NCBI GenBank assembly: GCA_963827685.1
Contig: CAWHBU010000001.1
Location: forward strand, 192,001 to 256,000
Reading direction: 5' to 3'
DNA length: 64,000 nt
DNA from: an uncultured delta proteobacterium
GTDB taxonomy: Bacteria > Desulfobacterota > BSN033 > UBA1163
Positions 1 through 64,000 of this stretch are shown piece after piece. The translations under genes were made by a program, and so were the position numbers. Below the pieces are notes generated by a model. That model made no database searches, was not told the DNA's origin, and saw nothing but the letters and a program-made list of their open reading frames with translations. Numbering within the stretch: the first letter of the stretch is position 1; each line of letters opens with the position of its first letter.

Positions 1-1108
1 GGAGGTGGAGCTTCAAAATAGTTCTTTAAAAGAGATCAAGAATCAATTGGGACTTGGATGGATCGGAGAGATTGAGCTGGCAAAACTGGCGAAAGAGGAA
101 AACAAGGATTACGGTTTGAAATACTCCTTTCTCAGGAATGAAAAAGTGGAGAGGAAAGGGTTTGGAGGAGCAGGGACATCAGGCTGTGTCCCAGGTTGTG
201 GAACTCGTAAAACGACCATCGAACCTTTCGAAACCACAGAAAGGGGTGATATTAAATGGTTTTCTTTCGGGGGTGAATACTTCGGCGCCCTCTTAATCCC
301 TCCCCCATCGAAAGAGATCTCCTTGTCAGTAAAGGGGTCTGAAAAGGAACTGCTGAAGGCAGAAGTTATCCCACCGCCTATTTCTATTCCTCCCCAAGGA
401 AAGGTTAATGTTACCTACCGGATCTACTTGGGCCCCAAGGATGAAGACCGGTTGAAAGCATTGGGTGTTGGTGCGGAGAAGCTGGTAGATTTTGGTTTCT
501 TTACGATCGTTGCCAAACCGCTTCTCTGGTTTTTGAGACTCACCCATATCGTCACTAAAAATTATGGGATCGATATCATCATCCTCAGCATCTTGATCAA
601 GATTATCTTCCTTCCCTTAACACAGATCAGCATGAAATCTATGAAGGAAATGCAGAAGGTGCAGCCGGAGATGAATCGACTCAAGGAGCAGTACAAGAAT
701 GATAAGGCGAAGCTTCAGCAGGAGATTATGCTCCTTTACAAAAGGAGAAAGATCAACCCCATGAGCGGTTGTCTTCCAATGCTCATCCAGATTCCTGTAT
801 TTATTGCGCTTTATAATGCCCTTCAGAATGGGATTGAGATGAGACATGCCCCATTTTTCCTTTGGATTATGGATCTCTCCGCAAAAGATCCCATTTATAT
901 CACTCCGCTCATCATGGGGGTAACCATGTTCATGCAGCAAAAGATGACCCCTACAGCAGGCGATCCGGCGCAGGCCAAGATGTTCCTGCTGATGCCAGTC
1001 ATGTTCACTTTTCTCTTCCTCAATTTCCCATCTGGTCTGGTTTTGTATTGGTTGGTTAATAATGTTTTATCCATAGCTCATCAATATTATTTGAATAAAG
1101 GGACATGA
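1..1108 (+). CDS. yidC: Membrane protein insertase YidC (5' end outside window)
   Basis: VDFGFF..IAKPL, NYGIDII, INPMSGCLPMLIQIPVF, FPSGLVLYW motifs; precedes jag-mnmE. Confidence 0.97.
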   Translation, partial: EVELQNSSLKEIKNQLGLGWIGEIELAKLAKEENKDYGLKYSFLRNEKVERKGFGGAGTSGCVPGCGTRKTTIEPFETTERGDIKWFSFGGEYFGALLIPPPSKEISLSVKGSEKELLKAEVIPPPISIPPQGKVNVTYRIYLGPKDEDRLKALGVGAEKLVDFGFFTIVAKPLLWFLRLTHIVTKNYGIDIIILSILIKIIFLPLTQISMKSMKEMQKVQPEMNRLKEQYKNDKAKLQQEIMLLYKRRKINPMSGCLPMLIQIPVFIALYNALQNGIEMRHAPFFLWIMDLSAKDPIYITPLIMGVTMFMQQKMTPTAGDPAQAKMFLLMPVMFTFLFLNFPSGLVLYWLVNNVLSIAHQYYLNKGT

Positions 1109-1118
1109 GGTTTGATGC

Positions 1119-1607
1119 TTGGAAGAAATTGAGATTGTCAAACAGCTGACAATGGGATTGCTGGAGCGCATGGGCGTCAGGACAGAAGTAGAAGGGTTCT
1201 TAAAAGAGGGGAATCTCTATCTCGAGATCAAGGGAGATCAGGAGGGGATTCTCATCGGGAAGCATGGCCGCACCCTGGAGTCACTCCAGATGCTCATCAA
1301 TCGAATGGTTAATAAAAGGTTGAAAAACGCTTTGAGAGTAATTTTGGATATCGACGACTACCGAAAGAGAAGGGCGGACAGCATGACCCAGATGGCGCTT
1401 AGATTGGGTGATAAGGCAAAGAGGACGGGACATTCCCAAACTGCCGGACCATTCAATGCTTCCGACAGGAGGATCATTCATCTCACTCTCAAAGAGGACC
1501 CATCCCTGAATACGGAGAGCCTTGGGGAAGGGGAGTTAAAAAAAGTTAGGATTATCCCAACAAAGAAAGAGGGATATAAAACAGAAGACCCCTTTAGATT
1601 AAAGTGA
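1119..1607 (+). CDS. jag: Jag/EloR (KhpB) RNA-binding protein, KH + R3H, short form without Jag_N
   Basis: LIGKHGRTLESLQ KH motif, RRIIH R3H motif; synteny with yidC-mnmE. Confidence 0.92.
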   Translation: MEEIEIVKQLTMGLLERMGVRTEVEGFLKEGNLYLEIKGDQEGILIGKHGRTLESLQMLINRMVNKRLKNALRVILDIDDYRKRRADSMTQMALRLGDKAKRTGHSQTAGPFNASDRRIIHLTLKEDPSLNTESLGEGELKKVRIIPTKKEGYKTEDPFRLK

Positions 1608-3028
1608 ACAGAGGCTCCTCAGACAGCTCTTCAAGAAAAACCCCACTTGATCAAGAAGAGACGATTGCAGCCATTTCAACTCCATTTGGAGAGAGCGGCA
1701 TTGGCATCGTCCGTATCAGCGGCTCTTTGGCCGAGCCTATTGGTAAGAGATTATTCAAGCCTAGAAAAGACCAACCCTATTTTGTTTCCCATCACCTCCA
1801 CTATGGGGAAATCATCGACCCCCAAAGTGGAAATCCTGTTGATGAAGTGTTGATTGTCCTGATGAAATATCCAAAGACTTATACAAAAGAAGATATTTTA
1901 GAAATACACTGCCACGGAGGATACTTCGTTTTGCAAAAGGTATTGGAGTTAGTATTGAGGGAAGGAGCTCGGATGGCCAATCCGGGCGAATTCACGAAGA
2001 GGGCGTTTCTAAACGGGAGAATTGACCTCACCCAGGCTGAGGCTGTGATTGATCTGATTAAGGCAAAGACTCAAATCAACCTTGAGATTGCCACCCAGCA
2101 ACTGAGAGGACGGCTATTCAGCGAGATGACCGATCTCAAAGAGAGATTGATCGAGTATCTTGCCATGATAGAAGCTCATATCGATTTTCCAGAAGAAGAG
2201 ATGGAGCCGATCACTTTTGGAGAGATGACAAAAGACCTGGAAGACATGGTCCATCAAATAGAGGAATGGATCAACTCGTATGAAGAGGGAAGGATTTTTC
2301 GTGAAGGAATCTCGTGTGCGATCGTGGGGAAGACCAATGTTGGTAAATCGAGCCTTCTCAATGTGTTGTTGAAAGAGGAAAGAGCCATTGTGACTCCAAT
2401 CCCAGGGACGACCCGGGATGTGATTGAGGAGGTCCTGAATGTTCATGGAATTCCGGTGCGTCTGATGGATACGGCAGGTTTGAGAAAACCCGCGGATTCC
2501 ATTGAAAAAGAAGGGGTGAGAAGGGCAAAAGAGCGGGTGGCTGACTCTGATTTAGTTCTGTTAATGCTTGATGGAAGTCGGGAACTTGATGGGGATGATT
2601 CGGAAATTTTCAGAGAAGTAAACGGAAAGAAGAGGGTGGTAATCATCAACAAGAGTGATCTACTTCTAAGAATATCCTTAGAAGAAGTGAAGAATCGATT
2701 CGAGAATGACCCGATCGTCCTAATCAGCGCTCTGAAAAATGAAGGGATCGATGATCTGAAACAGGCCATTTATGCCTTCTTGGTTCACAGAGATGTGAGG
2801 GCAACGCCAGAGCATCTGATCGTGGTGAACATACGCCACAAAACCGCTCTTACTCAGGCCAGGAATAATCTTTCCAGTGCAATGAAGGGACTGGAAGAGG
2901 GGGCTTCGCTTGAATTTATCGCCTTTGAAATTCGCTCTGTATTGGAAGCCCTGGGAGATTTGGTTGGAGAAACAGCCACCGAAGAGGTACTAAATCGAAT
3001 CTTCGAACAATTCTGTATCGGCAAGTAA
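1604..3028 (+). CDS. mnmE: tRNA modification GTPase MnmE
   Basis: TIAAIST, GEFTKRAFLNGRIDL, GKTNVGKSS, GTTRD, DTAG, NKSD, C-terminal FCIGK. Confidence 0.98.
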   Translation: MNRGSSDSSSRKTPLDQEETIAAISTPFGESGIGIVRISGSLAEPIGKRLFKPRKDQPYFVSHHLHYGEIIDPQSGNPVDEVLIVLMKYPKTYTKEDILEIHCHGGYFVLQKVLELVLREGARMANPGEFTKRAFLNGRIDLTQAEAVIDLIKAKTQINLEIATQQLRGRLFSEMTDLKERLIEYLAMIEAHIDFPEEEMEPITFGEMTKDLEDMVHQIEEWINSYEEGRIFREGISCAIVGKTNVGKSSLLNVLLKEERAIVTPIPGTTRDVIEEVLNVHGIPVRLMDTAGLRKPADSIEKEGVRRAKERVADSDLVLLMLDGSRELDGDDSEIFREVNGKKRVVIINKSDLLLRISLEEVKNRFENDPIVLISALKNEGIDDLKQAIYAFLVHRDVRATPEHLIVVNIRHKTALTQARNNLSSAMKGLEEGASLEFIAFEIRSVLEALGDLVGETATEEVLNRIFEQFCIGK

Positions 3029-3044
3029 TGTTTCACGTGAAACA
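3029..3044. promoter_or_regulatory. parS centromere site 1
   Basis: Perfect palindrome TGTTTCACGTGAAACA immediately after the mnmE stop. Confidence 0.93.
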
Positions 3045-3112
3045 TACCACCTTTTTACGTCGAGGAATTGTCGTTATTGACAGAAATGGCTGATGCCTGA
3101 AGGGTTCCTAAA

Positions 3113-3655
3113 ATGATTACGATTCAACCCGAGAGGAGGGAGGATTATGCTGCCATTCATGAGATCAATGTTCTTGCCCTCGGCCAGGCGAACGAAGCAA
3201 GGTTGGTGAAGCATCTTAGGAAATCTTCTATTTTTATCTCAGGTCTTTCCCTGGTTGCCCTTACTGAAAATAGGGTGGGTGGTCATATTCTCTTTACGCC
3301 CATAGCCATCCAGACCAAAGGTGGATCTGTTCCAGGCTTGGCTCTTGCACCCATGGCAGTTCATCCGGAAATCCAAAACCAAGGTATTGGTTCGAAACTT
3401 GTAAGGGAAGGCGTAGAGTTATGCAAAAAATATAGGCATGGCATAGTGATTGTTGTAGGCCGCCCGCAATTCTATTCACGTTTTGGGTTCACCCTTGCAA
3501 GAGCAAAAGGGCTTGAAGTTCCATCCCCTGTTCCAGATGAGGTCTTTATGGTTCTCGAGCTTGTTCCAGGTGCTTTGAATGGTTCCATAGGAATGGATTA
3601 TTTATCCTCCAGAATTCTTAGATGTTTAGGAAGAAGTGAGAGTAGAGATTTTTGA
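3113..3655 (+). CDS. GNAT N-acetyltransferase (YhbS-like); probable frameshift near 3596, family-like end at 3629
   Basis: GHILFTP, LAPMAVHPEIQNQGIGSKL, FYSRFGF; IIYPPEFLDV* lies in the +1 frame. Confidence 0.85.
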   Translation: MITIQPERREDYAAIHEINVLALGQANEARLVKHLRKSSIFISGLSLVALTENRVGGHILFTPIAIQTKGGSVPGLALAPMAVHPEIQNQGIGSKLVREGVELCKKYRHGIVIVVGRPQFYSRFGFTLARAKGLEVPSPVPDEVFMVLELVPGALNGSIGMDYLSSRILRCLGRSESRDF

Positions 3656-3657
3656 TC

Positions 3658-4998
3658 ATGTTTCACGTGAAACATATAGCCCCCAACATCCTCCTTATCA
3701 ACCCCTGGATCACGGATTTTGCAGCTTATGATTTGTGGATAAGACCTCTTGGCCTCCTCAATATTGCCAGTCTTTCAAGGATGAATGGATTTCGAGTTAC
3801 GCTGATCGATTGTTTGGATTACTCAGTAAAAACAAAAAGGTACACCGATGGGAAGTTTTATAAGACTAAGATTGAGAAACCTTTTTCACTTAAATCTATT
3901 CCACGAAATTATAGCCGATATGGAATTCCTGAGGAAATGCTGTTGAAAAAGCTCTCATTCCTTGAAGAACCAGATCTCATTTGTGTTACTTCAGGAAGGA
4001 CTTACTGGTATCCAGGAGTATTCAAAGTAATTGAAATAGCAAGAAAATTATTTGTGGACGCCCCAATGATTCTGGGAGGGATCTATGCGACACTCTGTTA
4101 CGAGCATGCAAAAAAACACTCGGGCGTGGATATTGTGTTCAATGGAAGAGGGAAGCTTGAGGTTTTAAAGTTAATTTCAGATCTTTTAGGTTTCAAAATT
4201 GGGTTATCTGAATTCCGCAATTCGCAATCCGCAATCCGCAGTGAAAATTACCCCGCCTTCGACCTTTATCCCCAGCTTAATTATGCTTGTATTTCTACTT
4301 CCAAAGGATGCCCATTGAAGTGTACCTATTGTGCCTCTCCATTTTTAACGAAGGGTTTTTTCAGAACGGATCCTTTAAAAGTAGTTGAAGAGATTGAATA
4401 CTGGACAAGTAAACATCAAGTAAATGATGTTGCCTTCTATGATGATGCCCTTCTCATCGAGCCATCAAGACATATTATTCCAATTTTGAAAGAGATAACT
4501 AAAAGGAGCATTCACTGTAATTTCCATACGCCCAATGGTCTTCATATTAAGGAGATTGATGAAGAGGTTGCAAGCCTTCTATTCCGCACCGGGTTCAAAA
4601 CCATTCGTTTTGGTTTTGAAAGCTCGAATGAAGCGACACAGCTTGAAACCGGAGGTAAGGTCGACAATCAGGAATTTCGGCGAGCGATCAAACATTTAAA
4701 GAGGGCAGGGTATTCAGGGGAAGAAATTGGGGTATATATAATGGTGGGACTACCGGGCCAAAGCGTAGGGGAGGCGGAAGAGAGCATTGCCTTTGTAAGG
4801 GAAACGGGAGCGAGACCCATGCTGGTTGAATATTCGCCCATTCCTCATACGCCATTATTTGAAAAAGCAAAGAGAATGTCTTCATTTGATCTTGAAAAAG
4901 AACCCTTATTTCATAACAATTCTATTCTACCCTGCCGGTGGGATGGGTTTACAATGGCAGATTATAGAAGGTTAAAGGAAGAATTGAATAGAGGATAA
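3658..4998 (+). CDS. B12-binding-domain radical SAM protein (start uncertain)
   Basis: ILLINPWI.DF...PLGLL, ILGGIYATL, SKGCPLKCTYC (CxxxCxxC). Confidence 0.9.
   Translation: MFHVKHIAPNILLINPWITDFAAYDLWIRPLGLLNIASLSRMNGFRVTLIDCLDYSVKTKRYTDGKFYKTKIEKPFSLKSIPRNYSRYGIPEEMLLKKLSFLEEPDLICVTSGRTYWYPGVFKVIEIARKLFVDAPMILGGIYATLCYEHAKKHSGVDIVFNGRGKLEVLKLISDLLGFKIGLSEFRNSQSAIRSENYPAFDLYPQLNYACISTSKGCPLKCTYCASPFLTKGFFRTDPLKVVEEIEYWTSKHQVNDVAFYDDALLIEPSRHIIPILKEITKRSIHCNFHTPNGLHIKEIDEEVASLLFRTGFKTIRFGFESSNEATQLETGGKVDNQEFRRAIKHLKRAGYSGEEIGVYIMVGLPGQSVGEAEESIAFVRETGARPMLVEYSPIPHTPLFEKAKRMSSFDLEKEPLFHNNSILPCRWDGFTMADYRRLKEELNRG
3659..3674. promoter_or_regulatory. parS centromere site 2
   Basis: Second perfect TGTTTCACGTGAAACA; reads as MFHVKH at the start of the next ORF. 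Confidence 0.93.
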
Positions 4999-5002
4999 CT
5001 AT

Positions 5003-5689
5003 ATGAAACTATTAGAAATTGAAGAAGATATTTTTATTGTTGGGGGGCCAGACATCACAGATGGTCGAGATGGATGTATCTATTTGATAAATTTAGGGGA
5101 ATTGATACTGGTCGATGCTGGAGCAGGATGGAGTGTTGATAAAATTGTTAATAATATTAAAAAGTTAGGGTTTAATTGTAACAATCTGACTAAGATTCTT
5201 CTTACCCACTGCCATATCGATCATATTGGAGGTGCGCCAGAAATTAAAAAGAAATTTGGCTCTAAGATATACATCCATAAGTTGGATGCCCCACCTTTGG
5301 AGAACGGGGATCCGATTTTGACGGCTGCCAAATGGTATCAGACGAGTTTCCCACCAACTCCTGTGGATGTGAAATTCAATTTGCCTGAAGAGATATTAAT
5401 GATTGGAGAACAGAAAATTATCTGTCTTCATACACCAGGTCATACTCCGGGATCGATATGTATCTATTTGGATAAAGATGGAAAGCGAATTCTTTTTGCT
5501 CAAGATCTTCACGGTCCTCTTCTCGAAGAATTTGGTTCGAACATAGGAGATTGGGATCGTTCGACGAAGAAGTTACTCGACCTGGATGCAGATATTCTTT
5601 GCGAAGGACACTTCGGAATATACAAGACAAAGAAAGAGGTTAGAGAATATATCCTCTCCTATCGCCGCCAGTATGGAGTAGATGAATAG
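5003..5689 (+). CDS. MBL-fold metallo-hydrolase
   Basis: THCHIDH, HTPGHTPGS, EGH motifs. Confidence 0.92.
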   Translation: MKLLEIEEDIFIVGGPDITDGRDGCIYLINLGELILVDAGAGWSVDKIVNNIKKLGFNCNNLTKILLTHCHIDHIGGAPEIKKKFGSKIYIHKLDAPPLENGDPILTAAKWYQTSFPPTPVDVKFNLPEEILMIGEQKIICLHTPGHTPGSICIYLDKDGKRILFAQDLHGPLLEEFGSNIGDWDRSTKKLLDLDADILCEGHFGIYKTKKEVREYILSYRRQYGVDE

Positions 5690-5770
5690 GCAATAAAAGG
5701 AATCTTCTCTTGACTTATCTGGAGCATTAAAATACAAAAGAAGCAAGAATCCACAACAAAAACTAATTTA

Positions 5771-6325
5771 ATGGAGGCAAATATGTTCAAAAAGCCCAGG
5801 TTGTCTCATTTCATCTTTTTTAATATTTTTCTTCTTGTATGTATTGGATTCTTGCAACAAGCTTCTGCTCAAGAGAACCGTTTCAGCTACAAAAGATTTT
5901 CCCTTACCTTGCCCGAAGGCTGGGCGAAACAAGATATCTCTAAAGGGTCGGAAAAAGAGGTTGTGGGATCTTTGAAGTCTGAAAACATTAAAGGGGCCAC
6001 AGTCCTGGTGCTTTGCTATAGCAGTTGGCGATATGACTACAGTAGAGTAAGAATCGCCGGCCTGAAAACCATTGCCTCGGTTTATCCCAAAGGTCAAAAG
6101 ATGCTCAAGAAAGAATCCAAATTGAAGACAGACGGAGGATTAACAGCCGTCACGGAATTGTGGCAAGGCGCTGTGGATGCCGGTGGAACAACGGTGCTTC
6201 TCCAATCGCCCATGGGAATCATGGAAACCAGGGAGGGATGGATACTCATGCTGGGATTTGCACCCGATGCATCCGGAGGACAATTGGAGGAAGATTTCCT
6301 CAAAATGATAAAATCAGCGAAATAA
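5771..6325 (+). CDS. Hypothetical secreted protein
   Basis: Signal peptide ending ASA-Q; 184-aa ORF; no family recognised. Confidence 0.7.
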   Translation: MEANMFKKPRLSHFIFFNIFLLVCIGFLQQASAQENRFSYKRFSLTLPEGWAKQDISKGSEKEVVGSLKSENIKGATVLVLCYSSWRYDYSRVRIAGLKTIASVYPKGQKMLKKESKLKTDGGLTAVTELWQGAVDAGGTTVLLQSPMGIMETREGWILMLGFAPDASGGQLEEDFLKMIKSAK

Positions 6326-6514
6326 GGACTCAACTTCGATTAAGTCTTTTTCCCAAAACCTCTCCGCCCAATGATTTCTTCACTTCTAAAGATTGAGCTC
6401 ACAACTATCCCTACTCAAGAAGATGATGGACTAATCAGTATAAAAGACAGTTGGGTAATTGTGGGTTAATATTTTATAATTTTAGAAATTCCTTTAGAGT
6501 GGTGATAATAATAA

Positions 6515-6712
6515 GTGGCTGATTCTGACAAGAAGTTTATCTATGAAGACGGAATCTGTTTTGAGGTAACACCTTATGGACTCGTCTGTTGTTTAAAAGA
6601 GAGCAAGGACAAGAAGCATCGCTGCCCTGACTGCAAATTCTGCCAATGGTGTTCCGATTCGCGATGCAGCCTCTGTCTTAGACAGGGAGAATACGGTTGC
6701 GGCAGCTACTGA
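6515..6712 (+). CDS. Small Cys-rich protein
   Basis: 10 Cys in 65 aa including CPDCKFCQWCSDSRCSLC. Confidence 0.65.
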   Translation: MADSDKKFIYEDGICFEVTPYGLVCCLKESKDKKHRCPDCKFCQWCSDSRCSLCLRQGEYGCGSY

Positions 6713-6788
6713 TCATAAAAAAGGATCTTTACCTAGTCACATCAAATTCAAAGACCTGTCTTTCTAATCCTACGATAATGGTAAAGGG

Positions 6789-7475
6789 ATGACCATTCCT
6801 GTTAGCTACCATTTGATGAGAAGTAAGAAGAGGAGAAAGACGATTTCTCTCCATATCAAAGAAGACGGGAAAATAGTCATTATGGCTCCTTATCACACAC
6901 CGAAATGGGAGATAGAAAGATTCATCGAGGGAAAACAGTCATGGATAGTTGAGAAAATATCAGAAAAAGAAAAACAGATGAAAGAAGTAGAAAAGACGTT
7001 TCTACCGGGAGAGAGATTTTTGTATTTGGGAGAGTGGTATCCGTTAGAAATTCATGATTCTAGTCATAAGGAACCTCCTCTAACATTATCTTTTGGTACT
7101 TTCATCCTCAATAAGGATCATATTGAGGAGGCAAGGGGTCTTCTTATGCAGTGGTATAAGAGAGAGGCTAAAGAGAAGATCGTTGGAAGAGTTGATTACT
7201 ACAGCGGTAGGCTTCATTTGTTCCCGAAAGGGATAAGAATAACAAACGCCAGATCCCGGTGGGGCTCCTGCTCACGAGATAATCGATTATCTTTTAGCTG
7301 GAGAATTATCATGGCCTCCTTGGCCGCCGTCGATTACATCCTCATTCATGAACTTGTCCATATCAGAGAAAAAAATCACTCTAAGAAATTCTGGGCCACC
7401 TTAGAGTCAATTCTCCCTGACTACAGAAAACATAGACTCTGGCTAAAAGAGAATGGACATCTATTACAGCTCTAA
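6789..7475 (+). CDS. YgjP/DUF45-type zinc metallopeptidase-like protein
   Basis: RWGSCS, DYILIHELVH (HExxH), NHSKKFW. Confidence 0.9.
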   Translation: MTIPVSYHLMRSKKRRKTISLHIKEDGKIVIMAPYHTPKWEIERFIEGKQSWIVEKISEKEKQMKEVEKTFLPGERFLYLGEWYPLEIHDSSHKEPPLTLSFGTFILNKDHIEEARGLLMQWYKREAKEKIVGRVDYYSGRLHLFPKGIRITNARSRWGSCSRDNRLSFSWRIIMASLAAVDYILIHELVHIREKNHSKKFWATLESILPDYRKHRLWLKENGHLLQL

Positions 7476-7525
7476 TAGGGATTGGTGACCCATGAGCAAT
7501 CTTGAAATACTGATGCAATCCGCTC

Positions 7526-8554
7526 ATGATGTTTGTAGATGGAAAAGCCGAGGCTTTACGGATGAAGAGGATTAGCCGAAGAGATTTTTTAAGATATACT
7601 GGAGCGGTTGGAGGAACTTTATTTTTAGGTAGGAATGGAGGAATAGCGATGTCCAGCACAATGAGTCATGTTGCATTGGTGAAGACAGATAATAGGAAAA
7701 ACGGGGTGAAGACATCTTTGAAGGCCCTCAATATTAATCCCTTCAAGGGAAAGAATGTTTTAATCAAACCCAATTTCAACACCGCTGATATCCCGCCGGG
7801 CTCCGCGCACAACGATACATTAATGGCATTAGTGGAAGAGGTCTGGGGAATGGGGGCTAAATCGATCAGCCTCGGAGAAAGAAGCTATCCACCTACCCGT
7901 GAGGTGATGGAGAAAAAAGGCATTCTGCCCGTTCTGGATAAATTGAACGTAAAGGTTATTGACTTTGATCATCTTGACGAAAAGGATTGGGTGTTATTCA
8001 AGCCTAAGAAGAGTCACTGGCCGAATGGGTTTCGGATTGCACGCCCCATTCTCGACGCAGAGTGCCTCATCTCCACCTGCTGCCTGAAGACCCATCAGTT
8101 TGGAGGAATCTTCACCCTATCCCTAAAGCTCCATGTCGGAGTTGTTCCCACGTTTCGTCATGGATATGATTACATGAAAGAACTTCACAGCTCTCCCGAT
8201 CAACGAAAGATGATTGCAGAGATTAATGAACCTTTTAAACCTGCCCTTATTGTCCTTGATGGAATCGATGCCTTTGTGGATGGCGGTCCTATGACTGGAA
8301 AGCCAGCGAAAGGAGAGGTCTTCCTTGCCTCTACGAATCGGGTTGCTATCGATGCAGTCGGAGTGGCCATTTTGAAACTACTCGGAAGCAATGAAAGCAT
8401 CATGAAACCAAAGATATTTGAACAAGATCAGATTGCAAGGGCAGTCGAACTTGGTTTAGGGGCATCGTCTCCTTCAGAGATCGAGGTGATGCCTGCCGAT
8501 AAGAATAGCCAGGATTTCCGCGACCGCATTATAGAGGTGTTGAGAAGAGGGTAG
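7526..8554 (+). CDS. DUF362-family protein with possible Tat signal; alternative start at 7649
   Basis: VLIKPN, LKTH.FGG.FTLSLK, DG....GGP, NRVAIDAV; SRRDFL. Confidence 0.85.
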   Translation: MMFVDGKAEALRMKRISRRDFLRYTGAVGGTLFLGRNGGIAMSSTMSHVALVKTDNRKNGVKTSLKALNINPFKGKNVLIKPNFNTADIPPGSAHNDTLMALVEEVWGMGAKSISLGERSYPPTREVMEKKGILPVLDKLNVKVIDFDHLDEKDWVLFKPKKSHWPNGFRIARPILDAECLISTCCLKTHQFGGIFTLSLKLHVGVVPTFRHGYDYMKELHSSPDQRKMIAEINEPFKPALIVLDGIDAFVDGGPMTGKPAKGEVFLASTNRVAIDAVGVAILKLLGSNESIMKPKIFEQDQIARAVELGLGASSPSEIEVMPADKNSQDFRDRIIEVLRRG

Positions 8555-8752
8555 TCTTAAGTATAAAGCTGTATTATTTTTTTATTCCATATTAGTCCAA
8601 TGTATAAAATAGTTATAATTATTTTAAATCAATCAATTCAATCACTTATAAAATCACGCCTGTTTATATTTGAAGATATGTATATTTAGAATATTCAATT
8701 TAACCTCAAATCCTCTTCCTAACAAATCCAGAGTTTCTAAAAAATTTAATAA

Positions 8753-8765
8753 TATCAAATAGTTG
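8753..8765 (+). promoter_or_regulatory. IHF binding site
   Basis: TATCAAATAGTTG matches WATCAANNNNTTR, just upstream of a sigma54 promoter in an AT-rich region. Confidence 0.6.
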
Positions 8766-8782
8766 AATAATAAATTATTCTT

Positions 8783-8798
8783 TGGCATGCCAAATGCA
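8783..8798 (+). promoter_or_regulatory. sigma54 (-24/-12) promoter
   Basis: TGGCATGCCAAATGCA: GG-N10-GC, about 40 bp before the ATG at 8837. Confidence 0.8.
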
Positions 8799-8836
8799 CT
8801 ACTTAGCTTGAACGTCGAAGAAAGGAGGAATTCAAA

Positions 8837-9121
8837 ATGGAAAAAGCAAAAAAAGGATTAAGGGTAGGGTTAATGGCTGGGATGATCACACTTATGGCTT
8901 CTCCAGCATTTGCAAGGTCGATCAGCCTGAAAGAAGGCGGGACGATGCTCTGGATCTTCATCATTGTCGGAGCGATTATCGTTCTTCTCCAATTGATCCC
9001 AGCAGCCATTCTCTTCTTCAGCTTCATTGGTACTGCAACCACCATGGCTTTGAAGAAAGAGAAGAAAGTTGAAGAGGAACTGGTTCTTCCAGGTGCTGAG
9101 CCAGTAGCGGTTAAGAAGTAG
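8837..9121 (+). CDS. Small membrane protein
   Basis: Strong RBS AAGGAGG; signal-like N-terminus and hydrophobic LLQLIPAAILFFSFIG. Confidence 0.8.
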   Translation: MEKAKKGLRVGLMAGMITLMASPAFARSISLKEGGTMLWIFIIVGAIIVLLQLIPAAILFFSFIGTATTMALKKEKKVEEELVLPGAEPVAVKK

Positions 9122-9141
9122 AAGAAACCATAGTAAAGGAG

Positions 9142-9405
9142 ATGATCGTCATGTCTGAGAAGATGAAAAAGATTCTAACAATCTTGAGTCTAGTCCTAAT
9201 AATGTCGATCTCCTTGTTCTCTTTTGGGATTGCTTACAAGGGTGGGGTCAGGGGAATAGGACTTGTGGGAGTCATGTTTTTCTTCACCTTTGGGATCATC
9301 GTGGTCCTGGCTCAATTGATTCCGGCAGGTATCCTCCTCTCCTCTTTTATCGGAGCCGCTGTCTCCCCTACGAGAAAGTCTGAGATTCCCATTCGTGTGA
9401 CGTAG
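9142..9405 (+). CDS. Small membrane protein, paralog of 8837..9121
   Basis: Shared LAQLIPAGILLSSFIG segment; RBS AAGGAG. Confidence 0.8.
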   Translation: MIVMSEKMKKILTILSLVLIMSISLFSFGIAYKGGVRGIGLVGVMFFFTFGIIVVLAQLIPAGILLSSFIGAAVSPTRKSEIPIRVT

Positions 9406-9425
9406 GAGGAATGGAATAGGAGGAG

Positions 9426-9860
9426 ATGACCATGAAATCAAAGACGATACTATTAGCCTATCAGGATGATTCTTGGACCCGATCGCTCTCCACTTTTTTC
9501 CATGGCATGGGATATAAGGTTGAAATAACAAAGGTGATGAGCGAGATGATTCGGCGGATTCGAAAAGGGAATATTCATGTCATTCTCATCGACGATGAGA
9601 TCGAAGGGGTGAAGGCATGCGATGTCGTCCCCTTGTTGAAAAATATCAATCCGAAGATTCAAATTATCGTCATCTCGTCAGAAGAATCTATTGGGTTGGT
9701 GAAACGTCTCCGGGGAGCGGGAATCTTCTATCAGGCGATGAAACCTGTGGATCTGGGTGAAATCAAGTCAGCCGTGGAATGCGCCTTTGGGAAGATTGAA
9801 CGGGAAAGTACCAAAGAAGGATTCTTCTCCTTTCTCACTCCAGAGATGGTTCCGGCATAA
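9426..9860 (+). CDS. Stand-alone response-regulator receiver domain (atypical acidic pocket)
   Basis: VILIDD, IIVISS, MKPV motifs. Confidence 0.85.
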   Translation: MTMKSKTILLAYQDDSWTRSLSTFFHGMGYKVEITKVMSEMIRRIRKGNIHVILIDDEIEGVKACDVVPLLKNINPKIQIIVISSEESIGLVKRLRGAGIFYQAMKPVDLGEIKSAVECAFGKIERESTKEGFFSFLTPEMVPA

Positions 9861-10066
9861 GGTCTGAGTCAATCCCACCCTCCACCCAATACAGGATTAA
9901 ACTCAAATCTGCAATTGTACCCCATTCTACGAGTGTTCTCTACGGTTTCCTCCATGCAGAGCTTCAGCATCGTCCTAAAATGATTGGGACATTTAAGGTT
10001 GCTCACAATTTCTTGGATATGGCACAGTTGTGAATGAGAAGGGCATATTACAATAGCCTACTTATG

Positions 10067-10111
10067 CTAGACTCGATTCTCTAGGATCACCGGGTCCACA
10101 ATCTCTCCACA
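10067..10111 (-). pseudogene. Remnant of the zinc-ribbon microprotein family seen at 44329..44472
   Basis: Reads CGEIVDPVILENRV* versus CGEIVDKVILENRL. Confidence 0.55.
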
Positions 10112-10282
10112 GGGCAGTTCCTGCAGGGGGGGATTCCTCCCTGGTCCTTGGCGAACCACAAAAATGGGGTAGGCCAGGAATACCAAAAACTTCATCAGAG
10201 AAGAAGGGAAAAAAGAAGTTGATCCCGACAAAGGATGTGCCCTATACTGGAGTTAAAGCTATTTATTCCTAAAGGAGGAACT

Positions 10283-10624
10283 ATGTTCTTCATCGTTCGA
10301 TTGATCATTAATATGGTGGCCATCCTGATCATCTCTTATCTCTTTCCAAGGATGATCCGGGTAGATGGATTTTTAGCCGCTTTGGTCGCTGCTTTTCTCC
10401 TGGGGATCGTCAACACGATCCTCCGGCCCATTCTGGTCTTGCTCACCCTTCCCATCACCTTGTTGACATTAGGACTCTTCTTATTGGTCATCAATGGATT
10501 GATGCTTTGGTTGGTATCAGCCCTGGTCAGAGGGTTTCATGTCAGTGGTTTTTGGGGCGCGGTGTTGGGCTCAATCTTGATTAGCATCGTGAGCTGGATA
10601 TTGTCCAGGTTTTTACCCTCCTGA
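10283..10624 (+). CDS. YvlD-like 4-TM membrane protein (phage holin family 4-like)
   Basis: RBS AAAGGAGG before ATG 10283; LGIVNTILRPILVLLTLPITLLTLGLF. Confidence 0.88.
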   Translation: MFFIVRLIINMVAILIISYLFPRMIRVDGFLAALVAAFLLGIVNTILRPILVLLTLPITLLTLGLFLLVINGLMLWLVSALVRGFHVSGFWGAVLGSILISIVSWILSRFLPS

Positions 10625-10765
10625 AAAAAGGAATACGTTTCGAATCATCAAAGGTTGTCATTGCGAGCCCGGAAAGCCTAAGAGGGTTAACAAGGATCAG
10701 AAAATCTTGGGCACGTTTTGGCCAGCGGAACCATACCACCATCATTGCCCTGATTTGATCACGTC

Positions 10766-11407
10766 CTACATGACCGTTGTCCTCATGTCTCCCAGAGATT
10801 GATTTAAATAATCTGTGAGGAGCCAGGCGAGAATGGCCATGGATTCCATGTCTAAGAATTTTTCTGCCCGACGTTCAAACAGCAGAAGACATTGGGCCGG
10901 GAATTCCTCATCCGCATCATTAAAAAGAAGGAGAGTAGGAACGCAGGGGAGGGGATCAAACTTGATCGATAATTGATACCCCCAATCCAATCCAGGATCC
11001 CTGCCGCCCAGTTGAAGGCATGCCCTTCTCAAGGCTTCCAGCCTACCAGCAAAGTTTTTTGCAATTGCCTTTTCTGTATTATTCTGAAATCCTCCCACAA
11101 AAGGAGAGGCATCCTTAAAATCTTTGTAAGAAATCCAATCCTCTCCCTCTGGTTCCACGGCCGGAGTATGGAGAAGGTGTTGACACAAAACTACCTTGAC
11201 GGAGTGAATCGGTTCTTTCCCAGAAGGATCCACAATCCCTCTGGAAGAAATCTTATAAAGTTGTCCGAAAAGAGGGACGAGAATGGAATCTCCTTCCATT
11301 TCAACCCCTATTCTTTTCGCTATCGTTTGAAGATCGACCTGACTCAGCTGTTTTAGATAATCTTGGTAAATTTTTTGGAAGATAGGCGCTTTTTGCTCTA
11401 AGTCCAT
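10766..11407 (-). CDS. DUF3786-family protein
   Basis: WISYKDF, FNDADEEFPAQCLLLF, LDMES; the longer start runs through a repeat. Confidence 0.8.
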   Translation of the reverse strand: MDLEQKAPIFQKIYQDYLKQLSQVDLQTIAKRIGVEMEGDSILVPLFGQLYKISSRGIVDPSGKEPIHSVKVVLCQHLLHTPAVEPEGEDWISYKDFKDASPFVGGFQNNTEKAIAKNFAGRLEALRRACLQLGGRDPGLDWGYQLSIKFDPLPCVPTLLLFNDADEEFPAQCLLLFERRAEKFLDMESMAILAWLLTDYLNQSLGDMRTTVM

Positions 11408-11423
11408 TTTCAAAAATCTTTGC

Positions 11424-11494
11424 TTCCCCTCTTCGCACCCTCTCCTCCTGCCCAACGGCAGGCAGGCATTGGGGAGAGGGAAGGGTGAGGGGGT
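11424..11494. repeat. REP-like palindrome (CCCCTCACCC..CTCTCCCC/GGAGAGGG type) with nested CCTGCC-GGCAGG hairpin
   Basis: Inverted pyrimidine/purine arms; related copy at 31351..31392. Confidence 0.65.
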
Positions 11495-11505
11495 ATTCAT
11501 TAGGA

Positions 11506-12030
11506 TTAAGCTCCATCCAAAGTATGATGCTCTGCTTTTCGATACCAGGAGGCAGGATCAATGAAATATTCTTCCGTATCCTTGAGAGATAGATAGTGCT
11601 CATTTTCCATCTTTGACAGTAGATCAAAGAATTGCTTTTCTTTAGGATTAGAGACACTATCCCGCAGCTCGGCATAGAACTTTGCTCCCTTTGCCTCGAA
11701 GTCAAGAGCTGTACGGACCGCCTCCAGGTCATCCGAATCTCCTTTGGCCGTCTTATCTACCTTTTTGACGAATTCAAGCAGGATATCCTTCACGATCGTA
11801 TCTTTCACTTTAAGAGGAACGGTCTCAGGCCACTTTTCCTGTTTGGCCCACTTTTGATGGAGCTGTTTCAGCCGTTCATAATGTTCCAGTTCATCGTCCC
11901 CGATCTGCTGGAACATTTTTTTGCCGAGAGCGTTCTTGGTTCTATTGGCATTTTTAAGATAGAATTCTCGCTCCCTCATTTCATTATTGAGAGCCACCTC
12001 CAGAGCATTCAGACGGTCTTTTTGGTCCAT
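11506..12030 (-). CDS. Ferritin-like (rubrerythrin diiron domain) protein
   Basis: Two E..ExxH repeats (DELEH, MENEH); RBS GGGAGG before MDQKD. Confidence 0.88.
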   Translation of the reverse strand: MDQKDRLNALEVALNNEMREREFYLKNANRTKNALGKKMFQQIGDDELEHYERLKQLHQKWAKQEKWPETVPLKVKDTIVKDILLEFVKKVDKTAKGDSDDLEAVRTALDFEAKGAKFYAELRDSVSNPKEKQFFDLLSKMENEHYLSLKDTEEYFIDPASWYRKAEHHTLDGA

Positions 12031-12178
12031 TACGATTCCTCCCTTCCGAATATCCGTTAGCCTATGTCCAAATTCTGCATTCGTGTTTTTTATATTATCC
12101 CAGTTCTTTCGATCTATCAAGAAGTCTGTGGAAGGATTTCTCACTCTTTGGTGGAAGAGTAAGTGCGGAAAGGAAGAA

Positions 12179-13516
12179 TCATTCCATGCCTGCTTCGTTC
12201 AGATTGGCGACGATGACGAGGACATATTTTTTCGGGTAAAGGTATTTTTTCGCGACACGGAGAACGTCTTCCCGTGTCACGGATCGGATGAGGGAAGGGT
12301 ACTTTTCGGGATAATTGAGACCCAAACCAAAGTACTCCACCTGGCTGAGGAAATTAGCGAGCTTTCCCTGAGTATCGAGCCTCATGGGAAAACTTCCGAT
12401 GAGATATTTCTTTGCCCCTTCCAGTTCTTTCTCTGAAACGAGTTCTTTTTGGATCCGCTCCACCTGTTGGAGTGAAAGCGAGATGGCCTCCTTCGCAGAG
12501 GAATTTTTTGTCTGGAGAACAATCTGGAAAGAACCCGGATATTTCCCGGGATCAAAAAAGCTTGCCACAGAATAGGCAAGCCCCCTCTTGTTTCTAATCT
12601 CCTCCATCAATCGAGAAGCAAACCCCCCCCCTCCGAGAATATAATTCATGACCGTGAGGGCATAATAATCAGGATTCTCCCGGCTGACGCCAGCATGGCC
12701 AAGAATGATGTTGGCTTGGGTGATCGGCCGGTTGATCTTCACCGTCTTCTGCTCTTTTTCAAACTTGGTTATGAAAGGCGGTTTGGGAATCTCACCTGTC
12801 GGCCATTTTTCGAGAAGGGGGAGAAGTTTGGCCTTCACCTGGTCAGCTGTCATATCACCTACCACCGTCAGAATGGCGTTGTTGCGATGGTAATAGGATC
12901 GATAGAATCGAACGACCGCTTCCCGTGTGAGCCTGGGAACGGATTCCTTTGTTCCTTCGACAGGATGCCCATAAGGGCTGTTGAGGAAGAGGGATTTCAG
13001 AAACTCCTTTCCAGCAACTTCCTCGGGCTGATCTTCTTCAGATTGAATGGCTGCGAGGGTCTTCTCTATCTCTCTTCGGATCTCCTCTTCAGGAAAAGTG
13101 GGTTGGGTGAGTACTTCCATGAAGAGATTCAATCCCTTGTCGAGATCTTTCTTTAAAACCTTCAGGCTTAGGGTGGCATAATCTCTGCCTGAGGAAGAAG
13201 AGAGAGAGGCTCCCATGAAATCGAGCTCCTCATTAACCTGATTGACAGTGTGCTTCGATGTTCCCAGAAGAAGCCCTCTGGCTGTCAGGTATGACAAGCC
13301 TTCCTCTCCAGAAGGATCTTTCCACGACCCTGAATCGATCAAAAGCTGGAATGTGACAAATGGAAGGGAGTGTTCTTCAGAGACAAGAAGGATGAGCTGA
13401 TTGGGAAGAACCGTCCTCTGGACCGGAGGCATGGCTGAGGCCGCATTCGATTGTAGAGAGAGGCAGAACAGCAGCAATATGAGGATCATCGTCTTAAGGA
13501 TTTTGGTATTCATCAC
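12179..13516 (-). CDS. M16B peptidase, non-catalytic subunit
   Basis: M16 fold lacking HxxEH; LGGGGFASRL..EIR.KRGLAY. Confidence 0.9.
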   Translation of the reverse strand: MMNTKILKTMILILLLFCLSLQSNAASAMPPVQRTVLPNQLILLVSEEHSLPFVTFQLLIDSGSWKDPSGEEGLSYLTARGLLLGTSKHTVNQVNEELDFMGASLSSSSGRDYATLSLKVLKKDLDKGLNLFMEVLTQPTFPEEEIRREIEKTLAAIQSEEDQPEEVAGKEFLKSLFLNSPYGHPVEGTKESVPRLTREAVVRFYRSYYHRNNAILTVVGDMTADQVKAKLLPLLEKWPTGEIPKPPFITKFEKEQKTVKINRPITQANIILGHAGVSRENPDYYALTVMNYILGGGGFASRLMEEIRNKRGLAYSVASFFDPGKYPGSFQIVLQTKNSSAKEAISLSLQQVERIQKELVSEKELEGAKKYLIGSFPMRLDTQGKLANFLSQVEYFGLGLNYPEKYPSLIRSVTREDVLRVAKKYLYPKKYVLVIVANLNEAGME

Positions 13517-13594
13517 ACCCTCGATTTAGGAATTGGGGAATTTAGGAATTACCATTCCTCAATTCGAAATTTGGAATTCGCAATTTATAATTTC

Positions 13595-14986
13595 TTATCT
13601 CACAATCCTTTCTTTAATGGTAGAGCCAGTCGGCGCAGGCATCCCTTCTTTGGGTGGAAGCGGGATAAGAATGCCCACTGTCCGATTATCCGGGGTCAAA
13701 TATTTTTGTGCAACTCGCTGGATATCTTCTTGAGTCACTTTACGGATGGAGGGAAGGTAGTCATTAATCGCTCTCCAAGTGAGGGCAATCTCGTGCTGGG
13801 CGAGGAGCATGCCTTGGTAGAATAGCGAATCCTGCCCAAATATAAAGGAAGCTTCGATTTGATTCTTTGCCTTTTCCAGTTCCTGTTTCTCCACCACTTC
13901 TTTCCGGAGTCGCTCCACTTCTTGATCGAATGCCTTCTCCACTTCTGTGACCTCTTTTCCAGGAAGCAATTCAGCAGAGAGAGTGAAGAGGCTTGGGTCT
14001 CGGGAGATCAGGGAGTGGTCAGCATCAGCACTGAGCACAAGCCTTTTCTGCCGGACGAGGCTCTGGTAGAGCCTGGAGCTTTTACCTCCAGAGAGAATGG
14101 TGGCGATCACTTCCAGCACGTAGCTATCTTGCTCTCGAAGGTTCGGCACATGATACCCCGTGACCAGGAATGGGAGTTGAGCCTCTTTTTTCACAAAGAC
14201 TCTGCGCTCCCCAATCTGTGCAGGGTCTTTATCTTTTTCCTGATGGGGAGCCACGCCTTTCGGATATGAACCGAAGGCCTTCCCAATTTTTGGAAGGAGT
14301 TCTTCTTTCTTAAAATCTCCCACGACAACGAGAATGGCATTGACAGGGTTATAGTAAGTTTTGTAGTACACCCTTAAGTCCTCAAGGGTGAAGCGGGCGA
14401 TATCCTCCATCCAGCCGATAATTGGCCAATGGTAAGGTTGCATCTCAAATGCAGCTGCCATGAGTTGCTCTACCAGAACAGCTTGCGGGTTATCGTCAGT
14501 GCGAAGCCTCCGCTCTTCCATCACCACCATTCGCTCGGTCCGGAAGTCTTGCTCCCGGAGGAGCAGATTCTGCATTCTATCCGATTCCAGATCGATCGAA
14601 ACCTGAACACGATCCGCATTGAGATTTTCGAAGTAGGCGGTGTAGTCATGTGAAGTGAAGGCATTGTCATTTCCCCCATTTTCCTGGATGATTCTGGAAA
14701 ACTCCTCGGGACCCACCTTCTCTGTCCCTTTAAACATCATGTGCTCGAGCATATGAGAAAGGCCTGTCTTTCCCCACGCCTCGTTCCGAGATCCCACACG
14801 GTACCAGACCTGAAAGGTGACAAGGGGGGCTTTGTGATTTTCAAGCAGGATCACTTTTAGGCCGTTTGGCAAAATGGTTTCGAATACCTGCTCTTGGAGC
14901 CCGGCCTCGGAAAGTGGTACGGATAAACCGTAGAGAAAAAAGATGAGAAAAGCTAAATTCCATTTCAGTCTTGCCCGATAACTCAA
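13595..14986 (-). CDS. M16B zinc peptidase, catalytic subunit
   Basis: GLSHMLEHMMFKG (HxxEH), NAFTS. Confidence 0.93.
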   Translation of the reverse strand: MSYRARLKWNLAFLIFFLYGLSVPLSEAGLQEQVFETILPNGLKVILLENHKAPLVTFQVWYRVGSRNEAWGKTGLSHMLEHMMFKGTEKVGPEEFSRIIQENGGNDNAFTSHDYTAYFENLNADRVQVSIDLESDRMQNLLLREQDFRTERMVVMEERRLRTDDNPQAVLVEQLMAAAFEMQPYHWPIIGWMEDIARFTLEDLRVYYKTYYNPVNAILVVVGDFKKEELLPKIGKAFGSYPKGVAPHQEKDKDPAQIGERRVFVKKEAQLPFLVTGYHVPNLREQDSYVLEVIATILSGGKSSRLYQSLVRQKRLVLSADADHSLISRDPSLFTLSAELLPGKEVTEVEKAFDQEVERLRKEVVEKQELEKAKNQIEASFIFGQDSLFYQGMLLAQHEIALTWRAINDYLPSIRKVTQEDIQRVAQKYLTPDNRTVGILIPLPPKEGMPAPTGSTIKERIVR

Positions 14987-15076
14987 TTTTATCTCCCTTC
15001 CTATTTTTCTTAGAAGATTCTTCCCTTTAAATGAAAATTATGCCAGTTTTTTTGGAAAAAAACATTTCAGGTTCCC

Positions 15077-16393
15077 TTAATGTTGGCTGATTATCCCTTT
15101 TGTTGTTTTTTCTGACAAGATCCCCTTTTTAATATAAATGGGGCGAACCATTTTCCTTACTAATGGGAGTTTCTTGGCGAATACGAAGGAACCTAATAGA
15201 CATGAGGCTCCGCCGATGATTAAGGTATACGGGGCTCCAATTCTACCTGCGAGGCTGCCGCCGGCCAAGCTTCCAAAAGGGGCCATCCCCATAAATGCCA
15301 TTGTATAAAGGCTCATCACCCGGCCCCTTTTATCATCATCCACCATGGTTTGGAGGATTGTATTGCTCGATGCCATGTGCACCATCATTCCAAAGCCTGT
15401 AAGGGACAAGAGAAACAATGACAGCCATAAGATATGAGATAAAGAAAAAGAGATCAGTCCAATTCCAAAGATTCCGGATCCGATAACAATGACTCTTCCC
15501 AATCCAAGGACACTTCTGCGGGAGGCAAGGTAAATAGCTCCTATGACGGCACCCACACCGATCGCTGCCATCAGAAAACCGTAAGTCTGTGCATTGCCAT
15601 GAAGGATGTCTTTGGCAAAGACAGGCATGAGGGTTGTGTTCGCCATTCCCACCAAACTAATCCATCCAAGAAAAAAAAGAATTGACCGGATGGGGGGAAA
15701 GCGAAAGGCATAGGCAAACCCCTCTTTGAGCCCTTGCCAAAGTTGGGTCCGCTCGGTTTCTCTTTTGTTTGGGGTCATCTTCATGGCTAACAAAGCTATG
15801 ATGACGGCAAGAAAACTGACTCCGTTGAAGAAAAAACACATCCCCTCCCCCAGGATAGAAATGAGTATGCCTGCTATGGAGGGCCCCACCAGTCTCGCGC
15901 CATTAAAGAGAAATGAGTTTAGCGCTATGGCATTTCCTAAATCCTCTCTCTTTTTTACCATTTCCACCACGAAAGCCTGACGAGTAGGCATATCAAAGGC
16001 ATTGACAAGACCGAGGAAGACAGCAAGAATGACGAGGTGATGAACAGCGATGACATCCATCAGAGTGAGAAAGGCTAGAAGAAAGGCCTGTACCATGGCC
16101 AGGGATTGAGTGGCAACCAGGATGCGATGGCGGTTCCACCGGTCAGAAATGACGCCCGCAAAGGGAGAGAAGATGAAACTGCAAATTTGACTTGAAAATC
16201 CGATGACACCAAGAAGGAAAGCTGAATGGGTCAAGCGATAAACCAGCCAGCTCATTGCAATCTGCTGCATCCAAGTGCCGATGAGAGAAATCCCTTGGCC
16301 ACCGAAAAAAAGGCGATAGTTTCTATGGGAGAGGCCTCGAAAGATCAGCCTTAACCCTTTTGGATCAGCAGGGCGGGATTGATCTAATTCCAT
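15077..16393 (-). CDS. MFS transporter
   Basis: About 12 TM segments; GVISDRWNRHR motif A; FNGARLVGP. Confidence 0.92.
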   Translation of the reverse strand: MELDQSRPADPKGLRLIFRGLSHRNYRLFFGGQGISLIGTWMQQIAMSWLVYRLTHSAFLLGVIGFSSQICSFIFSPFAGVISDRWNRHRILVATQSLAMVQAFLLAFLTLMDVIAVHHLVILAVFLGLVNAFDMPTRQAFVVEMVKKREDLGNAIALNSFLFNGARLVGPSIAGILISILGEGMCFFFNGVSFLAVIIALLAMKMTPNKRETERTQLWQGLKEGFAYAFRFPPIRSILFFLGWISLVGMANTTLMPVFAKDILHGNAQTYGFLMAAIGVGAVIGAIYLASRRSVLGLGRVIVIGSGIFGIGLISFSLSHILWLSLFLLSLTGFGMMVHMASSNTILQTMVDDDKRGRVMSLYTMAFMGMAPFGSLAGGSLAGRIGAPYTLIIGGASCLLGSFVFAKKLPLVRKMVRPIYIKKGILSEKTTKGIISQH

Positions 16394-16447
16394 CTTTTGG
16401 ACTGAATCCTTCCGAGAAACGGGGAGTTCCTTTTCACTTGACTTGCT

Positions 16448-16729
16448 CTATTTCATTAACTCGTTAACTTCCTTTTCCCCTTCTTTCAATTCTTTCTCTT
16501 GCTCCTTGTCTTCCATTAATAAGAGAGCCTGGAACTCTCCCACATGTGTTTTTTCTTCTCTTGCCACATCCAAGAGTAATTTCCTGATGTTTTTGTTTTG
16601 GGTCATATCCGCCATTTGCTCGTAGAGATTGATGGCATCCAATTCGGCGATAATTGCGGATCTCAATATCTCTTTGTCCAGGGCTTCTTTTCTAATTCTT
16701 TCAAGATCGATTGGTATTCTGGATAGCAT
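16448..16729 (-). CDS. Short ferritin-like protein (Flp/EncFtn type)
   Basis: AIIAELDAINLYEQ ... REEKTHVGEF, 93 aa half-bundle. Confidence 0.85.
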   Translation of the reverse strand: MLSRIPIDLERIRKEALDKEILRSAIIAELDAINLYEQMADMTQNKNIRKLLLDVAREEKTHVGEFQALLLMEDKEQEKELKEGEKEVNELMK

Positions 16730-16875
16730 ATCTTTGCCTCCCGTAATCCTTTTGGTCTATCAGTAAGCCATCATTAACAAGTCATCAGCATAATCCTGAT
16801 CCAAATCTTCCAGGGCTTTGTACTCTTACAAACCAGGCGGCAATCTCCTATTTGTGAATACAGAAAGTTGCTCAC

Positions 16876-17406
16876 TTATACGGGGATCTTTTCAGGTATT
16901 CCAATCTTAAACGTTTCCCACTCAATAAAGAACGCCCCGTTTTCCAATCTTGTTGGCAATGTATCAAGAGGACGAGGAGCCGGACCTCGCAGCACTTTGC
17001 CATCGATCGAGAAGACACTTTCGTGGCAAGGGCAGATGAATTCTTGCGTCTCAGGATGCCAGTCATACCTGCAGCCGAGATGGGGGCAGATTGGGGAAAA
17101 TATGGTCACCTCTGATGAGGAATGCTTGATCGCCCAGACATCGCGTAAGATCTTTTCCCGGATGACCATATCCACCTTTTGGTCAGTCCAGGATAACTTT
17201 ATTGGCTGACCCACAGGCAATGAGCCAATTTCAGCCACTTTGGCCCAGTCCGATTTTTTCATTCGGAATAGAGGTCCAACCAAAGTGCCGACAAGTGGAA
17301 TCCCCAATGTTAGGGCAACAAGGGAACCCAGCGCCCCAGTAAAAAGCTTCAGAAAACCTCGTCGAGTGTTTCCTCCATGTTCAACTGATTGCATCTCGTT
17401 CGTCAC
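16876..17406 (-). CDS. Rieske 2Fe-2S subunit of a cytochrome bc complex
   Basis: Tat TRRGFL; CPHLGC and CPCH; GPAPRPL. Confidence 0.93.
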   Translation of the reverse strand: MTNEMQSVEHGGNTRRGFLKLFTGALGSLVALTLGIPLVGTLVGPLFRMKKSDWAKVAEIGSLPVGQPIKLSWTDQKVDMVIREKILRDVWAIKHSSSEVTIFSPICPHLGCRYDWHPETQEFICPCHESVFSIDGKVLRGPAPRPLDTLPTRLENGAFFIEWETFKIGIPEKIPV

Positions 17407-17467
17407 AATCGCTCCGTCTGTTTCAAAAAGTTGCGAAAGACCTCATAAAAACTTCATTTTCTCGGTG

Positions 17468-19447
17468 TCAAGCGTTTTTCTTCCTTGACAGCCCAATTCC
17501 AAGTCCCCCAAACACGATCGCAAAGGCTGCCAAGACCAGCCAGAAAAAGAGTTTCGGGGAGATTCCAGGATGAACCAACTGGGCCCGATTGACGCCGTTC
17601 AACTTCAGAACGTACGCTTCAACATTAGCCATTTGAGCTTGCGTCAACGTGTCGTCATCTCCGAAGGGCAGCATGTACAGCTGGGGATTCGGACCCGCGG
17701 GTATCGAACCGTGCTGGATGAGCCGATCAATGTTGTCGGCAAAGGTCTGTGCGTTTTTGCTAAAGAAGTCACGGTCGATAGGGTTGAGGGGTGGCACTCT
17801 GCCATCATCAGAACCAGGGTTCGGAACTTTATCGGTGCCTTGTGATCCGTGGCATGCTTCACAAACATTCTTGAATGTCACCGCACCGAGGTCGGCATTG
17901 CCAATGATAGAAGCTGCTTGCTCTGGAAGGCCATGGGGACCAATCTGTTCCTTCCCCGAAGCAGCCAGGACTCCGGCCTTAGGATGAGTCGCCCTCATTT
18001 TCGCCCTACCCAGAATCTGTGGGAGCGCTCCAGATCGAGGGGAGGGTGATGGAGCCTTTCCAGACTTGCCTTCAGGTTCCAGAGTGAGCAGATAATCGAC
18101 GAGATCATTCACTTGTTGGTTACTGGCCGAGGAGAAAGCGGGCATGATGGTTTTGGGGTCGTTTTTTTTGGGATTCCGGATCTGCGTCGTAAGCCACTCA
18201 CGTGTTCTGCCTTTCAGCACTCCGGAAGAGAGGTCAGGTGCTATTGTACCACCTGTGCCGTAAACCCGATGACATGCAATACACCCAAGGGTGTGGAAGA
18301 GCTGAGCACCCCGCTGCGCACTTGCTGACAGCAGAGTCGATTGAGTCGATGGGACAGGTGTCAGAAAATTGGTTTTTACTCCACCCCCTGAGTCAGCTCC
18401 TGGTTTGCTATAGTACCCGAGGATACCCAGGGTGATCACCCAGATAACAAAAACCAGATAGCCCCCCATGGCAACAGGCCGGCGGGCTGGGTTTCGCTCG
18501 GGATTTCGATCGAGAAAAGGTAGAAGCACGAGAAGTGAGATAACGAACAGTGGAATCCCTATCGTTCCGACCGGTTCAAATCTTCCATGGAAGGCTTTCA
18601 GGGATTGATAAAAAAAGAGGAAGAACCACTCTGGTTTCGGAGCGTAGGAAGTAGTCGTTAAATCCAAAGGGCCGGCAAAGGATGGAAGAATGTATGCAGA
18701 CAGTCCAACTAAAATGACGAAAATGGATGTGATGATCAAGGCATCTTTGAATACTTGATCCGGCCAGAATTGTCCAATACGGTTGCGTTTGGCTTCATCC
18801 CAGGGGCCGGCAATGCCGAAATTACGGAAGGCGATCAGGTGGACGCCGATCAATGCCAGTAAGAGGACTGGTAAAATGGCTACGTGAAGCACGAAGAAGC
18901 GGGAGAGCGTCAATTGGCCCATTTCTGCACCCCCCCGGAGAAGTTTTTCGACCAGTCCTCCAACAAATGGCGCTGTGCCTGCCATACTTGTGCCCACTTC
19001 GGCCTCCCAATAGCCCTTTTGATCCCATGGTAAAACTGGCCCTGTGAATCCCAAGGCTAAAGTCAAGAGCAATAGACCCACGCCAATTAACCAGGTGAGT
19101 TGGCGAGGCTGCTTGTAGGCTCCCCATATGAAGACACGAGACAGATGGAGTCCTATGAGGATGATCATCGCGTTGGCTCCCCAGCGGTGAAGGCCGTGAA
19201 TAAGCCACCCGAAAGGCACCTCTAAGCGCAGATAACTGAGACTATCATAGGCGTGATCCGTAGTCGGGACAAAGTAAAACAGCTGCCATATCCCCGTGAT
19301 GACCTGCAACAGAAAAGTGATCAGGACGGAACTGCCGAAGATATAAGCAAAGCTCGCCCCTCCAGGCATTTCTTCTTCAAGGCTCCAACGAATAACAGCG
19401 TTAAGGGGCCAGCGATCGTTGATCCAACGGATGATTTGTGAAGGCAT
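17468..19447 (-). CDS. Cytochrome b + subunit IV + two cytochrome c domains fusion
   Basis: QVITG, GLHRWGA, LPWDQ, PEWF; CIACH and CEACH; C-terminal TM. Confidence 0.9.
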   Translation of the reverse strand: MPSQIIRWINDRWPLNAVIRWSLEEEMPGGASFAYIFGSSVLITFLLQVITGIWQLFYFVPTTDHAYDSLSYLRLEVPFGWLIHGLHRWGANAMIILIGLHLSRVFIWGAYKQPRQLTWLIGVGLLLLTLALGFTGPVLPWDQKGYWEAEVGTSMAGTAPFVGGLVEKLLRGGAEMGQLTLSRFFVLHVAILPVLLLALIGVHLIAFRNFGIAGPWDEAKRNRIGQFWPDQVFKDALIITSIFVILVGLSAYILPSFAGPLDLTTTSYAPKPEWFFLFFYQSLKAFHGRFEPVGTIGIPLFVISLLVLLPFLDRNPERNPARRPVAMGGYLVFVIWVITLGILGYYSKPGADSGGGVKTNFLTPVPSTQSTLLSASAQRGAQLFHTLGCIACHRVYGTGGTIAPDLSSGVLKGRTREWLTTQIRNPKKNDPKTIMPAFSSASNQQVNDLVDYLLTLEPEGKSGKAPSPSPRSGALPQILGRAKMRATHPKAGVLAASGKEQIGPHGLPEQAASIIGNADLGAVTFKNVCEACHGSQGTDKVPNPGSDDGRVPPLNPIDRDFFSKNAQTFADNIDRLIQHGSIPAGPNPQLYMLPFGDDDTLTQAQMANVEAYVLKLNGVNRAQLVHPGISPKLFFWLVLAAFAIVFGGLGIGLSRKKNA

Positions 19448-19542
19448 ACGTGGTTTTCCTCTAAAAAAGATTTTTGCCATGCCATGAGAACTCTGCAATG
19501 GCATTGTTCAGGCAGGAGGAGCTAAGAATTTACTATGAGGTA

Positions 19543-20086
19543 TCAAATGATCTTTGCCTCCCTCATCATTTCCAGGGCGTGAAAGGCTGCAATGGGTGCT
19601 TTCACTGAAGGCTCGACGCCCTCCAATGAACTTAAGACTGGACCCAAATATTTTCTCAGCCCACCCTTTGCCATGTAATGGATCACATGGTGTGCCCCTT
19701 CTAAGCAAAGGTGAGTCCCCATGGTCTATTAACGCCTGAAGCAAAGCTTTCAACCCATTCATACCCAATCCAATCAACTCTTCAGCCGCCAACCATCGAA
19801 TGTCAAATTCTTCATCTTCGAGAGTTCTTAACAGCGCAGGAGCCACCTCTGGACCTCCGATCTCACAGAGAGCCTTCACTGATTCGCGCCTCACATGGTC
19901 GTCCTTTTGTTTCAAGGCCTCAATCAACGGAGGAACTGCGCTCCTTCCGATCGCCACAAGAGACTGGCGAGCATCCTTACGGCCGGAATCATTGTCACTG
20001 GAGAGGGTCATCATGAGCCGTTTAATAGTAAGGTCTGTATCCCCTGTCATATTTCCTTTGGCTGTATGAGGAACGGATTTACGCAT
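19543..20086 (-). pseudogene. HEAT/PBS-lyase repeat protein, frameshifted near 19700
   Basis: AVPPLIEAL..DDHVRRESVKAL, DIRWLAAE; continues GAHHVIHY...AAFHALEMMREAKII* in another frame. Confidence 0.7.
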
Positions 20087-20157
20087 AACTTTCTCCTTCC
20101 TTTTTGTAAGTGCTCAACGATTTTTAACATAAATACTAAATAACTTGCTAATGAATA

Positions 20158-20198
20158 AATAAGGCAAAATCCGTATTTCTTGTGTGGAAATACAGTAT
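20158..20198 (-). promoter_or_regulatory. Shared 41-bp operator-like motif, copy 1
   Basis: Aligns without gaps to 23978..24018 and 51920..51960. Confidence 0.6.
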
Positions 20199-20399
20199 AT
20201 TGGCTGATCGAGAATGGCTTTTTTCTTTGATCAACCGTTCCTTTCCGGAGTTTCATCTCCATAACATCCTACGGAGGATATTGTGCAAACATGTACGACT
20301 GGGCGTCGATCCTTGCACTTTCAACCATTGATGATTAAATAAAGAATAAAAATAGGTTTCCTTCACACTTTTCCGGTGAACAAAAAGGAGGAATGAGTT

Positions 20400-20966
20400 A
20401 TGGACAAGAAGGTACATATTTTGGGATTCGCAGGCAGTTTGAGAAAGCAATCTTACAACAGGGCCATCTTGGCAGCAGCGCTTGAGATGGTCCCTGACGA
20501 TGCATCTCTTGAGATCTTTGACCTCGAAGGGATCCCGCCCTTTAATCAAGACTTAGAACTTCAACCTCCGGATAAGGTCAAAGAGTTTAAAGGAAGAATC
20601 AGGGCAGCCGATGCCATCCTGATTGCTACCCCGGAATACAATTATTCAATCTCCGGGGTTCTGAAGAATGCTATTGACTGGGCTTCAAGACCTTATGGGG
20701 ACAATGCCTTCGATGGCAAACCTGTTGCCATGATGGGTGCATCCATAGGAATGTTAGGAACGGCGAGGGCACAGTATCATCTGCGACAGAGTTTCGTTTT
20801 TTTGAACATGCATCCCCTAAACCAGCCCGAAGTCATGGTCCCATTTGCAAATGAGAAAATTGACCAAAACGGGAAAGTCACAGACGAGAAGACGAAGAAA
20901 AAAATAGGTGAGCTACTCGAGAGCCTGGTGGTCTGGACCAAAAAACTGAAAAGTGAAAAGGGTTGA
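20400..20966 (+). CDS. NAD(P)H-dependent FMN reductase (ChrR/SsuE family)
   Basis: GSLRKQSYN, TPEYNYS.SGVLKNAIDW. Confidence 0.93.
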   Translation: MDKKVHILGFAGSLRKQSYNRAILAAALEMVPDDASLEIFDLEGIPPFNQDLELQPPDKVKEFKGRIRAADAILIATPEYNYSISGVLKNAIDWASRPYGDNAFDGKPVAMMGASIGMLGTARAQYHLRQSFVFLNMHPLNQPEVMVPFANEKIDQNGKVTDEKTKKKIGELLESLVVWTKKLKSEKG

Positions 20967-20982
20967 TTAAAATTTGCTCTTC

Positions 20983-21250
20983 TTATAAAAGATCTTCTTC
21001 GCCATCTCCGCTGCAACAATGTAGAAAACCACAACCGCGGCCAGTGTAATAAAGAATGGCATTGGCAAAGGTCGTCCTTACTTCGCGCACGCCTTCGACC
21101 AGCACATCCAGACCTTTTTCGATGAGTACAATTTCAGCCGTCTCTTTAGCAACATCCACAGCGCTGTCCACCGAGATCCCCACATCGGCAGAGTGGAGTA
21201 CAGAGGCATCATTGATCCCATCGCGCATATAACCGACCACATTTCCAGCC
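20983..21250 (-). pseudogene. Internal fragment of a Mg2+-importing P-type ATPase (MgtA-like)
   Basis: [11 protein letters not shown]...[16 protein letters not shown]...[11 protein letters not shown]; degenerate GDG; rest of gene absent. Confidence 0.8.
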
Positions 21251-21282
21251 TTTCTATTTCGCTCTGCACTCTGCGCTAAGCG

Positions 21283-22530
21283 CTATGCACCGTGGCCTTT
21301 CTCTTGAAGAAGCAGATCCAGGGCGCGCAATAGTTGGACATCTTGGCTTTCCCGCAGTTTCTCTGCTGTCAATTCCCTCTCCGCCACAGGAAGAAATGGT
21401 GTAACCTCTGGAGGGAGATGGACGACGACATCAGGAGAGATGCCGTGGTGCCAGATCACTTGCCCGGCAGGGGTCAGCCATTCTTCGATCGCCAACATCA
21501 GTGCTGAGCCGTCAGAGAGGGAAAATGTTTCAAGGACAGTGCCTGTGCCAAAAGTCTTTTCGCCTATGAGCTTAGCGCGACGCGCATCCTGTAATGCTCC
21601 CGCAACGATCTCTGCTCCACTACTTGTTCCGCCATTGATTAACACCACCAGCGGTAAGGAAGTGGCTACACCACCTGGCCTGACAGGAACGGGATGGATC
21701 TTCCCAACAGCATTTTTTTCCAGAAGCACATTACCCCCGGTCAGAAACTGGCTGGCTGCGGACACGGCCTCATCATAGAGACCTCCGGGATTATTTCGCA
21801 GGTCTAAGATAAGGCCGGTAATCCTCTCTTTCTCGATGGTAAATAGTACCTTTCGAAGATTTTCGGCAGCTCCTTTGCTGAAGGTCGCGATTCGCAAATG
21901 GACTGCCTTCGTACCTGGCAATTGATGCCATGTTACATTTTGGACCGTGATGGACGCACGGGTTAAGGTAACATCTTTAGTAGTGGTTGTCTTCAGATTG
22001 AGAATGGTGAGTTTCACCCGAGTTCCTGCCGGACCTAAAATCCGATCCACTGCCTGATCAAGGGGAAGACCACTCACATCTTGATCGTCCACTTTCAGGA
22101 TGATATCTCCGGGTTTGAGGCCTGCCTTCTGCGCAGGGGAGCCGTCGATGGGTGCAACGATGACGAGTTGGCCATTCTTCATCTGGACTTCAGCGCCAAT
22201 GCCTTCGAACCTGCCCCTTGCGAGGTTTCGCTCCTGTTTCAACATCTCTGGGGTGAGAAAGCGACTATGCCCAGTATCGCCAAGGGCATCGACCATACCA
22301 CTGATAGCGCCGTAGGTCATCCGTTGAGGTTTCACCGCATTCCGATCCACATAGACCCGTTGGATTGTATTCCACGCTTCTGCCATTAACCGAAAATTGG
22401 ACTCTGCGTCAGGAGGAATAGTGTCCGGCGCAAAGGCGATCAGCAGGCGACAACCCAGTATCGCGCCTCCGATCAGACCGAGGGAGAGGAAGGCGAGGTA
22501 CTGTATCCATCGGTAACGTCTATTTTTCAT
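21283..22530 (-). CDS. S41 carboxyl-terminal processing protease (PDZ)
   Basis: EGIGA, DLRNNPGG, SSGAEIVAGALQD, GEKTFGTG. Confidence 0.92.
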   Translation of the reverse strand: MKNRRYRWIQYLAFLSLGLIGGAILGCRLLIAFAPDTIPPDAESNFRLMAEAWNTIQRVYVDRNAVKPQRMTYGAISGMVDALGDTGHSRFLTPEMLKQERNLARGRFEGIGAEVQMKNGQLVIVAPIDGSPAQKAGLKPGDIILKVDDQDVSGLPLDQAVDRILGPAGTRVKLTILNLKTTTTKDVTLTRASITVQNVTWHQLPGTKAVHLRIATFSKGAAENLRKVLFTIEKERITGLILDLRNNPGGLYDEAVSAASQFLTGGNVLLEKNAVGKIHPVPVRPGGVATSLPLVVLINGGTSSGAEIVAGALQDARRAKLIGEKTFGTGTVLETFSLSDGSALMLAIEEWLTPAGQVIWHHGISPDVVVHLPPEVTPFLPVAERELTAEKLRESQDVQLLRALDLLLQEKGHGA

Positions 22531-22635
22531 CGCTCCTCCTTCCGAGCCAGGGCGGAAAGGCCAGCTCTTCCTGAGAGTTTGTCAATCAGGAGATTCGAAA
22601 AGGGTTTCTTAAAATTTTCTTATAATATTTCAGGT

Positions 22636-23963
22636 CAGTGCTGTCCGGTTAAGAATTGAATAAAGACAATTGGTTACAGAAATCGGGTTTTTTAATATCA
22701 TCAAAAAAACCTGAAAGCACCTGATAAATGGGGTTTTTCTCGAATAAAGTGATGCTCAAGATTTGCAGGATTTCGTTGAGACTTCGGTCGAGTTTCAATT
22801 CTTTCTTGATAATAGCGGAGAGAACATAAATACTTATTGCAATCCAGATTTGGGTTTTCACTGCATTCTCGGAGGTTCCATAAAAGGATTTGATTCGAAG
22901 GTGCTGTTTGATCCACTTGAAGAAGAGTTCCACCTGCCAGCGGCATTTGTACAGTTGGGTAATGGTCAGAGGGTTGAGCATAAAATTGTTTGTCAGGAAT
23001 ACGAATCGTTTGGACGTTACGATATCGAAATAGCTGATCCGGCGAAGGGGATCGGGATATTCCTGGGAGGTCTTTGGGCCATTGAGAAGAATCGTTTGAT
23101 CGCTTCGGAGTCCCGTGGTTTTGTCGACGAGGCGGTAGCTTCGACGAGTGCAATCGAGATTTCTCTTGGCGCGAATGATAAAGAAGGCTGAATGGAGGGC
23201 GAACACATACAGGCGGGCAAAATCGATATAGCCGCGATCCATAATGTAAAAAGAGCCAGGCTCTAAGATCAATTGGTCGAGGAGATTGACGTCGTGAACA
23301 TTGCCTTCGGTAACGCGGATAAAGCAGGGGATACTGCCATGGAGGTCCATCAGCGTATGGAGTTTGATGGCGCCTTTGCGTTTGCGAAAATGGGCCCAAG
23401 GAAAAAGCGAGAGACAGAGATCGATCGTCGTCGAATCGAAGGCATAGGCGGCTTGATCCAAGAGCACGCCGAAATCTTCTTTGGCATACAGGTACCTTGC
23501 TCTTCGGATCAGCACTTGAGCAAAATCGGCGTAGATCCGCCAGTCTCTGTTTTCGTTGGCTTCGGCCAGGGTGCTTCGAGCGACTTTGCTCCGAATCCCT
23601 ACATGGTAGAGTTTGGACTGCAAGGCGCGCAAGCACGTTTCGGTCTCGCGAAGACTTTCTCGGTAAGTAAGCTGGGCGAAGGCCATGCAGAGAAATTGAT
23701 CGAAACAGGAAAATCTTCGGACTCGGTAATTGCCTTGGTATCTTCGCACACACTTGTTGAATTCGTGTTTGGGCAGAAAGTTTATGAGTTGTGAAAAGAT
23801 CATTCGTCCACAGTGCATTGACCATTCCTTTCCACTCTGAGATGGAAGTATTATGGCCAATAAAAGCAGACGATCTGAAATCGAAAACGGTCATTGTTAT
23901 GTTTATCCTATTAACATTGTTTAACATTGTCAGTTTTTAAAAATCCTTAACCGGACAGTACTG
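22636..23963 (-). mobile_element. Complete IS4-family insertion sequence, 1328 bp
   Basis: Terminal IRs CAGTGCTGTCCGGTTAAG / CAGTACTGTCCGGTTAAG (17/18); target duplication ATTTCAGGT at 22627-22635 and 23964-23972. Confidence 0.95.
22649..23818 (-). CDS. IS4-family DDE transposase
   Basis: FDSTTIDL, MDRGY, YKCRWQVELFFKWIKQHL (YREK signature). Confidence 0.95.
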   Translation of the reverse strand: MHCGRMIFSQLINFLPKHEFNKCVRRYQGNYRVRRFSCFDQFLCMAFAQLTYRESLRETETCLRALQSKLYHVGIRSKVARSTLAEANENRDWRIYADFAQVLIRRARYLYAKEDFGVLLDQAAYAFDSTTIDLCLSLFPWAHFRKRKGAIKLHTLMDLHGSIPCFIRVTEGNVHDVNLLDQLILEPGSFYIMDRGYIDFARLYVFALHSAFFIIRAKRNLDCTRRSYRLVDKTTGLRSDQTILLNGPKTSQEYPDPLRRISYFDIVTSKRFVFLTNNFMLNPLTITQLYKCRWQVELFFKWIKQHLRIKSFYGTSENAVKTQIWIAISIYVLSAIIKKELKLDRSLNEILQILSITLFEKNPIYQVLSGFFDDIKKPDFCNQLSLFNS

Positions 23964-23977
23964 ATTTCAGGTAATAA

Positions 23978-24018
23978 AATGGGGGGAAATCCGTATTTTA
24001 TGTCAGGAAAGGCTGTAT
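23978..24018 (-). promoter_or_regulatory. Shared 41-bp operator-like motif, copy 2 (separated from the S41 gene by the IS)
   Basis: ATACAGCCTTTCCTGACATAAAATACGGATTTCCCCCCATT in gene sense. Confidence 0.6.
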
Positions 24019-24153
24019 CTCAAACGGGTTTGAATGAAATTTGAAGGTCACAAATGATTTCCAAATATGACTTCACCTACTTCAATTGGAATCTTAAGGT
24101 TGGTTTTCGTATTGAAAGGGGTGATTAAGAAGAAAGAACTCGATCAACAAAAA

Positions 24154-25146
24154 CTAATAATAATTTTCTTTTCCAACTTTACCTCTGAAAACGATGTAGC
24201 TATAAACCGTATACCCTAATACCAAGGGCAAAACAATAATCACTCCCCAAAGGGTGAAGCGCAGGGTTTCTTGTTGTGCCGCCGCTTCCCGAAAGGTGAT
24301 GCTGGGAGGGACGGCATAAGGGTAAATGGAGGCGATGAGACCGAGATATCCCGCGAAGTAAAAGATGACGCTGGAAAAAAAGGGCAGGATCTCACGCCGG
24401 GCTTTCAGGCTTTTGATAAGTGTATAGAAGGCTGCGAGGCCCAGCATGGGGAAGGTCCAGATAAAATAGATTCTGGGTGGACTAAGCCAATTTTTCAAAG
24501 CCGAAGGATAGTGGAAAGGTGTCCAAATGGTAACCAAGATTTGGAATCCCAACACAATAAATGCCGTCCAGAGGGCGCAACGATAGGCCCGTTCTTGGAT
24601 CGCTCCGCTGGTTTTAATGATGAGATAGGTGGACCCCAGGAGGATGTAGCCAGCAATCAATGCAAGGCTCACCATCATTGAGAAAGGGTTCATCCAGTCG
24701 AAGGGGCCACCTGCGAATTGACTTCCTACCACCTTCATTCCAGAAAGAATGCCGCCAAGGGTCAAACCCTGAGCGATCACAGCAACCAGACTTCCGAAGA
24801 AGAAAGCCATATTCCAAGGTCCTTTTCGAGTTGCATTCGCCCGGAACTCAAAGGTCACACCACGAAAGATCAGGCCGAAGACGAAGGTGAGAAGAGGGAT
24901 GTAAAGGCCGCTGAAAAGAACGCCATAGATCATAGGAAAGGCGACAAAAAGGGCTCCTCCGCCAAATACCAACCAGGTCTGATTCGCATCCCATACCGGG
25001 GCAATGCTCCCCATCAATATATCTCGTTCTTCCTCGTCCCGGGCGGCTGGAAACAACATGGCTATCCCCAGGCTGAAACCATCAAGGAGGATGTAGAGGA
25101 TGATGGCCAGAGCTAACAAGCAAGACCATATGACGATGAGATCCAT
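24154..25146 (-). CDS. cydB: Cytochrome bd oxidase subunit II
   Basis: LDGFSLG, PVWDANQTWLV, RGVTFEFR, YIVFRGKV. Confidence 0.96.
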   Translation of the reverse strand: MDLIVIWSCLLALAIILYILLDGFSLGIAMLFPAARDEEERDILMGSIAPVWDANQTWLVFGGGALFVAFPMIYGVLFSGLYIPLLTFVFGLIFRGVTFEFRANATRKGPWNMAFFFGSLVAVIAQGLTLGGILSGMKVVGSQFAGGPFDWMNPFSMMVSLALIAGYILLGSTYLIIKTSGAIQERAYRCALWTAFIVLGFQILVTIWTPFHYPSALKNWLSPPRIYFIWTFPMLGLAAFYTLIKSLKARREILPFFSSVIFYFAGYLGLIASIYPYAVPPSITFREAAAQQETLRFTLWGVIIVLPLVLGYTVYSYIVFRGKVGKENYY

Positions 25147-25271
25147 ACTTTACCTTTGCAAGAACAGTCTCTTGATTTGAAATTACAAATTCCAAGTTCC
25201 AAATCCCAAATAAGGTCCAAACGCTAATTTCAAATGGCCGAAACGATTTCGTTTGAGATTCAAAATTTTGG

Positions 25272-26711
25272 TCATTGGGATTTGTTTGTTATTTGGTGCT
25301 TGGGATTTGGTGCTTTACTTAACTCTGCTTCCATTTTGCCCTTGACCTCTTGAAGGGGGCGCATGCCTGCCGGTAGCTGAACGGGTGGAATGGGGCTGGC
25401 GAGATCCGGCCCCCGCGACAATGTCTTGAGGACGTAATAAAAATAGCTTGCCCCAACGACTGGGAAGATGATCAGAAAGAGGCTCAAAGACCAGATGACA
25501 TTCCCTTCTGGAATCGGAGAAACACCTTCAGCTGTTCGCATGAGATGATAGACCAGCCATGGCTGCCGGCCCACCTCATTGGTCACCCAGCCCAGCTCGG
25601 TGGCGATAAAACCCAGGGGGTGGAGAATCAAGAGGGTTCTCAGGAATGGACGGTGGTCATAGAGATGCCCCCGTCGCCACAGAACTGCAGCCCAAACCAT
25701 AACAAAGAAAAGGATGAACCCGATCGCCACCATCAACCTGAAGCTCCAGAATAGGATGAAGACATTAGGACGATCGTTCCGTGGAAACTCCTTAAGCCCC
25801 GGGACTCGACCATCAAAAGAATGGGTCACCAGCAGGCTAAGACCATTGGGAATATTCATCTCAAAGAGATTCTTCTCTGCTTTCATCTCTGGAAGGGCGA
25901 CAACTGCAAATGAGGCTCCTCCCTCTGTATTGGTTTCCCAATGAGCTTCCATGGCTGCCAATTTTGCCGGTTCATGATCGAAGACTTGACGGCCGCTCAC
26001 ATCACCCAGATAAATCTGAAGGGGTGCGAAAAAGGAGGCCATCACTAAGGAGATGGCTAAAGAGCGTCGGAAAACGGCCGTCTGTTTCTCTTTCAGAAGA
26101 TAGTAAGCACTGATTCCGGCTACGACGAAAGCAGATGTCTCAAAAGAAGCCATCGTCATGTGACCCATTCGGGCAAACACGGAAGGGTTGAAGATGGCGG
26201 CTGAGAAATCGGTGACCATAAACTTTCCGTTCACGAGTTTGTAGCCGGCCGGGGTATGCATCCAGGAGTTCCCAGCCAGAATCCAGAAGGCAGAGAGGAT
26301 GGATCCCAGTGCCACCAGGCAGGTTGCAAGAAAATGGATGCTACGACGGACCCTTTCCCAGCCGAAGAGCATGATGCCGAGGAAACCGGCCTCCAGGAAG
26401 AAGGCGGTCATGACCTCAAAACCCAAGAGAGGAGAAAAGACGTTGCTCACCATTTGGGAAAAACGAGAGAAATTGGTACCGAATTCGAACTCCAACACAA
26501 TCCCGGAGACTACTCCCACTCCGAAATTGATGGCGAAGATCTTCACCCAGAAGCGGTACATCCGGTAATAGATCTCCTGCTTCGTCATTAACCAAAGAAG
26601 TTCCACGACTACCAGGTAGAGGGCGAGGCCAATCGTCAACACCGGAAACAGAATGTGGAACATGGTGGTTACAGCAAACTGAATTCGAGAGAGAAAAACG
26701 ACATCCATCAC
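25272..26711 (-). CDS. cydA: Cytochrome bd oxidase subunit I
   Basis: SRIQFA...FHILF, FEFGTN, PAKLAAMEA, EVGRQPW. Confidence 0.96.
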   Translation of the reverse strand: MMDVVFLSRIQFAVTTMFHILFPVLTIGLALYLVVVELLWLMTKQEIYYRMYRFWVKIFAINFGVGVVSGIVLEFEFGTNFSRFSQMVSNVFSPLLGFEVMTAFFLEAGFLGIMLFGWERVRRSIHFLATCLVALGSILSAFWILAGNSWMHTPAGYKLVNGKFMVTDFSAAIFNPSVFARMGHMTMASFETSAFVVAGISAYYLLKEKQTAVFRRSLAISLVMASFFAPLQIYLGDVSGRQVFDHEPAKLAAMEAHWETNTEGGASFAVVALPEMKAEKNLFEMNIPNGLSLLVTHSFDGRVPGLKEFPRNDRPNVFILFWSFRLMVAIGFILFFVMVWAAVLWRRGHLYDHRPFLRTLLILHPLGFIATELGWVTNEVGRQPWLVYHLMRTAEGVSPIPEGNVIWSLSLFLIIFPVVGASYFYYVLKTLSRGPDLASPIPPVQLPAGMRPLQEVKGKMEAELSKAPNPKHQITNKSQ

Positions 26712-26736
26712 CGACTCCTTCAGAATGATCCTTGCT

Positions 26737-27450
26737 TCATCTCAGCCTTCCCTCTACCGCCTTCCACTGGATATTCTTGAAGAAGGCTTCAATATAATCG
26801 GCCCTCTTCAACCCATAATCGATCATAAAGGCATGTTCAAAGACATCCAAAATTAAGAGGGGCGTGCAACCAGCAGGGTGTCCCACATCATGCTCATTGA
26901 TCCAGAAGTTGAACAGTTTTCCTGTGAGTGGATCCTGATAGAGAATGGCCCAACCGATCCCTCGCATCGCCCCGACGGCCCTGAATTCCTTTTCCCAGTT
27001 GTCGAGACTTCCAAACTCTTCAGAGATTTTTTTGAACAACTTTCCTGTTTTTTCCAACGCTCCCTTTCCCCCCAGATTTTCGAAGTAATATTCATGAAGC
27101 CTCATTCCGTTGAATTCCCATCCAAATCGCCTCTTCAACTCAGCAAACTCCAGAGAGCCCACTTTTCCCTCCTTGAGCATCTGGTTGAGGATTTCGACGA
27201 GTTTATTCGTATTCGTGACGTAACCCTGGTAAAGGGTGAAGTGGTTTTTTAAAAGGGTGTCGCTGAATCCTTCCATTCCCAAAAGCCGGCTGTAATCTTT
27301 AGTGATATAAGAGATCTTTTCCTCCTTTTTCATTTGAGCGAAAGAGAGGTCGGGTTGCCCGGACAGAAGGGCGATGCTTCCAAGGCCCGACAAGAATAAA
27401 AACTGGCGTCGATCGAAAACCCATGTTTTTAAAATCTCCTTTGTTACCAT
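26737..27450 (-). CDS. Fe/Mn superoxide dismutase family protein with Tat-like signal
   Basis: NHFTLYQGYV, NGMRLHEYYF, DVFEHAF; N-terminal DRRQFL. Confidence 0.9.
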   Translation of the reverse strand: MVTKEILKTWVFDRRQFLFLSGLGSIALLSGQPDLSFAQMKKEEKISYITKDYSRLLGMEGFSDTLLKNHFTLYQGYVTNTNKLVEILNQMLKEGKVGSLEFAELKRRFGWEFNGMRLHEYYFENLGGKGALEKTGKLFKKISEEFGSLDNWEKEFRAVGAMRGIGWAILYQDPLTGKLFNFWINEHDVGHPAGCTPLLILDVFEHAFMIDYGLKRADYIEAFFKNIQWKAVEGRLR

Positions 27451-27517
27451 TGCGTCATCCCTCCTGTCTTCTTTATTCCTCTTTTCTTGAAATGCGTGGC
27501 ATGGAAAAAGTCCCGAA

Positions 27518-28522
27518 TTATCCTTCTTTCAGGAATTGAGCCGTCTCCTCAGGGAAGGCAATGTTGATAAAGATGCCCGATCCCATTTCAAATCCAGCAG
27601 AGGTGGTCAGCCTCGGAGTAAGCTGAAGATGCCAATGATAGTAATCTTCCCATTCATCTTTGATAGGAGCGGTATGGATAACATAGTTATAAGGGGGATC
27701 ATTCAGTTTGGAATAGAGTTTCAACACGGTTGCCTTTAGAACCTTTGCAAAGGTTTTAGAATCCTCCATAGAGATTAAACCGTAAGAGGCCTGATGGTCT
27801 TTGGGAATGATCCAGGTTTCAAAAGGAAACCGAGATGCAAAGGGCTGGAGGACGACAAATTTCTCGGTATTCATCACAATCCTCTTGCCAAAGCTGAGTT
27901 CCTCTTGAATCGAATCACAATAGACACATCTTCCGTGGTCATCGTAATATCGGGCTGCCTCCTCCAACTTTTTCCGGATATTGGACGGAACAACAGCGGT
28001 TCCAACAATTTGAGAATGAGTGTGCTCGAGTGATGTTCCCGCAGCCTCACCGTGATTCTTAAAGATGATGATCAGTTTGATCCTCGGATCCTCCCGGATG
28101 GCAAGATATCTCTCGCGATAAGCGAGGAGAACCTCTTCCACCTGTTTATCATCCATCAGAGGAAAAAGTTGATTATGAATAGGGCTTCCAATCACCACCT
28201 CGTGGATTCCTACCCCGTCCATCATCCGGAAGAACCCTTTCTCTTCTTTCCTTTCCAAACTTCCTTCTGGAGATAGAGCTGGAAATTTATTGGGTATCAC
28301 CCTTACCCACCATCCTTTACTATCCGCCGGACCGCTGCTTCGATAAGCGAGGGTTTCATGAGGAGTCAAGTATTCATTGCCTGGGCAGAACGGACAGTTC
28401 TCTTTGTAGGGAGGTTTCTCGATGGAGGGCTCAATCCTCTTAAGCTCATGGGGTCTTCTTGAACGCTCTGATGCGATGATGACCCATTCCTTCGTTGTAG
28501 GGTCCTGTCTCAATTGGGGCAT
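27518..28522 (-). CDS. galT: Galactose-1-phosphate uridylyltransferase family
   Basis: ERSRRP, CPFCPGNE, NKFPAL, GTSLEHTHSQ. Confidence 0.9.
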   Translation of the reverse strand: MPQLRQDPTTKEWVIIASERSRRPHELKRIEPSIEKPPYKENCPFCPGNEYLTPHETLAYRSSGPADSKGWWVRVIPNKFPALSPEGSLERKEEKGFFRMMDGVGIHEVVIGSPIHNQLFPLMDDKQVEEVLLAYRERYLAIREDPRIKLIIIFKNHGEAAGTSLEHTHSQIVGTAVVPSNIRKKLEEAARYYDDHGRCVYCDSIQEELSFGKRIVMNTEKFVVLQPFASRFPFETWIIPKDHQASYGLISMEDSKTFAKVLKATVLKLYSKLNDPPYNYVIHTAPIKDEWEDYYHWHLQLTPRLTTSAGFEMGSGIFINIAFPEETAQFLKEG

Positions 28523-28630
28523 AGTGACCTTTCCTTAAATGCGGAGTGCCAAATGCGGAATTCTGTAATCCAAAAGTCTTTAAACAAATTGTTTTCCAAT
28601 CCGCATTCTGCATCCCGAAATATGAAGGCC

Positions 28631-28792
28631 TTAACCTAAGGCCAGGAGTAACCCTACCACCGCACCCAGCGGAATGGAGATGTAGGGGTTACAGGTAAGG
28701 GCTCAGGAACTTCCGATGGTCCGGAAAAGATAGCTTATACCAAACCCTACAGAACCCCCTATGAGCATACTCAAAAGAATCTTGAGAACCAT
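28631..28792 (-). CDS. Candidate 53-aa selenoprotein (two TM helices, UxxxC loop)
   Basis: RBS AAGGAG; MVLKILLSMLIGGSVGFGISYLFRTIGSS-UGA-ALTCNPYISIPLGAVVGLLLALG-UAA; hairpin after UGA. Confidence 0.72.
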
Positions 28793-28866
28793 GAAACTCT
28801 CCTTATAAAAAGAGTATCATCCTGTTGCCAATAATTCAAGAAAAACGATTTTCAAGATGAAAAGGC

Positions 28867-28896
28867 TTGTATTCGCCGGAAAAGGTGAAGTATAAT
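28867..28896 (+). promoter_or_regulatory. sigma70-like promoter for the cytochrome b5 gene
   Basis: TTGTAT-N18-TATAAT. Confidence 0.45.
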
Positions 28897-29029
28897 TTTT
28901 TTAGTTTTAGATGGAGAATGCAAGAACATGTTCGAGGAATGAGGATTGAGGAGTCAGGGAATTCAAAAATTCACGAATTGAGGTATTCAAGGAGTTGAAA
29001 TTCCTAAGTCCGAAATGGATGCAGGTAAA

Positions 29030-29743
29030 ATGAAAGAGTTCACCGCTGAGGAATTGACATCTTTTGACGGAAAGGAGGGTAGACCCGTCTATATCGCCTT
29101 TCAAGGGAAAGTTTATGATGTCAGGGAAAGCCCTCTCTGGGCCAAAGGCCTTCACATGAACAGGCATCCCTCGGGTAAGGACCTTGCGGGAGAGATCTCC
29201 GCGGCTCCTCATGGAACAGAGGTCCTTGAACGATATCCCCAGGTGGGGGTTTTGAAAAAAGGAGCACCCGAAGAATTGAAACACCTTCCTTCTATGCTTC
29301 AGAACCTCCTTCAAAAATTTCCAATGGCAAAACGCCATCCTCACCCCATGGTCGTCCATTTTCCTATCGCCCTCTTAATGGCCTCCCCCCTCTTTGTCCT
29401 TCTCTCCCTTATCTTCAAGAATCCTTCCTTTGAGATCACCAGCCTCTACCTCCTCATTCTTGGAGCAATCGGCTCTCCCTTTGCCATGGCCACAGGACTC
29501 CTTACATGGTGGATCAATTATCGATTGAAGCTCACCTATTTTGTAAAAAGAAAGATCCAGCTTTCTATCCTTCTTCTGATTTTCGAGATCATTCTCCTCC
29601 TCTGGCGTGGTTTTCAATCCCAGATATCTCATCCCATCTATTTCATCTTGATCGTTATCCTCGCCCCCATCGTTTCCCTCTTGGGTTACTACGGAGGACA
29701 GATGACCTTTCCCATGGAGAAATCAAACGCGGTGACGGAGTGA
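29030..29743 (+). CDS. Cytochrome b5-like domain fused to a DUF2231-like membrane domain
   Basis: FT.EEL..FDG.EGRP.YIA..GKVYDV, H..GKDL, APHG; HPHPMVVHFPIA. Confidence 0.88.
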   Translation: MKEFTAEELTSFDGKEGRPVYIAFQGKVYDVRESPLWAKGLHMNRHPSGKDLAGEISAAPHGTEVLERYPQVGVLKKGAPEELKHLPSMLQNLLQKFPMAKRHPHPMVVHFPIALLMASPLFVLLSLIFKNPSFEITSLYLLILGAIGSPFAMATGLLTWWINYRLKLTYFVKRKIQLSILLLIFEIILLLWRGFQSQISHPIYFILIVILAPIVSLLGYYGGQMTFPMEKSNAVTE

Positions 29744-29758
29744 TTGCGTGACGCGGGG

Positions 29759-31036
29759 TTATTCTCTCTGTCTCCGTTTCTCCGGGTCTCCGCGTCTTTC
29801 TTTTTTGGAGAAGGCGTAAAAGATGAGGCTTGCGGTCATACCCAAAAAGCAGATGAGGAAGGAAAGGTGATAAGCTTCAGCCGGATAAGAAGAGCCTGTC
29901 CGGGGGAAGGATTTAATGACTCCCCCTAATGCTGGCATGAAAAGGGCTGGGCCGCCCATCGTAAAAAAATTGACGCCCGCCATCACTGTACCCGAAATGG
30001 CGATGGGAAAGAGCTCTTTAGCATGGGCGTAGACCACCATCCCGAAACTGCAGAAAAAACCGATGAAGAAGAAGAGGAGACCAAACCAGAAAGGGGACTG
30101 AAGCTTCACGACTCCAATCAGGGGGAGTAGACTCAGACAATAAAGACTTAATCCCCCTAACGCGGCTCCTTTCCTGGAATGAAACGTCCGATCAGAGAGC
30201 CACCCCGCAATGGGGCCACCCACAATGATTCCAAAGGCAAGGAAGATGATCAGATTACCTGTTTGGATAGGAGAATATCCCTTGATGTCTATAAGATAAG
30301 GTCCCAACCATAAACCCTGAAGGCACACAAAAGTTCCGTATCTAAAAAAGGCAATGGCTCCGATCTGCCAGAAGGTAAGAGAACCAAGGATCAATCGGAA
30401 AGATTGTAGAATCCTTATCTTCGGTTGAGATGAGGGAGAAGAAGCAAGGCCCTCGATGTTTTTCCTCTCTCCGCCTAAAACCCAAAAGGTGAGAAAGGCA
30501 AGAAGAGCTGTCACCACACCGGCAATAACGAAAGTCATCCGCCATCCTATAGTGGAAGTGAGAAAAGCCAGAGGAGAGGCAGCAAAAACATTTCCCAATG
30601 CTCCAATGGCTTGCATGAGGCCTATGAGAGTGACAAACTCCTTAGGAGGAAATTTTATTACGAAGATCTTCATGGAGCCCATTAGGACAGAAGCCATTCC
30701 GACTCCAATGAGGATTCTTCCAAGAAGCGCTACAGGAAATGAATTCCCAAAGGCAAACACAAATGCTCCCAATGCCCCAATCATTGAAAAAGAAGTTATC
30801 ACGATGCGTGGACCAATTCGATCAAGCATCGGCCCCATCGGGATTTGAAACAGGGCAAAGGAGTAGAAGAAGGCCCCTCCGAGAATGCCGAGGGTTTCTG
30901 CATCAAGCCCCAGGTCATGCATGAGATTGGGAGCGATCACGGCACTTGAAACACGATAAAACATGGAAAGGGTAAAGAGGGCTGAGAGAATAGAAAAAAT
31001 GAAGAAGCGTTTGGAAGATTGGGATATCTCTGTCAT
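29759..31036 (-). CDS. MFS transporter
   Basis: GPMLDRIGPR motif A; about 12 TM segments. Confidence 0.9.
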   Translation of the reverse strand: MTEISQSSKRFFIFSILSALFTLSMFYRVSSAVIAPNLMHDLGLDAETLGILGGAFFYSFALFQIPMGPMLDRIGPRIVITSFSMIGALGAFVFAFGNSFPVALLGRILIGVGMASVLMGSMKIFVIKFPPKEFVTLIGLMQAIGALGNVFAASPLAFLTSTIGWRMTFVIAGVVTALLAFLTFWVLGGERKNIEGLASSPSSQPKIRILQSFRLILGSLTFWQIGAIAFFRYGTFVCLQGLWLGPYLIDIKGYSPIQTGNLIIFLAFGIIVGGPIAGWLSDRTFHSRKGAALGGLSLYCLSLLPLIGVVKLQSPFWFGLLFFFIGFFCSFGMVVYAHAKELFPIAISGTVMAGVNFFTMGGPALFMPALGGVIKSFPRTGSSYPAEAYHLSFLICFLGMTASLIFYAFSKKERRGDPEKRRQRE

Positions 31037-31167
31037 TTTACATCTCTGTATTTAGAATAATCCCCCCTTTCTTTAAAGATGGTAAGGATAAGTTTTACTT
31101 GAAATAGACCAAAGATATCCCGCTGACACGGGATCTTTGGATAAGGGTTGAAGTCGGGAGTATGATG

Positions 31168-31326
31168 CTAAACCTTTTCAAACATATCTTTGGGAGCGCC
31201 GCACACAGGACAAACCCAACTTTCAGGGAGTTTATTAAAAGGTGTGTTCGGGGGGATATTCCCGTCAGGATCGCCCTTTTCGGGATCGTAAATATAACCG
31301 CAGACATTACATTTCCATTTTTCCAT
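31168..31326 (-). CDS. Rubredoxin (52 aa, absent from ORF track)
   Basis: [20 protein letters not shown]...[20 protein letters not shown]. Confidence 0.95.
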
Positions 31327-31350
31327 CTCGATCTCCTATCCGAATTCAAA

Positions 31351-31392
31351 TTCACCCCCTTCCCCTCCTCCCTCTTGAGGGAGAGGGGGGGC
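31351..31392. repeat. REP-like palindrome
   Basis: CCCCCTTCCCCTCCTCCCTC-TT-GAGGGAGAGGGGGG. Confidence 0.55.
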
Positions 31393-31401
31393 GCTTTGCG
31401 A

Positions 31402-31848
31402 CTATTTCAATACTTCATCATCGTAGAGTTTTTCAATGTAATACTTGTGCTTGCTCTCCTCCTGAATCAGAAAGGTGAAGAGATTTCCAAGATTTTCATC
31501 TTGGTTCTTCCCATTCAAATCCGTATAAAGTTTTACCGAACGTTCTTCTCTCTTCATTGCCATTCGGAGAATGTCTCCGTAAGGAATATCGGGCTTTAAT
31601 TCGGCTTCAACCATATAATCACTGATCTTCAGATTCGGAATTTTCTCGATCTTTCCCAATATGATTTTTCCTGCTCGCACCTCTTCGAGCTTTCTTTTGT
31701 GCCCCTCTTCCTGCTTCATAAAGTCCAAAAAAAGATCCTTGGTCCCAGAGTGTTTTACCATTTTGCTTGCTTTGTCATAAAAATCCATCGATTCGATCTC
31801 TCTTTGAATGGCAAATTGGATAATCTCCTTAAATTTCTTCTCGTCCAT
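31402..31848 (-). CDS. Ferritin-like (rubrerythrin diiron domain) protein
   Basis: AIQRE..QEEGH and AMKRE..EESKH. Confidence 0.9.
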   Translation of the reverse strand: MDEKKFKEIIQFAIQREIESMDFYDKASKMVKHSGTKDLFLDFMKQEEGHKRKLEEVRAGKIILGKIEKIPNLKISDYMVEAELKPDIPYGDILRMAMKREERSVKLYTDLNGKNQDENLGNLFTFLIQEESKHKYYIEKLYDDEVLK

Positions 31849-32023
31849 AACGGCTCCTTTCTATCAATGGCCTTTTCCTAATTCGTCCATATTTTTGAAA
31901 TATTTACCATTCTATGGGATAGTTTTTTTAGGGTCAAGATAAAAGTGATTTTTAGATCGGTGATGAGTGATAGGGTGATTGGGTGAATGTAAGATTCTCC
32001 GTATCCCCCATCTCCCTATCGCC

Positions 32024-34126
32024 CTATCTATCTCTTCTGAGCAGGCGCATGGAGCTGAGGATGACAAGGAGTGAACTGGCTTGGTGCATCACAGCGCCCA
32101 GGATCATGGTCACCCATCCCTGGGCTGAGAGAATGACCATGATTGTATTAAAAACGAGTGCAAAGATGAGGTTTTCCTTGATCACCCGGAGGGCTTTCCG
32201 AGAGAGTCGAACGACAGTGGAAATCTTCCCGAGATCATCGGCCATCAGGGCGATGTCGGCTGTCTCAATGGCCACATCCGTTCCCACCGCTCCCATGGCG
32301 ATACCGATGTCGGCTGCGGCGAGGGCGGGGGCATCATTCACACCGTCACCGACCATAGCCACCACTTGACCTTGCTTCTTCCACTCCTTCACCCTCAGCA
32401 CCTTCTCTTCGGGAAGAAGTTTCGCTTCGTACCTTATACCCAACTCTCTTCCAATGCGGTCGGCGACCAAAACACTGTCGCCCGTAAGCATCCAAATTTC
32501 GGATACCCCTTGCTCCCTGATCTTATCGATAGCCTCCTTGGCTCCTTCCCGCAATGTATCGGCAATGGAAATGATTCCCAGAAGACGGCGATCCAATGCG
32601 ATGAGGAGGGAGGTCATCCCTTCCGATTGCTTTGACACCAACAACCCCTTCGCCGATCCCGGAATTTCAACCCCTTCGTTTTTCATCATTTCAGAACTCC
32701 CCACGATAATGGTCTTGGAGTTCCACTGAACCTTCACGCCTTTCCCTCTAAAATTTTCGAAGGACTGGGGATGAGGAATGCTCAAACCTAACTCTTCTGC
32801 TTTCTCCGTGACGGCTCTCGCTAAGGGGTGTTCAGAACGTTTCTCTGCAATCGCCGCCCAAGAAAGGACTTCTTTTTGATCCATTCCATTTAAAGCATTT
32901 ATCTCTACAACTTTTGGTCTTCCGTGTGTCAAGGTTCCGGTTTTATCCATCAAGAGGGTTTCCAATCTTCCCATCTGTTCCAGATAGACTCCTCCTTTGA
33001 TCAAGATCCCCTGCCGGGCTGCATTTCCAATGGCAGCCACCACGGCTGTGGGTGTACCCAGAACGAGTGCACACGGACAGGCCACAATGAGGATGGTGAT
33101 CGCCCGAATGATCTCCCCTGTGATCAGGAACGTGGCGAAGGCAATCAGGATGATCGCTGGGATAAAATACCGTGAGAAGCGATCCATAATCCTTTGGGTA
33201 GGAGATTTCTCTGCTTGGGCTTCTAAGATCAAACGTTTGATCTGGGCCAACTTTGTATCCTCGGCCACCTGTGTGGCTTCGATTTCGCAAGAGCCGGATT
33301 CATTGAAGGTTCCGCAGTAAACCTTATCCCCGGCCTCTTTTTCCACTGGAATCGACTCTCCGGTTAGAGTGGACTGATTGATCGAGCCACAACCAGAGAC
33401 AATTTTGCCATCCACGGGGATTCTCTCCCCGGGTCTGACAATCACAACCTCTTTGGGCTTCACGTCCTCAATGGGAACCTGAATTTCTTTATTCTCTCTT
33501 TTCACCCACGCCGTTTTCGGAGAAAGCTGAATCAAGGAAGCAATGGCCTTCCGAGTTTTTCCCACAGTAACCCCTTCCAAGAATTCACCCAGAAGCATAA
33601 TGAAAATCACTGTCGCGGCTTCCCGATAAGCCCCTACCGCAGTGGCTGAAATAGCAGCAATGGAGACCAGGGTATCCACATTGAGATCGGGGATAAGGAG
33701 CGTCTTCACGGCACTCTTCACAATCGGGTAGCTGCCAAGAATCAAGGAAGCGATGGCAAGGGCAGTCGGGAGGTAGGAGGGGCTCAAACCGATCCACACG
33801 AAAATCCAAGAGAGGCCGAGAGTAACTCCTGAGAGACCCAGGAAAACAAAGGATCTCCTCTCCTTCCAGAAAGTCCAAGTTCTCTCTGCGAAGGTCTCCC
33901 TGACCGCATAACCAGGTTTGGTAATTGCTTTTTTGATCCGCTCTTCTTCTACCCGATGGGGGTCGTAGTAGATGGTGGCTGATGAGAGAACATAACTGAC
34001 CTCTGCTGAGAGGACTCCGGGGACATGTTCCACCGAGCGTTCGATATTCAGGGCGCAATCACCGCAGTGGATGTTCTCAATGTTGACGACGATCTTCGAC
34101 TTGCCTTCGAACTTCTTTTCTTCCAT
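32024..34126 (-). CDS. Heavy-metal P1B-type ATPase with N-terminal HMA domain
   Basis: HCGDC, TGES, CPC, DKTGT, SEHP, GDGVNDAP. Confidence 0.95.
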   Translation of the reverse strand: MEEKKFEGKSKIVVNIENIHCGDCALNIERSVEHVPGVLSAEVSYVLSSATIYYDPHRVEEERIKKAITKPGYAVRETFAERTWTFWKERRSFVFLGLSGVTLGLSWIFVWIGLSPSYLPTALAIASLILGSYPIVKSAVKTLLIPDLNVDTLVSIAAISATAVGAYREAATVIFIMLLGEFLEGVTVGKTRKAIASLIQLSPKTAWVKRENKEIQVPIEDVKPKEVVIVRPGERIPVDGKIVSGCGSINQSTLTGESIPVEKEAGDKVYCGTFNESGSCEIEATQVAEDTKLAQIKRLILEAQAEKSPTQRIMDRFSRYFIPAIILIAFATFLITGEIIRAITILIVACPCALVLGTPTAVVAAIGNAARQGILIKGGVYLEQMGRLETLLMDKTGTLTHGRPKVVEINALNGMDQKEVLSWAAIAEKRSEHPLARAVTEKAEELGLSIPHPQSFENFRGKGVKVQWNSKTIIVGSSEMMKNEGVEIPGSAKGLLVSKQSEGMTSLLIALDRRLLGIISIADTLREGAKEAIDKIREQGVSEIWMLTGDSVLVADRIGRELGIRYEAKLLPEEKVLRVKEWKKQGQVVAMVGDGVNDAPALAAADIGIAMGAVGTDVAIETADIALMADDLGKISTVVRLSRKALRVIKENLIFALVFNTIMVILSAQGWVTMILGAVMHQASSLLVILSSMRLLRRDR

Positions 34127-34181
34127 CTTTCTTGGTTTCAGATTCTGAGTCTTTCAATCTGCCATCTGCTTTCTGTAATTT

Positions 34182-34808
34182 TCAGTCTCCCCAACTCCAT
34201 AAACCCGTGTTGTGAAGACTATAATACTGGTCATTGAGCAACTTCTCATGGAGAGCCTCTTCATTGGCCAATCTTTTGTACATATCCCTTCCGCGGGGGT
34301 CCTGGGTCAACTCAGCCATGGATCGATAGTAGGCCTGCGCTTTCTTCTCTTCTCGAACGGCTATTTTCAAGGCATCCATATCCGTCAACTGCTCTTGACC
34401 TTTGGGTTTCTCCGTCTTTAAGGAGAGGGCCTTCTTTTTGAGAGACGTCCCTTCGTAGAGAATCCACTCTCCTTTCTCCTGAAGTGATTTGAGGAGGTCT
34501 TTCAATTTCTGGTAATGGTTCATCTCGAATTCGGAGAGTTGTTGAAGCATATCCCTGCCTTTTGGATTTTTCGTCTTCTTCGCTGCCTTCGAATAGGCCT
34601 GGTAAGCATTCATTTCTGCCTCCATGGCTACCTTGACAGCCTTGATATCCTCTCTCTTTGTCCACGGAACTTCCTTCCCACATTTTTTGCATGGGAGTTT
34701 CTTCTCCCTTTGGATGACATCAGCCACACTCTCAAAGCCCTCAAGCGTGATATCTGCCTCAGCACCGCATTGCTGGCAAGTCAAGGTTTCTTTTTTGCCA
34801 CTCCCCAT
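34182..34808 (-). CDS. Ferritin-like protein with N-terminal CxxC...CxxC module
   Basis: CQQC, CKKC; FEMNH, EEALH. Confidence 0.85.
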   Translation of the reverse strand: MGSGKKETLTCQQCGAEADITLEGFESVADVIQREKKLPCKKCGKEVPWTKREDIKAVKVAMEAEMNAYQAYSKAAKKTKNPKGRDMLQQLSEFEMNHYQKLKDLLKSLQEKGEWILYEGTSLKKKALSLKTEKPKGQEQLTDMDALKIAVREEKKAQAYYRSMAELTQDPRGRDMYKRLANEEALHEKLLNDQYYSLHNTGLWSWGD

Positions 34809-34832
34809 TCTTGTCTCCTTTCCTATCCAGGG

Positions 34833-35354
34833 TTATTTGGCTAACGCCTCGATCATCTCCCTGCAGAAGGCGGGCAGATCATCGGGTTTCCTCGAGGTGA
34901 TCAGGTTTCCGTCTCTGACGACCTCCTGATCCACATAATTTGCTCCAGCGTTGACCAAGTCATCTTTGATTGCGAAAAAACCCGTCACTTTCTTTCCCTT
35001 CAAAATCCCAGCAGAGACGAGCATCCAACCCGCGTGACAGATGGCGGCAATCACCTCTCCCTTCTGATGGGCCTCTCTGACAATCCTTACCATCTCTGGA
35101 TAACGTCTCATCAGATCTGGTGCATAACCTCCCGGGATGACGATACCGTCGTACTTAGACATATCGATCTCTTTCGCCCCTTTATTCACTTCCACAGGAT
35201 ATCCATGCTTGCTGGTATAGGTTTTACTGCTTCCTGTTCCCACGATCGTGACCTCTGCCCCTTCCTCCTTCAATCGAAAGTAAGGAACCCATAGTTCCAT
35301 ATCTTCATAGTTATTCTCTGCGAGGAGAACTACTTTCTTCCCTTTGAGCCGCAT
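34833..35354 (-). CDS. PfpI/DJ-1 family protein
   Basis: YEDMEL, IPGG, AICHAG, TSRKPDDLPAF. Confidence 0.93.
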   Translation of the reverse strand: MRLKGKKVVLLAENNYEDMELWVPYFRLKEEGAEVTIVGTGSSKTYTSKHGYPVEVNKGAKEIDMSKYDGIVIPGGYAPDLMRRYPEMVRIVREAHQKGEVIAAICHAGWMLVSAGILKGKKVTGFFAIKDDLVNAGANYVDQEVVRDGNLITSRKPDDLPAFCREMIEALAK

Positions 35355-35412
35355 GAAATTTCTCCCTTCTAGTTATTCCATATTGGATCGATCCCTCCAA
35401 CCTTCGATGAGA

Positions 35413-35598
35413 TTACTCATTCATAGGTTTATCCTTTTTGCCTACAAGCCGCGGGTCAATATTACCCGTTCCTCCGCAATCCGGAATATAGCAGGTCACA
35501 TCACTGAAGGTACAGGCTTGCTTGCAGGAAGGACATCGCTCGGGCACGGTATCGCTTCCAAACGTGTAATCACAATTTGAACATTTCCATTGAGTCAT
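35413..35598 (-). CDS. Small rubredoxin-like protein
   Basis: WKCSNC...PERCPSC, DVTCYIPDCG; RBS GAGGAGG. Confidence 0.85.
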   Translation of the reverse strand: MTQWKCSNCDYTFGSDTVPERCPSCKQACTFSDVTCYIPDCGGTGNIDPRLVGKKDKPMNE

Positions 35599-35617
35599 TA
35601 TTTTCACCTCCTCGTTC

Positions 35618-36037
35618 TTAAAGAAAAAATGTAAGAAAAATCACACCCAGGACGATTTGAATCAGAACAAAGAAGAAAGTACTGTAATTGATGACCATAT
35701 GAATCAGGGCAAGGCGATCTGTTCCCTTTCCCTTAGAAAGCTTCCATCCCAGGACGACCCCGATGGAGAAGAGAAGGAGGATGAGAATCGCCATATAGGC
35801 GTGGACGCCAGAAGTAAAAATTTCCCCCTTCAGATAGAATAGAGCCCCGCCCCCGAATAAAAAGCCAATCCAGAGGAGGATATAAAATCTTTTTCCAAAT
35901 CGAATATGCCTCTGCCATGGGAAATCCGAAGCGGATCCACGGCCCTTTTTGAATTGGAATCGTTTCCAGCCCAAGTAACCCGTATAGGATCCTGAAAGGA
36001 CCGCCATTAGGATGATGATGGGGTGAACGAACGCCAT
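35618..36037 (-). CDS. 4-TM membrane protein with His pairs (DUF4079/cytochrome b-like)
   Basis: HP, RH..FG, GVH, IH in or near four TM helices. Confidence 0.7.
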   Translation of the reverse strand: MAFVHPIIILMAVLSGSYTGYLGWKRFQFKKGRGSASDFPWQRHIRFGKRFYILLWIGFLFGGGALFYLKGEIFTSGVHAYMAILILLLFSIGVVLGWKLSKGKGTDRLALIHMVINYSTFFFVLIQIVLGVIFLTFFL

Positions 36038-36038
36038 C

Positions 36039-36993
36039 TCACTTTCCTCCCTCAATTTCTGCATTCCAACTGACGACGGATTGCTCGGGTCTTCCTTCGA
36101 CCTGGTAGAGAAGGGTTGAATTCACCTTGTATCGTTTTCCTGTTTCTAATGAGATCGGGTACTCGAAGGTGACCCCTTTTTGAGGAGGCACCCCATTTTT
36201 CTTAAGGGTCGAAAAGCTCTCTTCCTTAGAAAAGATTGTCTTTCCATCGGTATCCTTCACCTGGGTATTGAGGACAATCCGATAATCTCCGTATTTTCCA
36301 GTGGGCATGTTATGACCCCCCCCCTCGGTTCGTGAGAGATATTTTGACCGATCCCTTTCCTGCCTCACCCGTGATCAGGGCTGCCTCTTTGAGAAGTTTC
36401 TCGTAACTCTGCGTATGTTGGCCGACCATCCTATTCGGCACAAACATAGAAATGGGAAAACCCTGTACCGCTTTCCGCTCCACTCTTGGCATATGGCATT
36501 CCTGACAGGTCTTTTTTGAACCGCTCGCTTGCCATTCCTGAAAGGTCGGCATGTGGCACCCTGCGCAGAATTCGGATTTGAGCATTGATTCATCCTGCTC
36601 GGATTTGTGCTTGGCAGTGAGCTTATAAGGGCCATAGATCATATTATTTTTGAGATGGCAGGTGGTGCAGTTGACCCCCTCCTCCTTGTGGACTGGCCTG
36701 GTCTTTAGATTCTTCTCATCGGCAATCTCTTGAGCCGCATGGCAACTGATACATTCTTCCGCCCCATAGTTCTTCGTTCCTTTTTTAAATGGATCATTGA
36801 CAAAAGCCCTGGAGTGGAAATCCTTTGACCACTCCGCGTAGATCAGTTTATGACATTCATTGCACTCTGAAGATTTCACGGTCTTGTCACCCATCTCAAG
36901 CAGGTAATCGTATTTAGCGGCCACCAAGAACAGCGAAACCAAAACCAATCCTAAAAAAATCCATTTTCTATTTCTCATCATTTTCCTCTCCAT
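36039..36993 (-). CDS. Pentaheme cytochrome c, split by a frameshift in a G9 tract (36316-36324)
   Basis: CNECH, CISCH, CTTCH, CAGCH, CQECH; removing one G gives TNRGGGHNMPTG and joins the two ORFs. Confidence 0.85.
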
Positions 36994-37005
36994 CTTATGT
37001 TGCTA

Positions 37006-37488
37006 TTAATCTTCGTAAAGATTGAGATCATAACCCAACTGAATCGCCTTCATATTCTCTTTGAGATAGGATTTGGGCAAGAGTTTTTCCAGCTCGACAT
37101 GAGAGATGTCGAGATCGATCAATCGAAACAGCCTGCCAAGAGCGATCATGTTGCCGAAGATCGCCTGACCGAACTTCTCAATTCCTATCATACCAAAAGG
37201 AACCTCTTCATCCGTGCAGAGTCCGGTATCGCAGATCGTCTTCTGGGCAATGAGTTGATCCCCTTTTCCGTGGAGACGGATGAGAATGTCTGCCTCATCG
37301 ATCATTGGATTTTCGATAGGCCTTTGATCATAAGTGAGGTAGGCACTGATCCGTGTATTGCGAATGGAGGAATCGTAGTCAAAGAGAAGAGCGACCTCAT
37401 AGCCCAACTCCTTCAACGCCATGGCAAGGACATGGGAAATGACCCTGACCGATTGCCCTCCCACTCCTGTAAAGACGATTCGCCTCAT
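37006..37488 (-). CDS. 2-oxoacid:ferredoxin oxidoreductase gamma subunit
   Basis: GVGGQSV, NMIALG, ENMKAIQLG. Confidence 0.88.
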   Translation of the reverse strand: MRRIVFTGVGGQSVRVISHVLAMALKELGYEVALLFDYDSSIRNTRISAYLTYDQRPIENPMIDEADILIRLHGKGDQLIAQKTICDTGLCTDEEVPFGMIGIEKFGQAIFGNMIALGRLFRLIDLDISHVELEKLLPKSYLKENMKAIQLGYDLNLYED

Positions 37489-37739
37489 AGAAGTTTCTCT
37501 AAAGAACCCCTCGCTTGCCTAACATATACTTCAAATTCCAATCACCAAATCCCAAATAAGCTCCAATTTTTCAATACTCAAATTTCAAAACTTTAATTTA
37601 TTAAACAAGAATTTTGGTTATTGAAATTTTGGTCATTATTTGGCTATTGGTGCTTGCCCCGCACCGTATTAGGTACAGGGCTTGGAATTTGGTGCTTCAT
37701 AACTCCTCAAGACGTTTTAAATAATCATTCAGCCTTTTC

Positions 37740-38774
37740 TTACTTCAACCTTCCCACCACAGGAAATTTAAAAACCATATCTTCTCCGTGGGGTGCGATA
37801 TCAATATCTTTTGTCAGATCCTTGCCTGCTATATGGCACCGCATCCTTTTCTCTCCTTGAAACAGAGGGCTTGCCGAAAGATCATAGACTTTTCCCTTAT
37901 AGGCAATGAAAATGGGTTTCCCCCCTGTGCCGTCGAAACGTTGGAGCTCCTCAAGGGTGAAGGGTTTTAGATCCTCCAACGGGATCTCAGGTTTTGCCTC
38001 CACCCTCTCGACCGGCTGGGGTATTTCCCCCAGCATTGCCTTGGCGATTCCCAATTCATCTTCTTGGAGATGGTCTCTTTCGCCTTCGACAATATGGAAT
38101 CTTTCATCGAACCATTTGAACATCTGATGAGCTGTTTTGAACCCCAGCCTTCTTCCGTTGAGCTCAATGCAGTCACTGATGATGTCCACAAAACTGAATC
38201 CTTTCCAGAGGAGGGCCTCACGAATACAGGTCTTGAAATGATTGAGGTGATAGGCCGTTGTCCGGGCATAAAAATAGGGAGCCTGTTGGGTGAGGAGGTG
38301 ACCCAACCGAAGGGGAAGATAAGGTTCTCCACGAGGCGAGGTAATAGTCTTCGTCCCTTTGGGCGTGGTCGGTCCAGCCTGGCCACCCGTCAATCCATAG
38401 ATTTCGTTATCGTTACAAAAGATAGTGATGTCAGGATTTCGGCGGGAGGTGTGGAGGAGGTGGTTTCCTCCAATACTTGCCAGATCGCCATCTCCGGAGA
38501 GGACAATGACATTGAGGTCCGGACGGACGGTCTTGATGGTCTCCGCCGAAGTCAGCACCCGGCCATGGGGAGTGTGAATCGCATCTAAGTTCATATATCC
38601 TGACATTCTTCCTGAACAACCGATTCCAGAGACGGCAACCGTATTTTTATCGTTCCAGCCGAGCTCTTTGATAGCCATGGCCGCATTTTTCAATACGGCA
38701 CCAATGCCGCAGCCAGGGCACCAGGTGTGAGGGAACCGCCTCATCTTTAGGAGTTCTTTATAAGAACGATCCAT
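37740..38774 (-). CDS. 2-oxoacid:ferredoxin oxidoreductase beta subunit fused to a C-terminal cytochrome b5-like domain
   Basis: WCPGCG, GIGCSG, GDGD..SIGGNH, YGLTGGQ; then FTLEEL..FDG...GKVYDL...HIAGKDLT...APHG. Confidence 0.9.
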   Translation of the reverse strand: MDRSYKELLKMRRFPHTWCPGCGIGAVLKNAAMAIKELGWNDKNTVAVSGIGCSGRMSGYMNLDAIHTPHGRVLTSAETIKTVRPDLNVIVLSGDGDLASIGGNHLLHTSRRNPDITIFCNDNEIYGLTGGQAGPTTPKGTKTITSPRGEPYLPLRLGHLLTQQAPYFYARTTAYHLNHFKTCIREALLWKGFSFVDIISDCIELNGRRLGFKTAHQMFKWFDERFHIVEGERDHLQEDELGIAKAMLGEIPQPVERVEAKPEIPLEDLKPFTLEELQRFDGTGGKPIFIAYKGKVYDLSASPLFQGEKRMRCHIAGKDLTKDIDIAPHGEDMVFKFPVVGRLK

Positions 38775-39820
38775 CACCCTCGCGCTCCCTTCACACACTC
38801 CTCGATCTGACTCTGAATCCATTTGAGTTTAAACCCGCCTCCTAGGCAGGGGACTTTCATCACTTTTCGGCAAATGGCGCATTCGACCCAACTCGCATAC
38901 TGACCATCACTCCCTTCAACGACAATGATGTCGCGATAAGATTGGGTCACTTCCTTCAATTCGTTCTCCAAGACAGGATAGATGCGGACAGGTCGAAATA
39001 TAGAGAAACGATCTTTTAGTGATGAAATGATCCTCGAGGTGATTCCAAAGGCGATGAGCAGGGTTTCGGAGTTCTTGCAGGGAAGATATTCAAAGAGGGG
39101 ATACTTCTCGGCAACACGATCATGACGGTCTTTCAACTCCCAGAGCCATCCTCGGTAGATCTCCGGATCATTGGTTTTCACATTTCCCATCTTATCATGA
39201 ACCGTCCCGGTGAAAAGCCTCTGGCCCCTGCCCAAAGGTTCTTTTGAGCGGGGAACGACCTCTATCGCTATGCCATCAAGATCCACTATCTCATAAAGGT
39301 GGGAAAGGAAGGCGTCCGCAAGGAGGATGACCGGTGAGAGAGATTCCTCGGCTGCATTGAAGGCCGTAGCTGTTAGACGGAAACATTCCTTTACTGAATT
39401 TGGATAGAAGGCGATAGGGTAATAGTCTCCTGCGCTTCCTGCTTTGATTTGAAGGAGATCCGATTGAGCGGGCTGAGTGGGCATCCCGGTCGATGGACCC
39501 ACCCGCATCGAATTGACGAAGACACAGGGAGCCTCCACGACATGGCCCCATCCCAAGGCCTCCTGCATCAACGAAAATCCTGGCCCTGAGGTGGCGGTAA
39601 AAGATTTAACTCCAGCTAATGAAGCAGAGATCGTGGCAATGGCCGCAGCAATTTCATCCTCGGCCTGGAGAAATCGAAATTCGGGGTTTTCATCTGAATA
39701 GAGAGCGGCCTGTTGTAGAATCTCTGAGGTCGGACTGATGGGATAGCCAGCAAAGTAGCTGGCACCGGCCCGAACCGCACCCTGAAAGATGGCTTCATTT
39801 CCAGAAACGAGGCCCTTCAT
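38774..39820 (-). CDS. 2-oxoacid:ferredoxin oxidoreductase alpha subunit
   Basis: GNEA, AGYPISP, QAEDE, TSGPGFSLMQE, RVGPSTG. Confidence 0.93.
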   Translation of the reverse strand: MKGLVSGNEAIFQGAVRAGASYFAGYPISPTSEILQQAALYSDENPEFRFLQAEDEIAAAIATISASLAGVKSFTATSGPGFSLMQEALGWGHVVEAPCVFVNSMRVGPSTGMPTQPAQSDLLQIKAGSAGDYYPIAFYPNSVKECFRLTATAFNAAEESLSPVILLADAFLSHLYEIVDLDGIAIEVVPRSKEPLGRGQRLFTGTVHDKMGNVKTNDPEIYRGWLWELKDRHDRVAEKYPLFEYLPCKNSETLLIAFGITSRIISSLKDRFSIFRPVRIYPVLENELKEVTQSYRDIIVVEGSDGQYASWVECAICRKVMKVPCLGGGFKLKWIQSQIEECVKGARG

Positions 39821-40017
39821 CCTTTTCCCTTTTCATCCATCACCTCGATGGCGATGTCAGGACAATAGCGTTCACACTGGTAACACTGGATACATCCGTC
39901 TTTCTCCATGATCTCATTCTTCTCAAGAGAGAGGACCTGAACCGGACAGACCTCTACGCAGAGGAGGCACCGTTTACAATAGATTTCATTCCAGATTACA
40001 TGGAGTCTCGGCTTCAT
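39817..40017 (-). CDS. 2x[4Fe-4S] ferredoxin (delta subunit)
   Basis: CKRCLLCVEVCP, CIQCYQCERYCP. Confidence 0.92.
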   Translation of the reverse strand: MKPRLHVIWNEIYCKRCLLCVEVCPVQVLSLEKNEIMEKDGCIQCYQCERYCPDIAIEVMDEKGKG

Positions 40018-40628
40018 GGATTCCGAACAAGCCTCCTTCCAACGTCAAAGGCCTGTTGGAGTGCCTCCGGATGTTTTAAAATATCGCCCTTGGCCTCAAC
40101 GCCCCGGAAGACAAGTTCACCTAAATATTCTGCGTTGAGGACATCAAAGAAATACTTGACCGTGAGAATGGCTCCATCGAAAACTTTCTGTCCTTTTGTC
40201 GCTCCCACGGAAATAAAGAAACCTTTTCTCTTTTTTCCTTCTTTCCCTAAGGAGGGATCTTTGAGGAGATATTTTCTTGCCCAGAGAGCCTGGGTTCGAT
40301 CAATCAGGGCCTTGGACCAGGCGGTGACACCGTAAAAAAAGATCGGCGAAGCAAGAATCACAACATCTGCCTTCAGCAGTTTGGGATAAATTTTTCCCAT
40401 ATCGTCCAAAATGATACATTTTCCCGTTTCGTCACATCCATGGCATTCTTTACAAGGGCTGATGGTAAAATCGCTGAGATAAAGACGCTCTACGCTCGCT
40501 CCCTCCTTCTCGGCTCCCTTAAGGGCCTCTTCCAAAAGAATTTCTGTATTGCCCCCTCTTCTCGGGCTGCCAAAGAGTCCCAGAACTTTCACCGAAGCCT
40601 CCAATCTCCCTCCCCTTGGACGGGCCAT
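40014..40628 (-). CDS. Iron-sulfur flavoprotein (flavodoxin family; start uncertain)
   Basis: GSPRRGGNT, CKECHGC....KC, ASPIFF. Confidence 0.9.
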   Translation of the reverse strand: MARPRGGRLEASVKVLGLFGSPRRGGNTEILLEEALKGAEKEGASVERLYLSDFTISPCKECHGCDETGKCIILDDMGKIYPKLLKADVVILASPIFFYGVTAWSKALIDRTQALWARKYLLKDPSLGKEGKKRKGFFISVGATKGQKVFDGAILTVKYFFDVLNAEYLGELVFRGVEAKGDILKHPEALQQAFDVGRRLVRNP

Positions 40629-41797
40629 GGGATCGAACCGAGATCTCTCAGTCCATCCAATTGAGGCTGATCAATCCCTTTATGCTGGACCAGTACTTTA
40701 AAAACTTCACCCATTCCCATCTCCGGTTCGATCAGGTGCTTCAACGAAAGCCTCAATTTTAGTCCCTCCAATTCAGATCTCTCCTTCCCTAAAGCCTCCA
40801 TTTGTTCGAGGATACCAAGCCCGATGAGAAAATGATATTGTGGAACGAGGCCAGTGAACTGGAGGCCAGCTTCTTCTCCCTTTCGGATCAAGCTGGTAAA
40901 GTTGACATGGGAGGTGATGTCCTGTTCCCCCAGCCGTTCATAAGGATTTTCTGAGGTTTGATGTTGAAAATAACAGAGGAGTGTCCCCTCTCGTCGATGG
41001 GGAGCATAGAGTTCCTCAGAGAGATAACCATAGTCGATCGTCAGGACGAATCCTCGCTCCAAGCACCGGGCCACCTTTTCCATCCATTCCAAGGCCCGTA
41101 GATTCACCTCTGCCTTCTGGCCCTCTTGCAGAGTGACGTCCATGGATTGGAAATAACCAGAGATCCTTGGATCAGAAGGTTCACCCCATCGCTCTTCAAA
41201 TTGGCCGTTTTGTTGAGTGACATAGAGTTCTTTTAAATTTCCTTGATCGAGGATTACTCTGTGAACAGGAAAGGCGTCAACGAGTTCATTGGAGAGGAAA
41301 CATCCTTGAATGCGAACCTTCCCGTCACTGAACTTTTTTGGGTCCATCCAAAAAACCTTTCCTTCTCTTTCTTTTTCAGAAAGTCTTTCCCTCTGCTCTT
41401 TTGAAAAAGGAGGGGCGGTCTCGATGAGGTGATAGCGGAGATGTTGGTAGAAGGCCGGTGAGCTCTTCTTCGCCCAATCTAAGATGTCCTCGCAGAGAAA
41501 CCCACTACCTCCTCCCATCTCGACCGCATCAAAATTTTCTCCTCCCAAAATCTCTGCCATCTGGAAGAGTTGTTTAGCGATCAAATGTCCGAAAAGAGGA
41601 TTGACAGAGGGACTCGTATAGTAGTCCCCCTCTTTCCCGATCCTTGTCTCATCGGATTGGTAATATCCATATTCGGGATGGTAGAGACACCACTCCATGA
41701 ATTGAGAGAAGGGAATGGGTCCCCCTTTCTCAATTTGAGAGAGAATAAATCTCCTCAAACTCTCTCCCCGGTTTCCTTTCTCTTCTTCCATATACAA
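40589..41797 (-). CDS. MidA/NDUFAF7-family SAM-dependent methyltransferase
   Basis: FMEWCLY...GYY, GDYYTS, SNELVDAFP, IDYG, QDITSHVNF. Confidence 0.9.
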   Translation of the reverse strand: MYMEEEKGNRGESLRRFILSQIEKGGPIPFSQFMEWCLYHPEYGYYQSDETRIGKEGDYYTSPSVNPLFGHLIAKQLFQMAEILGGENFDAVEMGGGSGFLCEDILDWAKKSSPAFYQHLRYHLIETAPPFSKEQRERLSEKEREGKVFWMDPKKFSDGKVRIQGCFLSNELVDAFPVHRVILDQGNLKELYVTQQNGQFEERWGEPSDPRISGYFQSMDVTLQEGQKAEVNLRALEWMEKVARCLERGFVLTIDYGYLSEELYAPHRREGTLLCYFQHQTSENPYERLGEQDITSHVNFTSLIRKGEEAGLQFTGLVPQYHFLIGLGILEQMEALGKERSELEGLKLRLSLKHLIEPEMGMGEVFKVLVQHKGIDQPQLDGLRDLGSIPWPVQGEGDWRLR

Positions 41798-42009
41798 AGG
41801 AGTTCCCTGGTGTGGTATCCGGATTGAACCAACTCCCAGCCTTCCTTTCCTTTCTCACGAAAGAGATCTTCCAGCCATTCAATGCCTCCTGGAAAGACAT
41901 CGTGGACAAAACAGAGGCCGTCCTGATCGCATTCGATGGTAGGCTTCTCTTTCCCGGCCTGCCGCTCTGGCAGTTCGTGAATCGTAATCTGATATTCCCA
42001 TTGGGTCAT
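41755..42009 (-). CDS. DUF4177-like small protein
   Basis: WEY...GKEGWELV pattern; RBS GGAAGGA. Confidence 0.7.
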   Translation of the reverse strand: MTQWEYQITIHELPERQAGKEKPTIECDQDGLCFVHDVFPGGIEWLEDLFREKGKEGWELVQSGYHTRELLCIWKKRKETGERV

Positions 42010-42104
42010 AGATCCTTCCTCTTTCTTGATTATTCAGGGTTCTTCACCCTGCGTGAACCCTATATATAAAGGAACCTTTGAATTTCAAATGACAAAGCTC
42101 AAAG

Positions 42105-42192
42105 GAGATGCCGAAATCCTTAGATCCTGAATTAAATTCAGGACCTGGTTCGGCATGACCAACGTGTCATTCTGAACTCGTTTCAGAATCCC
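42105..42192. repeat. Nested palindromic repeat (GTCATTCTGAACTCGTTTCAGAATC type)
   Basis: ATGCCGAA...TTCGGCATGAC with inner TCCTGAATTAAATTCAGGA. Confidence 0.65.
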
Positions 42193-42282
42193 GTTTTTGA
42201 AATTTGACATTCATTTGAACTTGATTCACCTTCGGTTCATCACTTCGTGCGAGCCCTGATATTTGACATTGCTTTATTATGT

Positions 42283-42495
42283 CTACGCCTCGTAGGTCAA
42301 GACCCGGATTAAACCGGTTGTAGCACCCGTATTGTCCGTAGTCGTCGTATCGCTGATCGAGACGACCTTCTTCACTTTGTTTTCAGCGATGAAGTGATTT
42401 ACTTTTTCATCCAAGACCTCTAACTCTCTTATCGTTTGAAAGATTTTTAACTCGGTGGCAAAAGTTTTGACTTTCCAACTCTTTTTCTCTCCCAC
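42283..42495 (-). CDS. Hypothetical small protein
   Basis: RBS GAAAGGA; 70-aa ORF in operon orientation. Confidence 0.7.
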   Translation of the reverse strand: MGEKKSWKVKTFATELKIFQTIRELEVLDEKVNHFIAENKVKKVVSISDTTTTDNTGATTGLIRVLTYEA

Positions 42496-42605
42496 TTTAG
42501 AGTCCTTTCTCCTTCCTCCTGCCTACAGCAAGTAGGCAATCAATGGGGGCACACCATTTTTAAAGAGTGTAGCATCCCGGTGAATGCCGGAACGGAACTT
42601 CTTGT

Positions 42606-42953
42606 TCAATCGTCACTGTGATGTTTAAGAGGACCCTCCTCAAAGGCTTGATGAACCCAATTCAATGCGGCGATCATTTTTGGAAATCCAATGGTGGTCA
42701 GCCCAAGCAGGACGGCATGTCGAATCTCATCTTGAGTGACCCCCATGGCTATGGCTCTTCGGGTATGAGATTTGATGGCCCCCTCTGATTCCGAACCAAT
42801 AGCGATCCCCAGCTTGATCAGCCTCCGCATCTTTTCGTCAAGGGGCCCAGAGGCATGACATTTCTTGGCGAGACGATCATACTCCTTTTCAATCTCTGGG
42901 AATTCTTTCCTCAGACGCTTGTAGGAAAATGGAAGAGAATCCTTCTTTGGCAT
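42606..42953 (-). CDS. Carboxymuconolactone decarboxylase (AhpD-like) family protein
   Basis: GPLDEK..RLIKLGIA, SHTRRA...G...DEI.HA, TIGFP. Confidence 0.88.
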   Translation of the reverse strand: MPKKDSLPFSYKRLRKEFPEIEKEYDRLAKKCHASGPLDEKMRRLIKLGIAIGSESEGAIKSHTRRAIAMGVTQDEIRHAVLLGLTTIGFPKMIAALNWVHQAFEEGPLKHHSDD

Positions 42954-42970
42954 TTTTCCCTCCTTTCTCC

Positions 42971-43915
42971 TTATTCAAACGTAATGGAATATTTATTGAC
43001 CAGGTGATGAGGGAAATAAGACTCCTTTGCCTTCCTCAAACCCTCCTCCCCTAAATCCTGTTCCCGATTGACATAGGCGTATCCTGACCATTGATGTTCC
43101 AAAAAGGCCTGATGGATCGTAGGATAGAGTCCCTCGTAAGCTGGGTTCGCCTTTTCAATGTGGATGACAACTGTTTCTGGATTGAGCGGATCTCCCAAAG
43201 TAAAGGCCTCCACTTTTCCATCGATCAGGATCACTCCCCCCTTCACTCCTAACGCTTCAAAATGGGTGAAGGCCTCTTTGACGGCAAGGGATTCGTTGAA
43301 CAGACCTGGGCTCGCCTCACAATGCCGGAGATCACACCACTCCGCCTCCAATTGAAGACATTGTGGAATCCATTCAGGAGTGAGGGGGATATATTGATAG
43401 GAATATTTTTCCTGAAATTGTTTGATATGATTCCTTTTGCGATGGTATTTTCTACCCTTCAATTCAATCAAATCCTGGGTGAGATAGACATAATCGCATT
43501 GATTTCGATCCAGTTCGGCCCTCATCCCTGATGTCTTCCAATCGATCTGTTCCGCCATCGCTTCAGGCATCCGAGCGATTTTTGGGATCGTCACTTTTCC
43601 TTCAAGATACTGAAGCAGACTCTGACAACATTCTACCATATCCCCCTTTCCAATGGGAGGAAAGAAAAATGAACTCTCTCCCTTCTCAGAAAGGAGACAT
43701 AGAAGATTCTGAAAACGACTGATTTTGATCTGATAGGCCTGTCGCCAGATGAAAAGGTTGGTAAAGGTAAATTCTGAGATCTGAGGAGGAAATTGGGTGA
43801 AGGCTTGATGAAAGAGAGGCTTGTTTTCGAGGGTTAAATCTCTAAATTGAGGAAACTCTGGCACATCGCGCCATAATTCATCCATATTGGGCAAGACTCC
43901 TTCTCTCCCTTTCAT
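42971..43915 (-). CDS. DUF2156 / aminoacyl-phosphatidylglycerol-synthase-like GNAT protein
   Basis: SEFTFTNLFIW, DYVY...DL..LKGRKY..KRNH, HIEKA, NREQDLG..GLRKAK.SY.P. Confidence 0.88.
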   Translation of the reverse strand: MKGREGVLPNMDELWRDVPEFPQFRDLTLENKPLFHQAFTQFPPQISEFTFTNLFIWRQAYQIKISRFQNLLCLLSEKGESSFFFPPIGKGDMVECCQSLLQYLEGKVTIPKIARMPEAMAEQIDWKTSGMRAELDRNQCDYVYLTQDLIELKGRKYHRKRNHIKQFQEKYSYQYIPLTPEWIPQCLQLEAEWCDLRHCEASPGLFNESLAVKEAFTHFEALGVKGGVILIDGKVEAFTLGDPLNPETVVIHIEKANPAYEGLYPTIHQAFLEHQWSGYAYVNREQDLGEEGLRKAKESYFPHHLVNKYSITFE

Positions 43916-43918
43916 CTC

Positions 43919-44275
43919 TCATCGGGTCAAATGGTCGACCATCGTGCAGACTTCCTGGAGGTTAAAGGGTTTATAAATAAAACCATAAACGCCTGCATCG
44001 ATAGCCTCTTTGAGGAAGGGGTCCCCCCTTTCTGAGACGATCAGAAGGATTCTTGGCTGGTGGAACTTCTGAATCTCGAGCAGTAGCCCTTTTTCCTTAA
44101 CTCCAGGGCTATCTAAATTTAAGATGAGGATACTGAAATGAACTTCAGAAAGGTAAGGTTTGATCTGATAACCGCTATCTAATGTGGTAACCTGGTGCCC
44201 TTCTCTCTCCAAGCATTCTCTTAAATAACCTCGACTGGCTAGATCATGGTCGACAATACAAATCTTAATCGCCAT
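43919..44275 (-). CDS. Stand-alone pseudo-receiver domain
   Basis: Receiver fold (IVDHD, YKPF) but LILNL at the phospho-Asp position. Confidence 0.8.
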   Translation of the reverse strand: MAIKICIVDHDLASRGYLRECLEREGHQVTTLDSGYQIKPYLSEVHFSILILNLDSPGVKEKGLLLEIQKFHQPRILLIVSERGDPFLKEAIDAGVYGFIYKPFNLQEVCTMVDHLTR

Positions 44276-44328
44276 TGATTATCCCCTTCCAAATGGAGTT
44301 CGCTGAATTAGCCTTAGGGAAGGGAATA

Positions 44329-44472
44329 CTAACGTTTCTGCTCGAGTCGATTCTCCAAGATCACCTTATCCACGATCTCGCCACAGAAAATGCATCGCCA
44401 TCCGAAAAACTCTTCACATATTCCATAGAATTTCTCGAATACCATTGTTCCGCCGCACCGATAACACTTCAT
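44329..44472 (-). CDS. 47-aa zinc-ribbon microprotein (absent from ORF track)
   Basis: MKCYRCGGTM...GWRCIFCGEIVDKVILENR; directly downstream of a sigma54 promoter. Confidence 0.8.
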   Translation of the reverse strand: MKCYRCGGTMVFEKFYGICEEFFGWRCIFCGEIVDKVILENRLEQKR

Positions 44473-44507
44473 TATGGACCCCCATTTGTTGGTTTGCCTG
44501 ATTTATC

Positions 44508-44523
44508 AGCAATTTTTATACCA
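44508..44523 (-). promoter_or_regulatory. sigma54 (-24/-12) promoter
   Basis: TGGTATAAAAATTGCT on the minus strand, GG-N10-GC; next to the enhancer-binding protein gene. Confidence 0.8.
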
Positions 44524-44712
44524 AAAGACAGATTTACCCAGAAAATTGATAAGTTAACGATTTTAAAGAAATGGAGGATTGCGAAGAAATATTGTTTTGG
44601 GATAAAATTTGTATAATTTTAAACAACAGATTTTAGTATTCGACCGTTATTATTAAAAAATATTTATATTTTTAATGGGTTACAGATATGTTTATTTTTA
44701 AACACTTTTGTA

Positions 44713-46125
44713 TCAATTTTGTTCTTTTTCCAACCCATAACGTTTCATCTTTCCATAGAGGGTAGAACGATTAATGTTCAGTCTTTTTGCTGCCTTATGT
44801 TTATTCCAATTGGTTTCTTGTAGAGTTCTTAAGATTAGGTTCTTTTCGTAATCTTGAAGGGTTGTGAATTCTTGAGCGGGCAAAGGTCTTTGGGAAAGGA
44901 TTTGCGGGAGATCTTTTGGTAATATCTTATCCTGTTTGGCGATGATGATCGCGTGGTCAATGACATTCTCTAATTCACGGACATTTCCAGGCCAGGAGTG
45001 GGCAAGGAGTATTTCCATGACTTCAGGAGAAAAACTGATCACCTCTTTTTTCCTTTCTTGGCTGAATCTTTGTAAGAAATGAGAGGCCAAAAGGGGGATA
45101 TCATCTTTTCTCTCACGAAGAGGGGGAACGAAAATAGGAATGACATTGAGCCGATAATAAAGGTCTTCTCTGAAGGTTCCCTTCTTCATCTCTTCGGTCA
45201 GATTTTTGTTCGTCGCAGCGATCACCCTGACGTCCACCTCCAGGGTCTCCTCTCCGCCGACCCTCTCAAAACGGTGATCTTGCAAGACCCGGAGGAGCAG
45301 GATCTGCGTGGGAGGAGAAACCTCACCAATCTCATCGAGAAAGATCGTTCCTCCATTAGCCATTTCAAAACGGCCAATCTTTCGCCGGATGGCCCCGGTG
45401 AAAGACCCTTTTTCATGACCGAAGAGTTCGCTTTCCAGAAGGTTCTGAGAATAGGCCGAACAATTGGCGACAACAAAGGGTTTGTTTTTCCGGTGGCTGT
45501 TGAAATGGATCGCCCTGGCGATCAACTCCTTTCCGGTGCCGCTTTCACCCTGAATGAGGACGGTGGAATCCGTGTTTGCAATGTCCGAGATCAATTCAAA
45601 GATCTCTTGGATCCGGGTATTGTTCCCGAGGATGTTTCCGAAACTGTATCGTTTCTCCAACGCCTGGGTGAGGAGAATATTCTTATCCTTCTCCCTTTTC
45701 AGTTCGTCATGGAGATCTTTAATCCGAAGCATCACCCTCACCTTGGCAAGCAATTCTTCATTAATAAATGGCTTAGTGAGGTAGTCGTCCGCTCCCAGAT
45801 CGAGGCTGTTGATCTTATCTTGAAGACTTGATCGAACGGTGAGAATGATGACCGGGATGAATTTTAATTTTTCATTCTCCTTGATCTTGAGACAGATATC
45901 CCTTCCATCTGTATCGCCCAGCAGGATATCGAGGAGGATCAGATCGACAGGCGTTTCCGATTCTGGAACCTTTTGGCTTTCGGCCTCTAAGATTCTCATC
46001 GCCTCATCCCCGGAGAGGGCGGGGAGGACTCGATATCCCTCCAACTCCAGGAGCGCGGTGATCATCTCCACGGTATCCTTCTCATCATCGACAACCAGTA
46101 TTTTTTTTGTCTCTCTATCTTTCAT
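44713..46125 (-). CDS. sigma54-dependent response regulator (NtrC family)
   Basis: Receiver VVDD/LLD/TKPF; GESGTGKE, GSFTGA, FREDLYYRL, WPGNVRE, Fis HTH. Confidence 0.95.
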   Translation of the reverse strand: MKDRETKKILVVDDEKDTVEMITALLELEGYRVLPALSGDEAMRILEAESQKVPESETPVDLILLDILLGDTDGRDICLKIKENEKLKFIPVIILTVRSSLQDKINSLDLGADDYLTKPFINEELLAKVRVMLRIKDLHDELKREKDKNILLTQALEKRYSFGNILGNNTRIQEIFELISDIANTDSTVLIQGESGTGKELIARAIHFNSHRKNKPFVVANCSAYSQNLLESELFGHEKGSFTGAIRRKIGRFEMANGGTIFLDEIGEVSPPTQILLLRVLQDHRFERVGGEETLEVDVRVIAATNKNLTEEMKKGTFREDLYYRLNVIPIFVPPLRERKDDIPLLASHFLQRFSQERKKEVISFSPEVMEILLAHSWPGNVRELENVIDHAIIIAKQDKILPKDLPQILSQRPLPAQEFTTLQDYEKNLILRTLQETNWNKHKAAKRLNINRSTLYGKMKRYGLEKEQN

Positions 46126-46326
46126 CCCTATTCCTAATATCCCAATAGTACCGTCACGTTAACCCAAGACAATATCGCTGAAAGATTATTGAATGTCAAT
46201 TGGTATTTGGACTCTACGCGCCCCTTTTCGGAAAATTGACAAAAGATTCGTAAAATATTAAATATTGTTATTAAACTGGAGGCACGAATGGAATATCGGT
46301 TTTTCGAGGCTCATCGCGGTACGCGG

Positions 46327-46498
46327 ATGAGAACATCTTTTCGATCTCTCCACATTGGAATCTTAGGGTTGTTGTTTTTAACGTTCTTTTCTTCAGCTTG
46401 TTCCAATGATAAATCCAAGCTCGTCCCCACCGCCATACCGGTTACCGTAGACACAGCGATCCAGAAAACAGTTCCTGTGCAGCTTCGCGCCATTGGAA
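46327..46498 (+). pseudogene. 5' remnant of an MdtA-like membrane fusion protein
   Basis: Lipobox FSSAC then PVTV..AIQKTVPVQLRAIG, after which similarity stops. Confidence 0.7.
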
Positions 46499-46681
46499 TT
46501 AGTAGAGGCATGTTGGGACGGAATAAAGAGATAAGGGACAAATCTCTGTAATTTTTTTCTAACAAGACAAGCATGAATGTTCGTTGCCATTTATTGGCCT
46601 GTTCCACTGTGGATGATAAGAACCTTACAACCAGGAAAACATGAAATGTAGATATTTCAATTAAAATCGTAGAGGTGTCCT

Positions 46682-47887
46682 ATGCAAAAGGATTGCAGGG
46701 TCAGGCTGATTGTCACTGTCTTAGTTCTCGGAGGCCTCATACCGGTCGGCTGTAAACAGAAGCAGCCGCCCCCATCGGTCATTCCGGAGGTTGCCATTGT
46801 GACAGCCCAGTTACAGCAGGTCGTGCTAACCACCGAATTGCCGGGTCGCACAAGCGCCTACCTGGTAGCAGAAATTCGTCCGCAGGTGAACGGTATCATT
46901 CAAAAGAGGCTGTTTGAGGAAGGTTCTGATGTCAGGGCCGGAAAAGTACTCTATGAAATTGATCCGGCGCCGTATCAGGCGGCCTACGACAACGCCGTCG
47001 CCGCGCTTGCGAAGAGTGAAGCCAATCTCCCACCCGTCCGATTGAAAGCCGAGCGTTACAAGGAGTTGATTGCCAAAAAGGCGATCAGCCAGCAGGATTT
47101 CGATAATGCGGAAGCTGCCCTCAAGCAGGCCGAGGCCGATATCGAGTATTCGAAGGCCGCTGTTGAATCGGCCCGTATCAATTTGGCATACACGCGCATT
47201 ACGGCGCCGATCACGGGCCGTATCGGGAAATCCATTGTCACCGTGGGCGCCCTCGTGACCGCTGGAGGACCGACTCAGCAACCCACGGCTTTGACTACTA
47301 TTCAACAACTGGATCCCATTTACGTCGATGTGACCCAATCCACCAACGAACTGTTACGTTTGCGACGCCGAGTGGAGGAAGGCCGCCTCCATAATAACGG
47401 AAAAGACCGGAGTAAGGTCCGACTCATCCTGGATGATGGCACCACGTATCCCTTGGAAGGAACGCTTAAGTTCCGCGACGTCACCGTGGACTCGACAACC
47501 GGCTCGGTCACTCTGCGGGTGATCGTTCCCAATCCAAAGAGCCTCCTCCTGCCAGGCATGTTCCTGCGCGCCGTGGTGCAAGAGGGTATCAATAACGAGG
47601 GCATCCTGATTCCCCAGCAGGCTGTGTCGCGGGATCCGATGGGGAATCCCGTTACGCTCATCGTAGACAGCGAGGGGAAGGTCGCCCAGCGGACACTTAC
47701 CCTCGATCGAGCCATCGGCGACCGATGGCTCGTAACCTCAGGGCTTGCACCGGGCGAGCGCGTCATCGTCGAGGGTGTTCAAAAAGTGCGGCCCGGGACT
47801 AGCGTAAAGGTTGTCCCATTTCAGGCGGGCGGAGCAAGCAGTGCGGCGCCTAAAAAGACGGCTGAGCCGGCCCCAAAATCGAAGTAA
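46682..47887 (+). CDS. acrA: RND efflux periplasmic adaptor (AcrA/MexA-like)
   Basis: Lipobox VGC; ELPGRT.A..VAEIRPQVNGII, APITGRIG, LLPGMF. Confidence 0.9.
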   Translation: MQKDCRVRLIVTVLVLGGLIPVGCKQKQPPPSVIPEVAIVTAQLQQVVLTTELPGRTSAYLVAEIRPQVNGIIQKRLFEEGSDVRAGKVLYEIDPAPYQAAYDNAVAALAKSEANLPPVRLKAERYKELIAKKAISQQDFDNAEAALKQAEADIEYSKAAVESARINLAYTRITAPITGRIGKSIVTVGALVTAGGPTQQPTALTTIQQLDPIYVDVTQSTNELLRLRRRVEEGRLHNNGKDRSKVRLILDDGTTYPLEGTLKFRDVTVDSTTGSVTLRVIVPNPKSLLLPGMFLRAVVQEGINNEGILIPQQAVSRDPMGNPVTLIVDSEGKVAQRTLTLDRAIGDRWLVTSGLAPGERVIVEGVQKVRPGTSVKVVPFQAGGASSAAPKKTAEPAPKSK

Positions 47888-47899
47888 CGGAGGCGTGTA

Positions 47900-50800
47900 A
47901 TGTTATCAAGATTTTTCCTGGACCGTCCAGTCTTCGCCTGGGTCATTGCCATTATCCTGATGGTAATGGGTGGCCTGGCGATCTACAAGTTGCCCATTGC
48001 GCAGTATCCCTCGATCGCCCCGCCTTCGATAAGGATCGGCTGCCTTTATCAAGGGGCCTCGGCGGAGACAGTGGTAAACAGTGTGACGCAAATTATCGAG
48101 CAGCAGATGACCGGCCTGGACAAAATGCTTTACATGTCCAGCAGCAGCGATTCGTCTGGCATCTCCAGCGTTGAGTTGACCTTCGCCCCGGGAACCGATC
48201 CGGACCTCGCCTGGGCCAAGGTGCAGAACAAGCTCCAGCTTGCAATGGCAGGACTGCCAGATGAAGTGCAGCGCCGGGGCATCTCGGTCCGCAAATCCAC
48301 CAGGAACTACCTGATGATGGTGGGCTTGATTTCCGAAGACGGCAGCATGACGGATATTGACTTGGCTGACTATCTTATGACCACCGTGCAGCAGGTGCTG
48401 GCGCGGGTGCCGGGCGTTGGGGAGGTGGAAGGATTCCGTGGCGAGTATGCCATGCGTATCTGGCTCAACCCTGACAAGTTGACCAGTTACGGCCTGACAG
48501 TGGACGATGTGACCCAGGCGATTCAAGGTTACAACGTGGAGGTCTCCGGCGGCCAGTTCGGCGGGGCGCCGGCGGTCGAAGGCCAGCGTCTCAACGCCTC
48601 CATTATCGTCCATAATCTGCTTAAGACCCCCGAAGAGTTTGCCGACATCCCCGTCCACATGAATCCCGACGGCTCCATCGTACGGATCAAAGATGTAGGG
48701 CGAGCGGAGCTTGGGACCGATCTTCCCGATACCATTAATAACTTCAACGGAATGCTGGCGGCTGGGCTCGCCATCCGGCAGGAGCCCGGCGCCAATGCGT
48801 TGGAGACCGCCAACCGGATCCGGGCCAAGATGAAGGAGTTAAGCCGGTACTTCCCTCATGGCATGAAGGTCGTTTATCCCTTCGACACCACTCCTTTCAC
48901 CGTGGTGGCCATTGAAGAGGTGTTCAAAACCCTGCTCGAAGCGATCCTGTTGGTATTTCTGGTCATGTACCTTTTCATGGGAAACATACGGGCCACCTTC
49001 ATTCCGACAATCGCAGTACCAGTGGTCCTTCTCGGCACCTTTGCGGTGCTGGGACTGTTAGGGTTCTCCATCAATATGCTGACCATGTTCGGCATGGTGC
49101 TGGCCATCGGCCTGCTGGTGGATGACGCCATCGTGGTGGTGGAAAACGTCGAACGTATCATGAGCGAGGAAGGACTCCCGCCCAAAGAAGCTACCGCCAA
49201 GTCCATGGACCAGATCACCCCCGCCCTGATCGGCATCGGGTTGGTACTGTCGGCAGTCTTTGGACCGATGGCGGTCTTCACCGGGTCCACAGGGGTCATC
49301 TACCGTCAGTTTTCCGTAACCGTCATCTCCTCCATGCTCCTTTCGGTGTTGGTGGCCTTGATCCTGACGCCGGTCCTCTGCGCGCAGTTCCTCAAGCCGG
49401 TTCCGAAGGGGCATGAAGCAGCGGAGGGCGGCATATCTTTGCTTCGCCCGTTTTTCAGATGGTTTGATCGCGTTTTTTTTCGAGTCCGAGACCTGTACGT
49501 GAGACTGGTCGGTCACTCGTTAAACAAGAACTTACGCTATGTGTTTCTCTACGTGGTCATCGTGGCGGCGATGGGATTCCTGTTTCTTCAGTTGCGTACG
49601 AGTTATCTCCCGGATGAAGACCAGGGGATATTGCTCTGCCAGGTTACGCTTCCGGCGGGTTCCACGCTGGAACAGACCGAGGCGGTCATGGGGAAGGTCA
49701 GGGACCAGTTCCTAAACAAGGAAAAAGATGCGGTGGAATCCATTATGACGATTTCCGGTCAGAACCAGACCGGCCGTGGCCAGAACATCGGTATGGCCTA
49801 TGTCAGGCTCAACGACTGGAAACTGCGCGCGCGGTCGGAACTGAAGGCTACCGCCGTGGCCAACAGGACCATGGAGGCATTTTCACAGATCCGCGACGCC
49901 ACGGTATTCGTCTTCCCGCCGCCGGCGGTCACCGAACTGGGCAATGCCAAGGGAATTGATTTTCAATTGCAGGACCGCGGCGGTTTGGGTCATGCCGGTC
50001 TGATGGCGGCCCGCAACCAACTCCTCGACATGGCAGCCAAGGACCCAAGGTTGGCCCGGGTGCGGCCTAACGGCCTGGATGATGTTCCAGAATACCGGAT
50101 CACCGTAGATAAGGAGAAAGCGGGCGCCCTGGGAGTTCCGATCACTGCCATTCACGACACCATTTCGACGGCCTTTGGCAGCTTCTATGTCAACAACTTT
50201 CTCAAGGACGGACGGATTAAGCACGTGGACCTTCAGGCCGATGCTCCCTACCGCATGCTGCCCGGGGACCTGGAAAAACTTTACGTGCGTAACACGCAGG
50301 GCAAGATGGTCTCCTATTCCACTTTTGCATCGGGCCGGTGGACCTTCGGTTCTCCCAAGCTGGAGCGCTACAATGCCTTTCCGTCCATCAACATCTGGGG
50401 CGAGGCAGCACCGGGCAGGAGTTCCGGTGAGGCAATGCAAGCCATGGAGGAATTCGCCTCGAAGTTGCCCAAGGAGATCGGTTATGACTGGACGGGGATT
50501 TCCTACCAAGAGCGAGAATCCCGTGCCCAGACCGCCCCGCTCTACGCCTTTTCCATTCTGATTATTTTTCTGTGCGTAGCGGCCCTGTACGAGAGCTGGA
50601 CGATCCCTTTTGTCAACCTGCTGATGTTGCCGCTGGGGGTCTTTGGCGCGACGGCGGCGACATGGTTGCTCGGTATGCCGAACAACGTTTACTTTCAGAT
50701 CGGATTTCTCACCACCCTGGGATTGTCCACTAAAAACGCCATCCTGATCATTCAGTTCGCACAGCATCGCATGGAACACGGAGAGAAGCTGGTCGAGGCG

Positions 50801-51064
50801 ACCCTGGGAGCGGTGAGAACCAGGTTCCGGCCGGTGATCATGACCTCGATGGCGTTCTTCTTCGGCGTGTTGCCGCTTGCCATATCCAGAGGCGCCGGAG
50901 CGGGAGCCCAGAATGCCATCGGGACGGCGGTTGTCGGCGGGATGCTTTCGGCCACGTTCATTGACCTCATTTTCATCCCGCTTTTCTTTGTCCTTGTATC
51001 CCAGAAATTCAGAGGAAAGAGGGCGAATCAAACAACTGAGCCTCGCCCGGGTTCCATCCTCTGA
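47900..51064 (+). CDS. acrB: RND efflux permease (AcrB/MexB-like)
   Basis: [42 protein letters not shown]. Confidence 0.92.
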
Positions 51065-51495
51065 CCATTCTCTCAGGGCTTCCGTCGGCCGGATTCGGGG
51101 CTTTAGTAACGCTGCTCATTTTTGAAACCGACTTGAACATCTACTCGATGGTAGGCATTGTCATGTTGATCGGGATTGTTAAAAAAAATGCCATTATGAT
51201 GATCGACTTCGCTTTGGACGCGCAGAGAAATCAAGGGAGAAGCCCTGCTGATGCGATTTATGAGGGTTGCCTCATCCGATTTCGTCCCATTATGATGACC
51301 ACCATGGCAGCCATCATGGGCACGCTGCCCATTGCTCTCGGCTTTGGTGCGGGTGCGGAAGCACGTCGCCCCCTTGGACTTGCTGTAGTCGGTGGTTTAG
51401 TCTTTTCCCAGCTCATCACCCTCTATATCACTCCTGTCGTTTACATTTACTTGGAGGCAGCCCGGGATAAGGTGAAGCGCTGGAGACGCAAATAA
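51055..51495 (+). pseudogene. 3' remnant of an MdtB/MdtC-like RND permease
   Basis: [41 protein letters not shown]; no N-terminal part. Confidence 0.85.
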
Positions 51496-51496
51496 A

Positions 51497-51557
51497 GTTC
51501 GGAGTGGTTAGTTCGGAGTTCGTAGTTTTTTACTCCGAACTCCGAACTACGAACTGA
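51497..51557. repeat. Inverted heptamer-repeat hairpin (AGTTCGG / CCGAACT)
   Basis: agttcggagtggttagttcggagttcgtagt...actccgaactccgaactacgaact. Confidence 0.75.
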
Positions 51558-51919
51558 GTTAAGATGGAGAGCTGCAAACCTAGCCCAAGGTTCAGAAGAG
51601 GAAGAGTGCTCACCCCGGCTCAGTTCGGTGTGCCGATGCAAGAACCCTGACCTGAAAGGAGATCTCTGCAACTCCAGGAGGGTTTTGGGCTTTTTTAGCA
51701 AAGAAGACAGCGGCCCGACTTCCACTATTTAGATGTTAAGAGTTGAATCATTAGAAATCGGAAATCCTCCCCGCCGCAGAGAATATCGGGACATCTAAGC
51801 GAATCTCCGAAAACTGGTGAGAGTCCAGATTTATCCTTCTTTTCAGCTGAAATTCAACAACGCTGAATGGAGGTTACTCCCCGCACTTAGGCCGAAAATG
51901 AGTGGAAGTCGGCGTTTAA

Positions 51920-51960
51920 ATACAGTCCTTTCCTTCACAAAATACCGTATTCCCCTTATT
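51920..51960 (+). promoter_or_regulatory. Shared 41-bp operator-like motif, copy 3
   Basis: ATACAGTCCTTTCCTTCACAAAATACCGTATTCCCCTTATT upstream of the OMF-MFP-RND operon. Confidence 0.55.
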
Positions 51961-52029
51961 CAATTTTCAACTTATTCAAAATAAAATGACAACACGATCG
52001 TGCTACTTGGTTAAGTACTGCGGTCGTTT

Positions 52030-53685
52030 GTGAATTCTGCCGACCACCTCAATAAGGAGAGTAGAAAACAGGGAAGCGTGGAGAATTCAGTCATGTCACA
52101 CAAAGGGCGTAGCATGATTCATGATGGGGGACTTCGTCCCCTGGTGTTCGTCATTATTCTTCTCCTTTGCGGCTGTGCCGTTGGACCTGATTTCGCTCGT
52201 GCTCCGGTAAATGTTTCGAAAACCTGGCTGGATGCAGGTGATCAGCGTGTGAAGCCAGAGCCGACGGAATACCGCAACTGGTGGCGCGTATTCAACGATC
52301 CGGTCCTCGACCGGCTGATTGACCGCGCTTACAGGGAGAACCTATCTCTCAGGATCGCGGGTGTCCGGGTACTGGAAGCCAGGGCTCAGCTCGGCATCGC
52401 CGTTGGGGAACTTTTCCCTCAGACCCAGCAGGCCTTCGGTTTCCTGCAGTATAACCGGACGAGCGAACGTGCCCCCAACTTTATCTCTTCTCTTTTGAAC
52501 TTCCGGCAATCCGAGATCGGGCTTCAGGCCGTCTGGGAACTTGACTTCTGGGGAAAATTCAGGCGGGCGATTGAGTCAGCCGATGCCAGTTTACTCGCAA
52601 CGGTCGCCGACTACGACAACGCGCTAGTGAGTCTTACGGCGGATGTAGCCAGTTCATACGTCGTGATCAAGACCCTCGGAAAACGGATCAACATTGCCCG
52701 TCAAAACGTAGAAACCCAAGAGGAGAACCTCAAGATCGCCGAGGCCCGGTTTAAGTATGGCACCACCTCGCAATTGGATGTGGAGCAGGCCAAAACGATA
52801 CTCAATGATACGCTGGCTTCCATCCCTGTCCTTGAAACCCAGCTGCGGCAGGCTAAGAACGCCCTTAGCGTATTGCTGGGTTTGCCGCCGAGCGGTTTGG
52901 CGGAGATTCTGGAAGGCTCTTTGGAGATTCCTGTCTCACCACCTGAAGTAGTAGTGGGCATCCCTGCCGACCTCCTTCGACGGCGGCCGGATATTCGGAG
53001 TGCAGAACTTCGGGCAGCGGCTCAATGCGCCCAAATCGGTGTGGCCAAAGCGGATCTCTATCCCGCTTTCTCCCTCAGCGGGAATTTCGGGTTTCTCTCG
53101 AGTGATGTTGGGAAATTTAATTTGAGCGACATGTTTCAGTGGAAGAGCCGTACTGCACAGGCTGGGCCTTCCGTCCAATGGAATATCCTCAATTATGGCC
53201 GGATCACGAACAATGTTCGGGTCCAGGATGCCAGGTTCCAGGAGTTGCTCATCACTTATCAGAATACTGTTCTCACAGCCCAACAGGAGGTGGAGGACAA
53301 TCTGGTAGCTTTTCTGAGGGCTCAGGAGCGGGCCGAATTTTTGGCCCGGAGCGTAGCAGCCGCCAAGCGTTCTCTCGATCTCGCAGTCCTGCAGTATCGA
53401 GAAGGCACTAAAGATTTTACGACCGTCCTGATCGCCCAGCAAGCTCTTTTGAATGAGCAGGACAATCTAGCAACCACCCTGGGCAATGTTTCAAGCAGTC
53501 TTGTGGGAGTTTACCGGGCCCTGGGTGGCGGTTGGGAGATTAGAGGAGGAAAGGACTTGGTGCCCTCTGAAATCAAGGGGGAGATGGCAAAGCGCACCAA
53601 CTGGGGGAAATTGCTCGCTCCGGCATCATATAATCCGCCAGTCTCCGAGGAGCCCAAATTCCTTATCCGGCCTCCCGATTGGTAA
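52030..53685 (+). CDS. Efflux outer-membrane lipoprotein (NodT/OprM family); start probably later, about 52093-52114
   Basis: LCGCAVGPDF, WELDFWGK, PADLLRRRPDI, YRALGGGW. Confidence 0.92.
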   Translation: MNSADHLNKESRKQGSVENSVMSHKGRSMIHDGGLRPLVFVIILLLCGCAVGPDFARAPVNVSKTWLDAGDQRVKPEPTEYRNWWRVFNDPVLDRLIDRAYRENLSLRIAGVRVLEARAQLGIAVGELFPQTQQAFGFLQYNRTSERAPNFISSLLNFRQSEIGLQAVWELDFWGKFRRAIESADASLLATVADYDNALVSLTADVASSYVVIKTLGKRINIARQNVETQEENLKIAEARFKYGTTSQLDVEQAKTILNDTLASIPVLETQLRQAKNALSVLLGLPPSGLAEILEGSLEIPVSPPEVVVGIPADLLRRRPDIRSAELRAAAQCAQIGVAKADLYPAFSLSGNFGFLSSDVGKFNLSDMFQWKSRTAQAGPSVQWNILNYGRITNNVRVQDARFQELLITYQNTVLTAQQEVEDNLVAFLRAQERAEFLARSVAAAKRSLDLAVLQYREGTKDFTTVLIAQQALLNEQDNLATTLGNVSSSLVGVYRALGGGWEIRGGKDLVPSEIKGEMAKRTNWGKLLAPASYNPPVSEEPKFLIRPPDW

Positions 53686-53717
53686 AGAAATAAGGACCGG
53701 GATATAACCCCCCAGAA

Positions 53718-54950
53718 ATGGACTTGGGATCTGGAGGTTTAATAATGAGTTGCAAAAACGGTGATAAATCCAGGTGGATCCGAGTGGCTTTAGATCGGGG
53801 GATGTTTTTGATCTTCTTGTTTCTTCTGGTAGCCTGCGGAGAAAAGGCAAAGCAGGCCTTACCGTCTCCACCCGTAGTAACAGTTGCTCAACCCGTACGG
53901 CGGCTGGTGACGGACTACCTCGAACTGACCGGTAATACACAGGCCATCAAGACGGTGCAACTGGTCGCTCGGGTGGCAGGGTACCTGGATAAAGTCTTCT
54001 TTCAAGATGGACAATTCGTAAAAGAGGGTCAATTGCTCTTTCTCATTCAGCAGAACACGTACCAGGACAACCTGCGGCAAACCGAGGCAGCAATTTTACA
54101 GCAGAAGGCCCAGCTGGAGTATGCCGAAATTCAATTGGCCCGTTATTCTAAGTTGGTTCAGGAGAAAGCGGCTTCTCAAACCGACGTAGACAACTGGCGG
54201 TATCAAAGGGATTCCGCCCAGGCCAACCTGGTTTCGGCGCAGGCAAAACGGGACCTGGCAAAACTCGACCTGATCTACACGGAGGTCAGAGCCCCTTTTG
54301 ACGGCCGCATAGACAGAAGATTAAGAGACCCTGGCAACCTGGTGGGTTCGGGTGAAAATACGGTCCTGGCAGAGATCAACCAGATCAATCCCATCTATGT
54401 CTATTTCAACATCAGCGATGCGGATCTTGCCCGCCTGATAGGAGAGGCTCATTGGACGCCAGGCCAGGCTCGTGCCATAAAATGGCCGGTCTTCGTGGGC
54501 CTCCTTACCGAAAAAGAGTATCCTCACAAAGGCCAGCTCGATTTTGCATCCATTAGCCTCACTCCCACCACCGGTACCTTGCTGATGCGCGGAGTCTTCT
54601 CAAACCCTGACGGGAAGATCCTGCCGGGACTCTATGCCCGGGTGCATGTGCCTGTTAAGGAAGGACCTGCTTTTCTGGTGCCTCAGGAGGCTATCGGATA
54701 TGACCAGCGCGGATCATATGTGCTGGTGGTGAACGAAAATAACGTGGTGCAACGTTCCAGCGTCAGAATTGGCATACTGGTGGACCATCTGCGTGTCGTC
54801 GAAGAAGGTCTAACGGGAAAGGAATGGGTTGTCATAAGGGGCGTGCAGAAAGCCATTCCCGGACGACCCGTGACCCCGGAGAGGCAGGATTTACCGACAT
54901 TCGGTGCAAGCTCCCGTCAATCCACAAGCGAAATGAGGGAAGGGTTATGA
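53718..54950 (+). CDS. RND efflux membrane fusion protein
   Basis: LVAC lipobox, ARVAGYL, APFDGRI, LPGLY. Confidence 0.92.
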   Translation: MDLGSGGLIMSCKNGDKSRWIRVALDRGMFLIFLFLLVACGEKAKQALPSPPVVTVAQPVRRLVTDYLELTGNTQAIKTVQLVARVAGYLDKVFFQDGQFVKEGQLLFLIQQNTYQDNLRQTEAAILQQKAQLEYAEIQLARYSKLVQEKAASQTDVDNWRYQRDSAQANLVSAQAKRDLAKLDLIYTEVRAPFDGRIDRRLRDPGNLVGSGENTVLAEINQINPIYVYFNISDADLARLIGEAHWTPGQARAIKWPVFVGLLTEKEYPHKGQLDFASISLTPTTGTLLMRGVFSNPDGKILPGLYARVHVPVKEGPAFLVPQEAIGYDQRGSYVLVVNENNVVQRSSVRIGILVDHLRVVEEGLTGKEWVVIRGVQKAIPGRPVTPERQDLPTFGASSRQSTSEMREGL

Positions 54951-57900
54951 TCTCCCGGTTCTTTATTGAGCGGCCGATCCTCGCTAATGTCGTCGCTTTT
55001 GTCACCATCGTTATCGGGATAGTAAGCTATTATCACCTGGCAGTAGAGCAGTATCCTCCGATTACGCCGCCGACGATTCAGGTAACCACCAGGTATCCGG
55101 GAGCGAGTGCCGCAGTCATTGCAGACATAATAGGAGTACCCATCGAACAGGCGGTCAACGGTGTTGAGCATTCCATTTACATGTCCTCCAAAAGCAGTAG
55201 CGACGGCTCCTATACTCTGACCATTACCTTTGACGTGGGGACCGATCTTAATACATCTCTTGCCCTCGTCCAAAATCAGGTTAACACCGCACTGGCACAG
55301 CTGCCGCCAGCCGTTGCGCAGCAAGGGGTTAACGTAAAGAAAGTTTCCACTAACATCTTGCTAATTATCAGTTTATACTCCGATGACAACCGGTTTGATG
55401 AGGCCTTTCTCTCCAACTACGCCATCATCAATATGCAGAATCCACTGGCCCGGCTGGAAGGCATTGGCCAGGTAAGGGTTTTTGGGGCTGGCCCTTATAG
55501 TATGCGAGTCTGGTTGGACCCAAAGAGACTCCAGGATTTCAACCTTACCACCCAGGATGTCCTGAACGCCATCGGAGACCAGAATATTGAGGTCGCGGCA
55601 GGACAACTGGGTGCTCCCCCTGTACCAAAAGATCAGGTCTTTCAGTTCACCATTAACAGCCTGGGCCGGCTGTCCGATGCCAAACAGTTTGAAAACGTCA
55701 TTGTCAAGAGCGGCCGCGGCGTGACTGCCCAGATTGTACGATTGCGCGATATTGGGCGCGTTGATCTGGGCCAACAGTATTACTCAAACTTTGCTAATAT
55801 GCGCGGACTCAGCTCAGCCCAGATCCCCGTCTTCGCCCTTCCCGAGGCCAACGCCATCGCCGTCGCTAACCAAGTTTACAAGGCTGTGGCCGAGATGAGC
55901 AAGGATTTCCCCGAAGGTCTGAAGTACGCGATCCGCTTCGACACCACCACGTTCATCCGTCAGGCAGTATCCAAGGTGTATGAAACGCTTTTCGAAGCGG
56001 GCATTCTGGTCCTTATCGTGATCATGGTATTTCTGCAGAGTTTTCGGGGAATGCTTGTTCCCGCCACTACTGTGCCGGTGACCATTATCGGCGGTTTTGC
56101 TGCTATGATCGCGCTCGGATTCACCATTAATCTTATGACCTTATTCGCTTTGATTCTGGCCATTGGCATCGTGGTCGACGACGCGATCGTCATTGTGGAA
56201 AACAGCGCCTATTATATCGAGAAGGGTCTATCTCCAAAAGACGCTGCGATTAAGGCGATGAGCGAGCTGACCGGCCCGATTATGGGCATTACCATGGCAC
56301 TGGTCTCGGTCTTCCTGCCCGCGGCCTTTTTACCCGGCATCACAGGACAGATCTTTCGGCAATTCGCCCTGGTCATTGCTTCGACTGCGGTGATCAGCGC
56401 CATTAATGCCATGACCTTAAAACCGGCCCAGTGTGCCCTGTGGCTCCGGCCCAGAGGGGAGAAGCGGTTAAATTGGTTTTATCGTGGTTTCAATAAAGTT
56501 TATCAGGATATGAAGGATCCCTACATGGGGATGGTTCGCTGGATGGTGAAGCGGGCGGGACTTGCGGTCGTGTTTTATTTCGTCATCATCGCCATTTCTG
56601 GCTGGCTATTTGCTCGTTGGCCCACTGGATTTCTCCCTACCGAGGACCAGGGCTATGGTATTCTCTTCACCCGTCTGCCGGACGGGGCCGCTCAGCCGAG
56701 GGCGCGGGAGGTATCAGAGAAAATCGACGCTATCCTCAAGAAAACCCCCGGTGTCATCAACTGGATTACGATCGGTGGTTATTCCTTCCTGGACGCGGCC
56801 AATGTCTCCACGATTTCAAGTACTTTTGTCACTTACAAAGACTGGAGTGAACGCGGCTCTGCCCTAAGTCAGGATAAGATTGTCGCCCGTCTTAACCGCG
56901 ACCTTTCTGCCATCCAGGAAGCGGTGGCGTTTGTGGTGATTCCACCGCCCATCAGAGGGTTAGGCCAGACGGGTGGATTTCAGATGATGGTGGAAGACCG
57001 GAAAGACATCGGTCCCCAGGAACTCCAGAGGGCCACAAATGACCTTATCCAGGCGGGTAACTCCCAGAAGAGTTTACAGAACCTCACCACCACCTTTAAC
57101 ATCAACAGCCCCCAACTCTACCTGGACATTGATAGGACGAAGGCTCAGTCCTTTCAAGTTCCGCTGAATAACGTGCTTGAGACGCTCCAGGACTACCTGG
57201 GCTCCTCCTTCGTCAATCTCTTCAACAAGTTCAATCAGGTGTACCAGGTCTACATCCAGGCAAACGACAGCTACCGGGTGAAACCGGAGGACATCAAGAA
57301 CCTCTATACCCGAAATGCCAATGGGGAAATGGTACCCCTCGGCAGCGTTTTAGAGGTCAGACGTTCCCAGGGCTCCGAATTGATTACTCGCTACAACCTT
57401 TATCCGGCAGCCGCCATCTTTGGATCCGCTGGTTCAGGATTCACCTCGGGACAGGCCCTCAAACTGATGGAAGAACTGGGGACGAATGTTCTGCCGCGGG
57501 GAGCCGGCTATGAGTGGACCGCTACGAGCTATCAGGAAAAGAAGGTTGGCCATCAGGCATACTTCATTTACGCCCTCTCCATCACCTTGGTCTTCATGGT
57601 GCTGGCCGCACTGTATGAGAGCTGGATATCTCCAGCGGCTGTCATTCTGGCAGTACCCTTGGCATTGGTCGGGGTTCTCCTCGGTCTCATCATTCGACGA
57701 CTTGACAACAATCTCTACACTCAAATAGGCCTGGTGCTGATGATCGCCCTGGCCAGTAAGAACGCCATCCTCATTGTTGAGTTTGCACGGGACCTGCAAC
57801 GGGAAGGCATGTCTTTGACCGAGGCGGCCATCGAGGCAACGAGCCGGCGCTTTCGCCCCATCGTGATGACTTCCTTTGCCTTCATCCTGGGAGTGGCCCC

Positions 57901-58117
57901 CCTGCTATTCGCAAGGGGCGCTGGCGCTGCTAGCCAAGAGGCCATCGGTACAGTCGTCTTCGGGGGTATGATTGCGTCTACGCTGCTTGCCATTCCGTTT
58001 GTGCCGGTTTTCTACGTGGTGACGCAGCGGTTGAGCGAACGGCGAAGAAATGGTAAAACCTCTTCACTGCCAAGACCGGAGATACCAAGTACCCAAAGCG
58101 GAAAGATCAAGGAATGA
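54947..58117 (+). CDS. RND efflux permease (HAE1 family)
   Basis: MISRFFIERPI, GIVVDDAIVIVEN, KNAILIVEFA, RFRPIVMTS. Confidence 0.93.
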   Translation: MISRFFIERPILANVVAFVTIVIGIVSYYHLAVEQYPPITPPTIQVTTRYPGASAAVIADIIGVPIEQAVNGVEHSIYMSSKSSSDGSYTLTITFDVGTDLNTSLALVQNQVNTALAQLPPAVAQQGVNVKKVSTNILLIISLYSDDNRFDEAFLSNYAIINMQNPLARLEGIGQVRVFGAGPYSMRVWLDPKRLQDFNLTTQDVLNAIGDQNIEVAAGQLGAPPVPKDQVFQFTINSLGRLSDAKQFENVIVKSGRGVTAQIVRLRDIGRVDLGQQYYSNFANMRGLSSAQIPVFALPEANAIAVANQVYKAVAEMSKDFPEGLKYAIRFDTTTFIRQAVSKVYETLFEAGILVLIVIMVFLQSFRGMLVPATTVPVTIIGGFAAMIALGFTINLMTLFALILAIGIVVDDAIVIVENSAYYIEKGLSPKDAAIKAMSELTGPIMGITMALVSVFLPAAFLPGITGQIFRQFALVIASTAVISAINAMTLKPAQCALWLRPRGEKRLNWFYRGFNKVYQDMKDPYMGMVRWMVKRAGLAVVFYFVIIAISGWLFARWPTGFLPTEDQGYGILFTRLPDGAAQPRAREVSEKIDAILKKTPGVINWITIGGYSFLDAANVSTISSTFVTYKDWSERGSALSQDKIVARLNRDLSAIQEAVAFVVIPPPIRGLGQTGGFQMMVEDRKDIGPQELQRATNDLIQAGNSQKSLQNLTTTFNINSPQLYLDIDRTKAQSFQVPLNNVLETLQDYLGSSFVNLFNKFNQVYQVYIQANDSYRVKPEDIKNLYTRNANGEMVPLGSVLEVRRSQGSELITRYNLYPAAAIFGSAGSGFTSGQALKLMEELGTNVLPRGAGYEWTATSYQEKKVGHQAYFIYALSITLVFMVLAALYESWISPAAVILAVPLALVGVLLGLIIRRLDNNLYTQIGLVLMIALASKNAILIVEFARDLQREGMSLTEAAIEATSRRFRPIVMTSFAFILGVAPLLFARGAGAASQEAIGTVVFGGMIASTLLAIPFVPVFYVVTQRLSERRRNGKTSSLPRPEIPSTQSGKIKE

Positions 58118-58125
58118 AGCCGAGG

Positions 58126-58605
58126 TTAGCTTGTCTCGCAGGGGGGGATTTTTTCAGTAAGTTTTTTCTTCTTTGCTGACGTAAGTTCCTCTTTTACCTC
58201 CCAGTCCTTTTTGGCAAAGGAATCCTGTCCCTTGATGAGAAGCCAATCTTTGCCACTTCCTCTTCCTCTCATTAGGATGAGGGAAAAGCTGCCCTTTAGT
58301 TTTTTTCCATTTAAGGTGAAACTGAGTCTTCCTTTTTTCAGGGCGGATTCGGAATCTCCCTCTACTTGAAACTCGCCCGAGTCCCAGATGAGGACCGGTC
58401 CGGCACCGTAGTGTCCCTGAGGGATAATTCCTTCAAACTCACCATATTCAAGGGGATGATCATCCACCATGACGGCGAGCCGCTTATCCGACGGGTTCAT
58501 GGAAGGTCCCTTGGGAATGGCCCATGATTTGAGGACCCCGGCGATTTCCAACCGAAAATCATAGTGGAGACGGGTTGCATGATGCTCATGAACGACGAAT
58601 CTCAT
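58126..58605 (-). CDS. Stand-alone LigD 3'-phosphoesterase domain protein
   Basis: FVVHEHHATRLHYDFRLE, LKSWAIPKGPS, RLAV..DDHPLEY. Confidence 0.92.
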   Translation of the reverse strand: MRFVVHEHHATRLHYDFRLEIAGVLKSWAIPKGPSMNPSDKRLAVMVDDHPLEYGEFEGIIPQGHYGAGPVLIWDSGEFQVEGDSESALKKGRLSFTLNGKKLKGSFSLILMRGRGSGKDWLLIKGQDSFAKKDWEVKEELTSAKKKKLTEKIPPCETS

Positions 58606-58632
58606 CCACGTCTTCTCTTTCTTTTATCCGCC

Positions 58633-58808
58633 TACGCAGAAGACCACGGCCTTTGGCCGTGGATGAATGCGTAAATCGTTGCAGAATCTATCATCAGCGG
58701 AAATTTAGTTGCTCCGGCGGATTTCGCTGCTGGCGGATAACCCGCCGAAGCCTTGGCGTAGGCGGCTATCTCGCGGGAGGTACCACGGGCTTTGCCGGTG
58801 GAACTCCA
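58633..58808. repeat. Non-autonomous palindromic element with hairpin ends (possibly IS200/IS605-derived)
   Basis: CCACGGCCTTTGGCCGTGG (58644-58662) and CCACGGGCTTTGCCGGTGG (58783-58801); no transposase. Confidence 0.55.
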
Positions 58809-58850
58809 TCTCTCAATAGGAGAAAGCTACCCATTTCTTTCTCTTAAGAT

Positions 58851-60236
58851 TTATTCCATCTTTTCCAGGATCTTTTGAAAGGGCCTTATCATTTGCTCCT
58901 TTATTCTCTTACGATAGATTTCTCTTCTCATCGAGGGGATCTTAGTGAGAAGAATTAAAATGGAGTTGATCACACGGGCCTTGTATTTCCGGTGAGGAAA
59001 ATCATAGAGACGGTGTTTTTTGTAGAACTGATGATCTGCCTGGAAGGGAAACCGGAGTTTTCCCCAAACATCATCCCTAAGAACCTTCATTCCGCCGACT
59101 CCCAGAAAGGTGATTGGTTTCTTGTAGTTCTTCTCAGCAAGATGAACGACTCGTTGAGCCAAAGATTGGAGGCGGGCATCTAACTCTTTGGCATTACCAA
59201 CTTCATCCGTGACGATGTCGACAAGGTTGGCCTGTTGCCATTCGGCATAGGCTTCTAAGATCTGCCGGAGGTTAGGGATTTGTCTTAAAGGACCGGAGAG
59301 AATCACTCCGACCTGTTTTCCCGTTAGGGAAGGGGTATGAGTGTGAAAGAAACTTCTGTCGAAAAACATCTTCCATCTGGAGGATAAATACCTGTCCTGA
59401 ATTGTCCCTGTGAAAATTAGGATATCCGCGGCTTTCACTTGATCTTTATAAAATTGAACATATTCATCCTGATCCCCGTAGGAACACTGATAATCGTAAC
59501 CGCATTGAATACAGCCTAAGCACCCACCCTTTATGTCAAGATGGTGGAGATTGGTCACGTTTACCTCCTCGACAAAGGAGTTTCTGAATCTCTCGATCAT
59601 CTTACCTAAATTGGTCTGAGGGCCTTTCAGGTCCGTAAGGATCAGCACCCTTTTCCCCCGGATACTTACCTTCTGTCCCGCAGAACCCGGAACGTAATCA
59701 AAGGCCTGATCGAGAATCGGGGAGAATCTTTTTGCGGTGGGCGCATGGGTTTGAATCCCTTCGAAGAATTCGGAGGCAAAAAGGATCCATTTTTCTCTCC
59801 CCTTTCCACTCAACAGATCGTACATGGCGGCTGAGAAAGACCCAAAATATTTCATATCCAGATCATCGCAAATCGCATTCATGTAATTGTGAGCGGTGTG
59901 GTCGAAGAAATGAATGGAGGTCGATAACACGGCGGTATATTTATTCTTAAAAACATCCGCTGTCTCTCTCTCCCAGATGAGCTCAATGAACCGCTTATAT
60001 TGGGAGGGGACGAGAAGATAATAGAGGGGGAAAGCCCAGAGCACCCCATCAGAGGATTTTATTTCCTCCATGACTTCTCGGAAGGTCTTTTCTTCCCTTT
60101 CCATTCCCCTGATCTGCTGGGCCACGTTGAAGATCTTCAATTCATGCTGAGGAAACTTCTTCTGAATGAAATGGACATACTGCAAGGTGACGCTCAAGTC
60201 ACCTTTAGGGCTTCCGTTGAGTACGATTATTTTCAT
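58851..60236 (-). CDS. Tandem flavodoxin-fold / iron-sulfur flavoprotein
   Basis: NGSPKG; second domain with CLGCIQC....QC. Confidence 0.85.
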   Translation of the reverse strand: MKIIVLNGSPKGDLSVTLQYVHFIQKKFPQHELKIFNVAQQIRGMEREEKTFREVMEEIKSSDGVLWAFPLYYLLVPSQYKRFIELIWERETADVFKNKYTAVLSTSIHFFDHTAHNYMNAICDDLDMKYFGSFSAAMYDLLSGKGREKWILFASEFFEGIQTHAPTAKRFSPILDQAFDYVPGSAGQKVSIRGKRVLILTDLKGPQTNLGKMIERFRNSFVEEVNVTNLHHLDIKGGCLGCIQCGYDYQCSYGDQDEYVQFYKDQVKAADILIFTGTIQDRYLSSRWKMFFDRSFFHTHTPSLTGKQVGVILSGPLRQIPNLRQILEAYAEWQQANLVDIVTDEVGNAKELDARLQSLAQRVVHLAEKNYKKPITFLGVGGMKVLRDDVWGKLRFPFQADHQFYKKHRLYDFPHRKYKARVINSILILLTKIPSMRREIYRKRIKEQMIRPFQKILEKME

Positions 60237-60377
60237 CGTGAGATCCTTTCAATTCTGAATAAACCATGAAACGGGCATTCGCAATCGAATTCCTTTCCCT
60301 CCCAAAAACTCATGCCCATCCTCTCAATTTCTCACCAAACCTACCTTATTCTACAATAATGTTATCCTCTAGGAAAC

Positions 60378-61241
60378 TTACTTGTAATTTAAAGCCTTTT
60401 TCCGAAGGGCAACTAAAATTCCAGCAAAGATCGAAATTCCTCCTAAAATCTTCCAGACCGTCAGCCCTTCTCCAAGAATGAGGTAGGCAAGGATAGTTGA
60501 CCCGATGGGTTCTCCTAAAATTGTTATCGCCACCATCGAGACTGGAAGATATTTAAGGGCCCAGTTGAAGGTGGTGTGGCCAATCAATTGAGGGACCAGG
60601 GCGAGGAGAAAGAGATAGAAATAGGTAGACGATGAATATCCGAAAAAGGGTTTTTGAAAAATAAGGGAAAGGAGAATCAGGATCAATCCAGCCGTTGAAT
60701 AGACAGGGAAGATATAAGAGAAAAGATCCTGCTCCTTTCTCATTTTTCTTCCCACAAGCAAGTATCCGGATGCAGCCATAGCCCCTAAAAGGGCAAACCC
60801 ATCTCCCATCAAGGCCTCTTTCGAAAGGGTCATGTCTCCATAGCTGATCAATCCACTCCCTAAAACCGAGAGAACGATCCCTAATATTAAATTCAACCCA
60901 AGTCGTTCCTTTAAAAAGACCAAGCCTCCGATACCAACAAAAATGGGGTGGGTAGTGACTAAAACCACAGAACTGGCCACAGAGGTGTATTTCAGAGAGG
61001 TTATCCAGAGGGCAAAGTGGAGGCTTAGGAGGAGGCCGGAGAGAAGAAACCATCCCAATGTGTTCCTCTCCCATCCTCTCCAGGTTTTCTTATAATAAGC
61101 GGAAGGGGATAGCATCAGGGAAGCAAGCATGAGCCGGTACGTGGCGATGATCAGCACCGGCGCATCGCAGAGCTTGATGAAAATCGAAGCCGTAGAGATA
61201 GCTATGATCCCAATAAGAAGAAATATACAAAGGCGAACCAT
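60378..61241 (-). CDS. DMT (EamA) family transporter
   Basis: 10 TM segments; HFALWITSL.YTSVASS, GHT.FNWAL, EPIG. Confidence 0.9.
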   Translation of the reverse strand: MVRLCIFLLIGIIAISTASIFIKLCDAPVLIIATYRLMLASLMLSPSAYYKKTWRGWERNTLGWFLLSGLLLSLHFALWITSLKYTSVASSVVLVTTHPIFVGIGGLVFLKERLGLNLILGIVLSVLGSGLISYGDMTLSKEALMGDGFALLGAMAASGYLLVGRKMRKEQDLFSYIFPVYSTAGLILILLSLIFQKPFFGYSSSTYFYLFLLALVPQLIGHTTFNWALKYLPVSMVAITILGEPIGSTILAYLILGEGLTVWKILGGISIFAGILVALRKKALNYK

Positions 61242-61327
61242 GTCAACTAATTTATCGCAATCAGAAATGATCTTCAAGAGCCCTTGCGATCCTCCCACCC
61301 CAAGGAGCCTGCGTTAGAATCCCTATT

Positions 61328-61550
61328 CGTCATTGCGAGCGATCCCGCCTGAGCGGGAGAACGTGCCTGCACGCCGGAGTGCCTTCCTCAAGCGAAACGC
61401 TTTGTGCAGATAAATGTTTCGGCACGCAGGCGTGCCTGCGCGCTGAAGCGCTCCGGCGCGCAAGCGTGGCAATCTCTTTGGTTTGATTCGTTGTGAGATT
61501 GCTTCGGTCGTTTCCTGCCTGCCGCAGGCAGGCACTCCCTCGCAATGACG
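61328..61550. repeat. Compound palindromic repeat with nested hairpins
   Basis: Ends CGTCATTGCGAG / CTCGCAATGACG; inner GCAATCTC..GAGATTGC; several nested inverted repeats. Confidence 0.75.
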
Positions 61551-61701
61551 TTGTGGCGCGGTCTCAAGGGAGCAAGTTGACAGGTGGATGAAAAGGTGAT
61601 ATTTTTTTCGATAGCCTCGGTTAAGTGATTCGTGAAAGGTTTAAACATTAAGGGTTATGCGTTGAGCGTTCTCGTTGAGGCATTGAAAAAAGAATTTTAT
61701 T

Positions 61702-62697
61702 ATGTCAAAAAAACTATACTTCATTTCGATCCTATTACTCATTATCTCCCCTGCCATCTCCTTTGCCCAGGAAAAAACATCTAAGAAGATAATACCAAGA
61801 ATCGGCGTCACTCAGACCGTCTCCTATCCAGATTTCGACGCAGACGCCAAGGGGTTTGAGAAGGCTCTCGCCGAAGCTGGCTTTAAAGAAGGCATCCATG
61901 TTATTTATGACCGGCAAAGTGCACAAGGAGATGTAAGTCAAACGCAGACCATTGCCCATAAGTTCTTAAATGATGATGTGGATCTGATCCACAGCATTGC
62001 TACGCCCTCTTCACGGGCGGTGATAAAGATCATCAAAGATATTCCTATTGTCTTCTCCTCTGTGACTGACCCTGTCTATGCTGGACTCATATCTAAGAAA
62101 AGCCCCCTGGGAACAAAAACCCGAACAAATGTTACCGGCGTCAGTGATCGATGGCCTGTGACGCTACAGTTTGAGATGTATACCAAGTTTTTCCCCAGGG
62201 CAAAAAAGTGGGGAACGATTTATAGCGCGGGAGATCCCAGATCCATTCTTTATATTAGAGAGATGCGTGAAGCTGCCAAGAAGCTGAAAGTGGAACTGAT
62301 CGAAGTAACAATCTCCAGTAGCGATGAGGCCCTGCCCGCTGCTCAATTTCTTGCAGGAAAAGCTCAGACCATTTTTATCACCTACGATCATATCGCCCTC
62401 TCTTCTTTTGATGACATCGTGAAGGCCTGTAAGGAAAAGAAAATCCCTCTCTTTGGGGGTGATCTCAAATGCGTCACAAAAGGTGCGATGGCTGCTTATG
62501 GATGGGATTATTTTCAAATCGGCTATGCTGCAGGGAGGAAGGCTGTTCGGATTCTAAGGGGGGAGAAACCGGGAGACATTCCTTGGGAACTTGGAGGAAA
62601 ATTGGTTCTCTTGATCAACGAGAAAGCCGCCAAGGCCCAAGGAGCCATTGTCCCTCCTGAGCTATTGAAAAGGGCAGATAAGATCGTCCAGGAATAG
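61702..62697 (+). CDS. ABC transporter substrate-binding protein (DUF534/TrpX-like), orphan
   Basis: Signal peptide; DLIHSIATP, PIVFSSVTDP, NVTGVSD. Confidence 0.88.
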   Translation: MSKKLYFISILLLIISPAISFAQEKTSKKIIPRIGVTQTVSYPDFDADAKGFEKALAEAGFKEGIHVIYDRQSAQGDVSQTQTIAHKFLNDDVDLIHSIATPSSRAVIKIIKDIPIVFSSVTDPVYAGLISKKSPLGTKTRTNVTGVSDRWPVTLQFEMYTKFFPRAKKWGTIYSAGDPRSILYIREMREAAKKLKVELIEVTISSSDEALPAAQFLAGKAQTIFITYDHIALSSFDDIVKACKEKKIPLFGGDLKCVTKGAMAAYGWDYFQIGYAAGRKAVRILRGEKPGDIPWELGGKLVLLINEKAAKAQGAIVPPELLKRADKIVQE

Positions 62698-62818
62698 ACC
62701 GGATATGAAGCACCCATCACCCAATAAATTCCAATAACCAAAATTTCTTAGATTATGTTTGATCAATGGTGATTATCTGGTTACTGGTGTCGTGAATCAT
62801 AAGTCCCTTTCTTTTATT

Positions 62819-62885
62819 CGTCATTCCGGGGTTGACCCGGAATCCAGTGATTTTCATCTGGATTCCTGCTTTCGCGGGAATGACG
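62819..62885. repeat. GTCATTCC...GGAATGAC palindromic repeat
   Basis: cgtcattccggggttgacccggaatccag...ctggattcctgctttcgcgggaatgacg. Confidence 0.75.
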
Positions 62886-63021
62886 GCCTCGGAATCAGTG
62901 TAAAGAAGTGTTAGATTCACTACACTAGGATTTCGTTATTGAAGTTTATTTCTTGGGGTGGATGGCTTGATGATTTGTTGCACTTAATATTAACAATTCT
63001 CGGTTCTTGTAAGGAGCTCCG

Positions 63022-63903
63022 ATGATCTCAATCGATGGAAAACGATGCAATTTATGCGGCCTCTGTGTTCCAGTCTGTGTCAGGGGGATATTGAAAGAGA
63101 GGGATAAGGGAGTGGTGGTTACGGAGCCAGAGTTGTGTATCTTCTGCGGACATTGTAGAGCCGTCTGCCCGACGGATGCACCGAGTTTCTCTCACCTCAA
63201 TGAGAATGAATTTGAGCCTGTCCTAAAGGGGGATAAACTTCCCGATCCATCCGAGTTTCTCAGGTTTCTTCGTCGACGTCGGAGCACAAGGGTTTATAAG
63301 AAAAAGCCAGTGGAAATTGAGAAACTAAGGATGATCTTGGAAGCAGGCCGATTTGCTCCGACAGGAGGAAATCGGCAGCCCTGCGAGTATATGGTCGTCA
63401 GAGGTAGAGAACTTTTGAATCAGGCATCCACATTGACAATTCAGACTTTAGGTAGGATAGGAGAATTGGTGAAAGAGGCCTTCCGCAGGCATGATCAATT
63501 GGGAGAGCCTTTACCCGAGGAATTCATCCCCATTCAAAATTATCCACTGGTTTGGGAACGGATTGCGAAAAAATGGGAAGAAGGGGTGGACCCGATCTTC
63601 TATCATGCTCCTGCGCTGATCCTGATTCAAACGAAACGGGGCGCAACGACGAGCGCTGACGTGGATGCGGGTCTCTCAGCGATGCACATGATCTTGATGG
63701 CTGAAACGATGGGCTTGGGGACTTGTCTCAATGGTTTCTTGGTCACTGCGCTCAAGAATTCGGAAGAGTTGAGAGGGGTACTGAAAATTCCTGACGATCA
63801 TCAGGTTCATGTGACATTCACCGTAGGCTATCCGGATGTTGAGTTCCTTCAAACGGTGGCACGGAATCCGGTGAATGTAAAATGGCTGGGCGAACCTGCA
63901 TAG
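63022..63903 (+). CDS. Nitroreductase with N-terminal 2x[4Fe-4S] domain
   Basis: CNLCGLCVPVC, CIFCGHCRAVCP; RRSTRVY, APTGGNRQ, GLGTC, VGYP. Confidence 0.92.
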   Translation: MISIDGKRCNLCGLCVPVCVRGILKERDKGVVVTEPELCIFCGHCRAVCPTDAPSFSHLNENEFEPVLKGDKLPDPSEFLRFLRRRRSTRVYKKKPVEIEKLRMILEAGRFAPTGGNRQPCEYMVVRGRELLNQASTLTIQTLGRIGELVKEAFRRHDQLGEPLPEEFIPIQNYPLVWERIAKKWEEGVDPIFYHAPALILIQTKRGATTSADVDAGLSAMHMILMAETMGLGTCLNGFLVTALKNSEELRGVLKIPDDHQVHVTFTVGYPDVEFLQTVARNPVNVKWLGEPA

Positions 63904-63958
63904 GAATTCTGAATCTGTACTTCAGATTGAATACATATCTTACAGAAAGGAGTGAAAG

Positions 63959-64000
63959 ATGCCTATTGTTCAGATCAGCTTGGTTCCAGGGAGGACTCCG
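63959..64000 (+). CDS. 4-oxalocrotonate tautomerase family protein (start only)
   Basis: RBS AAAGGAG; MPIVQISLVPGRTP with Pro after the initiator Met. Confidence 0.7.
   Translation, partial: MPIVQISLVPGRTP

Follow-up and report, generated by a model that had tools for sequence, protein, structure and literature searches.

Does an in-frame TGA in a gene of only 53 codons end translation, or is it read as selenocysteine (Sec)? The question is raised by a locus in the window, the 64,000-nucleotide stretch of DNA from an uncultured delta proteobacterium that was analysed here. The ribosome-binding site, the ATG, the in-frame TGA and the TAA on which the initial annotation had based its proposal of a selenoprotein are all present in the sequence (Table 1), the frame being laid out as 29 codons, the TGA and then 23 codons before the TAA. 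A GGAG or GGAGG core likewise lies ahead of the start in most of the 46 loci recovered from the organism's family. Read through, the frame would yield MVLKILLSMLIGGSVGFGISYLFRTIGSS-U-ALTCNPYISIPLGAVVGLLLALG. An AlphaFold2 model of this product, built with 34 aligned sequences (mean pLDDT 79.3), shows one helix at residues 2-26, a loop at 27-35 and a second helix at 36-52, and by these boundaries Sec30 and Cys34 are predicted to lie in the short segment that joins the two helices of the hairpin. The evidence set out below makes it very probable that the product of the gene is a two-helix membrane hairpin of 53 residues with a G-S-S-U-A-L-T-C-N-P loop, that the UGA is read as selenocysteine, and that the protein belongs to a Sec branch of the DUF6132 superfamily.

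Table 1. Positions of the gene, its RNA helices and related features (window coordinates, unless a contig of genome G000 is given).
Feature	Position	Strand	Remarks
Shine-Dalgarno sequence AAGGAG	28804-28799	-	6 nt upstream of ATG
Predicted selenoprotein gene, 53 codons + TAA	28792-28631	-	Sec at codon 30
Start codon ATG	28792-28790	-	
In-frame TGA, predicted to be read as U30	28705-28703	-	C34 completes U-x3-C
Helix 1 and enclosed part	28691-28649	-	arms 28691-28685 / 28655-28649; alignment columns 15-21 / 51-57
Apical stem-loop of the initial annotation, CCGC-UGGGU-GCGG	28672-28660	-	inside helix 1
Helix 3, GGCCUUA-GGU-UAAGGCC	28643-28627	-	7-bp stem, GGU triloop; arms 28643-28637 / 28633-28627; alignment columns 63-69 / 73-79
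Closing stop TAA	28633-28631	-	
Divergent neighbour	29015-29743	+	DUF2231 over residues 110-232
Fe/Mn superoxide dismutase	26737-27450	-	N-terminal extension with DRRQFLFLSGLG, twin-arginine-like
Six other genes with an in-frame TGA (G000)	C6:489003-489929; C4:8536-10536; C3:1131509-1132264; C4:127410-127778; C3:83614-83982; C3:19940-20311	-; +; +; +; +; -	
Formate-dehydrogenase-like match (G000)	C6:398574-399524	-	TGA at an unusual site

A six-frame search of 55 genomes of the organism's family returned 46 full-length matches (residues 1-53) in 45 genomes, with identities from 54% to 98% and exactly one internal TGA each. In all 46 loci the length was the same, the TGA stood at codon 30 and the final codon was TAA; TGA served as the closing stop in none of them. 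In 10 of the 55 family genomes, eight of them with a completeness of 89% or more, there was no match at E<=1e-5. In its class the gene is found in this family alone: 44 of 54 other family members have it, and none of 13 genomes from the two sister families does. A phylum-wide sample of 301 genomes contained 27 with the gene, again with one TGA in every match, and 17 further loci came from five other families of the phylum (eight from f39, five from f59, two from f14 and one each from f27 and f52). All 17 carry the TGA in the same column, with either x3-C after it or a variant with Cys at -5. A metagenome scan, the loci of which are not independent of the genome loci, gave 44 loci and a TGA in each of the 43 that cover codon 30. 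The internal stop is therefore TGA in all 106 loci covering the codon, and never TAA or TAG. Because a frame with one TGA at codon 30 recurs wherever the gene is found, the observation made in the window goes beyond chance.

The sequence downstream of the TGA evolves as coding sequence. Mean column entropy at the first, second and third codon positions was 0.65, 0.20 and 1.12 bits after the TGA (46 loci), compared with 0.82, 0.42 and 1.43 bits before it, and this third-position bias in the variation indicates that the stretch after the TGA is translated in the same frame. Contigs from four sediment metagenome runs were also aligned to the locus at a likeness of at least 85%, and none of the differences listed for them falls on 28703-28705. 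Far more of these contigs align to the stretch from the UGA to helix 3 (28627-28718) than to the gene's 5′ half, an excess that agrees with extra constraint at the nucleotide level there.

The source genome encodes the machinery that selenocysteine insertion requires, with selA (630 bits), selB (357 bits), tRNA-Sec (81.7 bits) and selD (384 bits) all scoring above curated cut-offs; selD itself contains one in-frame TGA and is of the Sec type. Since TGA closes 833 of 2269 open frames of at least 300 codons, it is an ordinary stop in this genome and has not been reassigned genome-wide. Six or more further genes, each with a single in-frame TGA, belong to known selenoprotein families (selD, two of the formate-dehydrogenase alpha type and three MvhD/FlpD), and in five of these six a GGN-triloop hairpin lies 3′ of the UGA. 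The additional formate-dehydrogenase-like match in Table 1 has no hairpin after its TGA, which may mark a gene boundary rather than Sec.

Beyond its coding role, the region after the UGA contains two conserved RNA helices, which were analysed in a gap-free alignment running from the UGA to 15 nt beyond the stop. Helix 1, whose arms enclose 29 nt, begins 11 nt 3′ of the UGA. Across 62 sequences 90.6% of its cells were paired, and five of its seven pairs showed compensatory changes, among them pair 15-57 (UA 26, CG 22, UG 8, other 6) and pair 18-54 (CG 40, UA 9, UG 9, other 4). Helix 3 was paired in 90.3% of cells of the 62 sequences, with compensatory changes in four of seven pairs. The TAA stop lies within its 3′ arm, the last 4 nt of which are non-coding. 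At pair 68-74 the middle base of the stop codon covaries with codon 52, from UUA..UAA to UCN..UGA (UA 54, CG 5). The 3′ arm is conserved even though it extends into non-coding sequence, whereas what lies beyond the arm is not.

Several controls bear on these pairings. For both helices together, the observed number of compensatory pairs was reached in 1 of 500 shuffles, and sliding the 3′ partners by one to three columns lowered the pairing from 90.4% to 21-58%. Because the shuffles ignore relatedness, column pairs were also ranked by corrected mutual information; among 3081 column pairs in 96 distinct sequences, 15-57 ranked 1st, 21-51 5th, 68-74 13th and 18-54 40th. In the 43 metagenome sequences, 283 of the 301 cells of helix 1 and 276 of the 301 cells of helix 3 were paired; the loop of helix 3 was GGT in 24, GGA in 11, GGC in five, GGG in two and GTA in one. 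The GTA loop belongs to L135, which differs in register and has AGG rather than a stop in the closing-stop column. Folding energy was ordinary (z = -0.31 and -0.13), and no Rfam family matched the whole window at gathering scores; both results speak against either of the SECIS assignments discussed below. At E<=10 over 28580-28760 there were just two chance matches, both on the opposite strand.

Which of the hairpins acts as the SECIS element? The initial annotation had proposed a stem-loop directly 3′ of the UGA, in which pairing of GTAACCCCTAC (28692-28682) with GTAGGGTTAC (28657-28648) would enclose CCGC-TGGGT-GCGG, and RNAfold recovers this structure on a 66-nt piece. The outer stem of that proposal is conserved and covaries. 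The apical stem, by contrast, is not conserved, its CCGC/GCGG arms pairing in only 51.6% of cells in 46 relatives, and the hairpin that is universal lies over the stop codon. Only near relatives of the source genome share the apical CCGC-UGGGU-GCGG part.

The ordinary SECIS elements of the source genome provide a standard for comparison. Perfect or near-perfect hairpins of 7-9 bp with GGN triloops occur 19-23 nt after the UGA in selD (loop GGA, 20 nt), fdhA (GGC, 19 nt), a second fdh gene (GGG, 23 nt) and two mvhD genes (GGC, 20 nt), while the third mvhD gene (mvhD3) has a GUU loop on a 5-bp stem at 27 nt. The same hairpin type is present in five of six selD loci examined in five other genomes with the new gene, and these five loci come from four of the genomes. 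A genome scan for 7-bp Watson-Crick stems closed by GGN triloops returned 91 hairpins and missed known SECIS elements; it was discarded as an enrichment test because the known elements contain G-U pairs. The published model of bacterial SECIS elements, as given in section 5 of a 2026 review (PMC13188914), has a stem of at least 4 bp and a loop of 3-9 nt with G in the first two loop positions, 16-37 nt from the UGA.

Against this background, helix 3 emerges as the favoured SelB site, since it is a hairpin of the genome's own type, conforms to the stem and loop rules of the model in 62 of 62 sequences, and keeps a distance that is tied to the UGA. The last point comes from individual loci. In L096 and L099 the frame runs 27-30 nt beyond helix 3, with the distance of helix 3 from the UGA unchanged, and L101, the most divergent member, has instead a CCCGUG-GUU-CACGGG hairpin 14 nt after the UGA (a single sequence, so without covariation). 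Both observations link helix 3 with the UGA and not with termination. Its loop lies 66 nt from the UGA, compared with the 16-37 nt given in that section of the review. When columns 15-57 (43 nt) are closed off by helix 1, the path to the loop becomes 11 + 5 + 7 = 23 nt.

A different assignment within a genuine selenoprotein gene has to be weighed, namely that the SECIS function resides in the long, irregular hairpin that helix 1 and the inner stem-loop form immediately 3′ of the UGA, and that helix 3 serves mRNA stability, termination pausing or regulation. The covariation of helix 1 and its start 11 nt from the UGA suit such an arrangement, as does the fit of the window's inner loop UGGGU, 34 nt after the UGA, to the published model; in f39 there are moreover inner stems of 4-6 bp with loops of 6-8 nt and a G in the first or second position. 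However, an inner hairpin that fits the model is found in only 18 of the 62 sequences, the inner hairpins do not resemble the GGN-triloop hairpins of the source genome's known selenoprotein genes, and the fixed distance of helix 3 from the UGA, rather than from the stop, is left unexplained. We therefore regard this assignment, the main competitor of the one that we favour, as possible but unlikely.

The reading that we prefer, with somewhat better than even chances, is that of a distant SECIS, as suggested by the covariation and by the arithmetic of the path. The GGU-triloop hairpin of helix 3, lying across the stop codon, would be the SelB site that directs decoding. Helix 1 would loop out 43 nt and thereby reduce the effective distance between the UGA and the hairpin loop to 23 nt, as in the ordinary SECIS elements of the source genome; it would thus act as a distance-shortening, and perhaps pausing, clamp.

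The protein itself has homologues that allow the Sec column to be examined. Pfam DUF6132 (PF19628) matches residues 2-52, to either side of the TGA, over profile positions 5-55 of 60 with 19.9 bits (E 5.7e-4); the score falls to 13.6 bits when the stop is not read. Because its score does not reach the gathering cut-off of 23.2 bits while homologues found with its own profile do, the window protein is best described as a divergent DUF6132 relative and not as a formal member. No NCBIfam model matches it (P0001) at E<=10. All seven matches of a word-indexed protein search were 29-residue truncations. A profile of 46 proteins searched against 1.84 billion representatives recovered 136 proteins at E<=1e-3, including further 29-residue entries, and of 37 profile matches scanned with Pfam, 20 passed the DUF6132 cut-off, eight scored below it and nine had no match. 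The Cys forms read ..G.CPLTCNPY.., so that the DUF6132-like motif named in the initial annotation was right.

Public protein sets contain the gene only as 29-residue products or as UGA-ended products with spurious N-terminal extensions (for example P0002-P0008, P0023, P0033, P0034 and others; P0041, P0044 and P0048).

Of 27 database proteins aligned with seven Sec forms, 25 have Cys in the Sec column; the two exceptions are P0009, with Trp, and P0013, with Arg. P0009 is a fragment of 48 residues; L127, its nearest DNA relative, is 94% identical over residues 14-48 and has TGA at the codon, and none of the 43 codon-covering metagenome loci fetched with P0009 has TGG there. As L127 and all 43 loci have TGA, the Trp of P0009 is most simply a TGA that a gene caller translated under another table. 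Thus, on the three points by which the selenoprotein proposal was to be judged at the outset, the genome was found to hold the Sec machinery, the homologues to have Cys at the site, and the half downstream of the UGA to be conserved as protein in every UGA-bearing homologue.

Among the 301 sampled genomes of the organism's own phylum, no Cys form was found at E<=1e-4. Two candidates were rejected. L068 (G035:C52:1-1700), considered as a Cys paralogue, proved to be a 3′ fragment without the first helix: a truncated second copy of the gene's 3′ half occupies bases about 100-176, with a stop just upstream, and both arms of helix 1 and helix 3 are still present. It is probably a pseudogene fragment. 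L069, from Bathyarchaeota, lies inside a larger unrelated frame and is spurious; it came from a contig scan with a pattern that has Cys at the Sec column, by which UGA forms could not be found.

These data also bear on whether selenocysteine is involved at all. Reading of the UGA by a near-cognate tRNA (Trp or Cys), or a local change of the code, would account for the W in P0009, but it is highly improbable: TGA is common as a stop in the genome, TGA and never TGG was present in the 43 loci fetched with P0009, Cys in the homologue column is the signature of Sec/Cys exchange, and a SECIS-type hairpin occurs together with the full Sec machinery. Least probable of all is that the UGA terminates a 29-residue single-helix peptide and that the downstream stretch is a non-coding RNA element or a leader for the downstream genes, for although gene callers give 29-residue proteins for the locus and its relatives and the stretch does carry conserved RNA helices, third-position variation persists past the UGA, the part after the UGA lines up with the second helix of DUF6132 proteins, all 106 loci have TGA as their internal stop, and the downstream genes vary between families while the element stays constant.

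Most forms of the protein contain a U/C-x3-C pair. The +4 position is Ser, Gly or His in the Sec forms L067 and L101 and in the Cys forms P0010, P0016, P0025, P0030, P0038, P0040, P0045 and P0046, and every form without the +4 Cys has a Cys five residues before the Sec/Cys (C-x4-U/C). A partner Cys is therefore always kept, which fits the requirement of a selenenylsulfide or disulfide couple. In 11 of the 37 scanned homologues, all Cys forms, a Pfam Thioredoxin domain (E<=0.01; nine above the cut-off) follows C-terminal to the hairpin. Four f39 loci (L085, L086, L088 and L089) have a thioredoxin gene immediately upstream in the same orientation, and both f14 loci have an ECF sigma factor upstream and, directly downstream, a 317-residue pyridine-nucleotide-disulfide oxidoreductase of thioredoxin-reductase size. 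The thioredoxin system is a recurring theme around the family, both in fusions and among neighbouring genes. The five f59 loci (L093, L095, L097, L098 and L100) all have a divergent O-methyltransferase (Methyltransf_2 and dimerisation domain).

In the window, a divergent gene for a DUF2231 membrane protein and an MFS transporter lie upstream, with a rubredoxin and a rubrerythrin-like gene beyond the transporter, and a GalT-like gene, an Fe/Mn superoxide dismutase and cytochrome bd subunit I follow downstream on the same strand. The downstream genes and the presence of a divergent gene agree with the initial annotation; for the cytochrome b5 part assigned there to the divergent neighbour, its N-terminal 100 residues, there was no Pfam match at E<=1e-5. 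Within 1.5 kb in the 46 family loci, an upstream MFS transporter on the same strand was found in 21, a downstream GalT-like gene in 23, divergent DUF2231 in 16, a downstream superoxide dismutase in nine and downstream cydA in eight. The N-terminal extension of the superoxide dismutase (Table 1) resembles by eye a twin-arginine export signal and may thus direct the enzyme to the periplasm.

With these elements, a candidate function can be outlined. The Sec/Cys pair would cycle between a selenol-thiol and a selenenylsulfide state, the hairpin would be a redox relay embedded in the membrane, with the thioredoxin system servicing it, and in the source organism it would form part of a cluster for defence against oxygen and oxidants. 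We give such a thioredoxin-linked redox role, with Sec/Cys cycling, an even chance of being correct. Lys and Arg, counted in 107 homologues, make up 292 of 1149 residues in the N-terminal tails, 75 of 1415 in the loop and 152 of 923 in the C-terminal tails, and these charge counts favour a predicted topology with both termini inside and the loop outside. Such a topology sits awkwardly with reduction by cytoplasmic thioredoxin.

The novelty of the family was assessed against published catalogues. The 2026 review of the prokaryotic selenoproteome counts 119 families and subfamilies (PMC13188914). Its Table 1 has no entry for DUF6132 or PF19628, although its supplementary tables could list further candidates, and the words 'transmembrane' and 'membrane protein' are absent from the article. 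Membrane selenoproteins are likewise not mentioned in the term-searched passages of the BSepDB and deep-Sep papers, where supplementary tables could again list further candidates. A full-text literature search for 'DUF6132' returned nothing relevant, the sole occurrence being in unrelated work of 2011 on EamA (DUF6). The family is very probably a real and previously uncatalogued selenoprotein family, the Sec branch of the DUF6132 superfamily. It would be among the smallest of selenoprotein families and is predicted to be membrane-embedded, and it is missed by homology-based catalogues because gene callers cut the gene to 29 residues. It also provides a clue to the role of DUF6132, an uncharacterised family: since the invariant loop Cys can be replaced by Sec, the partner Cys is always kept and thioredoxin is tied to the family by fusion and neighbourhood, redox chemistry is indicated.

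Should the distant SECIS prove true, the consequences would reach beyond this family. Programs that require a spacing of 16-37 nt would systematically miss such genes. The statement that the bacterial SECIS immediately follows the UGA would become a rule of three-dimensional proximity instead of linear position. A distant SECIS would likewise account for the presence of Sec in a very small membrane protein in which the loop sequence is too constrained to hold a SECIS, and selenoprotein expression could borrow a natural design.

How does the new protein relate to known systems? The nearest motif in Table 1 of the review (PMC13188914) is that of TsoA, the 'LULAxC motif selenoprotein' (NF045695) of Haft and Tolstoy 2025. 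Compared at the level of motif and model, TsoA has the same U-x3-C spacing of Sec and Cys as the new protein; the NF045695 model, however, has 144 positions and finds no match in the source genome at E<=10. The likeness to the DUF6132 Cys proteins extends over a shared length, two glycine-rich helices and a G-x-C-P-L-T-C-N-P-Y loop, the conserved Cys of which aligns with Sec, whereas the branch described here has Sec, ends exactly at ..ALG and carries no tail. With canonical bacterial SECIS elements of the E. coli fdhF type, helix 3 shares a 7-bp stem and a 3-nt loop beginning with GG, and it differs from them in lying 66 nt from the UGA and in straddling the stop codon. A literature search for natural distal or long-range SECIS elements in bacteria returned nothing relevant. 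The closest parallel to the proposed arrangement is a construct that Su, Li and Gladyshev reportedly engineered in E. coli in 2005, in which a SECIS in the 3′-UTR is said to have been placed beside a stretch that is complementary to the sequence following the UGA. That construct reportedly follows the same principle, a distant SECIS brought near by base pairing; it was artificial, whereas the helices described here would be a natural instance.

Follow-up and report, generated by a model that had tools for sequence, protein, structure and literature searches.

Can a 2-oxoacid:ferredoxin oxidoreductase (OFOR) carry a heme domain of its own, and where would such an enzyme send its electrons? The question is raised by the minus strand of the window, a 64,000-nt stretch of DNA from an uncultured sediment anaerobe whose family lies within the Thermodesulfobacteriota. 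A sequence-only reading had proposed that the beta subunit of an OFOR continues here into a cytochrome b5 domain, and that the enzyme is linked to a multiheme cytochrome through which electrons might reach membrane or periplasmic carriers or O2 defence. The genes form a tight operon of 11, running from a MidA-like methyltransferase through an Isf-like flavoprotein, OFOR delta, alpha, beta and gamma, a cytochrome c, a DUF4079 protein, a rubredoxin-like protein and PfpI to a rubrerythrin-like protein (Table 1). Start and stop codons overlap or are separated by gaps of 2-12 nt, except for a 251-nt spacer between beta and gamma, much as the gene order had been described.

Table 1. Features of the operon and of the second b5M gene in the window.
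Feature	Position	Strand	Evidence
Methyltransf_28 (MidA/NDUFAF7-like)	40589..41797	-	Pfam 229.3 bits
Isf-like flavoprotein, FMN_red fold	40014..40628	-	PF03358 77.4 bits
OFOR delta, 66 aa, two CxxCxxCxxxCP motifs (2x[4Fe-4S])	39817..40017	-	Fer4 families + sequence
OFOR alpha, 348 aa	38774..39820	-	POR_N 169.3 bits
OFOR beta, whole ORF	37740..38822	-	TPP_enzyme_C + Cyt-b5 matches
OFOR beta core from true start Met17: TPP-binding domain, cluster cysteines, linker	37959..38774	-	PF02775 71.1 bits
Beta linker, ~29 residues, Glu/Lys/Pro-rich	about 37959-38048	-	translation
Cytochrome b5M domain, beta C-terminus	37740..37958	-	PF00173 27.4 bits
Beta-gamma spacer with dispersed AT-rich palindromic repeat	37489..37739	.	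inverted-repeat analysis
OFOR gamma, 160 aa	37006..37488	-	POR PF01558 52.3 bits
Pentaheme c-type cytochrome gene, frameshifted, N-terminal hydrophobic anchor	36039..36993	-	5 CxxCH
DUF4079 four-helix membrane protein	35618..36037	-	PF13301 39.2 bits
Rubredoxin-like protein (rubrerythrin-type rubredoxin domain), 64 aa	35413..35607	-	PF21349 35 bits
DJ-1/PfpI family protein	34833..35354	-	PF01965 186.6 bits
Rubrerythrin-like diiron protein, N-terminal CxxC...CxxC ribbon, last operon gene	34182..34808	-	PF02915 49.3 bits
Second b5M protein (b5M + DUF2231 membrane domain)	29015..29743	+	Pfam, alignment

A Kor-like enzyme with a fused beta subunit

Judged from its domains, the enzyme is a four-subunit Kor-like OFOR, although every subunit scores below its NCBIfam equivalog cut-off (alpha against NF006412: 284 bits, cut-off 411 bits). 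It shares with the four-subunit Kor-type enzymes the order delta-alpha-beta-gamma, an alpha subunit with POR_N, a beta subunit with TPP_enzyme_C, conserved cluster cysteines and a GDGD...N motif, a gamma subunit with POR, and two [4Fe-4S] clusters in delta, the gene of which has ATGA overlaps with both Isf and alpha. The closest solved relatives are of this type (2-oxoglutarate:ferredoxin oxidoreductase 8YS5/8YS6 and the alpha chain 1YD7; two-subunit 5B46-5B48 and 6N2N): alpha is nearest to 1YD7 (E 1e-49) and 8YS5 (E 1e-46), and beta to the 8YS5 beta chain (E 3e-52). What sets the present enzyme apart from them is the tether and heme-type domain on beta. Gamma is 80-94% identical among relatives. 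The genome has 14 POR_N matches and therefore many further OFOR loci.

The beta ORF is present as originally called, but its true start is Met17, where the ATG at 38774 overlaps the alpha stop as TGATG; the codons 5' of it contain an in-frame TGA in 18 of the 25 relatives compared. The TPP-binding core is followed by a linker of 27-52 residues (median 29) rich in Glu (22%), Lys (13%) and Pro (11%), and then by the Cyt-b5 match (residues 289-359 of the ORF). A structure model of the whole subunit reached a pLDDT of 39.6, too low to place the domain on the enzyme. The spacer downstream, 0 to 285 nt long across relatives, holds here an inverted repeat of 48 nt with 75% complementary arms (37539-37586 and 37609-37656), and elsewhere in the genome this repeat is matched in part 44 more times, at 68-96% identity; the spacer had no match in Rfam.

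The fusion is real and neither an assembly artefact nor unique to this assembly, since all 120 of the homologues listed have it and, within one uncultured family, so do 29 of 55 genomes, spread over 8 of 21 genera. It was not found among 390 further genomes taken as a sample of the phylum, where the nearest unfused relatives are only 48% identical. We found no description of an OFOR-b5M fusion in the literature, in keeping with the earlier suggestion of an undescribed system. A second fusion with the same succession of OFOR beta, linker and b5M domain, known from two partial metagenome proteins (P0154, P0270), differs in belonging to another OFOR subfamily (PorB/VorB) and in having its axial H42 intact. 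PF00173 matches only one other protein in the whole genome, the b5M-DUF2231 protein of the window. Its N-terminal b5 domain shares 49% identity with the fused one, which bears out the homology first noticed, and retains H42, H46 and H61. It is present in 41 of the 55 family genomes and loosely linked to the operon, lying 3-37 kb from the rubrerythrin-like gene when on the same contig.

An altered putative heme site under selection

The fused domain aligns without gaps to the solved archaeal b5M proteins of Hadesarchaea (6NZX, E 5e-18) and Methanococcoides burtonii (6VZ6, E 2e-16), at 45-47% identity. Its AlphaFold2 model (pLDDT 92.4) superposes on 6NZX with a TM score of 0.92 and an rmsd of 1.3 A over 76 residues, so that membership of a heme-binding family, as first supposed, is supported by the predicted fold. 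According to two preprints on b5M, the iron is axially ligated by H42 and H61, and S34, H46 and K68 contact the heme (bioRxiv 10.1101/2021.11.17.468889, 10.1101/2021.11.30.470528). The corresponding residues of the beta ORF are S318 (S34), R326 (H42), H330 (H46, in HxAGxDL), H345 (H61, in APHG) and K352 (K68), with M327, R328 and C329 (position 45) between R326 and H330. Four of the five named contacts are thus retained and axial H42 is lost. The sequence-only reading had seen Arg in place of the His of GLHM, but missed that in these solved relatives that His is one of the two axial iron ligands.

The replacement is general: among 121 fused sequences, position 42 is Arg in 113, Lys in 8 and His in none, whereas S34, M43, C45, H46 and H61 are each invariant and position 68 is Lys in 105 and Arg in 5. 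The combination of R42 with C45 was found only in the three OFOR-fused members of 268 b5M domains (150 cluster representatives), and H42 is at least 90% conserved in an alignment of 39 b5M sequences with a single domain, of which 37 lack an OFOR fusion. The fused domain thus shares with 6NZX and 6VZ6 the fold, S34, H46, H61 and K68, and differs from them in Arg/Lys at position 42 and a new invariant Cys45. This is a non-standard b5M site, with H42 gone and a clade-specific invariant Cys beside it. Because H42 is replaced by Arg/Lys next to an invariant Cys45, while H61 and S34/H46/K68 are kept, the heme is expected to be five-coordinate or His/Cys-ligated (alternatively His/Met43 or His/His46).

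Such a site could also belong to a switch. The domain might be a heme-thiolate (Cys45/His61) or five-coordinate sensor carrying no catalytic electron flux, whose ligation would shift with redox state, O2, CO or NO so that it docks on, and shields or silences, the oxygen-labile Fe-S chain. The loss of the axial His, the invariant Cys three residues on, beside invariant Met43 and His46, the placement at the C-terminus behind a flexible linker and the oxidative-stress surroundings of the operon would all suit a sensor, and domain VII of Desulfovibrio africanus PFOR, a C-terminal, disulfide-controlled switch that protects the clusters from O2, provides an analogue. Yet the independent PorB-type fusion retains the bis-His site typical of electron carriers, and the protein has no sensor output domain. 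This reading is unlikely, if the best of the alternatives.

That the loss of H42 ended heme binding, leaving a relic or an adaptor for docking or for recruiting partners to the OFOR, is less probable still: one of two axial ligands is indeed missing in 121/121 sequences and the Pfam score barely exceeds its cut-off (27.4 versus 23.7 bits), but the other contacts are kept (S34, H46 and H61 in 121/121, K68 as K/R in 110/121), the modelled crevice fold is retained, and the superfamily member PGRMC1 (4X8Y, E 7e-4 to the fused domain) reportedly binds heme with a single protein ligand, fewer than two His and one heme face open (PMC4802085). Decay is also at odds with the substitution pattern, as dN/dS was 0.076 in the b5M domain, 0.039 in the TPP core and 0.34 in the linker (26 genes, 325 pairs), rough values because synonymous sites are near saturation and dS was finite in 197 of the 325 pairs. 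By this estimate, at about 0.08, the domain is under purifying selection.

Two inserts in an O2-defence operon

Orthologues of the Isf-like and rubrerythrin-like proteins occur in 53 and 52 of the 55 family genomes. In genomes without the OFOR block, their genes share a contig and are separated by 250-1434 nt (856 nt in G051, 256 nt in G021), and 26 of the 55 have this backbone without the fused OFOR. The methyltransferase gene, first of the conserved operon, overlaps the Isf start with its 3' end and lies directly 5' of Isf in every locus reaching that far, including the OFOR-less G006 and G007. The rubredoxin-like gene was present in 22 of 26 loci extending past gamma and was not detected in the other four (L005, L024, L027, L028); PfpI is an optional member that some relatives have and others do not. 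The OFOR-b5M block is an optional insertion, always at the same place in an operon that is near-universal in the family. This synteny comes from one family only, and the conserved order may reflect inheritance rather than functional coupling. The Isf-like protein has a CX2CX2CX5C motif (CKECHGCDETGKC) in its translation, and its only PDB matches are generic FMN reductases; work on Methanosarcina reportedly gives Isf a role in the reduction of O2/H2O2. A SOD gene, a rubrerythrin-like fragment and a CMD/AhpD-family gene also lie nearby.

The cytochrome and DUF4079 genes form a second insert. Here, the cytochrome is frameshifted: the ORF at 36310-36993, with its five CxxCH, represents just the N-terminal portion of a gene of ~313 aa, in which a run of nine G (36316-36324) causes a +1 shift, the remainder continuing in 36039-36368. 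Eight relatives have a single open frame of 305-332 aa with five CxxCH and no internal stop, and contigs of 98%-identical strains have one base fewer at 36316, while exactly matching contigs of run X2 keep the G9 run. The DUF4079 gene, called as 35618-36064, probably starts at Met10 (36037). It invariably co-occurs with the cytochrome, and four His (H14, H53, H88, H122), one at each helix start, are invariant in 9/9 orthologues, making the protein a candidate di-heme cytochrome b.

The wiring first proposed led from the b5M heme through DUF4079 and the pentaheme cytochrome to an external acceptor or to O2 defence in the periplasm. It would be helped by the alternation of the four His between the two membrane faces, by the five CxxCH and N-terminal anchor of the cytochrome, and by the fact that in 7 of the 29 fusion genomes the cassette immediately follows gamma and is itself followed by the rubredoxin-like gene. 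However, our queries detected no cassette in the other 22, G006 and G007 have it in this operon although the OFOR block is missing there, and the frameshift here is confirmed by the run X2 contigs. For these three reasons the cassette goes with the backbone and not specifically to the b5M domain; OFOR block and cassette are independent inserts in the Isf...rubrerythrin-like backbone. The cytochrome and DUF4079 thus lose their standing as conserved partners, and the membrane or periplasmic route, improbable as the main one, is at most an optional extra, whereas the proposed association with O2 defence fits the neighbouring genes.

Relation to known systems and proposed role

Heme domains on flexible linkers beside a catalytic redox domain are known from flavocytochrome b2, sulfite oxidase, assimilatory nitrate reductase and cellobiose dehydrogenase, and in the first, second and last of these the tethered b5 domain swings. 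Those enzymes have classical bis-His (or Met/His) hemes, flavin or Mo partners and aerobic hosts, in contrast with the TPP/Fe-S partner, anaerobic host and altered heme site found here. Pyruvate:NADP+ oxidoreductase of Euglena/Cryptosporidium joins PFOR to a P450-reductase-like domain and, like the extension in D. africanus, would be an analogue of a C-terminal OFOR addition serving to reroute electrons or to guard against oxygen; these additions are non-heme and sit on single-chain PFORs, unlike the Kor-type heterotetramer described here. Elsewhere b5M domains stand alone, occur in tandem or are coupled to DUF2231; here the domain is fused to an enzyme. Compared with MAPR proteins, the fused domain has a ligand segment (QGEKRMRCH) without Tyr, lacks the MAPR-specific insertion and retains H61.

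The preferred reading, which we consider about an even call, is that the OFOR-b5M block provides a dedicated, low-potential, 2-oxoacid-driven source of electrons for O2/peroxide defence, equipped with a tethered non-canonical heme. In this process 1) a 2-oxoacid and CoA would be oxidised at TPP; 2) electrons would pass via the beta [4Fe-4S] cluster and then the two delta clusters; and 3) they would exit either straight into the Isf-like flavoprotein or by way of the heme domain, which would swing from the Fe-S chain to an acceptor and back; this acceptor may be the rubredoxin-like or rubrerythrin-like proteins or O2/H2O2 itself. A heme of the expected kind would have a lower potential than a bis-His b5, or be more reactive to small ligands.

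An oxidoreductase of the Kor type with a heme-type domain

Annotation of ORFs and Pfam domains reveals a single tight operon on the minus strand, at 34182-41797, where the genes of a 2-oxoacid:ferredoxin oxidoreductase (OFOR) occupy a fixed position among genes of the O2/peroxide-defence type, and where the beta subunit carries a prokaryotic cytochrome b5M domain. Adjacent genes overlap or are 2-12 nt apart, with one exception, a 251-nt spacer between beta and gamma (37489-37739), so the compact order seen in the sequence-only reading, with a repeat as its sole larger gap, holds. This spacer is an AT-rich palindromic repeat of the dispersed kind: 44 other partial matches to it, at 68-96% identity, are spread over the genome, and it resembles a MITE/REP-like element belonging to this lineage. 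In relatives the spacer measures 0-285 nt. No Rfam family matched 34000-42200 at E <=0.1, and a scan for promoters and terminators found fewer sites than in shuffled sequences. Among the listed data sets that contain this stretch, none is recorded as RNA.

Features of the operon and its surroundings, with two OFOR-less operons of related genomes (positions in the window unless a contig is named)
Feature	Position	Strand	Remarks
Methyltransf_28 (MidA/NDUFAF7-like)	40589-41797	-	overlaps Isf start; heads operon in every locus seen
Isf-like FMN_red protein	40014-40628	-	PF03358, 77.4 bits; CX2CX2CX5C motif
OFOR delta	39817-40017	-	36.8 bits, above cut-off; two CxxCxxCxxxCP motifs
OFOR alpha	38774-39820	-	POR_N, 169.3 bits, above cut-off
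OFOR beta	37740-38822 (ORF)	-	PF02775 TPP_enzyme_C, 71.1 bits (cut-off 21.9), and Cyt-b5
OFOR gamma	37006-37488	-	POR, 52.3 bits, above cut-off
c-type cytochrome ORF	36310-36993	-	five CxxCH
DUF4079 membrane protein	35618-36064	-	
Rubredoxin-like protein	35413-35607	-	
DJ-1/PfpI	34833-35354	-	
Rubrerythrin-like protein	34182-34808	-	
Fe/Mn superoxide dismutase	26737-27450		flank
b5M-DUF2231 membrane protein	29015-29743	+	canonical H42/H46/H61
Rubrerythrin-like fragment	31402-31848		flank
Heavy-metal P-type ATPase	32024-34126		flank
CMD/AhpD-family gene	42606-42953		flank
OFOR-less cassette operon L031	G006:C32 5700-10450		cassette directly after Isf
OFOR-less cassette operon L032	G007:C120 3800-8550		cassette directly after Isf

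The beta ORF is over-extended. The true start is its Met17 (MDRSYKELL), whose ATG overlaps the stop codon of alpha (TGATG); an in-frame TGA occurs within the preceding 16 codons in 18 of the 25 relatives compared, and the length of most beta homologues (344-348 aa) fits this start. We rejected a selenocysteine in beta, for which many relatives' matches with '1 TGA' made a candidate: this TGA falls at codon 7 of the extended frame, ahead of Met17.

By sequence, the enzyme is an OFOR family member of the four-subunit Kor type, predicted to decarboxylate a 2-oxoacid oxidatively with the use of CoA, and the closest solved relatives of its subunits are Kor-type enzymes (8YS5/8YS6, 1YD7). The TPP motif GDG...N of beta (SGDGDL...CNDNEIYG) is invariant in 34 sequences, as are C19, C22, C53, and C202 (numbered from the true start), which, judging from solved OFORs, we take to be the ligands of the proximal [4Fe-4S] cluster. 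It is not assignable as a Kor equivalog: the NCBIfam cut-offs for the 2-oxoglutarate enzymes KorAB/OorAB were reached neither by beta (206.6 vs 402 and 205.5 vs 364 bits) nor by alpha (284.3 vs 411 bits), and we leave the substrate unassigned because all subunits score below equivalog cut-offs. The genome has 14 POR_N matches, and the fused OFOR is therefore one among many OFORs in the cell.

The Isf-like protein combines the two features that we take to define Isf, a flavodoxin-like FMN_red fold and a compact CX2CX2CX4-7C cluster motif, the latter present in the translation as CKECHGCDETGKC; a PDB search with this protein returned generic FMN reductases only. The genes flanking the operon (see table) together constitute a stress-gene neighbourhood.

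The fused domain is a b5M with a rebuilt heme site

Residues 289-359 of beta match Cyt-b5 at 27.4 bits (cut-off 23.7), and the domain shares 49% identity with the b5 domain at the N-terminus of the b5M-DUF2231 protein. Their alignment bears out the earlier description of a b5 domain on beta that keeps the histidines of HxAGxDL and APHG and has Arg for the His of GLHM. The 76-residue domain gives gap-free matches to the solved archaeal b5M proteins 6NZX of Hadesarchaea (E 5e-18) and 6VZ6 of Methanococcoides burtonii (E 2e-16), and far weaker ones to MAPR proteins and classical b5. We modelled it from an alignment that also included 38 further single-domain b5M sequences, of which 37 had no fusion to an OFOR. 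The model (pLDDT 92.4) superposes on 6NZX with a TM of 0.92 and an rmsd of 1.3 A over all 76 residues, and on 6VZ6 with a TM of 0.92 and an rmsd of 1.4 A. The domain differs from the other branches in several respects. First, classical cytochrome b5 is distant in structure (TM ~0.6, rmsd ~4 A) and in sequence (E ~0.08). Second, the HPGG loop that provides its first axial His is absent. Third, the Tyr heme ligand of MAPR (PGRMC1-like) proteins is missing, there being no Tyr in residues 31-61. By sequence and modelled fold, the domain is thus a b5M, neither a classical b5 nor a MAPR, and one that lacks the bis-His pair.

According to the two preprints on these proteins, 6NZX and 6VZ6 both hold heme, with H42 and H61 as axial ligands and with further contacts from S34, H46, and K68, the last in 6NZX (bioRxiv 10.1101/2021.11.17.468889, 10.1101/2021.11.30.470528). 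Our 76-residue numbering equals theirs, and all five residues fall correctly on the PDB chains. The window's domain has S34, H46, H61, and K68, and Arg in place of H42. Across the window protein and its 120 listed homologues (n=121), S34, M43, C45, H46, and H61 are invariant (121/121 each), R44 is found in 120, position 68 is K in 105 and R in 5, and position 42 is R in 113, K in 8, and never His. The fused clade thus reads R42-M43-R44-C45-H46 vs the usual H42-M43-x-R45-H46. A search of 1.84 billion proteins gave 1326 matches, and among the 268 b5M domains of the best 150 cluster representatives only those of the three representatives fused to an OFOR show the R42...C45 pattern; those not fused have His at position 42, or a His shifted by a gap in the alignment.

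Because H61, S34, H46, and K68 are kept, we expect the domain to bind heme. Since H42 is gone and Cys45 fixed, this heme would be five-coordinate or have His/Cys ligation; alternatively, Met43 or His46 may serve as ligand. The model places residues 44-45 in the turn of a short hairpin whose arms are 42-43 and 46-47. The same preprints place the ligand at different points of this segment according to the branch of the superfamily, His42 in b5M and Tyr in MAPR/PGRMC1 (bioRxiv 10.1101/2021.11.17.468889, 10.1101/2021.11.30.470528), which makes it plausible, by analogy, that a neighbouring residue has taken over from H42. We rejected the idea that the invariant Arg42/Arg44 are substrates of the MidA-like arginine methyltransferase: its gene belongs to a universal backbone that is also found where the OFOR is absent, with no specific link between them.

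The fusion is conserved within one family

The fusion is not confined to this assembly. All 120 listed beta homologues (312-368 aa, 75-94% identical) align through the b5M domain, which has a precomputed PF00173 call in 77 of them, and a collection of species-representative genomes holds 28 fused loci, in MAGs labelled Thermodesulfobacteriota, Syntrophaceae, Syntrophorhabdus or Deltaproteobacteria. The window's GTDB order comprises 55 genomes of a single family and 21 genera. Of these, 29 genomes in 8 genera have the fused beta, counting one copy truncated at a contig end, one frameshifted copy, and one fragment. When 401 genomes were sampled evenly across the phylum, the fused beta turned up in the window's family only (7 of the 12 sampled, the window's genome included); outside it, the best matches lack the fusion and share 48% identity. 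One MAG has two fused operons (L016 and L022, G029:C126 and C79), of which a single one has the cytochrome cassette; this could mean either that the bin mixes strains or that the operon is truly duplicated.

The b5M domain is under purifying selection: in 26 orthologous genes (325 pairs), amino-acid identity and median dN/dS were 0.78 and 0.076 for this domain, 0.88 and 0.039 for the TPP core, and 0.43 and 0.34 for the linker, the dN/dS values being rough because synonymous sites are near saturation (finite dS in 197/325 pairs). The linker has 27-52 residues (median 29; 119 of 121 sequences parsed), and its composition (E 22%, K 13%, P 11%, A 11%, V 11%) suggests a flexible tether. An AlphaFold2 model of the whole beta with 34 close homologues had a mean pLDDT of 39.6, too low to read docking or linker geometry, and a prediction of the complex of the b5M domain with delta, heme, and two 4Fe-4S clusters, run with no controls, scored 0.00 and has no bearing either way.

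A rare and independent fusion exists in two metagenome proteins, P0154 and P0270, in which a PorB/VorB-type OFOR beta is followed by a linker and a b5M domain with a normal bis-His site. A metagenome scan with P0270 gave 80 loci of unfused PorB relatives, where tblastn found the b5M domain in 0/80. The independence of this bis-His fusion points to the pairing of a b5M heme with an OFOR as a recurring solution.

PF00173 has only two matches in the 5.2-Mb genome, the fused beta and the b5M-DUF2231 protein, the latter an architecture common among b5M relatives. As a dedicated partner of the OFOR we rejected this protein: it is present in 41 of the 55 genomes regardless of the fusion, 3-37 kb away or on other contigs, and is thus loosely linked.

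A backbone with two independent inserts

The 26 loci that reach past gamma share the order MT28 (the MidA-like methyltransferase)-Isf-delta-alpha-beta(b5M)-gamma-...-rubrerythrin-like; the rubredoxin-like gene is present in 22, PfpI variably, and 6 have a cassette of cytochrome c and DUF4079 after gamma, ahead of the rubredoxin-like gene. The cassette occurs in 9 of the 55 family genomes, with a remnant in a tenth, and adjoins the fused OFOR in 7 (7/29 of those bearing the fusion). G006 and G007 have MT28-Isf-cytochrome-DUF4079-rubredoxin-like-PfpI-rubrerythrin-like, without any OFOR block (L031 and L032), which assigns the cassette to the backbone. Of the 55 genomes, 53 have an Isf orthologue and 52 a rubrerythrin-like one; without the OFOR, the two genes lie 250-1434 nt apart on the same contig, as in G051, of the window's genus, where 856 nt separate them on a large contig. 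These family-wide patterns indicate a near-universal backbone, into which the OFOR-b5M block and the cassette have been inserted independently at one site. In a genome without the cassette, 53 residues from the C-terminal part of the cytochrome persist between Isf and the rubrerythrin-like gene (G016:C398:1765-1923), apparently a trace of cassette loss.

In the window, the cytochrome ORF is truncated: a G9 run at 36316-36324 (minus strand) shifts the frame, and the protein resumes in ORF 36039-36368 (GGGHNMPTG...). The orthologue in the related locus L002 is one open frame of 313 aa, and the 8 relatives' copies examined each have five CxxCH and no internal stop. Among public sequencing runs, X2, perhaps the source sample and so not independent of the assembly, has contigs that agree with the window at every base over the pieces listed, G9 included. 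In X1 and X4 the contigs, from strains ~98% identical, have one base fewer at 36316 (G8), which restores the frame. The break thus seems real for this strain, and recent; it could reflect pseudogenisation or slipped-strand on/off switching. The proposed linkage to a multiheme cytochrome therefore stands as an adjacency in 7 genomes and falls as a rule, the cassette being facultative, present in 2 genomes without the OFOR, and frameshifted here.

Discussion

The fused OFOR-b5M is a real and conserved variant with a rebuilt heme site. OFORs are TPP/Fe-S enzymes with ferredoxin as electron acceptor, and we know of none that carries heme. Our literature search found no paper on an OFOR-b5 fusion, in keeping with the early suspicion of an undescribed system, the protein lists in the supplements of the cytb5M preprints being a place where such architectures might be included; for DUF4079 it gave one mention, unrelated.

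Gene context makes a link between the OFOR-b5M block and oxygen defence well supported. The block would feed low-potential electrons from a 2-oxoacid to the O2/peroxide-defence backbone, and the tethered heme domain may offer electrons another way out of the Fe-S chain or be a site that reacts with oxidants. Among more specific readings, a b5M domain acting as a sensor or shield switch is a minor possibility. It is doubtful that the altered heme, with His61 proximal and Arg42, Cys45, and His46 on its open side, itself reduces O2/H2O2, in which case the complex would be a self-contained 2-oxoacid:oxygen/peroxide oxidoreductase, the tethered heme scavenging oxidants and the Isf-like and rubrerythrin-like proteins serving as parallel sinks; an Arg/His distal pair is reminiscent of peroxidase pockets. 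A membrane conduit, the model of the sequence-only reading, is improbable given that block and cassette are independent modules and that the cytochrome is broken in the window: an obligate pairing of a transmembrane heme conduit (multiheme c and di-heme b) with the fused OFOR fails, the cassette adjoining it in 7 of the 29 genomes with the fusion and occurring in 2 that are OFOR-less. That the fused domain is a heme-free adaptor is equally improbable.

Prokaryotic b5M proteins, the proposed source of the eukaryotic MAPR family, are poorly understood, and the electron-feeding role outlined here would give them a first functional context, the fused domain adding a third, predicted, ligand arrangement to the b5M/MAPR superfamily. 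The family is a natural experiment, with close genomes that have 1) the backbone alone; 2) the backbone and the OFOR-b5M block; 3) the backbone and the cassette; or 4) both. A heme-type domain with a rebuilt iron site, tethered to an OFOR, suggests a new way for strict anaerobes at oxic-anoxic interfaces, such as sediment and peat, to couple the oxidation of central metabolites to oxygen and peroxide defence, or to shield an oxygen-labile enzyme.
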